Positions 1 through 64,000 of a stretch of 64,000 bases of DNA are shown here, in pieces (the first letter of the stretch is position 1; every line of letters begins with the position of its first letter). The position numbers were made by a program, and so were the translations under genes. The DNA is from Mustelus asterias (lineage: Eukaryota), in the NCBI RefSeq assembly GCF_964213995.1, contig NC_135806.1:93186001-93250000 (forward strand), given 5' to 3'. Under the pieces are notes generated by a model, which searched no databases, was not told the origin of the DNA, and saw only the letters and a program-made list of their open reading frames with translations.

Positions 1-126
1 GGGAACATTCATTTGGCCCTCCTGCCCTCACCTTATGGTTTGAAGGTCCTGTTGCCATATTTAAATGCCAGCCAAACACACATATTTACTTTCTGCAGCC
101 CAGCTGTGTTGTCTGAATTTCCTCAG

Positions 127-1880
127 ATGGCTTCAGAAAAAAGAAGCCATGAGCTCCAAGATTCAGCCAGGACTCCCCAGTGGCTCTACTCACAGATGTC
201 CACAAATGCCATGAAATCCTCTTTCCCAGAGAAAGATCCAGGATGCCCACCAACCTCACCTCTCCAGCCTGGAAAGAGGTTGGAGTGGAGATCAGTACTG
301 TTGGGAACCAAAAAAGAAACATTCTGCAGTACAGGAAAAGGATAAATGATCCAATTTGCTTCATCAGGGTAAGTCAACCTTCAGCTCACTCCAAACTCTC
401 ACTCTCGTAATGACATCAGGCGCTCCAAGGGTAATACTTCTCAGGGATATCACACACTAATGGCGGTGGAGACATTGGCACTGAATGTCTCAGGCACACA
501 TTGCCATCACCAGCATCTCTTCTTTTATCCTAAACAAATAGGCATCTTCAGCCCTTACTGGGGGTGGCTCAGCACAAACAGTAGGCATGCATGCTTCCCA
601 TTCTCTCCTCCATCGCTTCTCATCATGTTACATCCATTTGTTTCCATGTAGCCAAACTGGCCCACAACAGGAGGAAGAGGTCCCAGATTGGAAGAGGGAC
701 AGCGAACATATAGGATTGCACTTTGTTCGCAAAGGTGGCAAGCAAGTTGGCAAGGGAGGACAGGGATTGCTCCTGTGGTGAAGGCTGGATCGGCCTTACC
801 CAACAAGCCAGTATGGATGAGACCTCCATGAGTTGATCACACCCTGACATTCACACTGAGTGACATGCAATGTTGCATTCAGCCTGGTCAATAACTAAAT
901 CTTTCTTACAGGCACCAGCAGGCTCAGACATGGGTCAAGCCAGGCCATCAGCCCCAGTCCCAAGTTCATTTCTAATCAGGGCTATTTGCTTAAGACTTGT
1001 CACTGTATTCACCTGCACCCTCCACCATCTCAGAGATACACACCCAAGTAGGACATGAATGTAGTTTAAGCTCAGATAACTTTCTGGGGAACACCTCACT
1101 GACATGTCTGCACTGCATTCTGACGCAGTGACATCCCAGATCTCTGGCACTTGGAGAACTGCTGGAGGAGGACTGCTGGAGGACAGCTATCTATTCAGTC
1201 CATGTCCAATGATGAGCCTCTGGAAACGGCCATCTCTAACCTGCTGGAGGTGCAATGACAGGCAGGAACTTCAGGCACAGTTGTGAGAAGCAATCAACAG
1301 ACCAGAGCGAAGGATGAAGGAGTCTGTCCACATTCTGTCAGATGTTGTGGCTCCAACAAGCAAGCATCTCAAAGTCATCATGGGAAGGGTGGCAGTCACA
1401 TTGGAGATGCTGGTCCAACAGGTTCTGCCAAATGTGCACTCGGACCTGCACTCCATCACTCTCGGCATGGGTGGGATCTTTCAGTGTGCAGGCAAGAGAG
1501 GATGGGGCACCTCAAAATTCCTCCAGGTGCCCCTTGTCCTCAAGGAGTCAGTCAGTGTCTTTCGACCACCCAAATGAAGGAGGACCATCAGCTGAACAAC
1601 CTGGGACCATCTGCCCAGGAGACTCCGAGTGTCGTGCCGCTCCCAATCCCCACTGCCTGTAACCCCATCAGCTCTGACTACACAGGCCTAGGAGGGTGCA
1701 CCTGTCCTGCTATCAGAGACACAAAGCAGGCCAAGCCCGCTCAGGCCTCATTCCTTCAGAGGACACCGCCAGGTTAATCTCAGACAACAGAGCATAGCAG
1801 TCAGCAACCTGCCTCCACCTCTACTGCGGATGTCAGGAATGCACCTAGACGCAGCAGCAGGGTAAGAAAAAAAAAGAAAT
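127..1880 (+). pseudogene. Harbinger/PIF transposon Myb/SANT-like DNA-binding protein gene, degenerate
   Basis: Translation APRFSQDSPVALLTDVHKCHEILFP...SPAWKEVGVEISTVGNQKRNILQYRKRIND fits the Myb/SANT-like domain of Harbinger ORF2. Donor GTAAGT at 369 and acceptor AG at 650-651 are followed by KLAHNRRKRSQIGRG. A basic tail RRSSRVRKKK lies near 1850-1880. Stops and frameshifts are present. Confidence 0.7.
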
Positions 1881-2517
1881 ACTAAAAACGCAATGGTGGC
1901 AAGGTGCTGACTCACCGTATATATCAGCCGCCTTTATATGTACATTTTGAGTTCATGATAATAGTCTCATCATCTGAATGCCTTTTGTATATGAACTCTG
2001 TGCCCTGTTATTTGCGTGGGTGACCCAAGCTCCCACTCTGTGATTGCCTCCCTTTGTGAACCTCAGTTTCATGAGGAAAACTCATTCTCCCCTTCCAATT
2101 GTGAGGGAGATGCCATATCCTGAAAGTGACTGCACATTACGACTTGATCCTTAAAGCCTTGCAGCTCACCATAGAATTGTGTGTTCTCACGTGTAATGTA
2201 ATGCTGCTTCATCAACTCTGGGTTGTGTGCATCGTGACCATGAAAACATATCAACTGGAGACACTATGGTTGCTACAACCACATGCAAATCTCTCTGACG
2301 GCTGAAAGCATCTCCTTTAGGTGGCAATGACTGACAATGTGCAGTTGATGCAGGAGGTGCACTGCTGTGCTGCCTTTCACCTCCCAGACAAACTATATAC
2401 CGCTTTGGGTGTTGACCTTCCCCAAGATGAGAGCTTCATGATCCTTGAGGGTCACTGGTCCAAGGCCAATGTCACTACTTGTAAAGCCCTTTCCAATCAC
2501 ATGCATGATCCTAAGGG

Positions 2518-2748
2518 CACAGTAAGAAGTCTCACAACAGCAGGTTAAAGTCCAACAGGTTTATTTGGAATCACGAGCTTTCAGAGCACTGCTCCTTCCT
2601 CAGGTGAGTGGGTGTGCCCACCCCATCTCTACATCATGGCTACCACCGACACCGCAAACCACCGGCTCAAAGTGGAGAGGATCTCCAAGCATATCGACAT
2701 AGACATCTGTGCCCACCCCAGTCCAACGTCAACATCTCCACATCATGG
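2518..2748. mobile_element. Short rearranged Penelope-like insertion (inverted pLTR tail plus ORF start) inside the Harbinger remnant
   Basis: 2518-2611 is the reverse complement of the pLTR tail seen at 7905-8000. 2612-2748 is plus-strand tail and ORF start (MATTDTAN...). It is flanked by the direct repeat TCCTAAGGG at 2509-2517 and 2749-2757. Confidence 0.8.
2571..2610 (-). ncRNA. Minimal hammerhead ribozyme motif (Penelope pLTR)
   Basis: Minus strand reads CACTCAC-CTGAGGA-A-GGAGC-AGT-GCTCT-GAAA-GCTC-GTGA: CUGANGA/GAAA core, helix II, palindromic AGCT and helix I TCAC/GTGA. Confidence 0.7.
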
Positions 2749-2887
2749 TCCTAAGGGAGAGGAGAAATGTGCTTGGCTCCCCTTGCCCAGACCTTACTCC
2801 TGCTGGAACTCTGTGGCTATCAGTGTGTTGTGGGCATTTTATCCGCATTGTGCCACTGCAATGGTATCCTCACAAGGAAGTTGCCCA

Positions 2888-3190
2888 TCACACCCTCTTC
2901 AGGTTCTCTTCCAGGTCCTCTTCACCTGAGGAAATCTCTGCCTCCTCCATGGCTCTCTGTGGCAAGAGCACGCGGTTGTCCACCAGGTTGTGCAGGATGT
3001 AACAGATCACGATGATCCCTCTCTGGACAGTACTGCAGAGCTCCACCTGAATAGTCCAAGCATCAGAAGTTAATTGCATCTTCGTGATGCCAGTGGTTTG
3101 CTCAAAGGTGGAACTTGTCACTGAATGCTCTGTGTTGTATATCTCCTCTGAGGCACTTTGAGAACAAGGCTTGCATGTCATGAGTCGTCA
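2888..3190 (-). pseudogene. Harbinger (HARBI1-like) transposase, C-terminal remnant
   Basis: Reads EEIYNTEHSVTSSTFEQTTGITKM..., frameshifted CLDYSGGALQY, then IIVICYILHN and an acidic tail. It is convergent with the Myb-like ORF, as in autonomous Harbinger elements. Confidence 0.75.
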
Positions 3191-3198
3191 TCTCAGTG

Positions 3199-3830
3199 AA
3201 ATAAAAGCAAAATACTGCAAATATTGGAAATCAAAACATAAAATACTAGATAAACTCTGCAGGTCTAGCAACGCGAGTGGAGAGAAACAGAGTTAACGTT
3301 TCAGGTCTAAATGACCCTTCTACAGGACTGAAGAAAGGTATAAATGTAAAGAATTATATTGTTGGAAAGGGGGTGAGAAGGTGGGGCAGAATAAAAGACC
3401 AGGGATGGTCAGGGAAAAGGAGAGATTCACAAATTTATCATGGACATGAAACAAAGGGGAATATTAACGGTGCCATTCGGGGATGAAGTGTGCTAAAGGT
3501 GGCAAAAGATGAGATAGCAGAATGTGTTAATGGAAGCAACTGAACAGCAAGTGGGGAAGGGTGGGGTTGTGTTGGGGCAATCCAGGGAGCTGAAAAATAA
3601 TGAACAGCAAACTACAAAGTGGGGGTGGGGGGGTGGGGGGGTGGGGGGGGGGGGGGGGGCAGGGGGCGCTAGTTTTGATGGAAGGGGAGTTTATTGTCTA
3701 AAGCTGTTGAACTCAATGTTGAGTCCAGAAGGCTGTAATGGGCCGAATCAGAAGATGAGGGGTTATTATTCCAGTTTGTTTTGGGCATTGCTGAAGCATT
3801 GCAGCAGGCCTGGGGCAGACATGTGGGCAT
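3199..3830 (-). mobile_element. Penelope-like element, second family, old 3' remnant
   Basis: Degenerate GIY-YIG C-terminus (...PLQPSGLNIEFNSFR) at about 3690-3830. The pLTR tail carries a degenerate hammerhead (CTGTAGAAGGGTC...GACCTGAAACGTT) at about 3290-3330. Confidence 0.6.
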
Positions 3831-4652
3831 CTAAACTCCCCCCCCCCCCCCGCCCCCCCACCCCCTCCAGCTTTCTCTTGCTCACTCTTTAATGACAGTT
3901 TTTTAAAAATTCATGTACTGGATATGGGCGTCGCTGGATAGGACAACATTTATTGACCATCCCCATTTGACCTTCAGAAGGTGGTGATGAGCTGCCTTCT
4001 TGAACCGCTGCAGTTTCTGCAGCTAAAGTACATCCATAGTGGTGTTAGGGAGGGAATTCCAGGATTTCACCCAGCAACAGTGAAGGAACGGCAATATATT
4101 TCCAAGTCAGGATGGTGAGTGACTTGGAGGGGAATCGCCAGATAGTGATGTTCCCATTGTCTGCAGCTCTTGTCCTTCTAGAGTAGTAGTCATCGGTTTA
4201 AACGGTGCTGCCTAAAGAACCGTGGTGAGTTCCTGCAGTGCATCTTGTGGATGGTACACACAGCTGCCACTGTGCATCAGTGTGGAGAGATTGAATGTTC
4301 GTGGAAGGAGTAGCAGTGAAGTGAGCTGCTTTGTCCTGGATGGTGTCGATTTTGTTGATTGCTAGAGTCATAGAGGTTTACAGCATGGAAACAGGCCCTT
4401 TGGCCCAACTTGTCCATGCCTCCCTTTTTTTTAAACCCGAAGCTAGTCCCAATTGCCCGCATTTGGCCCATATCCCTCTATACCCATCTTACTTATGTAA
4501 CTGTCTATAGAGTGTTGTTGGAGCTGCACTCATTCCAGGTAGGTGGAGAGTATTTCATTACACTCCTCACTTGTGGTTGGTTGTCAGGCTTTGGGGAGTC
4601 AGGAAGTTGCTGCAGGTTTCCTGGCATTTGGTCTGCTCTGGTGGCCACAGTA

Positions 4653-5590
4653 TTTTGATTTGATTTATTATTATCACATGTATTAGTATACAGTGAAAGT
4701 ATTGCTTCTTGTACCCTATACAGACAAAGCATACTGTATGTAGAGAAGGAAAGGAGAGGCTACAGGATGTAGTGTTACAGTCATAGCTAGGGTGTAGAGA
4801 AAGATCAACTTAATATGAGGTAGACCCATTCAAAAGTCTGATGGCAGCAGGGAAGAAGCTGTTCTTGAGTTTTGACAAAGGGTCATCTGGACTTGAAACG
4901 TCAGCTCTTTTCTCTCCTTACAGATGCTGCCAGACCTGCTGAGATTTTCCAGCATCTTCTCTTTTGGTTTCAGGTTCCAGCATCCGCAGTAATTTGCTTT
5001 TATCCACTGTTCTTGAGTTGGTTGGTGCATGACCTCAGACGTTTGTATCTTTTTCCTGATGGAAGAAGCTGGAAGAGAGTATGTCTGGGTGCATGGGGTT
5101 CCTTGATTATGCTGGCTGCTTTTCCGAGGCAGCAGAAAGTGTCAACAGAGTCAATGGATGATGGTAGGCTGGTTTGCGTGATGGACTGGGCTTCGTTCAT
5201 GACTCTTTGTAATTTCTTGCAGTCTTGGACAGAGCAGGAGCTGTGATACAACCAGAAAGAATGCATTATATGGTGCATCTGTAAAGGTTGGTGAGAGCCA
5301 TAATGGACATGCCAAATTTCCTTAGCCTCCTGAGAAAGTAGAGGCCTTGGTGGGCTTTCTTAACTATAGCGTCAGCATGGAGGGACCAGGATAGGTTGTT
5401 GGTGATCCGGACACCTAGAAACTTGAAGCTCTCGACCATTTACACTTCGTCCCCGTTGATGTAGACAGGGCATTCCTGAAGTCGATAACTATCTCCTTCA
5501 TTTTGTTGACATTGAGGGAGAGATTATTGTTGTCGCACCAGGTCACCAGATTTTCTCTCTCTTTCCTGTACTCTGTCTCATCATTTATAT
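4653..5590 (-). mobile_element. Rex1/Babar LINE 3' fragment
   Basis: Reads LVTWCDNNNLSLNVNKMKEIVIDFR and KLQRV...HTLFQLLPSGKRYKRLRSCTNQLKNS. An (AATCA)n-type tail lies at 4653-4670. Confidence 0.8.
4872..5006 (+). mobile_element. Solo Penelope pLTR tail (second family) with degenerate hammerhead
   Basis: TTGACAA-A-GGGTC..GACTT-GAAA-CGTC followed by the tail. A 13-bp target duplication CTGTTCTTGAGTT lies at 4859-4871 and 5007-5019. Confidence 0.75.
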
Positions 5591-6207
5591 GGCTAATCCA
5601 GTTCACTTTCTGGTCAATGGTAACCCTCAGGATGCTGATAATGGGGGGATTCAGCGATGATAATGCAATTGAATGTCAAGGGGCAATGGTTGGATCCTCT
5701 TGTGGAAGTAGCCATTGCCTGGCATTTGTGTGGCATGAATGTTACTTGCCACTTTCCAGCTCAGGCCTGGATATTGTCCAGGTCTTGCTGCATGTGGACA
5801 TCCTTGCAAAGGACTGCTTTGCGTGAATTATTAATGGAATATGGAAATAGAATTCTCCTATTCTGATGGGGTAAATGTATTAGAGGTCAAAAACTAATCA
5901 ACATTTTCTTAAAGGTGAGTAGGACCTGCATACTCCAGCATTTTGCATTTGGTGATCGATTACCTTTGAGTAGAATTCTTTTGGGAACTTTGAAAGGCCC
6001 TACCCTCATCAATCATCTTCGTCACTCCCTTGAAAAACCCGATCAAGTTAGTGAGACATGACCTCCCCTTCACAAAACCATGTTGCTTCTCGCTAATACG
6101 ACAACTTATTTCCAAGTGGAAGTAAATCCTGTCTTGAAGAATCCTCTCCAATAATTTCCCTACCACTGATGTAAGGCTCACCGACCTATAATTACCTAGA
6201 TTATTCT

Positions 6208-8032
6208 GTGTGAGAACCCCTCTGGCTACGTCGAGGGCATCCTGAAACGCATCGTACAAAGAACCCCCAGCTTTTGTTACGACACAACTGACTTCTTACA
6301 GAAACTCAGCACCCATGGAGCAGTTGAACCAGGAACACTCCTCGTTACAATGGATGTCTCGGCACTCTACACCAGCATCCCCCACAATGACGGCATTGCT
6401 GCAACTGCCTCAGTACTCAACGCTGACAACTGCCAATCTCCAGACGCAATTCTACAATTCATTCGCTTCATCCTGGACCACAATGTCTTCACCTTCAACA
6501 ACCAGTTTTTCATTCAAACACATGGAACAGCCATGGGGACCAAATTCACACCTCAATATGCCAACATCTTCGTGCACAGGTTCGAACGAGACTTCTTCAC
6601 CGCACAGGACCTTCAACCGATGCTATACACTCGATACATTGATGACTCACGGCGAACAATCACTGAAACAACTACATGATGACATCAACAAGTTCCATCC
6701 CACCATCAGACTCACCATGGACTACTCTCCAGAATCGGTTGCATTCTTGGACATATGCATCTCCATTAAGGACGGTCACCTCAGCAGTTCACTGTACCGC
6801 AAGCCCACAGATAACCTCACGATGCTCCACTTCTCCAGCTTCCACCCATAACACGTTAAAGAAGCCATCCCCTACGGACAAACCCTCAGTATACACAGGA
6901 TCTGCTCAGAAGAGGAGGATTGCAACAGACACCTACAGATGCTAAAAGACGCTCTCATAAGAACAGGATATGGCGCTCGACTCATCGATCGACAGTTCCG
7001 ACGTGCCACAGTGAAAAACTGCACAGACCTCCTCAGAAGACAAACACGGGACACGGCAGACAGAGTACATTTCATCGTCCAGTACTTCCCCGGAGCGGAG
7101 AATCTGCAACATCTCTAGAGCCTTCAACATGTCATCGATGAAGATGAACATCTTGCCAAGGCCATCCCCACACCCCCACTACTTGCCTTCAAACAACCGC
7201 ACAACCTCAAACAGACCATTGTATGTTGCAAACTACCCAGCCTTCAGGAGAACACTGACCACGACACCACACAACCCTGCCACAGCAGTCTCTGCAAGAT
7301 GTGCCGGATCATTGACATGGATGCCATCATCTCACGTGAGAACACCATCCATCAGGTACACAGTACATACTCTTGCAACTCGGCCAACGTTGTCCTTCTG
7401 ATACGCTGCAGGAAAGGATGTCCCGAGGCATGGTACATTGGGGAGACCATGCAGACACTATGACAACGAATGAATGGACACCGCTCGACCATCACCAGGC
7501 AGGAGTGTTCCCTTCCTGTTGGGGAACACTTCAGCAGTCGAGGGCATTCAGCTTCTGATCTTCGGGTAAGCGTTCTCCAAGGCGGCCTTCACGACACATG
7601 ACAATGCAGAATCGCTGAGCAGAAACTGATAGCCAAGTTCCGCACACATGAGGACAGCCTCAACTGGGATCTTGGGTTCATGTCACACTATCTATAATCC
7701 CCCACGACTTGCCTGGGCTTGGAAAATCTCACTAAGCGTCCTGGCTGGAGGCAATTCAAACCTCTTTAACCTGTGCTTAACCCTCTCTCCACTCACATTG
7801 TCTGCACCTGTAAAGACTTGATTACCTGTTAAGACTCGCATTCCAACCATTATCTTGTAATTGAGTTTGAGTCTATATATGCCCTGTTTGTGGACTGAAC
7901 TCTTCACTCACCTGATGAAGGGGCAATGCTCTGAAAGCTCGTGCTACCAAATAAACCTGTTGGGCTTTAACCTGGTGTTGTGAGACTACTTACTTTGCTT
8001 ACCCCAGTCCAATGCCAGCAACTCCAATCATG
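6208..8032 (+). mobile_element. Penelope-like retroelement, 5'-truncated (RT, GIY-YIG endonuclease, pLTR)
   Basis: RT motifs MDVSALYTSIP, QTHGTAMG, YTRYIDD and LYRKPTD. GIY-YIG region SCNSANVV..IRCRKGCPEAWYIGET. Frameshifts and stops are present. A 9-bp target duplication GATTATTCT lies at 6199-6207 and 8033-8041. Confidence 0.92.
7905..7943 (+). ncRNA. Minimal hammerhead ribozyme motif (Penelope pLTR)
   Basis: CACTCAC-CTGATGA-A-GGGGC-AAT-GCTCT-GAAA-GCTC-GTG, with an intact core. Confidence 0.75.
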
Positions 8033-8589
8033 GATTATTCTTGCTACCCTTCTTAAACAAAGGAACAACATTGGCTGTTCTCCAATCCTCTGGGATCTCC
8101 CCTGTAGTCAGTGAGGATACAAAGATTTCTCTCAAGGCCCCAGCAGTTTCCTCCCTTGCCTCTCTCAGTATTTTGGGGTATATCCCAAAAGGCCCATTAA
8201 GGTAGACAAGGCCCTGGGGACTTGTCTACCTTAATGTTTCTCAAGAACCCCAATACCTCCTCCTTTTTGATCTCAACATGACTCAAACTATCTACACACC
8301 CTTTCCCAGATTCATCATCCATCAAGTCCTTCTTTTTGGTGATGACTGACGCAAGGTATTCATTTAATACTTCGTCCATTTCCTCTGGCTCCATGCATAG
8401 ATACCCTCCCCTGTCCTTGAGTGGGCCAATCCTTTCCCTGGCTACCCTCTTGCTCTTTATATATGTATTAAAAGCCTTGCGATTTTCCTTAATCCTGCTG
8501 GCCAATGATTTTTCATGACCCCTTTTAGCCCTCCAACTCCTTGCTTAAGTATGGCAAGTTTTGGGAACCTTGGATAATGAGAGATAATG

Positions 8590-8925
8590 ATACAACTAGA
8601 AAGAATGCTTTCCATGGTGCATCTGTAAAGGTTGGTGAGAGTCGTAGCTGACATGCCAAATTTCCTTCGTCTTCTGAGAAAATAGAGGCATTGATGGGTT
8701 TTCTTAACTATAGTGTCGGCATGGGGGGACCAGGACAGGTTGTTGTTGATCTGGACACCTAGAAACCTGAAGCTCTCGACCATTTCCACTTCATCCCCAT
8801 TGGTGTAGACGGGGGCATGTCCTCCATTACGCTTCCTGAAGTCGATGACTATCTCTTTTGTTTTGTTGACATTGAGGGAGAGATTATTGTCGTCGCACCA
8901 GTTCACCAGATTCTCTATCTCTTTC
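8590..8925 (-). mobile_element. Rex1/Babar LINE RT fragment
   Basis: Reads ENLVNWCDDNNLSLNVNKTKEIVIDFRK...VESFRFLGVQINNNLSWS...LYFLRR. Confidence 0.8.
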
Positions 8926-9711
8926 TGCTTATAATTACACAAATAAAAATATAGTAAGGTCAGTGTGGAGGCAGTGAAATGGTAATTTTGTCTTTGTTAA
9001 GTAGAAGTTAAAGTAGTTATACTTTGTTGTATCTTGGCACATGCCATTTAATGCAGAAATCCCAAATGTGTAATAGGACATATGTACTGATAATTTAAAG
9101 GCTGATGTTGGGTTGGTTTTAGGAAGGATGTAAGTAACTCCTACAAGTATTGGAATATTCTATTTCTTTAGTGTCATGAACATTCTCCCAGCACTGGAGT
9201 TGCTCTCTCAATGCAGAGGACGCTGGGCCTCCAGTACAGACTGTTAATTTACTGTTACCAGGTTACAAGGACTCACCTGTCACTTCCCTTGTATCCCAGC
9301 AGACAACAGCTTTATTTATTTTCCTACTGATGACAGAATTCCCATACATAGGGAAGCATTGCTCCACAGAGTTGTATTATCTTCCATGTTATACAAATGT
9401 TCCTTTCTCCATACAGGTTATAACTCACTCATCACTGTAACAGTTGAATTATTTCTTCAGTTGACTTATGAAGAAAATATTCTTACATCGCTCTCATAGG
9501 TTATTCTCCACAGTCACAATAATTCATATTATTTCATTTCAAAGCCAACATTTTCCAGGTGGTCCTTACTGTGGTAATCTGAATTGGTCATTTTAAAAAA
9601 CAATAAAATTGAACATCCGCAGGGCCTCTCTGTCTTGCCATTGACCACACACTTCATTTCAACTCAGGATCTGATCAATGTTTCACTTTAAATTCTCCCC
9701 TTCCAAAACAG

Positions 9712-10980
9712 AACCTCCCCTTCCCAACTCTGCTCACCCCCCTTCCAACTCCGCTCACCTCCCTTCCCAACTCCGCTCACCCTCCTTCCCAACTCCGCTC
9801 ACCCCCCTTCCCAACTCCGCTCACCCCCCTTCCCAACTCCACTCACCCTCCTTCCCAATCTGCTTACTCCCTTCCCAGCACAGCTCACTCTCTTCCCAAC
9901 GCAGCTCACCCTCTTCCCAACGCGGCCCACCCCATTCCCAGCTCTGCTCGCCCCCCTTCCCAACACAGCTCACCCCCTTCCCAACTCTGCTCAGTCCCCT
10001 CCCAACACAGCTCACCCCCCTTCCTAACTCTGCTCACCCCTCTTCCCAACTCTGCTCACCCCTCTTCCCAACTCTGCTCACCCCTCTTCCCAACTCTGCT
10101 CACCCCCTTCCCAACTCTGCTCACCCCCTTCCCAACTCTGCTCACCCCCTTCCCAACTCTGCTCACCCCCTTCCCAACTCTGCTCACCCCCTTCCCAACT
10201 CTGCTCACCCCCTTCCCAACTCTGCTCACCCCCTTCCCAACTCTGCTCACCCCCTTCCCAACTCTGCTCACCCCCTTCCCAACTCTGCTCACCCCCTTCC
10301 CAACTCTGCTCACCCCCTTCCCAACTCTGCTCACCCCCTTCCCAACTCTGCTCACCCCCTTCCCAACTCTGCTCACCCCCTTCCCAACTCTGCTCACCCC
10401 CTTCCCAACTCTGCTCACCCCCTTCCCAACTCTGCTCACCCCCTTCCCAACTCTGCTCACCCCCTTCCCAACTCTGCTCACCCCCTTCCCAACTCTGCTC
10501 ACCCCCTTTCCAACTCTGCTCACCCCCTTTCCAACTCTGCTCACCCCCTTCCCAACTCTGCTCACCCCTTCCCAACTCTGCTCACCCCTTCCCAACTCTG
10601 CTCACCTTCCCAACACAGCTCACCCCCCTTCCCAACTCTGTTCCACCCCCTTCCCAACTCTGTTCAACCCCCTTCCCAACTCTGTTCAACCCCCTTCCCA
10701 ACTCTGTTCACCCACCTTCCCAACTCTGTTCACCCACCTTCCCAACTCTGTTCACTCCCCTTCCCAACTCTGTTCACCCCCCTTCCCAACTCTGTTCACC
10801 CTCCTTCCCAACTCTGTTCACCCACCTTCCCAACTCTGTTCACTCCCCTTCCCAACTCTGTTCACCCCCCTTCCCAACTCTGTTCACCCCCCTTCCCAAC
10901 TCTGTTCACTCTCCTTCCCAACTCTGTTCACCCCCCCTTCCCAACAAAGTTCACTCCCTTCCCAACATAGCTCACCCCAC
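9712..10980. repeat. 21-bp minisatellite, about 60 units
   Basis: Unit CCCCCTTCCCAACTCTGCTCA. It is near-perfect at about 10090-10560, becomes a TGTTCA variant after about 10630, and has degenerate edges. Confidence 0.97.
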
Positions 10981-11784
10981 TTATCAGAGCTGTAGTGAAT
11001 TGTGAAGGTCTTTTGTCTAAATTCTGTACACACATACCTCACTGTGTTTTTACATATTTATTAACTTCCTGGACATGGGAAGAGTGGGAGACCATTCCTA
11101 ATCTGTGAAACACTGGTGGTGAGATGCTGGTTGTGACATTGGATGGACTGAAGGTGGGTGGAATGTCTCTTACATGGGATTCTCTGGCAGTATTGGAGAA
11201 AGAGAATGCAGATTGCTGGTTGCAAAAGGACTGTGAAGGAGATCTTGATGTTGGGAAGAGTGTGAGCAGTGTGCAAGGTGCTAGAGATGAAAGAGTGACA
11301 TATCAACAGTAGGAACTGTGGATGTTAAGGACAGGTGGACTGAAACAGCAAGAAGCTGGCGGAGGAGGAAGTAACAATCGGCTAAGAAGAGTTAATTCCT
11401 TTCACATACTAAGTGTAGAAAAGGGTCCCCCAGCAGTAATCGGAGGGATCCTGAATATTTAAAGTACAGCTGAGCTTTGAAACCTTTAATTAGAATTCTG
11501 CTCCCTGTTGTTGCTATAGCCATTACTACATCATGCCTGGACAACAAGACCATCATTTAACTCTATAAGACCTCCTGCCATTTGGATAAATTTACTGTAT
11601 ACCTGCCAAGTTCAATATATCTTTTCAGAGGTTCATTGATTGCTGTATCCAGGTGAGGTCTGAATTTACAAGTTAATCAAAACACAAAGAGTGATGGAAG
11701 ATTTTCAATAGATAATTGTCCCTGGATGAAGAGGGGGAGAGCTGAAAGAGAAAATTAAAGGATGATCACATTGCAATGCCAATA

Positions 11785-12300
11785 ATCATAGAATCATACA
11801 GTGCAGAAGAGGCCCTTTGGCCCATCAGATTGCACCAACATGCGAGAAACACTTGAACTCCCACCTAATCCCATTTACTAGCACTTCGCCCATAGCCTTG
11901 AATGTTATGATGTGCCAAGTGTTCATCCAGGTACTTCTTAAAGGATGTGAGGCAACCCACCTCCACCACCCTCCCACACAGCACATTCCAGACCATCACC
12001 ACCCTCTGGGTAAAAAGGTTTTTCCTCACATCCCCCTAAACCTTCTGCCCCTCACTTGAACCTATGTCCCCTCATGACTGACCCTTCAACTAAGCTGCTC
12101 CTTATCCACTCTTTCCATGTCCTTCATAATCTTGTGCACCTCGATCAGGTCGCCCCTCAGTCTTCTCTGCTCCAACGAAAACAACCCAAGCCTACCCAAC
12201 TTCTCTTCATAACTTAAATGCTCCATCTCAGGTAACATCCTGGTGAATCTCCTCTGCAACCCCTCCAGTGCAATCACATCTGTCCTAGAATGTGGCCTCA
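11785..12300 (-). mobile_element. CR1 LINE 3' fragment
   Basis: Reads LQRRFTRMLP...SYEEKLGRLGLFSLEQRRLRGDLIEV, with an (ATTCTATG)-type tail at about 11785-11800. Confidence 0.85.
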
Positions 12301-13351
12301 TTACTATATCCTATCACACTGGAAAAGAAGTTCAGAGGTGAAATAGAGCAAAATGTAACCTCTGAAGCAAATGCTGTTTCTATATTACTCTTTTGCCATT
12401 GACAGAAGAATAAACACATTTGTTTATGGATATAAGTTAAGATATTCTAGGTCAGAACTTCTCACGTAAGCATCAACACTTTTACTATGAAGTGATCAAT
12501 TTTACAGGCAGCCTGGTTTAACATGTTAGAGACGTTTATCAAAACAGCTGTACTAAATATTAACTGATGGGGAAACCTATTGAAATATTTGTGCTGCCGT
12601 ACATATTGCATTTGCTATTGTGTGAACTTGCATTATCTTAATCAAAATCGTCACTATGGATTTAAGTTTAAATTTCTAACTCTTTTCAGGAGTTAAAGCT
12701 GCCTGAAAAGTCTTGAAAGGATGAGAATAATTCTTTTAAAAGTGCCCATAATTGCAAATCCCCATTACATTAGCAGTAATAATGAACTCTAGGCAGGATT
12801 TAATCCCTTCTCCCCTGCTCTCATTGTCTGCTTTAGTATTCAGTTTTGTCTCTGCCAAAATAAACGCTGGTATGACAACTCTCTCTGTGCTCTCACCCAT
12901 AATTGCCTAAATGCTGAATGGCTAGCAGGGAAAAAGAATCTCAAAGCTAGACCAACTTAATCCGTGTTTTATGAACACTCTAGCTTTGTTTTGACCTTTG
13001 ATAAATGAAATGCGATATTATAACTCAGATGTGATGATGGAGTTTGCATCAATAATTTGGGTGGGTTTCAGTTTGAGATTAAACTCTGGAATAATCTGCC
13101 AGTGTTCCTAAAGGCATATTAACTTTAAACAGATGATAGTTAGAGGCTATCAAAGGTAGCAGCAGAAATGTTAGCTCGCTGCAATTTTTACAATGAGTCA
13201 CTTTTTCACTTTCATAATCGGGGATATTTGGACATATGTAAACAAATATTACAATGGGTATCTCATTTAATGCACAGCAATGCCTTTGACAGCCCAGTAT
13301 TCGTGAGAATATGGTAGATGAAACAACCTTACTGCCTATTGTGAATGCAAG

Positions 13352-13447
13352 ACTCACCCGATGAAGGAGCAGCACTCCGAAAGCTTGTGATATCAAATAA
13401 ACCTGTTGGACTTTAACCTGGTGTTGCGAGATTTCTTACTGTGCCTT
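13352..13447 (+). mobile_element. Solo Penelope hammerhead-plus-tail insertion (about 95 bp)
   Basis: ACTCAC-CCGATGA-A-GGAGC-AGC-ACTCC-GAAA-GCTT-GTGA followed by the pLTR tail. A 20-bp direct repeat TTGTGAATGCAAGACTCACC lies at 13339-13358 and 13448-13467. Confidence 0.8.
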
Positions 13448-14276
13448 TTGTGAATGCAAGACTCACCTGAAAAGTTGAGAAATGGGTTTCTGCAGGAATT
13501 CTCTTTCTTTTGCAATATAACTTTGACAAACAAACAAAGGAAAGCTCAGAAAAAAAAACATCTTTTATGGATTTTTTCTGGGGTTTTGTGGCCCTTCGTT
13601 GAAATTAAGATGGAGCAATTGGGAGAACTGTCCCCCTCCCCTGCAGAAATTCACTCCCATAATTTTCATTGATGTCTCTACTCATAGTGCTGCCACTATG
13701 GTTTCTGCTGGAGGTTTGTGATTGAATCCGCTTACTAGCTAGAATAGCATCAACTGCTTTGGAAACTAGAGCAACATAAGCACGGCAGTGAGCTATCACC
13801 TTAGTTTTGGTCTAATCAGCGCCACACTGTATATTCGATCGTCCAGATGCAATTGCAGGACATTTCTTTAAACAATTCTTCAATATAAGGAAGCAATAAA
13901 ACAAAAGTGAAGTTGAGTAAGCAGCAGAATCCTAAGATGTCCAGGTCATGTTTCATATCCTTGAACCTAATGCTTTTGACATATGCAAATCTCTTATAGC
14001 AACACCTTCTTAAATATTAATCACACAAAATGTTTATGGAAGTAGAATCTGACTTAACAAAAGGCAGCCCAAACCAAAATTGTCCCCTTTATCACTTACA
14101 TTACCCTCAGCCTGGTGCTGAGAGCTTGAAGTGAGTTTTGAAGACTGCACCTAAGGTTCTCTCTCTCGCCCCTCCACTTCACAGCCTTCCCAAACATACA
14201 TTACCCTCACTTTATGTTACACTAAAGCTAGATTCGTATGCAAAAGAGCTGACCTCCTCTAATCCTGCCACATGTA

Positions 14277-14487
14277 AATAAAGGCAAAATACTGTGGATG
14301 CTGGAATCTGAAATAAAAACAGAAAATGCTAGAAAAACAGTTCTGAAAGCATCTGTCAAGAGAAAATAGAGCCATTGTTTCGAGTCAGTATGACCCTCAT
14401 CCTGACTCAAAATGTCGGCTCTATTCTCTCTCCACAGATGCTGTCAGACCTGCTGAGATTTTCCAGCATTTTCTGTTTTTGTTCCAC
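14277..14487. mobile_element. Fold-back pair of Penelope (second family) pLTR tails
   Basis: The left arm (AAAACAGAAAATGCT...GAGAAATAGAGCC...GAGTCAG) is an imperfect reverse complement of the right arm (CTGACTC...GGCTCTATTCTC...AGCATTTTCTGTTTT). Confidence 0.65.
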
Positions 14488-14799
14488 CACATTAAAAATG
14501 GGAAGTGAACAGTTTTGAGGTGGTTTGGGTTCAAGATTAAGGTTTCTTTTCATTTTAACATCCCCCTCAATCCAAACATGTTTCAGGGAATTAAAATGAT
14601 GTCCTGTGCATTTCGGTAAGCCTTCTTCAATATGATTCGTAGAAGAAACATGGCTCTGAATTTTACATTTCCCTTTCATGTGCATGTAAAAGATGACAGG
14701 TGCCCAGCCCACCACCTTACCACCCATCCTGAATTGCGCCCCATAACATGGTAGGTGACGGGCACCAAAATTGGTAACCTGTCTGCCATATACAAGTAA

Positions 14800-15022
14800 A
14801 TAAAGTAAAAATAAAATCACCATAGTCCCAGATGATCGTAGGCTACTATCGCCTTTGAGGGGGGAGAGCTGGCTGGTGGTGATTTAACCTGAGGATCACC
14901 ATCCTTCAGGCGAGGGGCAAGGTTGTGAAGGCATGAATAACCTCAGCCCATATGGGAATTGAACCCACTCTGTTGGCATCATTCTACCTCATAAACCAGC
15001 TGTGCAGCCAATTGAGCTAACC
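14800..15022 (-). mobile_element. tRNA-derived SINE (central domain resembles MetaSINE)
   Basis: Minus strand has A-box-like GGTTAGCTCAATTGG, B-box GGGTTCAATTCCC, central CCCCTCGCCTGAAGGATGGTGATCCTCAGGTTAAATCACCACCAG and a T-rich tail. The MetaSINE label is from recall only. Confidence 0.6.
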
Positions 15023-16419
15023 AACAAGTAAATAATAAAAGGTCGATTACGCTTGTTAGCAAGTCTATTGACCAGGATAATACTCTGCCCACACCATAAT
15101 ACAGAGTGGTAGGCAAGTGGAAGTGGGATTGCCTTAGTCCCACTGAGGGGCAAAATACCTATTCTTACATTGTTTAGCCCACCTCGAGCATTTTATGTCT
15201 GCAGGGCAGACTTCTTTCCACCATTTTTCCGCATTTTTCTGCCAGCCAACTTTCCTTCTGGGAAGATTTGCTTTTGGACCATATCACTGTCAACATTTGG
15301 AATGATTGTGTTGATAGTGTTGTTTTGTGATGGGAAAATGTAAGCTTTAAAAAGCATTCTAGATAGTGAGCTAAAATTACCCAAACAGCCTCCATCATTT
15401 GTATTTATCTTGCGATCTTGTGTATTTATCTTATTGTCGAGCAGGAACATCATGAAATAAATTACTGTTAAGCATCTTTGCATTGCCAAATCACATTGGA
15501 TTATGGTAAAAATGACATGTGTCTTTTCTCCCTAGAAATGAAGACTCTCTTTTAAGAAAATGAGGACCTCTACAGTTTGTGAAACATTGGTTTCACTGAT
15601 TGTGCTTTTCCTGGTTTTATTCTACAAAGCCCTACTGGCAGAACAGCTGGCCAAACAACATGCTTTGAGCCACAAATCATTATTTGGCACTAATGCTTCC
15701 TCTTTATTCTATTGTTCTTTGTTCAATATACCTGACTTGGCATTCCTGCTTTTTGTCATACACAATCAAACTTCAAAAACTACAACATTCAGATCGCACA
15801 TATTCCAAAATGTGCTCAATTCTGCTGTGATTTGCTTTCAGAAGCTCCATTGCAGAGGTGAGCAAGGTATTTTCTCAAAAAATATACATCCTCTTAATTT
15901 ACTATTGCTCCCCTAAAACTGTAAATAGTGCTAAATCTGCATGTTGAGGCGATGACTTTCTTTTAAACCAATCACTGGTGCAGAACCAACATGCAAAGTG
16001 CAGCTAAAAGTAAATTGGCCAGTAACATTACCACAATGCCACCATCTCCCCAATGATTTTATATTTGATCCTTTTATCACCCAGATTACCATAAGTAAAC
16101 CCTTTTATAGATATTTCTGACTGACTACTGTACAACTCTTTTGTTTGGCTGTATGAACTGTAGGCAGTGGACTTAACTGAAATGGAAAATGCATCTACTG
16201 ATTTTTCATTTGCTTTTGAGCATCAAAATTATCTGATTTACTTTCATCTGAATTCTGAATGATTCAATGTACATCATGTGTAAGGCTCCAACATTTACAA
16301 ACAAAATCAGTGCAGTAAGTTTCCAAACTCAAGTGACTTAAAACTTACTTGACTTACATCCAATGAAAAGCTACAGTTATTGTCAGGGAAATTACAGCAA
16401 ATAATTTCCACAGAAATCC

Positions 16420-17270
16420 TCAGTAAGGACAATGATGTCGGCCATCCCTCTCCCCGGTCTGCCTGTGTGTGGCAGCTTAGCCTACATGAAGACAAAAGAA
16501 AGGAATGTGATGAGAAAGGGTGGAGCAGAGGTTGGGTAGGATGCATGTCCCCTGTGTGTGGTGAATCTTCCCCACAGGATGGAATGTGAGCAACGTGAGA
16601 GATAGGATGGTGGTAATGTGAAAGTCTCCATGAGAGAATGAGTGTTGATATATGCCCACCACTAATAGATGTGTGAGATCCCTGAATAAAGTAGCCATTT
16701 GAGTACATGATGCCTTGATGAGATATTGATATTCAAGGGAGTTGAAGGATGATTTACCCTGGTGGAACAGATGAGATCATTCATCCTCTTCCTGCACTGG
16801 ATGGCGTTTTGGGCTGACTTGCTCCGCGATGGCCTTCCATGCCGGAGATGTGAGGTTGGTGTGATTCCAAGAGCCATCCCTGGGATATAGGACATGCCTG
16901 TGTGGCCGCGTTCCACTAAAGAGGACCTCATAGGCCTGGTGGATGAAGGGGGGTACTGCCTTCTTCTTGAGGCTGCGAGCCTTGTTCTTCTGCTTGTTAG
17001 ACCTCTGTGATGATCTCCTGAAGGCTGGTGGGCTGGAGAGAGTGAGGTGTAAATGCTGGGCTGTTATTTGAATACGGCTCCTGGAGTGTCAACCCTGTCA
17101 GCTGACGGGAGGAACAAATCAGCCATCGACCCACCAGGTGATTTGGTCTGATACTCGCTTGTATATAACTAATGAGCTTCCGAGTGAGAAATTGGTTGCG
17201 AGTTCCCGCCATTCCAGCAGGGTGGGTGGCGCTGAAACTGCTCGCCACCATACCTAGAGTGGAATTTTCC
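16420..17270 (-). pseudogene. Harbinger Myb/SANT-like gene remnant
   Basis: AIQCRKRMNDLICSTR is followed by a GTAAAT donor at about 16757. It is homologous to the copy at 127-370. Confidence 0.65.
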
Positions 17271-17415
17271 ATTTATAAGACTAAGGCCGCCTAAAAAAGC
17301 CTGCAGAGCCAGGAATCTTAGACCGGGAAGGGCATCCTGATGTCAAAGTTTGATTAAAGAACTCTTGCCCAGACATCGGGACACCCCCGATGGATAAGGG
17401 GAACACCCGCCACAT

Positions 17416-18388
17416 GGGACCCTTGCTGTTTGTCATTTTCATAAATGACCTGGATGAGGAAGTGGAGGGATGGGTTGGTAAGTTTGCTGACGACACCAAG
17501 GTAGGTGGTGTTGTGGATAGTTTGGAGGGATGTCAGAAGTTGCAGCGAGACATAGATAGAATGCAAGACTGGGCGGAGAAGTGGCAGATGGACTTCAACC
17601 CGGATAAGTGTGTGGTGATCCATTTTGGCAGATCCAATGGGATGAAGCAGCAATATAATATGAAGGGTACCATTCTTAGCAGTGTAGAGGATCAGAAGGA
17701 CCTTGGGGTCCGGGTCCATAGGACTCTTAAATCGGCCTCGCAGGTGGAGGATGCGGTCAAGAAGGCGTACGGCGTACTGGCCTTCATTAATCGAGGGATT
17801 GAGTTTAGGAGTCGGGAGATAATGCTGCAGCTTTATAGGACCCTGGTTAGACCCCACTTGGAGTACTGCGCGCAGTTCTGGTCACCTCATTACAGGAAAG
17901 ATGTTGAAGCCATTGAAAGGGTGCAGAGGAGATTTACAAGGATGTTGCCTGGATTGGGGGGCATGCCTTATGAGGATAGGTTGAGGGAGCTTGGTCTCTT
18001 CTCCCTGGAGAGACGAAGGATGAGAGGTGACCTAATAGAGGTTTACAAGATGTTGAGAGGTCTGGATAGGGTAGACTCTCAGAGGCTATTTCCAAGGGCT
18101 GAAATGGTTGCTACGAGAGGACACAGGTTTAAGGTGCTGGGGGGTAGGTACAGAGGAGATGTCAGGGGTAAGTTTTTCACTCAGAGGGTGGTGGGTGAGT
18201 GGAATCGGCTGACGTCGGTGGTGGTGGAGGCAAACTCGTTGGGGTCTTTTAAGAGACTTCTGGATGAGTACATGGGATTTAATGGGATTGAGGGCTATAG
18301 ATAGGCCTAGAGGTGGGGATGTGATCGGCGCAACCTGTGGGCCGAAGGGCCTGTTTGTGCTGTGGCTTTCTATGTTCTATGTTCTATG
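17416..18388 (+). mobile_element. CR1 LINE, young 5'-truncated insertion with open RT C-terminal frame
   Basis: The uninterrupted ORF GPLLFVIFINDL..FADDTK..WAEKWQM..RPHLEYC..FFTQRVV runs to the stop at 18304. A (TTCTATG)n tail lies at 18368-18388. Confidence 0.95.
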
Positions 18389-18934
18389 CAGAAGAGTAAC
18401 AACCCCACCCACACACCTCCCACACATGATTAAGGGACCTGCCCCTCATATGCAAAAGAGGAACCCCCGCACATGGAGGAGGGTAATCCTCCCGCCATGG
18501 AGCCCCCTGGCAGTGTCCCCGGCAGTGTTGCCAGGATGCCTTGGGTCAATGCCTGGACATGTTCCTCGCCCTTGGGAACTACAGGCACAGCTGTGCCCCT
18601 GGTGGTCATCACAACTGGTTTCCATTTTCGTGACTTGCACTTGTGTGATATCACACTATCGGGTGGGGTGGGGGGGTGGAGATGCGTCGTGGACCGACGC
18701 TACAACGTCAAGCCCTCTAATGATATAATTTTTTTAAAGTATGCATATCAGGTTTATGCCCTTTCTGGGTCACTGGTGTTAGGTGGGGAAACTCAGAAAC
18801 TCAAATCTTGCCATTGAGATTTGTGTTTTCAATTTTGCGCGCGGTTCGATGATCATTCCAGGAATCTCCCACAGGGTGAACATGGCTGCTAAATCACAGC
18901 CTAAGAGTTTCTATGCATCAGGAAAGATTGAACA

Positions 18935-19320
18935 GGCTGGGACTCTTTTCTCTAGAAGTGAGAAGACCGATGAGTGACCTCATAGAGGTCTTTAAAATTT
19001 ATGAAGGGTTTTATAATATAGATGTAGAGGAAATGTTTCCATTAGTGGGGGGGAGATCAGAACTCGGTGCCTTAAATATAAGATAGTCATTAATAAAAAC
19101 AATAGTGAATGCAGAAGAAAGATTTTTGAGTGTGGTTAGAATGGGAAACGTGATACCATAGGAAGTGATTCAGGCGATTAGCATTGATGAATGTAACAGG
19201 AGGAGAGAGAAGAGAATAGAAAGCTACATTGCTAATTAGCTAAAGACGAAAAGGAGATGACTTCTGTGGACCATAAATATCTGCATGGATCATTGGTCTA
19301 GGTGGTCCATTGCTGTACAG
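18935..19320 (+). mobile_element. Old CR1 3' fragment
   Basis: Degenerate LGLFSLE..R..DLIEVFKI sequence and 3' UTR. Confidence 0.55.
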
Positions 19321-19330
19321 TAAATACTTT

Positions 19331-19455
19331 GGGCAGTTTTTCTGGCCGCACTCACCCCTAGTCCGGAAAATCCTGCCTGAGGTCAATGAACCTTCGCATG
19401 GTCTGTGTCCTGCGCGCTACAATTCCCATGATGGGCGGGACAGGAAAATTCCACC
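19331..19455. mobile_element. MITE (Harbinger-like TIRs)
   Basis: Imperfect terminal inverted repeats GGGCAGTTTTTCT ... GGAAAATTCCACC. Confidence 0.4.
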
Positions 19456-20184
19456 ATATATATCTAGCGCTCAGCAATAAATATGGCATTGCCAGGGTTT
19501 CCTACACCCCAAGAACAGTTCAGTAAAAACATTTGGTATGATTATCACCAGGAATGCCTCAAAGGTTTTCTTGATCAACTGTCAGAACTTTGATGGAAGA
19601 TTAACAGAAACCCTGAATAAATAAGCCTGAGTAAAATTGAGGTTCCCACCAATCATCAATAAATGGCCAATTCAGAGAATCCCAAAGGAAATTCCCAACG
19701 ATTACCATTAGAAAGTAATTTTCAGATGTTGGTTGAATAACTTGGGAGACCTACATTGAAATTACTGCCTCCACAGTTCACTTCCAGCATTCTGAAGGAC
19801 CATTTCCTTCTCAACACGTTACGAGAATTGTTGATCTCTGCTGGTTCATCAACTGCAAGGGGAGATTAACTAAGGTGTCGGGGATAAAGGAACATAGGAA
19901 AATCGCAGGAATAGACCATTCGGTCCTTTGAGCCTGCTGTGCCATTCAGTAAAATCATGGCTGAACTGGTTGTGATCTCAGCTCCATTTTCCTGTCTATC
20001 CCTCCATAACCCCTGACTCCATTGAACAATTTAAAAATAAAGATGAGAATTTAAAATCAAGGTATTGCTAGGCTGGGAGCCAGTGTAGGTCAGTAGGCAC
20101 AGGGGTCTTGGGAAATGGGACTTGATGGGAGTTAGGAGACAGGCCACAACACCCACTGGGAAAAAGGATGCTGGGTATAAACAT

Positions 20185-21065
20185 ACAATAAAAACAGAAA
20201 AGATTGGAAATACGCAGCAAGTCAGGCAACATCAGTGGAGAGGGAAAGAGTGATTGCATTTCAAATGGACAACCTCCCATCAGAACTGGGAAAAGCTAGA
20301 GATGTCATCAGATTTAAGCAAGTGAAAAGGGGAAGGTGGGGAAAAGACCAAAAGGGAAGGTCTATGATATGGTGAAAGGCAGGAGAGATTAAATGACAAA
20401 GGGGTTTTCGAGCAGGCCAAACAATGTGCTTATAGAACAAATGATTTTTAAAAAATAAAAATGATGCGACTAGAGGAGGTGTAAATGGCAGAATGTGGAA
20501 CAACTGCCAGCAGAAAAAGAGAAAGGCAAGAGGGTAAAACCAAAACTAGCAAAGAAGAAATAAAATAAAGTGAGGGCAGAGATTAGGATCTAAAATTTTT
20601 GAATCCAATGTTGAGTCCAGAGGCTGTAAAATGCCTAACTGGAAAATGTTGTTCCCTATGCTTGCATTGAACTTCATTGATACATAGCAGGAGGCTGAGA
20701 ACAGAGATCTCAGAGTGGGAGCAAATTGGAGAATTCAAATTCCAGGTAACCATAAGCTTGCAGAATGAATGAAGGTGCTCAGCAAAGCAATCACCCAGAC
20801 TGTGTTTGGTCTCCCCAGTATGGAGCTGATACATTGTTATCTGTGAATACAGTGAGCAAAATCAAAAGATGTGTATATAAATCTCTGTTTCACCCGAAAG
20901 GAATATTTGTGGCCTTGGATGGTGAGAAAGGAAGGGGTAAAATGACAAGTGTTGCATCTCCTGTGCTTGCATGGGATGGGAGGAGGCTTTTGGGAGGTGA
21001 CTGAGGAAGAGACCAGGGTGTTGAGAAGGAAATGGTCCTTCAGAATGCTGGAAGTGAAGGGGAGT
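20185..21065 (-). mobile_element. Penelope-like element (second family), old 3' remnant
   Basis: GIY-YIG remnant LHTGETKHSLGDCFAEHL...SGLNIGFKNFR, with the pLTR tail at 20185-20290. Confidence 0.7.
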
Positions 21066-21144
21066 TACTTGTTAACCTTCTTTCTGCTGGTATTTATATC
21101 ATTTTGTTAGTTCTGTTAACTGGTATTACCATTCCTCTATGTAG

Positions 21145-21294
<150 letters not shown>

Positions 21295-22577
21295 TGACTT
21301 GGCTCTGATTTCTGTTTACTTACTAATCACTGTTATGCATGGAAACCTAACCATTGGTGTACACGCTGACTTACAAAGCTGTTAGTTTAAAATGTGCAGT
21401 CATATATCTTATCGAAGAATTTCCTTGGAGCCTTTCCTGCTCTGCTCCCAGAAACCCCACTTCCAACTCATTCCAGTGAAGTTAGTGTGCCAGAACCAGA
21501 ACAACTCCAAGGGAATTCCTTGCCAAAGTGCTTGGGAAAACAAGGCATTGAGCTGCATATATGAGTCTGACATATGCCGCTAAAGACTTACAAAGAGTTG
21601 GACTGAAAGTGGGAAGTAGCAATGCTCCACAACCCTTTCCTCTGCATAAACTGCAACCTTTACTTCCAATCTCAAGAATGAGGCGTTCATGGATTTCTTT
21701 TCATCTCAACACGTGAAGCCATCCATGCAACTGCTTGAACTAATGATGACTGTTTTTCATTTCCATGTACCTTGCTCACCAAAACATCCACTCATTAGTC
21801 TGCAGATTCTCTTTTACATGCTGGTCCTGTTCAAGTGCCATTCCCGTTCTCTTGCTGTACCCAGTTCCTAACTGCTCATGCATCTTCCCTAACTCAGTGG
21901 GCTAGATTTCTTTAGATGCTGGAGTTTCCTGACCCACAGCCAAAAAAGTCAGCTGGGAACACAAACCGCTCCTGACAGCTGCCCCACAGCCATTTATCAT
22001 TCCGTGAGGCACTGATTGACTAGAAGCGGATTTTCAACCCCCATCAGGGGAAGAGGTTTCACCCCAAGAAGCAGCCAGCCACCTGACTGGCCAGCAGCTC
22101 TCCAGTTCCAGCATTACATTCAGATCCAGCAAAGAAGGGTCAGGTGGGTGAGTCCTGGTGGGCTTCTGGCATGGCCAGAGGTGGGAAGCCCTGAGGAGCA
22201 GTGTTGAGGGCCTCAAGGCCTTTTCTTAAGGCTGATGGCAGAGGAGAAACCCAGGAGGACAAACTTTGGGAGTGCCCAATCAGGAAAGGGGGTCCTGTGT
22301 GTGAGGCAAACCCTGGCTTCCTGCCCAAGGCCAGACCTGTCAGGCCACTTCCCCCAACCTCATCCCTACTTTCACCTGGCAGATTCCCCACACATCTGGA
22401 TAGTTGGGGAATGTCTGGGATTGATCCCTAATATGTTGACTGCTTGGTAAAACATCCCTCAGGGTCGCTGTATATTCAAATTTGCTTTTCACATCCTGAT
22501 GGGCCAGTTAATATCAATTTGAGGTCGGTTTTCCGCCCAGCTGCAGTGTGGGCCAAATTTAATTCTTTTCAGTTAGT

Positions 22578-22877
22578 GGCAGAATGTTACAGAGGTGGTT
22601 GAGGCCGAGGGTGACCTTCCTGCTTTCACCCCAGCTGAGGTCCTTATGTGACCAATTAAGGACCACTTCCTGCCCAGTGGCAACCTGGGATGGGATTGTA
22701 TATTTAAAACTATAGAGGGGGCATGGGGAAGGCAGCCCCTGTGGCCTGAGCAATTTCCTACCAGGATTTCCTTTCCATTATTTGAACATTTATGCTTATA
22801 ATGTTTTTTCTGGAAATGCAAAATTATGCACACAGCTGCCTCCATTCCCACCCCCCATATCGGGAGAAAATTCTGCC
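22578..22877. mobile_element. MITE (Harbinger-like TIRs)
   Basis: Inverted termini GGCAGAAT ... ATTCTGCC. Confidence 0.45.
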
Positions 22878-23423
22878 TCAACAATACATATAGATGGAGT
22901 GAAAACCCTTTATATTGAGAATGTGTGACATTCTTAAAAGAAGATGGTATTACAGATGCAGTAAATCATATCTTTCCCTTGAAGAAAACCTGTCACTCAA
23001 TATAAGTTGACAGCTATCTCGCACTGATGCATTGGAAAGATTATGAACTGGATTGTATCAACAATCAATACATCAGTGGTGAACAGCCAATTGGCTGATG
23101 CTTCTAACAGGATTGACTAGTAGTCTGGTCCCTCTGTTGTAGAGGGCTTGAATATTTAGCGCAAACAGATGGCACAACTCCTCTAATGCCTTCTCATGAG
23201 AGTGGTACAGTCATCCTGAGCATTACTAATTGCTAAGGTTGAGAAACTAATCCTTTGGACTTTGTGTACAGAGGCATGGCTACATGTGAGTGAGTGCCAG
23301 ATGCTTCATTTAGCAGCTGATCAGCCTGGCCTCTGTGTGACTGACATTTCCAATCCAACTTTTCTTCCTTTGCGTTGAGTATTCATCAGCAAGGAGTAAC
23401 TAGTACAGGACCCTCAGATTATA

Positions 23424-23539
23424 GGCCAGAATTCTCTGGTCTTGCATGCCCCGCTACCGCTGCCAGTGAGAACGGAGAATTTGGTGCTCAGCCAAATCTC
23501 CATTCGCTGCAGTAGGATCGGAAAATTCCAGCTCCAAGG
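23424..23539. mobile_element. MITE (Harbinger-like TIRs)
   Basis: Inverted termini GGCCAGAATTCTC ... GAGAATTCTGTCC, with an internally palindromic body. Confidence 0.55.
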
Positions 23540-24443
23540 GAGGTTGGAGAATTCTGTCCTCCGGTCTTTAGCAGTTGCAGCAGTCAGCAGTTGTTAACTC
23601 AAAAGTTGGTTTCCTTTCAAGAACCAGGTCATGGTCAATAAGAAGGGAAATTCCACACTGCACATTAAAGGGATATTTAAATACAATCTGCATTTGGTGA
23701 ATGATTTTTCAGGGAACACATTGTGTGGTGAGGAAAATTTCAACAGGGTTTGTAATGGGCAGGGTTTTTAACATTTTGATTCCCTTACCCTTTCCCTCTT
23801 CCAGTCACCCCAAATCTCCCTGAAAATGTAAAGAGAAGGCAAAGCTAGGGCATTGCCTCTATATTTTGTTAGTAACTCATTGGTTGTATAATGATTTGGA
23901 TATAGCAGGATGCTATATACCTGCAAGTTCTTTTTCTTCTGGGGGTGAAATTGTTTTTTTGGGGTAGTCCAAACTGGGGTCGAGGGAATCAGCAACCTGT
24001 TTTGCATTTTATCTTAATTTCTTTTCCACTCAAGTCAAAGAATAATGGTATGTAAAAGGTTCCATGCCACAAAACCAATGTATGTGGCTGACCAACATTA
24101 CCCGCACCAAGTGGCCACAAAAAAATGTACATACAAATTATTATCAGCAAATGCTAATGGGAAGGCAAACCCAATTTACTAACGGCTATAAGAATATAGG
24201 AACATTAGAAATAGGAGCAGATATAGGCCATTCGGCCCTTCAAACCTGCTCCACTATGCAATACACTCATGGCTGATCTTCTATCTTAACTCAACCTTCC
24301 TGCACTACGCCCATATCTCTTAATCCCCCAGTCTTCAGCATTCTATCATCAATTGTATTTAAATTATCTAGTTAGGTAGTAATAAATTCAACCCAATATT
24401 CCCATCATATTTCTCAGACCATTTAAAACTGCTACATGCCTAG

Positions 24444-24713
<270 letters not shown>

Positions 24714-25859
24714 TAAGCTCATTATGGCTGATTTTCTTGGTTTTTGTCATCCCCCAGAATGCCTTTTCCTGTGTGTAAAGACAAAACAAAATGTGGGAAG
24801 GAACCCATTTCACTAGGTTTCATTCCCCTTTTCATTACAATTAGATCCGTGAAGATTGTGACTGGTCTCTGCTGTCAGATCAGTGGGTCCCTAACTCATC
24901 TGGCCATTTTCTCTCTCCCCGTAGACTGTGTATGGTTTCTGTTTGGTGGTATACTTCCTATTAAATGGTTCAGCTCGGGATCAAACACTCACCATGTGAA
25001 GCGACACAGTTATAATCCAGAATCATATTTCTTTCCAGTGTAACTTGTTAACACGTCTACCTGCTACATTGGCACAAATTCATATTGTTCAGCGACAGCA
25101 CCATGTATCCAAGATCAGATCACAGCTCCTTATGTACCCGCTCGTTAAATTATTCAATATCTGCTTAACTGTTAATTAGTCAAATTAATGGGAAAGAGGA
25201 GATTAAGGGGTGATTTGAAAGATGTGTTTAAAATGCTAATGGGATTGGATGGAGTAGATAAAAACATAAATGGCTGTTTTATGACAGAGTCACTGCACAT
25301 AGATATAAATTAAATATAGCAGAATTGGGACAAAAAATCAGAAGAAGCTTTCTTCAAGGCCCGTCTTTGATGGCATGATATTCCAGCCCCCAACATAGAT
25401 CACCTGCATGAACCCCCCAACCCGCCTGAACATAGATCGCCAGCTTCATAGCTCTCCCAATAGGTCGTACTATATTCATCACCCCCTTTAGGCCCCACCC
25501 CTTGGTTGGCACTACCAAGTTGCTGGGGGGCAATGCTAGGGTACTACCCTGTCATGTGTGGGGTCATCACATCTCATTTCTGTTTGTGGAGACCAGTAGT
25601 GCTTCCTGTCGGCTTTACACCATTGCCAACGGTGGGAACATAAGATGTTCCTGGAAGATTCGCCATTCAGCCAGTTTTGCACATTTAAATGCTTTAAAAT
25701 CCATGGTAATCAGCTTCTGATAATGTCTGCTGAGAAGACCTGGGAAGATCACAAACCGATTCGCACTTGGTGTGAATCCTGTTTTAGGTCTTTTGCTGAA
25801 TTTACCTGACATAGAGGAATTTGTGCCAAGCGTAACGGGGTTGGATAATCATCCCCATC

Positions 25860-26220
25860 ATTCTTAAGGGGCTTGACAGGGTATGCTAAGAAAATGTGTC
25901 CCATAGCTGAGAAATCTAGAATGTAGGGTCACAGTCTCAGAATAAGTGTTGGCTATTTAGGACTGATATGTGGAGAGATTTCTTCACTCAAAGATTTGTG
26001 AAACTTTGGAAGTTTCTACCCCAGAGAGCTGTGGATGCTCAGTCATTGAGTATATTCAACTCAGAGGTCAGCAGGTTTTTGGGTATGAAAGGAATTAAGG
26101 GACATGGGGATAGTACAGGAAGGTGGATTTGAAATAACAGGTCAGCCATGAGCTTGTTGATGACAGAGCAAGCTCCGGGGATCAAGTGGTCTACTCCAGC
26201 TCTTACTTTCTATGTTCATA
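25860..26220 (+). mobile_element. CR1 3' fragment
   Basis: Degenerate GLDRV...GHSLRI...FFTQR.V.LW sequence and a TTCTATGTTC tail. Confidence 0.7.
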
Positions 26221-26233
26221 TTCTTTCATCTAA

Positions 26234-26407
<174 letters not shown>

Positions 26408-26694
26408 TAAATAAATTGGAGCTTAGTATGTCACTTTTAAAACATTGGAAACTCAATGTCCATCCTGCAAATAATGGGTGTGCTCAATAGCTTTAACTCC
26501 TCATTCCTTTGCTCTGATTCACTCCCTCGCCAGTCTGCTGCTCTGACCTTTGTTCTTTTACTGAGGCCTCTGCTCAATTTTCTTGACTTTTGATTCAGCC
26601 CTTCAACTTTCTTTTTACTGCTGCATCCTTTCCCTGGTTTCTATCATCTTCCCTTAACTACTGAACAGCCCAGAATAATACACATCCTTACCTT

Positions 26695-26799
26695 GCTGGA
26701 GAACTGGCATGCAGACTGGCGGTGCAAGTTACCCTGACATCCCACCTCTGTTTCCAGTCCTACCAAGACCTAATATCAGGCCTTTTGCTACACTCCAGC
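26695..26799 (+). repeat. 105-bp perfect inverted repeat, left copy (LIX1 intron 5)
   Basis: Exact reverse complement of 28036-28140. The identical peptide MQTGGASYPDIPPLFPVLPRPNIRPFATLQ appears in ORFs on opposite strands. Confidence 0.95.
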
Positions 26800-27111
26800 T
26801 ACGTTTAGCAAAGGATGTATCTAAGTGTGGTTCTCACATCTGTGCACACTTGTCACAATCCTCAGTTCATATAGTTCAATATCCTGTTAGCAGAGAATGT
26901 ATTTTAAACTCAGAACAGGCACTAATAAAGCATATAACTGTTTATCAAAAAGACACTTCATGCAAAAGTGAAAAATGATACAGCAATAACCACTTTATAA
27001 ATACGTACTATGAAACTTATCTTGTCTGAATAATTCTGAAATATTCCGAATTGATTTTTGTATCATGGGTGACAATGCCCACATTATAGAACAACTGCAC
27101 CATTTGCTTAA

Positions 27112-27441
<330 letters not shown>

Positions 27442-28035
27442 CACAATTCATTCAAGACAGGAATTGTAGCTCTGATCAAGATAACTCGAGTTTTCTCTCC
27501 GTGAATGCTGCTCCTGATAGCACAAAGATCAGGAATCAACGCCTGGGCTGACCATGAAGACCAATATCTTCAGGAAACCTTGCAATTGCCAAAGTGACAT
27601 GTGAATGTCAGGTTACGTACAAGTCATTATAATAATTCATCTAGGAATTAGATGAATTCCTACACAATGGAACAACCTAAGGCCTGGTACCCATAATATA
27701 GGATTCTAATCATATTATTTGCTTGTGCCATCATGTTTGTATTATCATTGTTTTTGTTATAATGTTATTTATGCCATATATTATACAAACCTGGTTCAGA
27801 TATTCTCATTGCACTAAGCAATTTTAAAAGATAACAAAGATTCACATTGCGTACAGAATTACACACCCAGTCTATGTTTACCTTCAGCCTCAGTAACAGT
27901 TTGAATGCCATACGCTCATCTTTTTCAAATTTCTCTTTCTTCTCTTTTCCCTCAACCACCTATATAGCCTATTCTTAAATATTAACACGCCAGGAATATC
28001 TCTGGACCTTCTCCTGTTCCACTGGCATAACTTTG

Positions 28036-28140
28036 GCTGGAGTGTAGCAAAAGGCCTGATATTAGGTCTTGGTAGGACTGGAAACAGAGGTGGGATGTCA
28101 GGGTAACTTGCACCGCCAGTCTGCATGCCAGTTCTCCAGC
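28036..28140 (-). repeat. 105-bp perfect inverted repeat, right copy (downstream of LIX1 stop)
   Basis: Exact reverse complement of 26695-26799. Confidence 0.95.
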
Positions 28141-28290
28141 TCCATCTTACCTCTAGGCAATTTACATTGAGGTATTTGCCTGCATGTGGTGAGGAGCTGA
28201 TCAGGCTCACTAAGGGCCACTTATAAAACCACCTAAAGAAGACAACTGGGATTTTCCAGTTAGCCTCCAGTTCTTGCAAGTGAAGGGGAC

Positions 28291-29257
28291 CATAGAACAT
28301 AGAACATTACAGCGCAGTACAGGCCCTTCGGCCCTCGATGTTGCGCCGACCAGTGGTACCAATCTAAAGCCCCTCTAATCTACACTATTCCAATATCATC
28401 CATATGTTTATCCAATAACCACTTGAACGCTCTCAACGTTGACGAGTCCACCACTGCTGCAGGCAGGGCATTCCACGCCCTTACTACTCTCTGAGTAAAG
28501 AACCTACCTCTAACATCTGTCCTATATCTCTCACCCCTCAATTTAAAGCTATGTCCCCTCGTGCTAGCCAACACCATCCGAGGACAAAGGCTCTTACTAT
28601 CCACCCTATCTAATCCTCTGATCATCTTGTATGCCTCTATTAAGTCACCTCTTAACCTTCTTCTCTCTAATGAAAACAACCTCAAGCCCCTCAGCCTTTC
28701 CTCATACGATTTTCCCACCATACCAGGCAACATCCTGATAAATCTCCTCTGCACCCTTTCCAACACTTCCACATCTTTCCTATAATACGGCAACCAGAGC
28801 TGTACGCAATACTCCAAATGCGGCCGCACCAGAGTTTTGTACAGTTGCAGCATGACCTCTTGGCTCCGAAACTCAATCCCTCTACCAATAAAAGCTAACA
28901 CACCGTACGCCTTCTTAACAACCCTATCAACCTGGGTGCCAACTTTCAGGGATCTATGCACATGGACACCCAGATCCCTCTGTTCATCCACACTACCAAG
29001 TATCTTACCATTAGCCCAGTACTCTGTATTCCTGTTACTCCTTCCAAAGTGAATCACCTCACACTTTTCCACATTAAACTCCATTTGCCACCTCTCAGCC
29101 CAGCTCTGCAGCTTATCTATGTCCCTCTGTAACCTGCCACTTCCCTCCGCACTGTCTACAACTCCACCGACTTTAGTGTCATCCGCAAATTTACTAATCC
29201 ATCCTTCCACGCCCTCATCCAAGTCATTAATAAAAATGACAAACAGCAGTGGGACCA
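28291..29257 (-). mobile_element. CR1 LINE, young 5'-truncated insertion with open RT C-terminal frame
   Basis: ORF 28380-29270 reads PLLFVIFINDL..FADDTK..RPHLEYC..FFTQRVV. A (GTTCTAT)n tail lies at 28291-28306. GGGACCA occurs at both junctions. A 28-bp tandem duplication sits at the 5' junction (29234-29290). Confidence 0.95.
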
Positions 29258-29299
29258 GATTAAATGACAAACAGCAGTGGGACCAGATTAAATGTCTGG

Positions 29300-29975
29300 A
29301 GGTGGTTTCCTGGTGACGACATTCCTAGTTGTAGCATGGCTCTCATTGTAAGAAAACCCATTCCCGAATGGTCAGGTGGAGTGGGGGAGCCATTAGCTAT
29401 AGGTAGATCTTAGCACCGAGAAACCATCCTCTTCTTTGACACGGTGATTAGAAGATGGCTGGATTGGCAGATTGGCCCAGTGACTGGATAATGGGAATTC
29501 ACCCAGCATGATGATCTCAGCATTAGGGTACACAACTGCACACATTGTGGTTGCAGTATATCTTCCGATTGAGATGCAGCACACACAAAGCCATGTATGT
29601 GCAGTTTATATCTCCCTTCACAATAGGGTAGCCTCAGAATTCCAAATGCCTGCTCCTTCTGTTTCTTGGTTCTTAGAAGGGAGACAATCAAGCCTATCTT
29701 CTGGAAAGCAAGGCTGTGATTGCCAAGGTACAGCGATGAAAGTGAGCTGCGATGTGTTGACAATGTCACTGGCTCCAACTTGGCAGGATCCCTTAGCGTA
29801 GAAATTGAGGGTCATGATAACCTTGACAGCCACTGGTAGCACCATTCTCACTCCGTTCTGAAGCTGCAAGTGTAGTTCAAGCAGGTACCACAGTTCTCTG
29901 ACCACCTCCTTGGTGAAGCATAGCCACTGCTCCTGGCTGAGGTGCAGTTAGGAGAAATATTCCCTGAAGATTCTG
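29300..29975 (-). pseudogene. Harbinger (HARBI1-like) transposase N-terminal/core remnant
   Basis: FTKEVVRELWYLL...LPVAVKVIMTLNFYAKGSCQVGASDIVNTSQ matches the HARBI1-type N-terminal motif. Confidence 0.75.
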
Positions 29976-29979
29976 TGGG

Positions 29980-30282
29980 AGAATCTAGGAGAAAAGGGCA
30001 TAATCTCAGAGGAAGGAGTCATCATTTAAGACAGAAATGAGAAGGAATTTCTTCACTCAGAGTGTAGTGAATATGTGGAATCCTTTATTGTAGAGGCTGG
30101 GTCATTAAATATGTTCAAGGCTGAGATAGATTCTTAATCAGGGAATCAAGGATTATGGGGATAAGGCAGAAAAGTGGAGTTGAGGATTATCATATCAGAT
30201 CAGTCATGATCTCCTTGAATGGCAGAGCAGAGTCGATGGGCTGAGTTGTCTATTTCTGCTCCTTCGTCTTAGGGTCTTACGA
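29980..30282 (+). mobile_element. CR1 3' tail fragment
   Basis: Degenerate GHNLR...MRRNFFTQ.VV..WN sequence and CR1 3' UTR. Confidence 0.7.
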
Positions 30283-30828
30283 TGAACCACACCTGGAGTG
30301 TTGTGTGGAGTTGTGTGTATCTAAGAAAGAATCTGTCAACTTCTTCAACAACACAGGACTTCCAATTATTTCTGCACTAACAAGTAGATAGTCAAAAGCA
30401 CCTCACCCACAAGCTGGATGATGATGCCTTTAAATAGCACTGGTAGGGACAAGGCCCCTCATGCAGCTGAAATTATGTTCAGCTGGATGCATTTAAGAGA
30501 GGGAAGTAAGAGGAGTGCTGAGGCCCAAATTGGCAGGTCAAGCTGCAGCAATCAGCATTAGACGCTGACTGACTTCACAATCTACTCACTCTTCATATCT
30601 CCAGCACCCACGCAGAATACCCATACTACTGTGCTTCACAAGGTGGCAAATGGCACTAGTCATTCCAGACATGGTTGAGCGCCAATATTTTGTATATAAT
30701 AGTGCTGTAGAGCCCAATTTTGTGGCCAAACAGTCTGTAAAGGGATACATAACCAAGCTAACCATACCTGCGAGGGTGTTCCAACTTGAAACATTGGGTC
30801 ATGGTGGTGTATAGTTTTTTTCGAATAC

Positions 30829-31975
30829 TGTGAGGAGTCACATAAAATCCAATGAGGAATCAGTCCAGTCATCATATAAATAATTATTAATGAATATTAA
30901 TACACAATGAAAAGGACTACAATACTTAAAACACTTAAGTACATGAATAACTATCTCACACACACACACTTAATGTAGAAATTACCCCTTGTTCCAAAAT
31001 ATATCTATGATCTCTGATCGCACTTTCCTTTCCCAAACAACATCAAACTTAAATAATTCTATAAGTAAATCCAGCTTATAGTTATCACACAACACAGGGC
31101 TGATGATCAAGTCTGGGAAACATCTTTTCCTGGTCCAGCGAAGATATTTAAACTGCCTTTGTGAAGGTTTCCTGCAATGCCTTTGTTCTAAGGCTTGGAT
31201 GCAACACAAGAGCATTTCTGAGAAACAAAAGATGTTCTCGAATCCCTTGGCTGTGAAATGGGTCCCTGCCACCTGGTGTGAGATGTGGACTGGCTTCTCT
31301 GCTTCTGAGGGGGGTAACAGTTATACTGTTTCCCCTTTTGTTATTTTAAAACTTGGGAGTTGGCTGTCTACATATCTTGAATTCTTTCTTTTTGTGGAGC
31401 TTATCTTTTCTGTAGCCCTGCATCACCCAGTCATTCAGGTAAATTGTTTCTCCTTGTGGAACTTAACATTTCTATAGCGGTCATCTAAGTAATCTATTTT
31501 TACCACTGGAGCAATTCACACCTAATCATCTTCTGATGCTCTCATGCTCTTGGAAGGCCCTGATCACCTTTAGAGACTTGCCTGCCCATGGAAATCTTGG
31601 TTGTTGTTATTGTTGCTAGGCAGATTTCTATCTTTCAGGCCTTTATAAATTCTTGTTACTGTTGCTAGGCAGATTTTTACCTTTCAGGCCTTTTTAAATT
31701 TGTATTATGTTGCTGCTAAGCAATTCCCTTACAGTATGATGTGTGGAAGTAGAAGGCTACTCAATTTGGTAGGGAGAATAGAAACAGACAGTTTCTTAAA
31801 TGGTGAGTGTAGTAGGTAAAAATACCTCTTGAGGCTGGTATGAGTCAAAATAGAGTAGGCTTTATTCTCACAAGCTTGCGGGAGAACCTGACCCCTTGAA
31901 AGCGGAAGCCAAAGTTCTCCCTGAACACAGAAAAGTGGGGATATATATCCAGCATGGCTTCTAATACTGGTCACG
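30829..31975. mobile_element. Possible solo LTR
   Basis: Near-inverted termini TGTGA...TCACG and an internal ~49-bp tandem repeat (about 31610-31725). It is non-coding, and no convincing TSD was found. Confidence 0.3.
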
Positions 31976-33213
31976 AATCAACCCCAGACCAGTCACGACT
32001 CAGAAATACAATTTACAACTGCTGGTCACGAAGCAAGCTTCCAGACCAACTACAAAAAGTACATTGATAGCTTCTTGACCATAAACCAGTGTATCTGGCA
32101 TCCTCAGCACACAAAGCGCAGGTCTTCTGTTTCCTGTTCTTCCCACGGTTTCCCTTTGAAGTTCCAACGCTCTTCCAGCTGCCTCAGCAGGAGTTCCTCT
32201 TCAAACGGCTGATATCGCGCTCCACACCATGGAATCGCTTGTCTTCCGCAAACCACACACAAACTTGTAGGAAAGGTAAGACTTCACAAACACATTCACA
32301 TTACATTGACTATCTATTGTTATAAAAATAAAAGTTAACTGGTATTAATGTCAGAAGCAGTACAAACAAGAATAACTTTTATTCATGTCAAAAGCAGTAT
32401 AAACCTGAGGGAAAGCAGTATAAACCTGAGGAGATTAGCCACAATGAAGGGTTATGCTTGTGATACATTCTAAGTACAAAGTTCAACCTTTTAGGTACAA
32501 AATACATTAACCCTTTCCCTTTAGGTACAAAATACATTGAGTACAAAAAACATTAACCCTTTCTTCAGTGAGAACCTATTAAATGTTGCTGTTCAGAAGG
32601 ATTTGGGTGTCCTTGTATACAAAATGCAGGAAGTTAACATGCAGTTACAGCAAGCAATTAGATTGGCAAATTACATGTTGGCCTTTATTGAAAGGGGGCT
32701 GGAGTACAAAAAGTACTGCTGCAGTTGGGATTTGGTGAGACCACATCTTAAGTTTAAAGTTTCTTTATTAGTGTCCCAAGTAGGCTTACATTAACACTGC
32801 AATGAAGTTACTGTGAAAATCCCCTCGTCACTGCACTCCGGTGCCTGTTCGGGTACACTGAGGGAGAATTTAGCATGGCCAATGCACCTAACCAATGCAC
32901 CTGGGGTACTGTGTACAGTTTTAATCACTTGTGCCTAAGGAAGGTTATTGACTTCCCCTAAGGGAGGTGCATCAAAGGTTCACTAGATTGATCCCTGGGA
33001 TGAGAGGATTGTCCTATGAGTAGAACTGATCTATATTCTCTGGAGTTTAGAAGAATGAGGTGTGATCACATTGAAATGTATAGGATTCTAAGCAGGCTTG
33101 ACTGAGTAGATACTGTGAGGTTATTTCCCCTGGCTGGATAGGACGAGGGGAAACACAGTAAGAAGTCTCACAACACCAGTTTAAAGTCCAACAGGTTTAT
33201 TTGGTAGTAAAAG

Positions 33214-33253
33214 CCACTAGCTTTCGGAGCGCTGCTCTTTCGTCAGGTGAGTG
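33214..33253 (-). ncRNA. Minimal hammerhead ribozyme motif
   Basis: Minus strand reads CACTCAC-CTGACGA-A-AGAGC-AGC-GCTCC-GAAA-GCTA-GTG, with one helix II mismatch. Confidence 0.65.
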
Positions 33254-34450
33254 GGAGTTCTGTTCACAAACAGGGCATATAAAGACACAAACTCAATTTA
33301 CAAAATAATGATTGGAATGCGAGTCTGTACAGGTAATCAAGTCTTAAAGGTACAGACAATGTGAGTGGAGAGAGCGTTAAGCACAGGTTAAAGAGATATG
33401 TACTGTCTCCAGACAGGACAGTTAGTGAGATTTTGTAAGCCTAGGCAAGTCGTGGGAGTTACAGGTAGTTTGACATGAACCCAAGATCCCGGTTGAGGCC
33501 ATCCTCATGTGTGCGGAACTTGGCTATCAGTCTCTGCTCAGCGACACTGCGTTGTCATGTGTCGTGAAGGCCACCTTGGAGAATGCTTACCCGAAGATCA
33601 GAGACCAAATGTCCATGACCGCTGAAGTGTTCCCCAACAGGAAGAGAACACTCTTGCCTGGTGATTGTCGAACGGTGTTCATTCATCCATTGTTGTAGCA
33701 TCTGCATGGTCTCCCCAATGTACCATGCCTCGGGACATTCTTTCCTGCAGTGTACCAGGTAGACAACGTTGGCCGAGTTGCAAGAGTATGTACAGTGTAC
33801 CTGGTGGATGGTGTTCTCACGTGAGATGTTGGCATCCGTGTCGATGATCCGGCATGTCTTGCAGAGGTTGCTGTGGCAGGGTTGTGTGGAGTCGTGGTCA
33901 CTGTTCTCCTGAAGGCTGGGTAGTTTGCTGAGGACAATGGTCTGTTTGAGGTTGTGCGGTTGTTTGAAGGCAAGAAGTGGGGTGTGGGGATGGCCTTGGC
34001 GAGATGTTCGTCTTCACCAATGAGATGTTGAAGGCTCGACAATCACCAGGCAAGAATGTTCTCTTCCTGTTGGGGAACACTTCAGCAGTCGAGGGCATTT
34101 GGCCTCTGATCTTCGGGTAAGCGTACTCCAAGGTGGCCTTCACACACGACAACGCAGAGTCGCTGAGCAGAGACTGATAGCCAAGTTCCGCACACATGAG
34201 GATGGCCTAAACCGGGATCTTGGGTTCATGTCACACTATCTGTAACCCCCACGACTTGCCTGGGCTTGCAAAATCTCACTAACTGTCCTGTCTGGAGACA
34301 ATACACATCTCTTTAACCTGTGCTTAACGCTCTCTCCACTCACATTGTCTATTCCTTTAAGACTTGATTACCTGTACAGATTCGCATTCCAACCATTATT
34401 TTGTAAATTGAGTTTGTGTCTTTATATGCCATGTTTGTGAACAGAACTCC

Positions 34451-34490
34451 CACTTACCTGACGAAGGAGCAGCGCTCTGAAAGCTAGTGG
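34451..34490 (+). ncRNA. Minimal hammerhead ribozyme motif
   Basis: CACTTAC-CTGACGA-A-GGAGC-AGC-GCTCT-GAAA-GCTA-GTGG. Confidence 0.7.
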
Positions 34491-36254
34491 CTTTTACTAC
34501 CAAATAAACCTGTTGGACTTTAACCTGGTGTTGTGAGACTTCTTACTGTGTTTACCCCAGTCCACATTAGGGGACCCAGTGTCAGGATAAGGAATTGACC
34601 ATTTAGGGGAAGATGTGAATCTTTGGAATTCTGTACCCCAGGGGCTTGTCGATGTTCAGTTGTTAAGTATTTTAAAGATAAGATTGATAGATTTTTGATT
34701 CGAGTAAAACAGGAAAGTAAGAATTCTGGTCCGAACTGTTCTTTTTTCCTTCTTGGAGAGATTGGACTGGAAAATGGAATTGTAGTCAAAGATCAACCCT
34801 GCTCTTAATAAATGGTGGAGCAAGCTAGGGTCATATGGTCAACCCCTGGTCTTATTTCTTACCTTCCAACACTAAATATACAACAGAGCTAGACAACGGG
34901 TGAGGAAAGTTGCAATGGTAGAAAATAATTTTTTGCTCTGTTATTTCAGTAAAACTGTTAACCCACATATTTTATCAGGATTATATCTTTAGTGCAATGG
35001 TGCAGGGAGGGATTTCGCATGATCGTAGGAGTTAATCTTAGCTCACAATAATTATAAGACTCCAATGCGTATTCAGAAGACACCTCCAGTATTTAATCAG
35101 TGTGCTTGTCTTATTTATCAGTAGGCTGAAATCGGCCGCTTATTCAGCTTATTGCAGTGCTAGCCAGCAAGATCAGTCGCAACCAATCAGCTGGGTCACA
35201 GCTCACAAACCATGACTCTAATGATTCCCGTCAGCAGCTTTCAGTGTGCTGATCTCAGCAGTGGCGCAGGCTTATAAATTCAATTTTCCAGCTGACAGAC
35301 TTTTAAATCACCAGACTGTGGAAATTCAATCTTTTAGAAAAGGCAAGTTTTTGGCAGACATTTGATTTTTGGGGGGTGGGTGGGGGGGATAAAAATAGGG
35401 TTTAGAATTTTGAAAGAAAACAACCAACTTGCCAAACATCTGGGTGGTCAAGCTGGTGGCTCATAAACTGTGGCATTAATATTGGTTTCAACATAGAAAT
35501 GTGGAAACATATTGAATTTACTGAGGAACTTTATATGAAGTTCCAGCTTAGGAATGAAGTTGGATTTGATAAATTCCAGGCGAGTAATGGCCAAACTTTC
35601 AGAGCGGTCAATTCCATTCCATTGCATTCCATTCTACATGTGCTCTTCCCAAAGGCAGCTCATTGTCTGATAGGGTTTAGTCCTGAGCAATTTTCCTTGG
35701 CAGGTTTTGAGACTGGTGGTTTGGCATTGCATTCTGCTCTCAGGGACAGGATGAGGAGGCAGCTCCCAAGACGACCTCAACTGGAATGGGAACTGAACCC
35801 CAGTTGTAGGCATTATTCTGAATCACAGGCCAGCCATCTAAGATAACCAGCTCCTCCAGTGGTCAAATGATGTAGGTTCAATGAAGCTGAAGATGGTGTA
35901 CTGGAAACCTGAAATGCTTGGTTTTAATTACTTCCAACAGAAGATCTAAAGTTGAGCACTGGTTTTCTCTCAGCATTTCCTTTACAATTTGAAAGCATGC
36001 ACATAACAGGGGCATCAGACACAGCTACAAGGAATAGACACAGTCCACATCAGTAATAACTGGACACAAATATACAAATACTACTGAAGTAGATGCACAA
36101 TAACTCAACGATCGTGAGGGCAGGCTAATTTTGCCGAGCTAAACTGTTTCAGACAGACAGTTTTTTGTTGCTGCTATAAAAACACATACGGCTGAGGGGG
36201 AGGAGGCGAATGCAATCCTGAACCTTCAATCTTAAAATGGGTAAAGTCGAGGTC

Positions 36255-36420
36255 ATAACAAATAACCCCATCCTATCATGTTGTTGTTTGTGGGATCTCG
36301 CTGTGCACAAATCCATTGCCATATTTTCTATGTTGCAGTTGCAATTTAAAAGCACTTCACTGACATTAATGCCCTTTGGCACGTCCTTCAATGTGGAAGG
36401 TGTTATATAACATGTGTTTT
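36255..36420 (+). mobile_element. DeuSINE (SacSINE1/AmnSINE-like) 3' fragment
   Basis: TGTTTGTGGGATCTCGCTGTGCACAAAT...AAAGCACTTCA... is reverse-complementary to the SINE at 56557-56795. Confidence 0.55.
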
Positions 36421-36815
36421 TGAAAATAAGTGTTGAATCTAAAATTACAAAAAAACTGGAAGAACTTGAACACCACAAGATGGGTGGGAAAGGGCCAAAG
36501 GGTGGGTTTAATTGAGAAACCTGAAACTTGGTCCAATTGTAGCTAGTTTTTGTTTTAAGTAGAGTGGATTGTGGAGGTGTGGAGGGTCGAGGGCAGGAGG
36601 CCAGAAGAAGGGGGGGGGGGGGGGGGGGGGAAGGTGAGTGAACTGGTCTTGAGAGGACAATATGTGATTCGAATATGCTAATTAAGGCTCCATGCCTCAG
36701 ATTTTAACCAACTTTATATTTAATGGCAAACTTGGCTGCTGAAGGGATGCAGTGCATTTTCAGCTTTGTTCCTGGGCCAAGAGGAAGAGTGCTTCCTCCC
36801 TGCCCCCTTTGGTTC

Positions 36816-36945
36816 CGTAAGAAGTCTCACACCAGGTTAAAGTCCAACAGGTTTATTTGTTAACACAAACTTTCGGAGAGCTGCCCCTTCATCAGGTGAG
36901 TGGAGAGTTGGGTTCACAAACAGGGCATATATAGACACAGGCTCA
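36816..36945 (-). mobile_element. Solo Penelope pLTR fragment with hammerhead motif (36864-36902)
   Basis: Minus strand reads CACTCAC-CTGATGA-A-GGGGC-AGC-TCTCC-GAAA-GTTT-GTG followed by the tail. Confidence 0.8.
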
Positions 36946-37239
36946 GTGGTTCCACACACTAACCTGCCACAATTGGCCCACTATCAACCCTAACCAGAAC
37001 TGCCCGTGATCTTCTTCCCCACCAACATTCACAATGTCTTTCTCCTGACCTGCAATCTCTCCCTCTACTCCCTCCCTCCTCAACAATTTCCACACACACT
37101 TTTCTGTCCAACAACCTTTTCATCTCTGGTAGGCTTGCAGTAACACAGGACAGCACCTCGTTACTATCATGTGGGAGACCAGAGTTCAATTCCCTGAAGG
37201 AGAACTATGAAGTTTATCTGACCATAGGGCATCTTTTTC

Positions 37240-37500
37240 GGGTGGCATGGTGGCACAGTGATTAACATTGCTGCCTGACAACACCAGGGACTTGGGTTGG
37301 ACTCCTGGCTTGGGTCACTGTCTGTGCGGAGTCTGCACATTCTCCCCGTTTCTGCGTAGGTTTCCTCCAGGTGCTCCAGTTTCCTTCCACAGTCCGAAAG
37401 ACATGCTGGTTGGCTATGCTAAATCCTCCCTCAGTTTACCTGAACAGGCGCCAGAGTATTAATGTAACCTGCTTATGACACTAATGAATAAACTTTACTT
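37240..37500 (+). mobile_element. tRNA-derived V-SINE (HE1-like)
   Basis: A box TGGCACAGTG, a degenerate B box and the V-domain TGTGCGGAGTCTGCACATTCTCCCCG...GGTTTCCTCC. Confidence 0.85.
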
Positions 37501-40500
37501 TATTGACCAGAAAATGAAGAAAATAAATTCAAGTGAAGTCCTGCTGCACTTCTGAATATTTTGGCCATTACCAGCTCATCAGCCCCTAAACTTCCCTATA
37601 AATATCAGGGCTATAACGAGTTTTTAAAAAATCAGCTAACTCAACCAGGCAAACTCCAGTCTGCTGAAGTACAATGGCTATTATTCATGAGAATGGGTTA
37701 AATGGCCTTCAGATAAATTAATCTATCTGTCAACATGCTCCGTCTGCCACAGTGATCACTCCACCAAAGGAACATAAGTTCTGGCTTCACTGTTTTGTCA
37801 CTTGGATTAGCAACTCTGTATCAGGGAATTTAAGATTAGACTTTTCCTTTCTAAGGAATGGCATTGTGTCCTTGTTGTACAGGGAATATGTAGAATATTC
37901 AATGATCACTGCCTGAACTTCTTTGAACACTATATAGGCCCAGATCCTCCCATTTCTGGATAGTCCGAGGCCCAAAGTACCCCGGAAGATGAGCTGCAGA
38001 GCTCCTTGGAGTTCCCAGTGCAAGGACTCTGTGGGAATTTCCCGGAATGTTTGAATTCCCTTTGGGCAATTTCCTTGCTTCTCGGATCCTCTGCAAAGCT
38101 TTCAACACTGAGTCAGAGTGAGACTAAGCTCGGACTTACTTAGCTGGGTAGTTACCCAGAAAATGTTAGACAAGGAAAAGCCTTGTCTAACACCTGAATA
38201 AATATACAATTGACCTCCCAATCACTCATACTGACCATCCCAGCCATGTACCACCTGACTAGCCTCTGGCCTGACCCAACTAGGCCCCACCACCCAACTC
38301 CTTCCTGATCCATGACTCCGTACCAACCTGATTCCCATTTGACACAAACTATCCCCAACCCAAACTGACTCCCCATCAACCCACTTACCTACCTGCCACC
38401 CAACCCACCCATATCAACCACCCACTTCCTTGCCCACCTCAACTATCTACTACCGAGCCCAACTGCCACCTAACCAACCTGCCATCCTCCCCCCTTACCC
38501 ACTGACCTTACATTCTTTCTGTAGCTGTTTTTAAAGCAGCTTTGGGACAATTAAACTCTATTTATTGTGGAAGGCAAGTGTGCACATTTTAGTCTGAACA
38601 CGGTTGGATATGATTTCTGATCCTGATTGGAAGATATGGACCATAATTGAAAGGCTTCCAGGTCCAGATACAAATGAATTCCTACGTGTGGACCTGTTCA
38701 TTTATCAGCACCTGCCTCTAGTGGAGTTGAGGTTTGTTCAGATACCCTGGTTTGGAAAATGATACTTTAAGGGATCTATACATTGACTTGCGAATCAGTA
38801 TATATTTCTCAGGAGTTACTGAGTCACAAAGGATCAAAAATGTAGGTATATTACTGAATATCTTACGTGTGCTACAAATCCTTCTGGGAGTGATGACTGG
38901 TGCTTCCTTACTGAGATATTCACATTGAATTTAGAGATACAGTAATGAATCATGTAATCATGAAGAACTTGCAGCTCTGCCTTTCCAGTTGTATTGTTCA
39001 TCAGCTCTGGGAGTTCAGACCAATATTTACATTCAGTTTTGGAAATATGAAACCAATGTTCCAGACTTCCCAGGGGCAGGTTTAATGGATGAGCTGGGGG
39101 AAGAATATAGTGAGAGCAGAGAAGTTGGTTTCCCACCAGCGTGAAATGGGGGATTGCCTTTCCCACCAGAAGCCTGCATGAAACCATTTTGCATCCACTT
39201 AATTGAGTGCAGATGAAGTCCTGCCCAAGCGTTCCCCTCCACCCAATCATCCACACCACTAGCAGGTTTTAACGTCAGTCCAGACCACACGTCAAATATG
39301 ATACCAATATGTTAAGGGACGGGTGGCGTTGGGGTTTGAAGCTATTCAGCGCATCCTGCCATGCAAAGCATTGGGAAACCCCAGATTGCATAATAGTGTC
39401 ACACATGATACATGGTAATTCCCAGCAGCCTTCATGGCGGGAAACTCTCCTCCCCCCGACCATGGGATTTAGACCAGAATGGAAATTCCACCTTCAGTCA
39501 ATTCTTTGTGACACTCAATAACCTGGAGCAGTCAGGCATCTCTGCAGTCTGCCAGTTCTCTGGTAATGATTCACCAGGTCGCCTGGCTCACTAATGAAAC
39601 CTGAAAGGACAAACCTATTGCCTATGGAGCCTGGGACTCTTCCCGCTTTACCCCTGATAACACTGCAAGTCACTGTTGTAGGAATAGCATGCTTGAGTTG
39701 TACAAGGTTTCTGGTGGCCTGTTTTGTGTGGTTTTTATTGGTTAAGCTACAAAAGTACCCCTGTCCCTAAGCCATGGCCCAGTCAATGCACAACAAAATT
39801 CTCCAGCTTAATGTAAGAGGGTTACACACCAATGCAGTGGAGGAGTATCTATGCAGAATTAGAAAGACAGAAATACTTCCGGTGCAGGTTTCTTAGCTAT
39901 TTGCATTTGGAGACTCTTAAACATGAAGATGGCTTTCTGCACGTCTGGCACTCAAAACACAATTGTTCTCCATAGCTACAAATATTTGAGTTTCTAAAGG
40001 TGGTAGATGAATTTGAGTAACAGGCATGACTAAAGAGAATTTGAATTTTTGCGGTTTTCATATTAATTTTTATAATATGGGCATTCACTGCCAATCCCAT
40101 GAGCAGGTAGTGGTGAATCACTGCAGATAACAGTCTGATACCATGCCATTACATTTCTGAGTCACTACAGAGGATAGTTAAGATTAACCCATATGGTAGT
40201 TTGCAACTCGGATACATATAGGCTAGACGAGGTAAGAAAGTTTCCCCCTCGATGGTACTTAAATAAATCTCTTCTGCTTTTACGTCAGTCTGACAGCTTC
40301 ATGATTAATTTTACTGATTTTGTTTCCAGAATTTTCAGCTGAGCTTAAATTACATGTGAAATAAATCAAGAATCTGAAGCATCTGGCTTCAGCTCTAGAT
40401 CCAAGCCCATTATTCCAGTCTCTCTCTCTCTTCCCCCTCCTTGGCCTCTCTTATTTCCATGGTTTTAATTACAGACAGGATTATGTTCAACCAATTCCTC

Positions 40501-41730
40501 ACATTCCTCATCACCCACATACTTCCATCACATTAGAATCTCACCTCTATCCCAGAAAAAACACTCTTCAATCCCAATCGCTTAACCAATAGTCTTCCAT
40601 TCACCATCATATTTCTACATCCGTTAATTTGCTCCACCATTCCATCTGCTTCACCTTTGTTCCAAGACAACAAAACTTTATTCTCCAGCTATGCCTCATG
40701 TCTCATACACGGCACAACTGCAGAGTAAGAAATTAAGGCCCTCCTTAAAAACAATCCCTTTGTCAAGCTTTCAGTCATCCCTTCCAACATTTCCTTCTGA
40801 GTGGCAAGTGTTATTCTTAATTGTATCCTGGCTGAAGCACTTCGGATGTTTTCCTACATTAAAGCTCCCATCCATGAAAAAGTAAGGTTTGCTGTTCAAA
40901 TAGATGGAGGAGAGTTCCAACTTCAATTGCTGGAATTGAAAGGTGAGGGAATAAGTGCCAGCCTGAAGTGGGGGAGGGAAGGATATTCCAAGGTTTACCA
41001 AGGTGAGCGGGCGGATAAATGTAAATTGAATCGGGAAAGGGCCAGAGGAAGAAGAGGGCCAGATTTTTTAAATTCGTTCATAAGGTGTGGGCTTCACTGG
41101 CTAGGCCAGCAATTATTGCTCATCCATAATTGCCGAGAAGCTGGTGAAGAGCTGCCTTCTTGAACTGCTGCAGTCCATATTATGTAGGAACACCCACAGT
41201 GCTGTTAGGGATGGAGTTCCAGGATTTTGACCCAGCGGCAGTGAAGGAACAGTGATATATTTCCAAGTCAGATAGATTCTAGGATTTTGAATTTAGAATG
41301 AGTGGGAATGTGATTTGGAGGAAAAGTGTGCATCTGTGAAGGGGTGGTGAGCCATATCCCTTAATTCCCTAAGAGAACAAATATTTATCACTTAAATATT
41401 TTCAATAATGGTGCATCCACAACAACGTGGGTGGAGAATTTCAAAGATTCACAACTTTCTGAGTGAAAACAATTCTCCTCATCTCTATCCTAAATGCACC
41501 CTTATCCTGAGATTCTACTTCCAGCCAATGGAAAATATCTCTGCGTCCATTCTGTCAACTCCTTCAGGATCTTTAAAGTTTCAATGAGATCACTCCTTAT
41601 TCTGCTAAATTTAATAGAGTATGGGCCCAATTTACTCAATCTCATCATCGGCCAACCCTCTCATCCCAGGAACCAATCTAGTGAACCTTTGCTGTGGTGC
41701 CTCTACAGCAAGTATATCCTATCCTATCTT

Positions 41731-42092
41731 GGTGGCACAGTGGCACAATGGTTAACACTGCTGTCTCACAGTGCCAGAGACTCGAGTTCAATTCCAGCCT
41801 TGGGTGAGTGTGTGTGTGGAGTTTGCACATTCTCCCAGTGTCTGTGTGGGTTTCCTGCGGGTGCTCCAGTTTCCTCCCCCAGTCTGAAGATATACAAGTT
41901 ACGTGGATTGGCCATGCTAAAAAATTGCCCCTTAGTATCCAAAGACGTGTAGGTTAAGTGGACTAGCCATGGTAAATACATGGGGTTACAGGGATGGGGA
42001 GGAGGGGAGGGAATGGGTGGAATATTCTTTTGGAGAATCAGCGCAGACTCGAAGGGCGGGATGGCCTCTTTCTGCACTGTCGGGATCCTATG
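41731..42092 (+). mobile_element. tRNA-derived V-SINE (HE1-like) inserted in a CR1 remnant
   Basis: A box, B box GAGTTCAATTCC, V-domain and CR1-derived tail. It is flanked by minus-strand CR1 sequence (about 41390-41725 and 42095-42180). Confidence 0.88.
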
Positions 42093-42387
42093 GACTACCT
42101 AGATATGGAGTACTCCAAACATGGACTCACCAAAGCCTGATACAAATGTAGCAAGACTTCTTTATGCTTGTATTCCAATTTCCAACAGACCCCAGTTTGA
42201 GAACCATTGTTTAGAGAAGCAATGATCTACTTGGTCTATTGAAAATCCAAATGTCATCTTTAGTTTTTTGTTACATAAAAGTCTGTCGAGTGCTTAAAGA
42301 ATGCTTCATTTTAATGTAAGCACTCAATATTTAATAGGACAGCAATTTTGCACCATCAACATTTGGATCACAACCTTTAGACTTCCA

Positions 42388-43223
42388 TTTACTAATGTGT
42401 GGCCAAGTGGCATACGACTTAGCAACTAGGCCCGACAGAATTGGACAATCTAAATTTAAAAGCAGTCAAAAGCCTCCACAGCTAGGCCTGATGGGAATTC
42501 AGACAGGCCAAGTTTAAACACAGACACATGTCAGAGGTGAACAAAGGCAAGACTGCACTTACCCTGAAGGCTGGAACCAGAGGTGCTCAGCCCTGATCAA
42601 ATAAGGACAATATTTCTGTATTCCCCAGTTTCGGCCAGACTGTCTGGCACCTCAGATTCCCGCCATTACCTTAAATGGAAAGAGGCTACGTGCACCCCAT
42701 GTCCCTGAGGATGGACACCTAGGGGGCCCTAGCATCTTCCAAATATGGAATCAGCAATCACATTGGGTGCTGCCACCTCCACCCGGTAACCTCATTGGCT
42801 GGCAACCAGAGAACCTTCCAGAAGGACGCGAAGTGGGGGATAAGACGAGACACCTGGAAGCCACCCCCAGTGAAGAATCAACATGATCCCGGCGAAGACT
42901 CGACCTACAGTAAAGACAAGGCGGAGACCAATGATGACAGAAGAGGACGTATGAGACCAACCTTCGCGAAGAAGACCCCAAGTTCGAGAGAAGACAGAGC
43001 TCAGCAAATGGGACCCACCAGCTCAGTCAGTTTAATCAACATGGGTAGCATTAGAAAGCTCAGAGAGACGGAGCAAAAAGTATTACGTTATTGTGGGAAC
43101 TGAGAGTTGTTTCTGTAAAGAGTTTGTATAATAAGGATTTGTTAATAAAATTGGGTTAACTGTGAATCAACTTCTGTCCTTTGTCTCATGAGTAAGAGTA
43201 CCTGGGTAAATGAGTTTAGTACA
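42388..43223 (+). mobile_element. Possible solo LTR
   Basis: Near-inverted termini TTTACTAA...TTAGTACA, AATAAA at about 43144 and internal short direct repeats. No TSD was found. Confidence 0.3.
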
Positions 43224-44930
43224 AACTGGTTGAAGTTTCTAACTTCCAGACAACAAATGTTTTTCACCAATGGAAATTGAGAAGTTTGCGTATTTCTGCA
43301 GCATAAAGTACAAAACCCATGAAACTATTCGCTTCACACATCAAAGGCTTATAATTAGGGACATTTTCTAGTTCTCATCTTTTTTGACAAAATTGATCAG
43401 ATTTTGATCATTTGCTAAGTTAAAATATGTGTGACTAAAATGCAATCTTGCATTAGAAAGCAGGAGTTCAGGTCCCTTCTAAAATATTTGCATGAAAACA
43501 AATCTTTTATTAGTTTACACATAATTTCACATAAGTGTCACACCTTCTGCTTTGTAACAGGTTTCACAGTAACCTAGGGGTAACTCTGATGTGTATATTG
43601 CTCAGATGAAAGAAACAAATGTCACCAATTATTGGTGAAGAGCCATGGAACCTTTGCTTGCACGCCACTGAGGAGTGGTTTCAGAAGACTTTGACGGGCC
43701 ACGTGAGTCACTTCATCCCAAGAGTTGCTGTTTTCACAGATATTAAAAGTGGGATTCGCTGGATCCAAAACAAAAGGTCTGGAATGGAAACAAATAATAT
43801 TATCATTTACTTTTATTGGACTCTGAAAATCCTCAGACCAGCAATCTTGACATTTATACCAGGAACATTCAGTGCTGACCAGTGAACTTGTTCAGGTCAA
43901 GGGAAGGTCCTAGCTCACATACTGCTAGATTTAATGAAGTCGCTTTTGCAACTTGCCAAAGGGAGTTTTGAACTCACAATAAGAGCATAATAAATAAGAC
44001 CAGGAGTGGACTGTATGGCCTATCAAGACTGCTCCACCATGCAGTATGATCATAGATGATCTTGGGCTTCAATTCCACTTTACTGTCTGTTTCTTGATTC
44101 CCTGAGAGATCAATAATCTGTTTATCGCAGTCTTGAGGCATCCCCAACCTCTGGGGCACAGTATTCCAAGGATCCACAACCTTTTCAATGAAGAAATTTC
44201 TCCTTATCTTAATCTTAAATTATTGTTTCCTTATCCTGAAATTGTGCACCCTTGTCCTAGGTTTCTCATGCAGATGAGACAACCTTCCTGTATTTACCCT
44301 GTCAAGTCCTTTCATAATCCTGAATATTTCAATGAGATCACCTCTCACTTTTCTAAACTCCAGAGAATATTGACCCAATATGCTCAGCTGTTCCATCATT
44401 GGACAACCCTCTCATCCCAGGAACCAACATAGTGAGCTTTTGCTGTACTGTCTCCAATACAAATATATCCTTCCTTAAATACGGACACCAGATTTCACAG
44501 TATTGTGGCTGTGGTCTCACCAAAGACTTGTAGTAAGACTTCTTTATTCTTGTACTTCAAAAACCTTTGCAATAAAGGCCAACATGCCATTTACTTTCTT
44601 AATTACTTGCATGCTAATGTGTGTGTTCCTTGTACGAGAACAGTCAAATCTTTACGAATATCAACATTTACAAATTTAAAACTCTTAAAAATATATGCTG
44701 CATTTTTGTCCTTTTGACCTAAGTGGATAACATCATGCTTTGACACATTATATTTCATCTGCTATGTTGTTGCCCATTCGCTTAACCTGTCCATGTCTCT
44801 TTTACAGCCTTGTTGCTTCCTTCCCACAGTTTGCATTCCCACCAGCTTTGTATCGTTAACAAACTTAAATGCATTACTCTCCATTTCTTCATCTAGGTCA
44901 ATAACATAGATTGTAAATGGCTGAGGTCCC

Positions 44931-45193
44931 AGCACAGCGGCACAATGGTTAGCACTGCTGCCTCACAGCACCAGGGGTCCGGGTTCAATTCTCCGTGTCT
45001 GGGTGGGTTTCCTCCGGGTGCTCCGGTTTCCTCCCACACTCCAATCATGTGCGGGTTAGGTTGAGTGGCCATGCTAAATTGCCTCTTAGCGTCAGGGTGA
45101 CTAGTTGGGTAAACACGTGGGTTACGGGGATAGGGCCTGGATGGGATTGTTGTCTGTGCAGGCTCTTTCTGCACTGTAGGGGTTCTATGATTC
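44931..45193 (+). mobile_element. V-SINE (HE1-like), internally deleted
   Basis: A and B boxes, a partial V-domain and a TTCTATGATTC tail. Confidence 0.85.
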
Positions 45194-45892
45194 ACTGATC
45201 TTTGCAACACTCCACTATTCACAGCCTTGAAAATGGTCCCTTTATCCCTACTCTCTGCTTTCTGGACATTAACCAATCCTCTATCCGTGTCAATATATCA
45301 CCCCCAAATCCATGAGCCCTCATCTTGTGTATTATCCTTTTATGCAGCATCGTATCAAATGCCTTTTGGGGGAAATCGAAGTATTCTCTACCGGTTCCTC
45401 TTTACATCCTCAAAAAACCCAAATAAATTTGTCAAACAGGATTTCCCTTTCAGAAAACCATGTTAACTTGTTCTAGTCATATTATGCTTTGCTACATACA
45501 TTGTTAATATTTCCTTCATGATATATTCCAGCACTTCTCTGATGATTGATGTCAGGAAACAGTTCTGCAGTTCCCTGTTTTCTCTCTCCCTCTTTTCTTG
45601 CTAACATCCAACTTGCTGGGATGGCTCCAGAATCCAATGAATTTTGGAAAAATCATAGTTGGTACATCCACTGTCTCTGCAGCTATTTCTTTTAGAACCC
45701 TTGGATGTAGGCCACTAGGTCCTGAAGATTAATTGGATTTTAGGCCCCTGAGTTTCTCCAGTACTTTTTCTCTGCTGATAGTAATTATCTCAGTTCTTCA
45801 CTCTTCTTAACCCCTACGTTAGTCTCTATTACTCTCTATTTCTGGAATGTAACTTGTGTCTTTGACTGTGAAGATCTATACCTTTGCCATTT

Positions 45893-46252
45893 CATAGAAT
45901 CCATTAAGGATAGAATCATAGAATCCTACAGCGCAGAAAGAGGCCATTCGGCCCATCGAGTCTGCATCAACCACAATCCCACCCAGGCCCTATCCCCATA
46001 TCCCTACATATTTACCCACCAATCCCTCTAACCTATGCATCCCGGGACAGTAAGGGGCAATTTAGAATGGCCAATCAACCTAGCCTGCACATCTTTGGAC
46101 TGTGGGAGGAAACCAGAGCACCTGGAGGAAACCCACGCAGACACAGGGAGAATGTGCAAACTCCACACAGACAGTGACCCAAGCCGGGATTCGAACCCAG
46201 GTCCCTGGAGCTGTGAAGCAGCAGTGCTAACCACTGTGCCACCGTGCTGCCC
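45893..46252 (-). mobile_element. V-SINE (HE1-like), full length
   Basis: GGGCAGCACGGTGGCACAGTGG...GGGTTCGAATCCC, a V-domain and an (ATTCTATG) tail. CCATTTC is duplicated at both junctions. Confidence 0.92.
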
Positions 46253-46489
46253 ATTTCCTCATTCCTCATGATAATTTCTCCTGTCTCTGCTTCCAAGGGA
46301 CCAGCATTTATTTTAACTCCTTTCTTCTTTTTTATACATTTGTTATCTCTCTTACAATCTGTTTGTATGTTCCCGTCTAGTTCACTTTCATATTCTATTT
46401 TATTTTCCTTATCTACTTTTTGGCGACACTTTGCTGGTTTCGAGAATACTCCCAATCCTCAGACTTACTACTATTCTTTGCAAAATGAT

Positions 46490-47097
46490 GGGTGGGATTC
46501 TCCCCCAAGAATTCGAAGTGTTGAATTCGCGTAAAAACTGGAGTAAATACCGCTGGTTTATTCAGCGGGAGTTTCAAAATGAATCTCCCACACTCAGTGC
46601 ACTAAGAGTGCACTAGCGTGATTGACTCCAGGAATCAGTGGACGGGGCCTATTCCCACTGGGGAGGCTGGCAGCATAGCTCTGAGCTGGCCACTGTGCAT
46701 GTGCCAATCTGTCAGCACCGAGATTGGCTCATGCACAGTAACCCCATATTGCCGGCTAGCTCACGACTCCTGCATTGCCAGCAGTGACATCCCCTCCTCT
46801 GCCCCCCCCCCCCCCCCCCCCAACGACCCAATTGATGCCCAGGCCAGCCTCGACCCCGCACCCGCCCCCCCCCCTCAGCCCTGATCTCCAGATCCCCCCT
46901 GAGCCCCCGCAACCCCAACACCCTCCCCCCAAGCAGGGTATCCCCCCTCCCAACCCCTCCATCTCGATGGCCAGCCCCAATCGCTGGCCTCCCTCCCTCT
47001 GTCACTCAGCCCAAACGCAGAGTTGCAGCTGGACCCCCCACCCCCACTGATTGCCCCACAGAGGGGGGCAGCACAGCAGGATGGGAGAATCACCCCC
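46490..47097. mobile_element. Non-autonomous Harbinger-like DNA transposon
   Basis: TIRs GGGTGGGATTCTCCC ... GGGAGAATCACCCC with a C-rich interior. It is related to 53108-53482. Confidence 0.65.
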
Positions 47098-48499
47098 ATA
47101 CGTCTCTTCTGTTAATCTAATACTACCCTTAACCTTCTCTGTAAGCCACGGATGGATCTTTCTTGCTGAGGTTTTGATTTTCAATGGAATATATCTTTGT
47201 TGAACATTTGAATTGTTGCTTTAAATGTTTCCCATTATTTATTTGCTGCCATAACTTATAATCTATTGACCCAATCAATCTTAGCCGTTTCTCCACTCAT
47301 AGCTATGTAATTAGCTGGGTTGTTAGTCCATTACAATGAACACTTCATTATGGTCTCCCAAGGAACATTTGCTCAAACATCTGCCATTTGAATTTCAATA
47401 CACTGTGTTGTTGGTGCAGGTGCATCTGTAGCCATTTCATCTATGCAAAATAATTTGAGTAATGGTTTACAGACCAAAGATAATCTCACAAGATATTTAG
47501 TTTTATGTTTCTCTCCCTTCTGTTTCCCAGTCTCTGCTGAAGGTGTTACATTCTTGCTCTGCTTTGGATTCCTGGTTACCAGGAGCTCTCTGGCTTATTG
47601 CTCAATTGGATGTTCTTCACTGGTGAGCCTAGACAATGACTTTTGGTGCCTATTCAGAGAGTTTCACCGTCAAACCCAATCTATTCTCACTCAATATTCC
47701 CCACCATATATTTCCCCACCATGGTCACTAGATCATGACAAAGGGTAGAAATCTTTAGTGACGTTCTACTTCCTAGTCCATATACCAGGGCTCAAATACA
47801 ACGCTTCAATTTCTGCAGTGACCGAGATCCACTAACTCAGCATCAAGTATCAAATCTGTAACTTTCTGGTCTACAGGGTCCAGTGTAACATCAGGCAGTG
47901 TCTATATCTAAAAGGCCTCTTGGGCCAGCCTTAATAAACTGGTCATCTAAACACTGACAGGAGAAGCATGATGATGCAGAAGAAACTCAATGCAACTAAT
48001 TGTATCAATTCAATTAAGGCCACAGCAAATTTATGCTTTGGTTTTGTTAACTTATTCTTAGTTATTTACCTGCTTTGTTTCTGAAGAGCTTTCTTCACAA
48101 TGTGAGAGGTTTTATTATAGTGTTCAAACCAGATGATGAAAATATCAGTGCAATGTACCAGGAACTTCAGCACTGCTCGGAGGCCCTGGACAAAACTGAA
48201 AAATATGGGCTTTCCTGCCAACTGCCAGACATATATGGTAATCAGTTCCATGGCATAGGAAGGGGGAAGCCTCCGGAATCTATGAAAGAATATTAGATTA
48301 ATTCAGTAGTGACTACTTTGCCAATGTCAGGCTGGACAAGTCTTTATATTATAGCCTAAAAGGGCACTATTCCACCTAATACATCAGCACCTTAAGGTCA
48401 CTGATATTGAATTCAGATTGATTGCCAGGAATACATTCCAGATCAGCATCTCTTAACCAGAGATACATGTCAAAGCAACCTTAATCAAAGTCACTGATA

Positions 48500-49378
48500 T
48501 CCCACTCCTTGTAAGGACTCCAGCTCATTCTCCCAATTGCTTTGCCTCCGTTGCATCTGTTTCAATGATGGCACCTTGGAAGAAAACACTTCTGACATGT
48601 CTGCCTTTTTCCTCAACTGAGATTCCCCCCCACTGTGTTGTCAGCGCACTTCTGCCCTCACCCTCTCCCACTCTCCCAGAACTATGATTGGATCCCCTTT
48701 TCCATCTCACCAACTTCGACATTCAAAGGAACATTCTCTGCCATTTCCACCAACTCCAGCACGATGTCACCATAAAAGACATCTTCCCCTCACCCCCACT
48801 GTCAGCATTCTGCAGGGACCGTTCCCTCTTTGATACCCTAATCCACTCTTCTACCAATCCCAACTCCTCATCCCTTTCCGATGGCACCTTCCCTTGCAAT
48901 CACAGAAGGTGCAACACCTTCCCCTTTACCTTATTCTTCATTGTCCAAGGACAAAAGCAGATGAAGCAATGTTTCACTTGCAGCTCCTTCCATTTGGTCC
49001 ATTGTATTCTCTTCTCCCAATGTGGTCTCCTCTACATTGGAAAGACTAAATGCAGACTGGGTGGCCACTTTGCAGAACACCTTCCCTCAGTCTAAAAGCA
49101 TTACCCCAGCCTTCTGTTCACTTGCCATTTCAACTCAGCATCGTCCTCTCATGCCCACATGTCTGTCCTTGGCCTGTGACAATGCTCCAGTGACGCCCAA
49201 TGCAAACTGGAGGAACAACACCTCATCTTCCAATTTGGCCTGTATCAGCCTTCTGGACTCAACATTGAGTTCAACAACTTTAGACTATGAACCCTCCCCT
49301 CTATCTTGACCACTTTCTTTAAAATCCATTTTTTTTTGTCCCAGTTCAACACACCACTCCCCACCCCCAACTTCTTAT
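48500..49378 (+). mobile_element. Penelope-like element (second family), GIY-YIG remnant
   Basis: Reads GTFPCNHRRCNT...FTCSSFHLVHCILFSQCGLLYIGKTKCRLGGHFAEHL...LEEQHLIF. Confidence 0.8.
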
Positions 49379-50083
49379 TGGCCTCCTGAACTCTTCCTAT
49401 ATAAATACCAATTTCACCAAGATCCTATGGCTCATATCCTGTCCTTCACTAGGTCTTGTTCATTCATCAACCCTGTCCTTACTGGTCTCCACTTTTTCTC
49501 CGTTCCCAAGCACACAATCCTTGTTTTCATTTGCCAAACCCTCAGTAATTATACTTCATCATATCTCCATCAGCACTCCATCCAAATCTGTCCTACAGTT
49601 AACTGAAAGCAGGTTAAGGTGTAAATTGAGCTTAGTAGCTTTTAAATCTTCTCGCCAAATTTCAAGGCTGAGTGGAGAATATTTGCACTGGAAACAGTAC
49701 TGATCATCTTTATGTCTAGATGTTATAATGAAGTCATATTCCTTCCTGTTACAATACCTCAAACAAGTTTCCTTTCATTAAATGTTTGGAATAATTTATT
49801 AAATAGCTTTAGACAACTAGATTTTGAAATTAATTCAAGAGATGTGGGAGTCATTGGCTAGGCCAGTATTTATTGCGAATTGCCCTTGAGAAGGTGGTGA
49901 TGAGACACCTTCTTGAACCGCTACAGTCTATGTGGTGCAGGTGCACCCACAGTGCTGTTAAGGAGGAGTTCCAGTGACAGTGAAGGAACAGTGATATATT
50001 TCCAAATCAGGATGGTGAGTGGCTTGGAGGAGAACTTCCAGGTGATGGTGTTCCCATGTGTCTGCTGCCCTTGTCATTCTAGA

Positions 50084-50580
50084 TGGCCTCCTGAACTCCT
50101 ACAGTTAACTGAAAGCAGGTTAAGGTGTAAATTGAGCTTAGTAGCTTTTAAATCTTCTCGCCAAATTTCAAGGCTGAGTGGAGAATATTTGCACTGGAAA
50201 CAGTACTGATCATCTTTATGTCTAGATGTTATAATGAAGTCATATTCCTTCCTGTTACAATACCTCAAACAAGTTTCCTTTCATTAAATGTTTGGAATAA
50301 TTTATTAAATAGCTTTAGACAACTAGATTTTGAAATTAATTCAAGAGATGTGGGAGTCATTGGCTAGGCCAGTATTTATTGCGAATTGCCCTTGATATGA
50401 TGAAGTATAATTACTGAGGGTTTGGCAAATGAAAACAAGGATTGTGTGCTTGGGAACGGAGAAAAAGTGGAGACCAGTAAGGACAGGGTTGATGAATGAA
50501 CAAGACCTAGTGAAGGACAGGATATGAGCCATAGGATCTTGGTGAAATTGGTATTTATATAGGAAGAGTTCAGGAGGCCA
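50084..50580. repeat. Locally templated mosaic insertion (direct and inverted copies of 49379-49889)
   Basis: 50084-50098 copies 49379-49393. 50097-50395 is a direct copy of 49591-49889. 50394-50580 is the reverse complement of 49379-49565. It sits inside a LINE remnant (49838-50083 resumes at 50581). Confidence 0.92.
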
Positions 50581-53107
50581 TCTAGAATGAGTTTGGAAGG
50601 TGCTGTTTAAGGAGCCTTCATGAATTCCTGCAGTGCATCTTGTATATGGTACACACTGCTGCCACTGTTCATTGGTGATGGAGGGAGTGACAATCAGCTG
50701 GGCTACTTTGTTCTGGATGGTGTTGCATTTCTTAAGCGTTGTTGGAATTGCATTCATTCAAGCATGGGGGTAGTAATCAATCAGCTCCTGATTGTGCATT
50801 GTAGATGGTGGACAGGCTTTGTGGAGTCTGGAGGTGAGTTACTGCAGGAATCCTAGCTTTTGACCTGCTCTTGTAGCCATGTAAGGCCAGTCCAACTAAG
50901 TTGCTGGTCAATGATAAGCCCCAGGATGTTGATTGTGCCTCAGATTGTAACTGATCCCTTCACGCTATACATTTTTGATTTAGGAGGTGTAAAACAGTAA
51001 TACTAGAACTTCAAAAGTACTGAACTATCAGGATCATAACCATAGGGTATTGGTGATGTTATTGCGGAAATGCTTAATTTGCCCATATCAAATGGCACTC
51101 TCTGCAATTTTTCTACATTACAACAATGAATAAACTTCAAAAGTTTCATTCATTTTGAATACTTTGAGATATTTGAGGTAGTCAAATATAAATGAATATA
51201 GATGTATATGTAAAGGCTATGGAGGCGATCTTGAACTCACACGTTCTATGGCGGGGTCCAAAATCTGGAAGTCACAGTTCTCGCCAGCAAGTTCACTATT
51301 TTTCCCCTTGCCAGTGATGTTATAACAGGCATGAACCTGTTTTATATGAATTTGAATGTATTTAATGTTATTAACCAGCCCCTTTGCCAGATATTGACCC
51401 CCCCCCCCCATATATTGATACCGTGCCAGTGTGTATACAACCGGCTAACACAGATGTGAACCTATTGTGGGGGTCTTCACGGGGCGCAAAGGTAAGTATA
51501 GCTCCCGGAAGAGAGGGACGTGGCCTGACTGGCCTGGCACTGCCCCTTGGCACAAGTTGGCATTGCCAGATTGGCATCATGCTAAGAGAAACACGCCAGT
51601 TTTCTTGCCAGAAACAACACTCTACCATTTTTTGGTCAGATTTAGCCATACATATCCATAATATCATTAAATCTACTTATTTAATCTGTAACATTGCCTC
51701 AACTCCAATATATCCTCACTCCTTCAATTTTGGCCTCTTGAGCATTTCCAATTTTAATGGCTTCACCATTAGGAGCTGAAGCTGTCAAGGCCCAAAACTC
51801 TGAAATTCTCTCCTTAAATGTCTCCTCCTCTCTTCCTTCCTTTAAGAGGCTCTTTATAACCTAAACTTACACCAAGTTTAGGGTCATCAGCCCTAATATC
51901 TCCTCGTAGCTCACTGTCAAATTTTGTTTCAAAACACCCTGTGAAGTGCACAGGAATATTTCTCTCTCCTGAAGGTGCTGTACAAACCTTAATCATTTAT
52001 TTTTAGTAGATTACTGTCTCTGCTAATATGGTGCAGCGAGGGTTCTGTCTTAGCACGATCAGCATTCACATCATATCCAATAATGATTGTATCTTTTTGA
52101 ATAATTATCCAAGTTGACATCAATTTTCTAAAGGTAAATAGTCACATTACACTTCTATTAATAATTACAATATCAACAGAAACAATCTGGTACAAATAGT
52201 GCCAACCTGTTGGCCTCAGTGGGCTTAGCAAGTGAGGTCCTAAACCAGTGTTTAACCAGACGAATCAGATCCTTCACACCAACTGTAGATGACTTCACAA
52301 AATCCACCTGATATTGCAGCAGAGCGATTGAATAAAGCTGGATTTTTACATCATCACCACAATTATATAATTGTCGGTATAAATTCCTTTTAACATCTGG
52401 ACAATAAAAGAAATCCCACTTAAGATTTTGTTTCTGTCACAATATCATCTTTATCTTGTGCCTTTTGGACAATTTGAATCATCTCAAAGTGCAGTATAAT
52501 GATTTACTCTTTCACACAGCAATTGCTTTTAATTCACAGACAAACAGAGCTGCTATTTTGCACACAACATCCCACAGACAGCAGGGAAATAAGCAGTTAA
52601 TCTATTTTTGGGCTACTACTTGACAGAAAAGGGCTGGGCAGAATACTGAGAGAAATCCAAGCCCCCATAAATAACGTCAAGGTATCTTTCAAAGATAGGT
52701 GCAAAGGCATCATGGGTATGTTGCTAGATTAGGAATCCAGAGGCTGGCACTAACAGTCTGAACGTATGTGTTCAGCTCTCAATAGAATCATATAATCATA
52801 CAGTGCAGAAGAGGCCCTTCGGCCCATTGAGTCTGCACTGAGACGCGAGAAACATCAGAGCTCCCACCTAATCCCATTTACCAGCACTTGGCCCAATATG
52901 GGGAATTTAAATTCAGTTAATTAAACAATTCTAGAATAAAATACTAGTATCAGTAATGGTGACCATGATACTATTGCATTGTTGCAAAAATCCAGCTGGT
53001 TCACTAATGTCCACTGGAAAGGAAACAGCTATCCTTACCTGATGGTTGATTCTTAACTTCCTCTAAAATGGCCCAGGAAGTTACTCCCTTGTAGCTTTGG
53101 CTACAAA

Positions 53108-53482
53108 GGGGGCGATTTTCCCAAAGAAAGTCTAAGTGCCCAATGGGCTGGAAAATGGGAAATTTTCCCTCCCGTTTTTTGGGCATTTTTACTGGGATGA
53201 GTTTCCAGCACTCTGTGCTCCACAGAATCCACCGGGAGATTCACGCTGGTAAGCGAGGGGCAGGACATAATCCCACCCAAGAGGCTGGCATCAGCATGCG
53301 GAGCGGGCCACTACATATGCGCTGATCTGTCAGTAGGGAGATCTGCGCATGCTCAATTCCCCCTGCCCCCCCACTGCCAGCCTCCCGATTGCCAGCTTTG
53401 AATACTTCCCCGGCCACCCACTCCCGATCGCCAGCTTCCCCGACCCACTGGAGCAGCGCAGCGGGCTGGGAAAATCGTGCCC
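53108..53482. mobile_element. Non-autonomous Harbinger-like MITE
   Basis: 15-bp TIRs GGGGGCGATTTTCCC / GGGAAAATCGTGCCC (13 of 15 match), with AAA on both sides as a 3-bp TSD. Confidence 0.75.
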
Positions 53483-53489
53483 AAATAGT

Positions 53490-54240
53490 TTAATAGGAAT
53501 AAAACCAAATGGACAACCATGGCACCAGATATAACAAAGGCACACCCTGCTCAGTTGACATTGCAAAATCTTCCTCATTAATATTTGGGGACTTGTGCCA
53601 GGATTCGGAGAATCCTACTCCACAGACTAGTCAAGCAGTCTGTGACATGGCAGTGACAGAAACATTCTTTTTAACCATCATCTGGGTGGTACTGCCGGTG
53701 GCACTGTGGTATACAATTGAGAAGGAATAGCCCCGAGAATCCTCATCACCGACTCCAGGTCCCATAAAAACTTATGGCATCAAATCTGACATGGGCAAGG
53801 AAACCTCTTTCTGATTATCACCTACCACACTCCATCAGTGAAGAATCCCTGTTCCTTCATGTTGAAGACTACGTGGAAAAAGCACAGAGTAGAAAGGGCA
53901 CAGAATGTAATCTGGGTGGGGGACTTCAATGTCCATCACAAGAGGGCTTGGTAGTGCCACTGCAAGCAGATCTGGACAAAACCTGAAGGATGTAATTTGC
54001 CACACTGGGCCTACAGCAAGTGGTAAGAGATCCAGCATGAAGTAAAAAACCTAACTTAATTCATCCTCAGCAATCTGTGTGTCACACATACATGATAGTC
54101 TTGGTAAGAATGATCATTGCACAGTCCTTGTTGACGTAAAGCTGCATCTTCACAGATAGGTCATGCTCCATTGTGTTGCAAGCCACTACCATTGTGTTAA
54201 ATGGAATGGTTTCAGAACAGAGCAACAGAAAACTGCAAAA
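53490..54240 (+). pseudogene. LINE APE-endonuclease remnant
   Basis: Frameshifted WVGDFNVHH motif at about 53913-53940, with LIL.NL and G.NDH-like motifs downstream. Confidence 0.55.
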
Positions 54241-54464
54241 GGCAATTGTTGTCACCTTGCTTCCAGAATTTAGATCTTTGATTTATGATTAGACAAAGAC
54301 TGCAATAAAGTCTGGAGCTGAATGGTCATGGTTGTTGCCAGAAAATCTGACAGGTTTTATTTTTATTATACTTTGTCATAGTGAATTGGTACAATGGAGT
54401 TTCTTGCTAGGCCATTACAAGGAGCTGTTAAGAGTCAACCACATTGCTCTGGTCTAGAGTCACA

Positions 54465-54634
54465 AATGGGTAAGGATGGCAGATCCCAGAATGGGTAAGG
54501 ATGGCAGATCCCAGAATGGGTAAGGATGGCAGATCCCAGAATGGGTAAGGATGGCAGATCCCAGAATGGGTAAGGATGGCAGATCCCAGAATGGGTAAGG
54601 ATGGCAGATCCCAGAATGGGTAAGGATGGCAGAT
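54465..54634. repeat. 25-bp perfect tandem repeat, about 6.8 copies
   Basis: Unit AATGGGTAAGGATGGCAGATCCCAG. Confidence 0.97.
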
Positions 54635-56247
54635 TTCCTTCCCAAAAGGACATTAGTGGACCAGCTGAATTTTCACAGCAATTTGGTAGTTTTGTGTCCA
54701 CATTTATTTTTGAAAAATCCAGATCAATATAATTCATTGAATTTAAACTGCCAGTTGCTGCACTTGGATTTGAATTCAGATCTCCTGATCATTAGCCCTG
54801 GCCTCTGAAACATTAACTAATAATATAATCACTATGCTACATATTCAGGTATTATTAATCAATTTGCTACAAAGTGTAAATTGTGAGTATGCAAACCATA
54901 ATATAAAATAAACAATGGAATGTTTCTTTAAATATGGAAAAAATATTAAAACAGACAGAGAGAGAACTAAGATGTATTCCTTTTAGTACATTGTCCACAG
55001 CAAAATACATTAGGTGCTCAGATCTAAGTAACAGTGAAAAATAAAATGCAAACCTTTGGATGGAATTGATCCTAATAAATCATAGCAAAGCATAACATCA
55101 AAGTGATGAATATGTAGTTCTTTGAAACACTTGAACTGAAATCGAAGAGAAAGTGAGGCCTTCTTTTCCATCAATATTCTAAAATGACAAACAATTTGAA
55201 TCATATACTTGCATCACTAAACGTTAATGGTGTTGTATCTTATTTTATCCAGAATTAACATAATTTTTAACATAATGCAGAATTAACACAACTTGTGCTC
55301 TTGGGTGTAGTTATAGGAAAAGGCAAACATCTCTAATGAAAGGATTTGGGAAGAATCTTGTAAGAGATTTCCTCAGAGTAAGGTAAATTTCCCTTTTGAT
55401 TGGAAAGTCAAGTTTTCATAGTCTTCTGTGGAGTTTTATTTGGTCCAAAGGATGGGTAGAAGGGACTTGGAAAGAGCTCAATAACAGAAATGGTCAAATT
55501 ATAGTGGGAGGATGTGACCTTAAAGTCAGGTTCCTCTGTATTTCAGGCTGTATAGTAGCATGGGCTGCTTCAATACCAAAAGGAGCAGTGGAAGTTGTAG
55601 ATCTCCCTCATATGGGTCAAATGACCTGATCCACTCCTCTAGGATGCCAACAATCGACTCTTCGAACCTCATTGTATTAGCTTTCAACTGAGGCTCAATA
55701 GAGCTGAACATGGGTCATAGATTCTGCTCACAGAGGGTAGGCCTAATTTCAAAGAAGCCACCCACAAACCTGGCTATCAACTACAAATAGTGACGGATTG
55801 TGACAGGGATTCAGAGAACACACGACAAAACACAATACTATCAAAAACAGAGATTACTGGAGGCACACAAGCAAACTAGTGAGCAGCAGAAAGAGAAAAT
55901 GAGGTTAACTGATCGGACTGATGAAGAATCCCACACAAAGCAAATGTAACAAATGTGTTTGGTGTTTTCTATAATTTTTGATTTGATTTTAAAATTTCCA
56001 GCATTAACAATCCTTAATTTTTAATAAGCATTTCTTTGTCTCACCTGTTGGCCATTACAGATAATTTCAGCTTATTTTCCAGGCCACACAACATATACGG
56101 TATCTTCTCCTTGCAGTCATCAAGGCTCATAAATGAGGAGCTGAATATCACAACATCAATATCAGACCAATCTCTGGTGTCTGTCCCTTTGAAATAAGAG
56201 CCGCCCTGTGAAGATATATGGCAAAAATTACAAAATAGGACAGAATA

Positions 56248-56555
56248 GGGCAGTACTCTGGCACAATGGTTAGCACTGCTGCCTCACAGCGCCAGGGACC
56301 CGGGTTCGATTCCTGGCTTGGGTCACTGTCAGGGCGGAGTCTACATGTTCTCCTGTGTCTGCGTGGCTTTCCTCCGGGTGCTCCAGTTTCCTCCCACAGT
56401 CCAAAAGACATGCTGGTTATGTGCATTGGCCATGCTAAATTCTCCCTCAGTGTACTCGAATAGGCACCGGTGTGGCGCGACTAGGGGATTTTCACAGTAA
56501 CTTCATTGTAGTGTTAATGCAAGTCTACTGGTGACACTAATAAATGAACTTTAAA
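56248..56555 (+). mobile_element. V-SINE
   Basis: A box TGGCACAATGG, B box GGGTTCGATTCC and a V-domain. The tail is shared with the 37240 copy. Confidence 0.88.
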
Positions 56556-56799
56556 AGTAGAAAGATTTGCATTCACGTAGCGCCTTTCACAACCCAAGGA
56601 CATTGCAAAATGCTTTACCATCAATGAAGTACATTTCAAGTGTAGTCACTGTTACCGGACAAGAAACATGATGGCCACTTTTCACAAAACAAACCACACA
56701 AACAACCAATGAAATAAATGAGCAGATTATCTACTTAGGTCCTGGTTGAAGGATAGGTATTGTCCAGGACATCAGGAGAACTCATTTGTTTTCCATCAC

Positions 56800-57115
56800 T
56801 GTGGTGAACCATCGTTGGTTCCCACTGGATAGTACTGGGCCAGGGCTGGCCAGCACTATGGGAATGTATATAGGTTACTGTGGGATTGTACTAATGTTGT
56901 TGTTGGGCTAGGGTGGGATTGATACCCCTGTGGTTGTTACTGTTGTGGCACATCCCAGTCGGGCTCCGCCTCCTGGGAGAGGTATAAGACCCCCTGTTCG
57001 GACGGGACCCCTTCAGTCTGGGATAGTGTGTTAAAGTTCTGATAGTTCCATTGTTAGTTAATAAAAGCCTTCTTTTACCGAAGCTTTGTGCCTCGTGTCC
57101 AATTGATGCGCATCA
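56800..57115 (+). repeat. 5' LTR (316 bp)
   Basis: Differs from the 3' LTR by 4 substitutions and one 2-bp indel. Confidence 0.97.
56964..57017 (+). promoter_or_regulatory. LTR core promoter (GC box, TATA, Inr-like)
   Basis: CTCCGCC at 56964-56970, TATAAG at 56983-56988 and TCAGT at 57013-57017, about 30 bp downstream of the TATA box. Confidence 0.55.
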
Positions 57116-57169
57116 ATTTTATTAACTAAAATTAAACTCTCGACGGAAGAAAAAAAAAGAAAGGAGAGT

Positions 57170-60100
57170 ATGGAGCAAATCCTCAAGCCAGAACGTCTGA
57201 CACTAGATCCACGTGCGGTGGGCGCTTCTAACACCTTCGACCACTGGCTGAAGTGTTTTGAAGACTACCTGGCAGCCTCCGCAGCGGTCACCACAGATGA
57301 TGACAGACTCCGGGTCCTCCATGCGAGGGTAAGCGACACAGTCTACCTCGCGATCCGTGCGGCCACCACTTACCCGAGGGCCCTCGAGCTTCTAAAAAAG
57401 CGCTATACGAAACCTCCTAACGAGATCCACGCTCGTTACCTCCTCGCTACACGACGTTGGCAGTCGGGCGAAACCATGGAGGACTACGCCAATGAGCTCT
57501 TACAGCTAGCCAGGGGCTGTGACTGCAAAGCTGTGTCGGCTGGGCAGTACATGTACGACCTCGCCCGAGATGCGTTTGTGGCCGGGGTCGGGTCTTCATA
57601 CATCCGTCTCAAGCTGCTAGAAAAGGGGAATCTCAACCTGACCCAAGCCATGGAATTAGCTGAAATGCTCGAGGCGGCTTCGAAGAGCTTGGTCCTGTAT
57701 CCGGAGGACCACGTGGAGACAACGTGGCAGGAGCAGTCGCAAATCCCTCCTCGCCCCTCGGGCTTGAAGTGCAGTGTTATGGCGTGCTCCCATGTGGACC
57801 AGACGACGGCTGCAGCCCCATGCGGCCCGCGGTGCTACTCCTGCGGAGGAGCCAAACATACCCGACAAAAGTGTCCCGCTAAAGCGGTAGTCTGTACCGC
57901 ATGCGGTAAAAAGGGGCATTATGCGAAGGTGGGCAGATCGAAGCCCAGGAACAGCAGTGCGGCCAGTAACCCTTCGGAACGGGGATCATCACCATCATCG
58001 TCGAAGTACTCACGAGGTTCGTCCACGTGCGAGTCCAGGACGATGCCATTGCGGTCGACGGAGTCGGAGGATGACGACCACCAGGGGTCACTAAGTTTGG
58101 CGCCCTCACCCATGTGCGATTCATAGGAGCAGCCATTTTGGTCGACGATGACCATGAGCGACCAGCAGGGGTCCTCAGCATCGACCTCAGCTGCCTGCAG
58201 TGACGTTCACGGACCAATGGTGGCATCGATCACCCTGGACCAGGCTAAGCCTCACAGGCTTGATTGTTCGATGATGGATATACAGGTAAATGATCATGCG
58301 ATTTATTGTCTGTTTGACAGCGGGAGCACTGAGAGCTTTATTCACCCTGACACTGTGAAGAGGTGTGGACTCCAGATTCAACCTGCCAAACAGACAATCT
58401 CTATGGCATCAAGGTCCCGGTCTGTCGCTGTGCTAGGACGTTGTGTGGTAACTTTGAAAGTGCAAGGCACAATTTACGAGCGTTTCAGGCTCCTTGTGTT
58501 GCCGCATCTTTGCGCACCAATTCTCCTCTGACTAAACTTTATGGTCCACATGAAGAGTGTGATCCTACAGTACAGTGGGCCACTCCCTTCGCTGACAGTG
58601 GGAGAACAGCTGCAGTCTCCAAATTGTCCAAAGCGCCCCGCCTGCAATCTTTCTACGTTAAAGATCACCACACCCTCTTTATTTCAGAATCTGGTACCAG
58701 GCTGCAAGCCCATCGCCACTAAAAGTAGGCGTTACAGCACTGAGGATCGGATCTTCATCAGATCTGAGGTTCAGCGACTCCTCAAAGAAGGGATCATACA
58801 GCCCAGTGTTAGTCCGTGGAGAGCACAGGTTGTGGTGGTCAAGAGCGGGAACAAACCCCGGATGGTCATTGATTACAGTCAGACCATTAACCGATATACG
58901 CAGCTGGATGCGTATCCTCTCCCGCGCATATCTGATATGGTCAATCAGATTGCGCAGTACCGGGTGTTCTCCACCATAGACCTTAAGTCCGCCTACCACC
59001 AACTCCCCATTCGCCCAGAGGACCGACAATACACGGCCTTTGAGGCGGATGGTCGTCTGTATCATTTCCTTAGGGTTCCATTTGGTGTCACCAATGGGGT
59101 CTCGGTCTTCCAGCGTGCTATGGACCGAATGGTGGACCAGAACAGGCTGCAGGCTACCTTCCCGTACCTGGATAATGTCACCATCTGCGGCCGTGATCAG
59201 CAGGACCATGACACAAATCTCCAGAACTTTTTACGCACTGCATCTCGCCTGAATTTGACCTACAACAGGGAGAAGTGTGTATTCCGTACGCGCCGGTTAG
59301 CCATCCTGGGATACGTGGTGGAAAACGGGGTCATTGGCCCTGATCCAGACCGTATGCGCCCCCTTGCTGAACTTCCCTTGCCCGCTAGCGCAAAAGCACT
59401 GAGAAGATGCCTAGGCTTCTTCTCCTATTATGCGCAGTGGGTCCCCAACTACGCGGACAAAGCCCGTCCGCTTATTAAGTCCACGACTTTTCCACTCACG
59501 CCAGAGGCCCAATTGGCCTTCAAGGAATTGAAACACGACATCGCGAAAGCCACGATGCACGCGGTAGACGAATCCATCCCTTTTCAGGTGGAAAGCGATG
59601 CATCTGATTTCGCCCTGGCCGCCACACTAAACCAGGCGGGCAGGCCCGTCGCGTTTTTTTCCCGCACCCTCCAAGGCCCCGAAATTCGGCATTCAGCGGT
59701 GGAAAAGGAGGCCCAGGCCATTGTGGAGGCCGTCAGACACTGGCGCCATTACCTGGCGGGAAAGCGGTTCACCCTGATCACGGACCAGCGGTCCGTGGCG
59801 TTCATGTTCAACAACTCGCAGAGGGGCAAGATCAAGAATGACAAGATCTTGCGGTGGAGAATTGAACTCTCCACCTATAACTACGATATCATGTATCATC
59901 CAGGGAAACTCAATGAGCCCTCGGATGCCCTCTCGCGCGGAACATGCGCTACTACGCAGGAGGATCGCTTGAACGCCCTCCATAATGACCTGTGCCATCC
60001 GGGGGTCACTCGGCTCTACCACTTTGTCAAAGCCCGCAACCTGCCTTACTCGGTGGAGGACGTCAGGTCGGTGACAAGGAGCTGTCGGATTTGCGCGGAA

Positions 60101-61164
60101 TGCAAACCGCACTTTTACCGACCTGACCGGGCACATTTGGTCAAGGCCACTCGCCCCTTCGAGAGGCTGAGTGTTGATTTTAAGGGCCCCCTTCCCTCAA
60201 CAGATCGGAACGTGTACTTTCTGAACATAATAGATGAGTACTCCCGGTTCCCGTTTGTTGTCCCCTGCGCGGACACATCGGCTGCCACGGTGATCAAGGC
60301 ATTCCGTGACCTTTTTACCCTGTTCGGGTACCCCAGCTATATCCATAGCGACAGGGGCTCGTCGTTCATGAACAATGACTTGAGGCAATTCCTGCTCTCA
60401 TATGGGATTGCCTCTAGTAGGACCACGAGTTACAACCCTAGGGGTAATGGACAGGTGGAACGAGAGAATGCTACAGTCTGGAAGGCTGTCCTATTGGCGT
60501 TGAAGTCCAGAGGCCTTCCAGTCTCCCGTTGGCAGGAGGTCCTCCCCGATGCGCTTCACTCCATTCGCTCCCTCCTGTGTACGGCAACCAATGCTACTCC
60601 CCACGAGAGGATGTTCTCATTCCCTCGGAAGTCGTCCTCGGGGATATCTTTACCAGCCTGGTTGACGTACCCAGGACCCGTCCTCCTGCAGCGACATGTA
60701 AGGGCCCGCAAGTCCGACCCCTTGGTCGAACAGGTCCACCTCCTCCACGCCAATCCTCAGTATGCCTATGTGGCATATCCTGACGGGCGAGAGGACACAG
60801 TCTTGATCCGAGACCTGGCGCCGGCAGGGGACGTAGCAACTCCTGTCGCTCCCATACCCCCAGTGACAAATCCCTTATCCCTTATTTCTCCCCGGACGTG
60901 GCGCGGACAGCATCGGGACCAGGGCTTAACAGTTTTACTCCAATGCACAGCTTGCCTGAGCCCCGAAGATCGTCGCCACCGCAGAATGTGTCAGGATCCC
61001 CTGCACTACCGTTTCATCAGGGTCAACCGGCCTGTGAGTCCGTGGGAGAACAGCTGGATGCCGTTTTGGGGAGAACGCCACCGCAAGTGCCTACTCCGGT
61101 GTCACTGCCGGTATTGAGGAGGTCACAACGACGGTGCGGTCCTCCAGACCGTCTGAACTTATAA
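57170..61164 (+). pseudogene. Gypsy gag-pol single ORF with two in-frame stops and a late frameshift
   Basis: ORFs starting at 57170, 58148 and 58541 share one frame and are separated by TAG (58124) and TGA (58529, in the LL*LNF motif). Motifs: PR LFDSGS, RT IDLKSAY/PFG/YLDN, RNase H SDAS/EKEA/TDQ/DALSR, IN HHCC plus VDFKG/SDRG/QVER. The C-terminal LRRSQR..PPDRLNL is in another frame after about 60890. Confidence 0.93.
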
Positions 61165-61226
61165 TCTGTTGACATTTTAGTCTGTTTTCGTACCCCGCCG
61201 GCCTTTGTTCTCAAAGGAGGGGTGAA

Positions 61227-61540
61227 TGTGGTGAACCATCGTTGGTTCCCACTGGATAGTACTGGGCCAGGGCTGGCCAGCACTATGGGAATGTATATAG
61301 GTTACTGTGGGATTGTACTAATGTTGTTGTTGGGCTAGGGTGGGATTGATACCCGTGGTTGTTACTGTTGTGGCACATCCCAGTCGGGCTCCGCCTCCTG
61401 GGAGAGATACAAGACCCCCTGCTCGGACGGGACCTCTTCAGTCTGGGATAGTGTGTTAAAGTTCTGATAGTTCCATTGTTAGTTAATAAAAGCCTTCTTT
61501 TACCGAAGCTTTGTGCCTCGTGTCCAATTGATGCGCATCA
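61227..61540 (+). repeat. 3' LTR (314 bp)
   Basis: Preceded by the PPT and followed by the TSD ATCAC. Confidence 0.97.
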
Positions 61541-62964
61541 ATCACACAGTGCTGTGGGGTTTTTATGTCCACCTACGAGGATAGATGGGGCCTCGGTTTA
61601 ACATGTCATCTGAAAGATGCACCTCCAGTAGTGCAGCACTCCTTCAACACTGCACAGACATACCAGCCAAGGTCATCTGCTCAAATCACTGGAGTGGGAC
61701 TTGAAGCAACAATCTCCTAATGCACGCTCACCGTAAACATTTAAATAATTTGCTAAAAAATATTAGAGATATTTCACAGGTTGAATTAGTGATTTATTTT
61801 CTAAGACCAATAATTTATAAATCTTAAAATACAAAGTTTTTAGGAATTTAGGTAAAGGCAATAAATCACTTAAATTGTTCCTGGCACAAACCTCTCTATG
61901 TATTAGTTATAGTTGATAACAGTTTAGTCTGAAGTCACCTTATCCTTCTGATGATTGATTACTTGGTCCATCGGTTAACTAGAGGCTTGCAGTGTATCCC
62001 TGTCTGGAACCCTCTTTCTGACTCATCTTTACCGCTGGGCACAGCTATCCAGTAAGGTTACTGCAGAGTCTCGCATTAGTAGAATATATAATTACTATAC
62101 ATCAGTACACTAACTACTGTGGTGTGTAGGTACAGTGGAATTACATTTTATAAGCTTCGCTTCTGCCAGTTGAATATAAAATCTCTTTCAAGCTTACAAA
62201 TTCATCCATGAATACTGACCATTTAGGTTTGAATCCACATTGATAACTAGACTTGGGCACTTTCAGCTTGCTCTCGGAGTGGAGTGCTCGACTTTGTGAA
62301 GAATCTTCAAACAACTTACTGACTTCAGCCAGTTGCTGTTAATTCACTAAGTTGACTCTGCCTCACCAGACTAAATTGGTAAATGTGAGTTGTTGGCCTA
62401 AATTCCTCAGAGTGATAATCAGCAGTGGAGTGACACTCCGTACCGACTTAGCTGCTCTCAAATTCCATAGTACCTGTCTCATCCGACCTTCTGCATTCAG
62501 GCCGGGTGAGACTCAGGCAGTGAAGAGTGTCCCTGGCTGTAGCAACAAGAAGGAGTGGAGCAAAGGAGGACACGTCCCCTTTTTACAGCACTAGCTGCCG
62601 TAAAGCAGGTTTGAAGGTCTCATTGAAAGAGAGAAGATTGGTTTCTGAGGCAAGTGAATAAAATGAGGGGGTGGGGGGGCGGGGATGTGGATATTGGGGG
62701 AATGAAGAGTTGGACATTGGAGGGCAATGGGGAAGGGGGAAGTCAGGGAGAGAGTGTGGGCTGGGGGCGTGAGGCTGGGTTGGGTACATTGGGGTGAGGT
62801 GGGGCTGTCCAGTTGGGGAGGTGGGATCATTTGAGTCAGGGGGTGAAGGGGTGGTTGGGCCGATGTGGGATCAGGCTCGGTCGGGGGATGGGAGAGGGAG
62901 GGAGGGAGGGTCAGGGCAAGGTGGGAGGGGGATACGTAAGTGTGTACAGTGTGGGGCTTGGTTT

Positions 62965-63722
62965 GCGTCTTTTGTGAGGCCGAGCCTGGAACATTATACG
63001 TAGGTTTGGTCTCCTTATCTGAGGAAGGATGTTCTTGCTATAGAGGGAGTGCAGCGATGATTTACCAGGTCGACTCCTGGGATGATAGGACTGATGGATG
63101 AGGAGAGATTGTGGCGGTTAGGATTGTATTCCCTGGAGTTCAGGAGAACAAGTGGAGGGGTCTGAAAGCAGTTGAGGTCAAAACATTGTATGTTTTCAAG
63201 ACAAGTTAGGTGTAGCTCTTGCGGCTAAGGGATCAAAGGATATGGTGGGGGGTGGGGGGGGGTGGGCGGGGAGAAGCAGGAACAGGTTACTGAGTTCATA
63301 GAATCCCTGCAGTACAGGAGGAGGCCATTCAGCCCATCAAGTCTGCACTGACTCTCTGACAGATCACCTTAGCCAGGCCCATCACCTGCACTATCCCCAC
63401 ATTTTCCACATGAATCCCCCTAACCTACACATCTTGGAACACTAAGGGACAATTTAGCATGGCCAATCCACCTAACCTGCTCATCTTTGAATTGTGGGAG
63501 GAAACCAGAGCACTCAGAGGAAACCCCCCATGCAGACATGGGGAGAATGTGCAAACTCCACACAGTCACCCAAGGCTGGAATCGAGCCCAGGTCCCTGGC
63601 GCTGTGAGGCAGCAGTGCGAACCACTGTGCCACCGTAGATGATTAGCTGTGATCATAACAAATGGCGGGGAAAGCTCGAAGGACTGAATGGCTTACTCCT
63701 GCTTCTATTTCCTATGCTTCAA
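62965..63722 (+). mobile_element. CR1 3' fragment split by a SINE
   Basis: Degenerate VRPSLEHY..VWSPYLRKDVLAIEGVQR.FTR. The 3' UTR resumes at 63637. Confidence 0.75.
63296..63636 (-). mobile_element. V-SINE (HE1-like)
   Basis: Minus strand has CGGTGGCACAGTGG, GGCTCGATTCC, a V-domain and a CR1-type tail. Confidence 0.88.
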
Positions 63723-64000
63723 TATTTCTATCCTCAATTTTGAGGGACTGCCTAAAATGAGGATAAAGGTGAGAGCAGAGAGTAACAAGGGCATGCAAAA
63801 TTTGAGGGGGGGAAATAATATATGATCCTCCCCAATACATTTTCCATTTAGCACTGAAAGGCTATCAACCCGATTTCAAAACATAAGGTATACCAACTTG
63901 CAAAAAAAGTGTCCTTTATGAGGATCCAAAATTATCCCAATCAGAGTCCCACACAAAGTGAAATAATTCAGTTCAACTATAAAGACAATTATTACCTTAG

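Follow-up and report, generated by a model that had tools for sequence, protein, structure and literature searches.

A Gypsy element of Mustelus asterias and its relatives probably prime minus-strand DNA synthesis with an LTR segment of their own RNA and not with a tRNA. That self-priming of some form, without a tRNA, operates here is a safer statement still, judged from the sequence. The pairing between primer site and LTR is real and lineage-wide. How they are primed is a core property of LTR elements. In the parts of the literature available to us, the Gypsy elements said to self-prime are the Tf1/sushi and Tcn1 chromoviruses. A second lineage, widespread in animals, would mean either that self-priming arose once more independently or that an old state has been retained.

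The window, which is the whole stretch of 64,000 nucleotides that was analysed, holds a complete Ty3/Gypsy element. The LTRs (TG...CA), the target-site duplication (TSD), the polypurine tract (PPT) and a pol in the order PR-RT-RH-IN are all present. The features are these, in window positions.

56795..56799, plus strand: left target-site duplication ATCAC, from the LTR/TSD comparison
56800..57115, plus strand: 5' LTR, TG...CA, 316 nt
56983..56989, plus strand: TATA-like box TATAAGA, present in all own-genome subfamilies shown; putative function
57013..57019, plus strand: initiator-like motif TCAGTCT, with a start near 57015 predicted from motifs
57052..57066, plus strand: predicted self-primer segment in R; the exact core of 13 nt is 57054-57066, and most subfamilies have 15 nt
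57060..57065, plus strand: AATAAA hexamer closing the segment on its 3' side; three subfamilies have ATTAAA
57067..57085, plus strand: predicted stem opening directly after the segment, which puts a helix junction at the putative cut site
57116..57116, plus strand: spacer A, one nucleotide from the LTR end to the primer site
57117..57129, plus strand: primer-binding position, complement of the R segment
57170..58126, plus strand: gag region with two zinc-knuckle-like motifs, and an in-frame stop at its end in the window copy
58127..58531, plus strand: aspartic protease region, with stops on both sides in the window copy
58532..61117, plus strand: RT - RNase H - integrase frame, without a chromodomain
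59165..59176, plus strand: RT motif YLDN (YxDN in place of YxDD), common to most relatives
61213..61222, plus strand: polypurine tract
61227..61540, plus strand: 3' LTR, with 4 substitutions and one 2-nt gap relative to the 5' LTR
61479..61491, plus strand: 3' copy of the segment, the rival primer source
61541..61545, plus strand: right target-site duplication ATCAC

Stops separate gag, protease and RT in the window copy. The closest solved relative is the Ty3 RT/RNase H (PDB, E 2.5e-55), and the nearest named proteins come from rays and catsharks (75-84%), which points to a cartilaginous fish as host. The element is abundant, with 2,589 junctions of one hexamer type in the host genome.

The letters at 57054-57066 are TTAGTTAATAAAA, and those at 57117-57129 are their exact reverse complement. 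The 5-bp TSD ATCAC (56795-56799 / 61541-61545) fixes the boundary, so the LTR ends at 57115 (...CATCA) and a single A (57116) lies between it and the primer site. No TGG start follows the 5' LTR of the window element. The LTR segment ends in AATAAA plus one A. The initial annotation had claimed an exact self-complementarity of 13 nt that takes in AATAAA, and the sequence comparison confirms it. A 13-mer match of this kind appears in 0 of 20,000 shuffles of the LTR, with an analytic expectation of 2e-6. The usual duplex of the family is 15 bp, and that of the window copy is only 13 bp because its branch inherited a mismatch at position 14. Among the 30 nearest copies the primer site is found in all 30 and the LTR segment is intact in 29.

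The pairing was then followed through the host genome. A search with a distant RT listed 100 copies, 50 of which were fetched. Two lack an LTR pair and 7 lack a called TSD, so 41 TSD-bounded copies were scored. The duplex is 15 nt long in 33 of them, 14 in 3, 13 in 4 and 11 in 1. The segment ends 48-49 nt before the LTR end in 40 of the 41. Nine segment variants occur among these copies, each with its own matching site. With the junctions and further copies examined in this genome the count rises to 12 LTR-segment variants, again each with a matching primer site. A junction pattern that left four positions free on both sides, in segment and site, gave the 2,589 junctions. In a tally by eye of the first 100, 96 match at the four free positions. 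The other four are a change in the 5' LTR only, a change in the site only, a G-U pair that is present in both LTRs, and a recombinant.

Since 12 site variants each match their own LTR, one host tRNA cannot track them. A half of a host tRNA, or some other host RNA, might nonetheless be the primer, with the LTR match secondary or due to chance. Half-tRNA primers exist in copia elements, according to the portion of PMC6317226 available to us, and a tRNA-Thr(AGT) call matches 10 of the 13 positions of the window site internally. However, the site variants of this one genome track the LTR letter for letter. The initial annotation, which saw no tRNA-type primer site, had suggested a comparison with host tRNAs. 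It was run on a partial set (31 distinct calls, 10 isotype labels), and the best match to a tRNA 3' end is 5 of 13; with this and the missing TGG, the absence of such a site stands. A host RNA as primer is hardly credible.

Both LTRs are changed while the site is old in L184/185 and L235, and L205/206 have a near-identical background but are compensated. This suggests a change that arises in the LTR and reaches the site later. At duplex positions 14-15, whole subfamilies have inherited mismatches or bulges, and therefore the far end of the site is not fully rewritten in each cycle. A survey for crossovers between subfamilies, intended to locate the end of the strong-stop template, returned 41, 12, 7, 6 and 1 pattern matches. 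Inspection covered 32 of the 41, the 12 overlapping those, and all 14 of the last three sets. The matches inspected are sister subfamilies or point mutants, except for L177 and L184/185, and L177 is the single cross-subfamily event.

The same pairing is found in distant families. A search with 44 aligned RT/RNase H sequences brought in 80 metagenome loci plus 15 from genome bins, which are presumably animal DNA carried along. A gag start was found in 43 loci and 30 were scored. Four were dropped as too short and nine because they lack CAATTT before gag; four of these nine look degenerate by eye. The scored loci form 17 families at 80% RT identity, each represented by its first locus. A family pairs with its own site at 11 or more of 13 positions in 15 of 17 cases, compared with 14 of 272 cross-family pairs. 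Perfect pairing (13/13) is found in 9 of 17 families and in 0 of 272 cross-family pairs. The two representatives that fail pair at 6 of 13. There is an additional match of 15 nt in L242, which sits on a long branch within the clade, and L032 differs from L039 by a one-base compensatory change. All scored loci start CA-A-TTT, in part through the way loci were selected, and loci whose boundary is set independently by an LTR pair start in the same way. Across families the segment has an invariant TAAA at its 3' end, usually followed by RCC. The initial annotation had named covariation as the check and a chance match in AT-rich sequence as the refutation. Pairing covaries both within the genome and across distant families, so the chance explanation fails; the shuffles and the cross-family comparison rule it out as well.

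TGG primer sites were found in four distant Gypsy copies (L245, L247, L249 and L252), which have RT/RNase H directly before the 3' LTR. This is an integrase-first order that we take to be Gmr1-like. In a quick tree these four fall across a long branch from the self-pairing group; it must be noted that this tree labels L091 as self-pairing though L091 failed the pairing test. RT relatives are named from corals, flukes, nematodes, spiders, a sea slug and a tunicate, and a scan for relatives in viral contigs found none. In many relatives (L031-L041, L033-L035 and others) only 15-40 nt separate the LTR end from the gag start. In some the gag start stands directly behind the primer helix, which could also affect translation. 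Several contigs of about 4-6 kb (L239, L240, L242, L033, L034, L045 and L053) have overlapping ends with one LTR and one internal region. They are collapsed repeats or one-LTR circles, and three are filed in bacterial genome bins.

We propose the following route for priming. The transcript would start near 57015, since conserved TATA and initiator motifs place the predicted start some 37 nt before the segment. That segment of R (+38 to +52) would fold onto the site across U5 as a helix of 13-16 bp, with its edge 1 nt from the LTR end. The RNA would be cleaved after TAAA, where the segment ends on its 3' side and meets a second stem. The cutting agent would most plausibly be the element's RNase H, as in Tf1. 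The new RNA 3' end would then prime copying into U5. Plus-strand synthesis would copy the primer and could overwrite the site, by which a change in the LTR segment would reach the site one generation later. The initial annotation had placed the segment about 40 nt inside the transcript, in line with the 38-52 nt measured here from the predicted start.

Folding predictions give pair probabilities of 0.9-1.0 over most of the local 5' helix. The stem opens directly after the segment in 14 of 28 copies, compared with 0.20 for shuffles. The acidic residues D/E/D/D of the RNase H are conserved in 44, 44, 42 and 42 of 44 rows; cleavage by this enzyme would release the primer. Polyadenylation at the hexamer was weighed as a source of the primer and rejected; no conserved upstream signal is visible. 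The 5' internal R copy is the likelier primer because it folds locally, and we put this at somewhat better than even. We found no precedent for a capped flap of 37 nt on a primer in the self-priming literature available to us.

The predicted start matters here, since a strict Tf1 geometry would place the real start near 57052 and prime with the first 15 or so nt of the RNA. The duplex is constant at 13-16 nt, like a short terminal primer, and the RNA 5' end is what Tf1, Tf2 and Tj1 use according to the sections seen of PMC4600332 and PMC5341516. However, the TATA and initiator motifs, 32 nt apart and conserved in all subfamilies shown, point to 57015. The short read-through copies described below also reach 18-28 nt, which is beyond the duplex. 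A start at 57052 is improbable.

If plus-strand synthesis copies a primer made of the element's own RNA, upstream R sequence is expected past the site in some insertions. We found 27 junctions in the host genome that continue the primer site with upstream R sequence, using two patterns whose reversed controls gave 0. Seven of these carry 18-28 nt and then jump. Three of these seven (L161, L162 and L166) are complete two-LTR elements in which the site is overwritten by an R copy of 21-23 nt, after which the leader resumes. The LTR segment can thus template primer-site sequence during replication. The other 20 extend past the predicted start as far as the LTR start or further, three of them (L163, L170 and L258) through the PPT into pol. 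None of the 27 stops at the predicted cap, and this could be explained by DNA fold-back, by selection for two integrable ends, or by a primer from the 3' copy. Six of the 20 are palindromic mini-elements with perfect 5-bp TSDs; therefore integrase handled them. These mini-insertions (L164, L165, L171, L172, L175 and L261) consist of LTR sequence with two U3 ends, an integrable dead-end product of reverse transcription. In L169 and L280, which belong to different subfamilies, the extension jumps to the same inverted pol position, at about element position 2283.

The read-through shapes fit either R copy as the primer. One could suppose that the 3' copy primes: the tail of the genomic RNA, of the same or a partner molecule, would be cut or trimmed to the end of the hexamer and act at the 5' site. 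The junctions that pass the predicted start, with the three that go through the PPT into pol, speak for this, and so does L175, which joins arms of two different molecules. However, plus-strand DNA fold-back yields the same products, and the 5' copy makes the same helix locally and would occupy the site first. The changed LTRs with an old site fit the two-generation route, though RT errors also make them. A primer from the 3' copy is therefore unlikely, yet it is the strongest competitor of the local 5' copy. Two individual insertions were tried as pointers and rejected. L175 does not mark the transcription start, since its arms differ in U3 as well as R. A mismatch in L161 does not indicate the primer source, as it is confined to the 5' LTR of that copy. 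A further insertion, L238 (G000:C6:33949000-33958900), is a tandem of two internal regions and three LTRs with a primer site after the middle LTR, like Tf1/Tf2 tandems.

The local helix has a second predicted role. It would hide the poly(A) hexamer of the 5' copy; the 3' copy has no partner and would stay open. Folding predictions leave the hexamer unpaired with a probability of 0.00-0.09 in the 5' context, compared with 0.14-0.80 in the 3' one. The initial annotation had proposed that the duplex in the 5' LTR covers the poly(A) signal, and the prediction agrees. For this genome we consider masking of the 5' signal slightly favoured. The overlap with AATAAA that the annotation described is present in every segment variant of the host genome (AATAAA or ATTAAA), but in only part of the other families. 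Several families have segments that end in GTTAAA, TTTAAA, GATAAA or CATAAA. Masking may therefore not be general, because these hexamers are non-canonical, and we are less sure of it in such families.

It is worth considering that the helix is only a regulator that hides the 5' poly(A) signal, with a protein, another RNA or a distant site as the primer. The hexamer always ends the segment in this genome and swaps only between AATAAA and ATTAAA, and its pairing is predicted to differ between the 5' and 3' ends. There is also the precedent of HIV-1, where a hairpin covers the 5' AAUAAA and represses 5' polyadenylation (PMC2645353, as far as the text available goes). However, masking alone would not require the helix of every family to have its edge exactly 1 nt from the LTR end. 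There is no other primer site after the LTR, and R sequence is found copied onto the LTR end. A purely regulatory helix is thus very improbable. The HIV-1 polyA hairpin resembles the present case in that RNA structure, here predicted, lies over a poly(A) hexamer. That hairpin is at both ends and, in the part of its description seen, is no primer, whereas here the partner is the primer site itself, which only the 5' end has.

Tf1 has been shown to self-prime, and the same has been proposed for Tj1 and for related elements in hosts ranging from fungi to vertebrates (PMC4600332, PMC5341516; passages seen). Like Tf1 and Tf2 of S. pombe, Tj1 of S. japonicus and Tf1/sushi elements in these accounts, the present element has no tRNA site and its primer site is complementary to its own LTR. 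Their primer is released by cleavage and a PBS copy can remain on the cDNA end (PMC4600332, PMC5341516, PMC11042837, in the parts available); such a copy is kept at the 3' end of about half of Tf1 cDNA (PMC11042837, likewise). Self-priming is described in the accessible text of PMC5445492 as using the first nucleotides of the RNA. Unlike Tf1/sushi, where the partner is the RNA 5' end, the partner here would lie 38-52 nt inside the predicted transcript. The segment of 13-16 nt ends in a poly(A)-type hexamer, and the lineage has YxDN in its RT and no chromodomain. From complementarity of at least 10 nt between site and LTR, self-priming has also been predicted for Tcn1 and the plant TAR copia elements Houba and Osr-1 (PMC6317226, sections seen). 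These share with our element a post-LTR site complementary to the LTR, but belong to other lineages and hosts, and the sections seen describe no overlap with a poly(A) signal and no covariation series. The Conserved Hairpin Site of fungal GalEa copia elements is another non-tRNA site; according to its authors, in the available part of PMC5445492, it is a local, conserved structure without a complementary LTR segment.

At E 0.1 neither the window frames nor 7 full-length relatives gave a Chromo match, and there was none among 240 homologs, many of them partial. The description as a non-chromovirus in the initial annotation thus holds. The element would work like Tf1 but is not filed as Tf1/sushi, because no chromodomain was found. 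The name Mag-like, given in the initial annotation, is tentative. A double zinc knuckle in gag is a feature of the Mag lineage (A, B and C clades). The window gag frame has two CCHC-like motifs that were read from the sequence and gave no Pfam match, and 2 of 7 relatives give weak zf-CCHC matches. Look-ups of element motifs in the supplements of PMC6238403 and PMC2774666 gave no match.

Among 120 relatives (P0001-P0120) the RT motif is YxDN in 79 and YxDD in 36, one of which is a mis-hit; 5 are unmatched. Members with YxDN and YxDD are mixed across the tree, and YxDD members also self-pair. The D211N mutant of Ty1 RT presumably changes the second aspartate of YxDD to asparagine. This mutant keeps polymerase activity, loses transposition and is partially rescued by RNase H suppressors (PMC2148107, as far as seen). 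Unlike in the mutant, most members of the present lineage, which has thousands of young copies, carry YxDN naturally. A search of the accessible literature found no paper that names YxDN or YLDN.

In the accessible literature, that is, outside subscription papers and Repbase notes, we found no animal Gypsy clade other than chromoviruses that is described as self-priming. Nor did the search of that literature find an earlier description of an internal primer ending in a poly(A) signal. A tentative reading, to which we give slightly less than even standing, is that a large animal Gypsy lineage with a naturally YxDN RT, present in cartilaginous fish and with the RT relatives named above, evolved self-priming apart from Tf1/sushi. 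An internal R segment would serve it as both primer and 5' poly(A) switch, and the site would be re-templated from the LTR. If so, site and LTR coevolve without the constraint of a tRNA. The lineage would also escape control by tRNA fragments, and it has a bearing on the idea that priming by hairpins is older than priming by tRNAs (PMC3601003, in the part available). Annotation tools that demand a tRNA site would miss or mislabel such elements. The claim is directly testable, because the natural variant series together with the fossil copying products predicts exactly where a cut RNA end should lie.

Some minor observations on the window remain. Two of the four substitutions between the LTRs lie in and beside the TATA-like box of the 3' LTR (61406-61411 region). 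A tandem array of a 25-nt unit, with about 7 mostly identical copies, is found at 54440-54664. A short interspersed repeat occurs as two inverted copies (56254-56560 / 63439-63637) whose matched arms are 83-88% alike, and we take it to be an HE1-like SINE.
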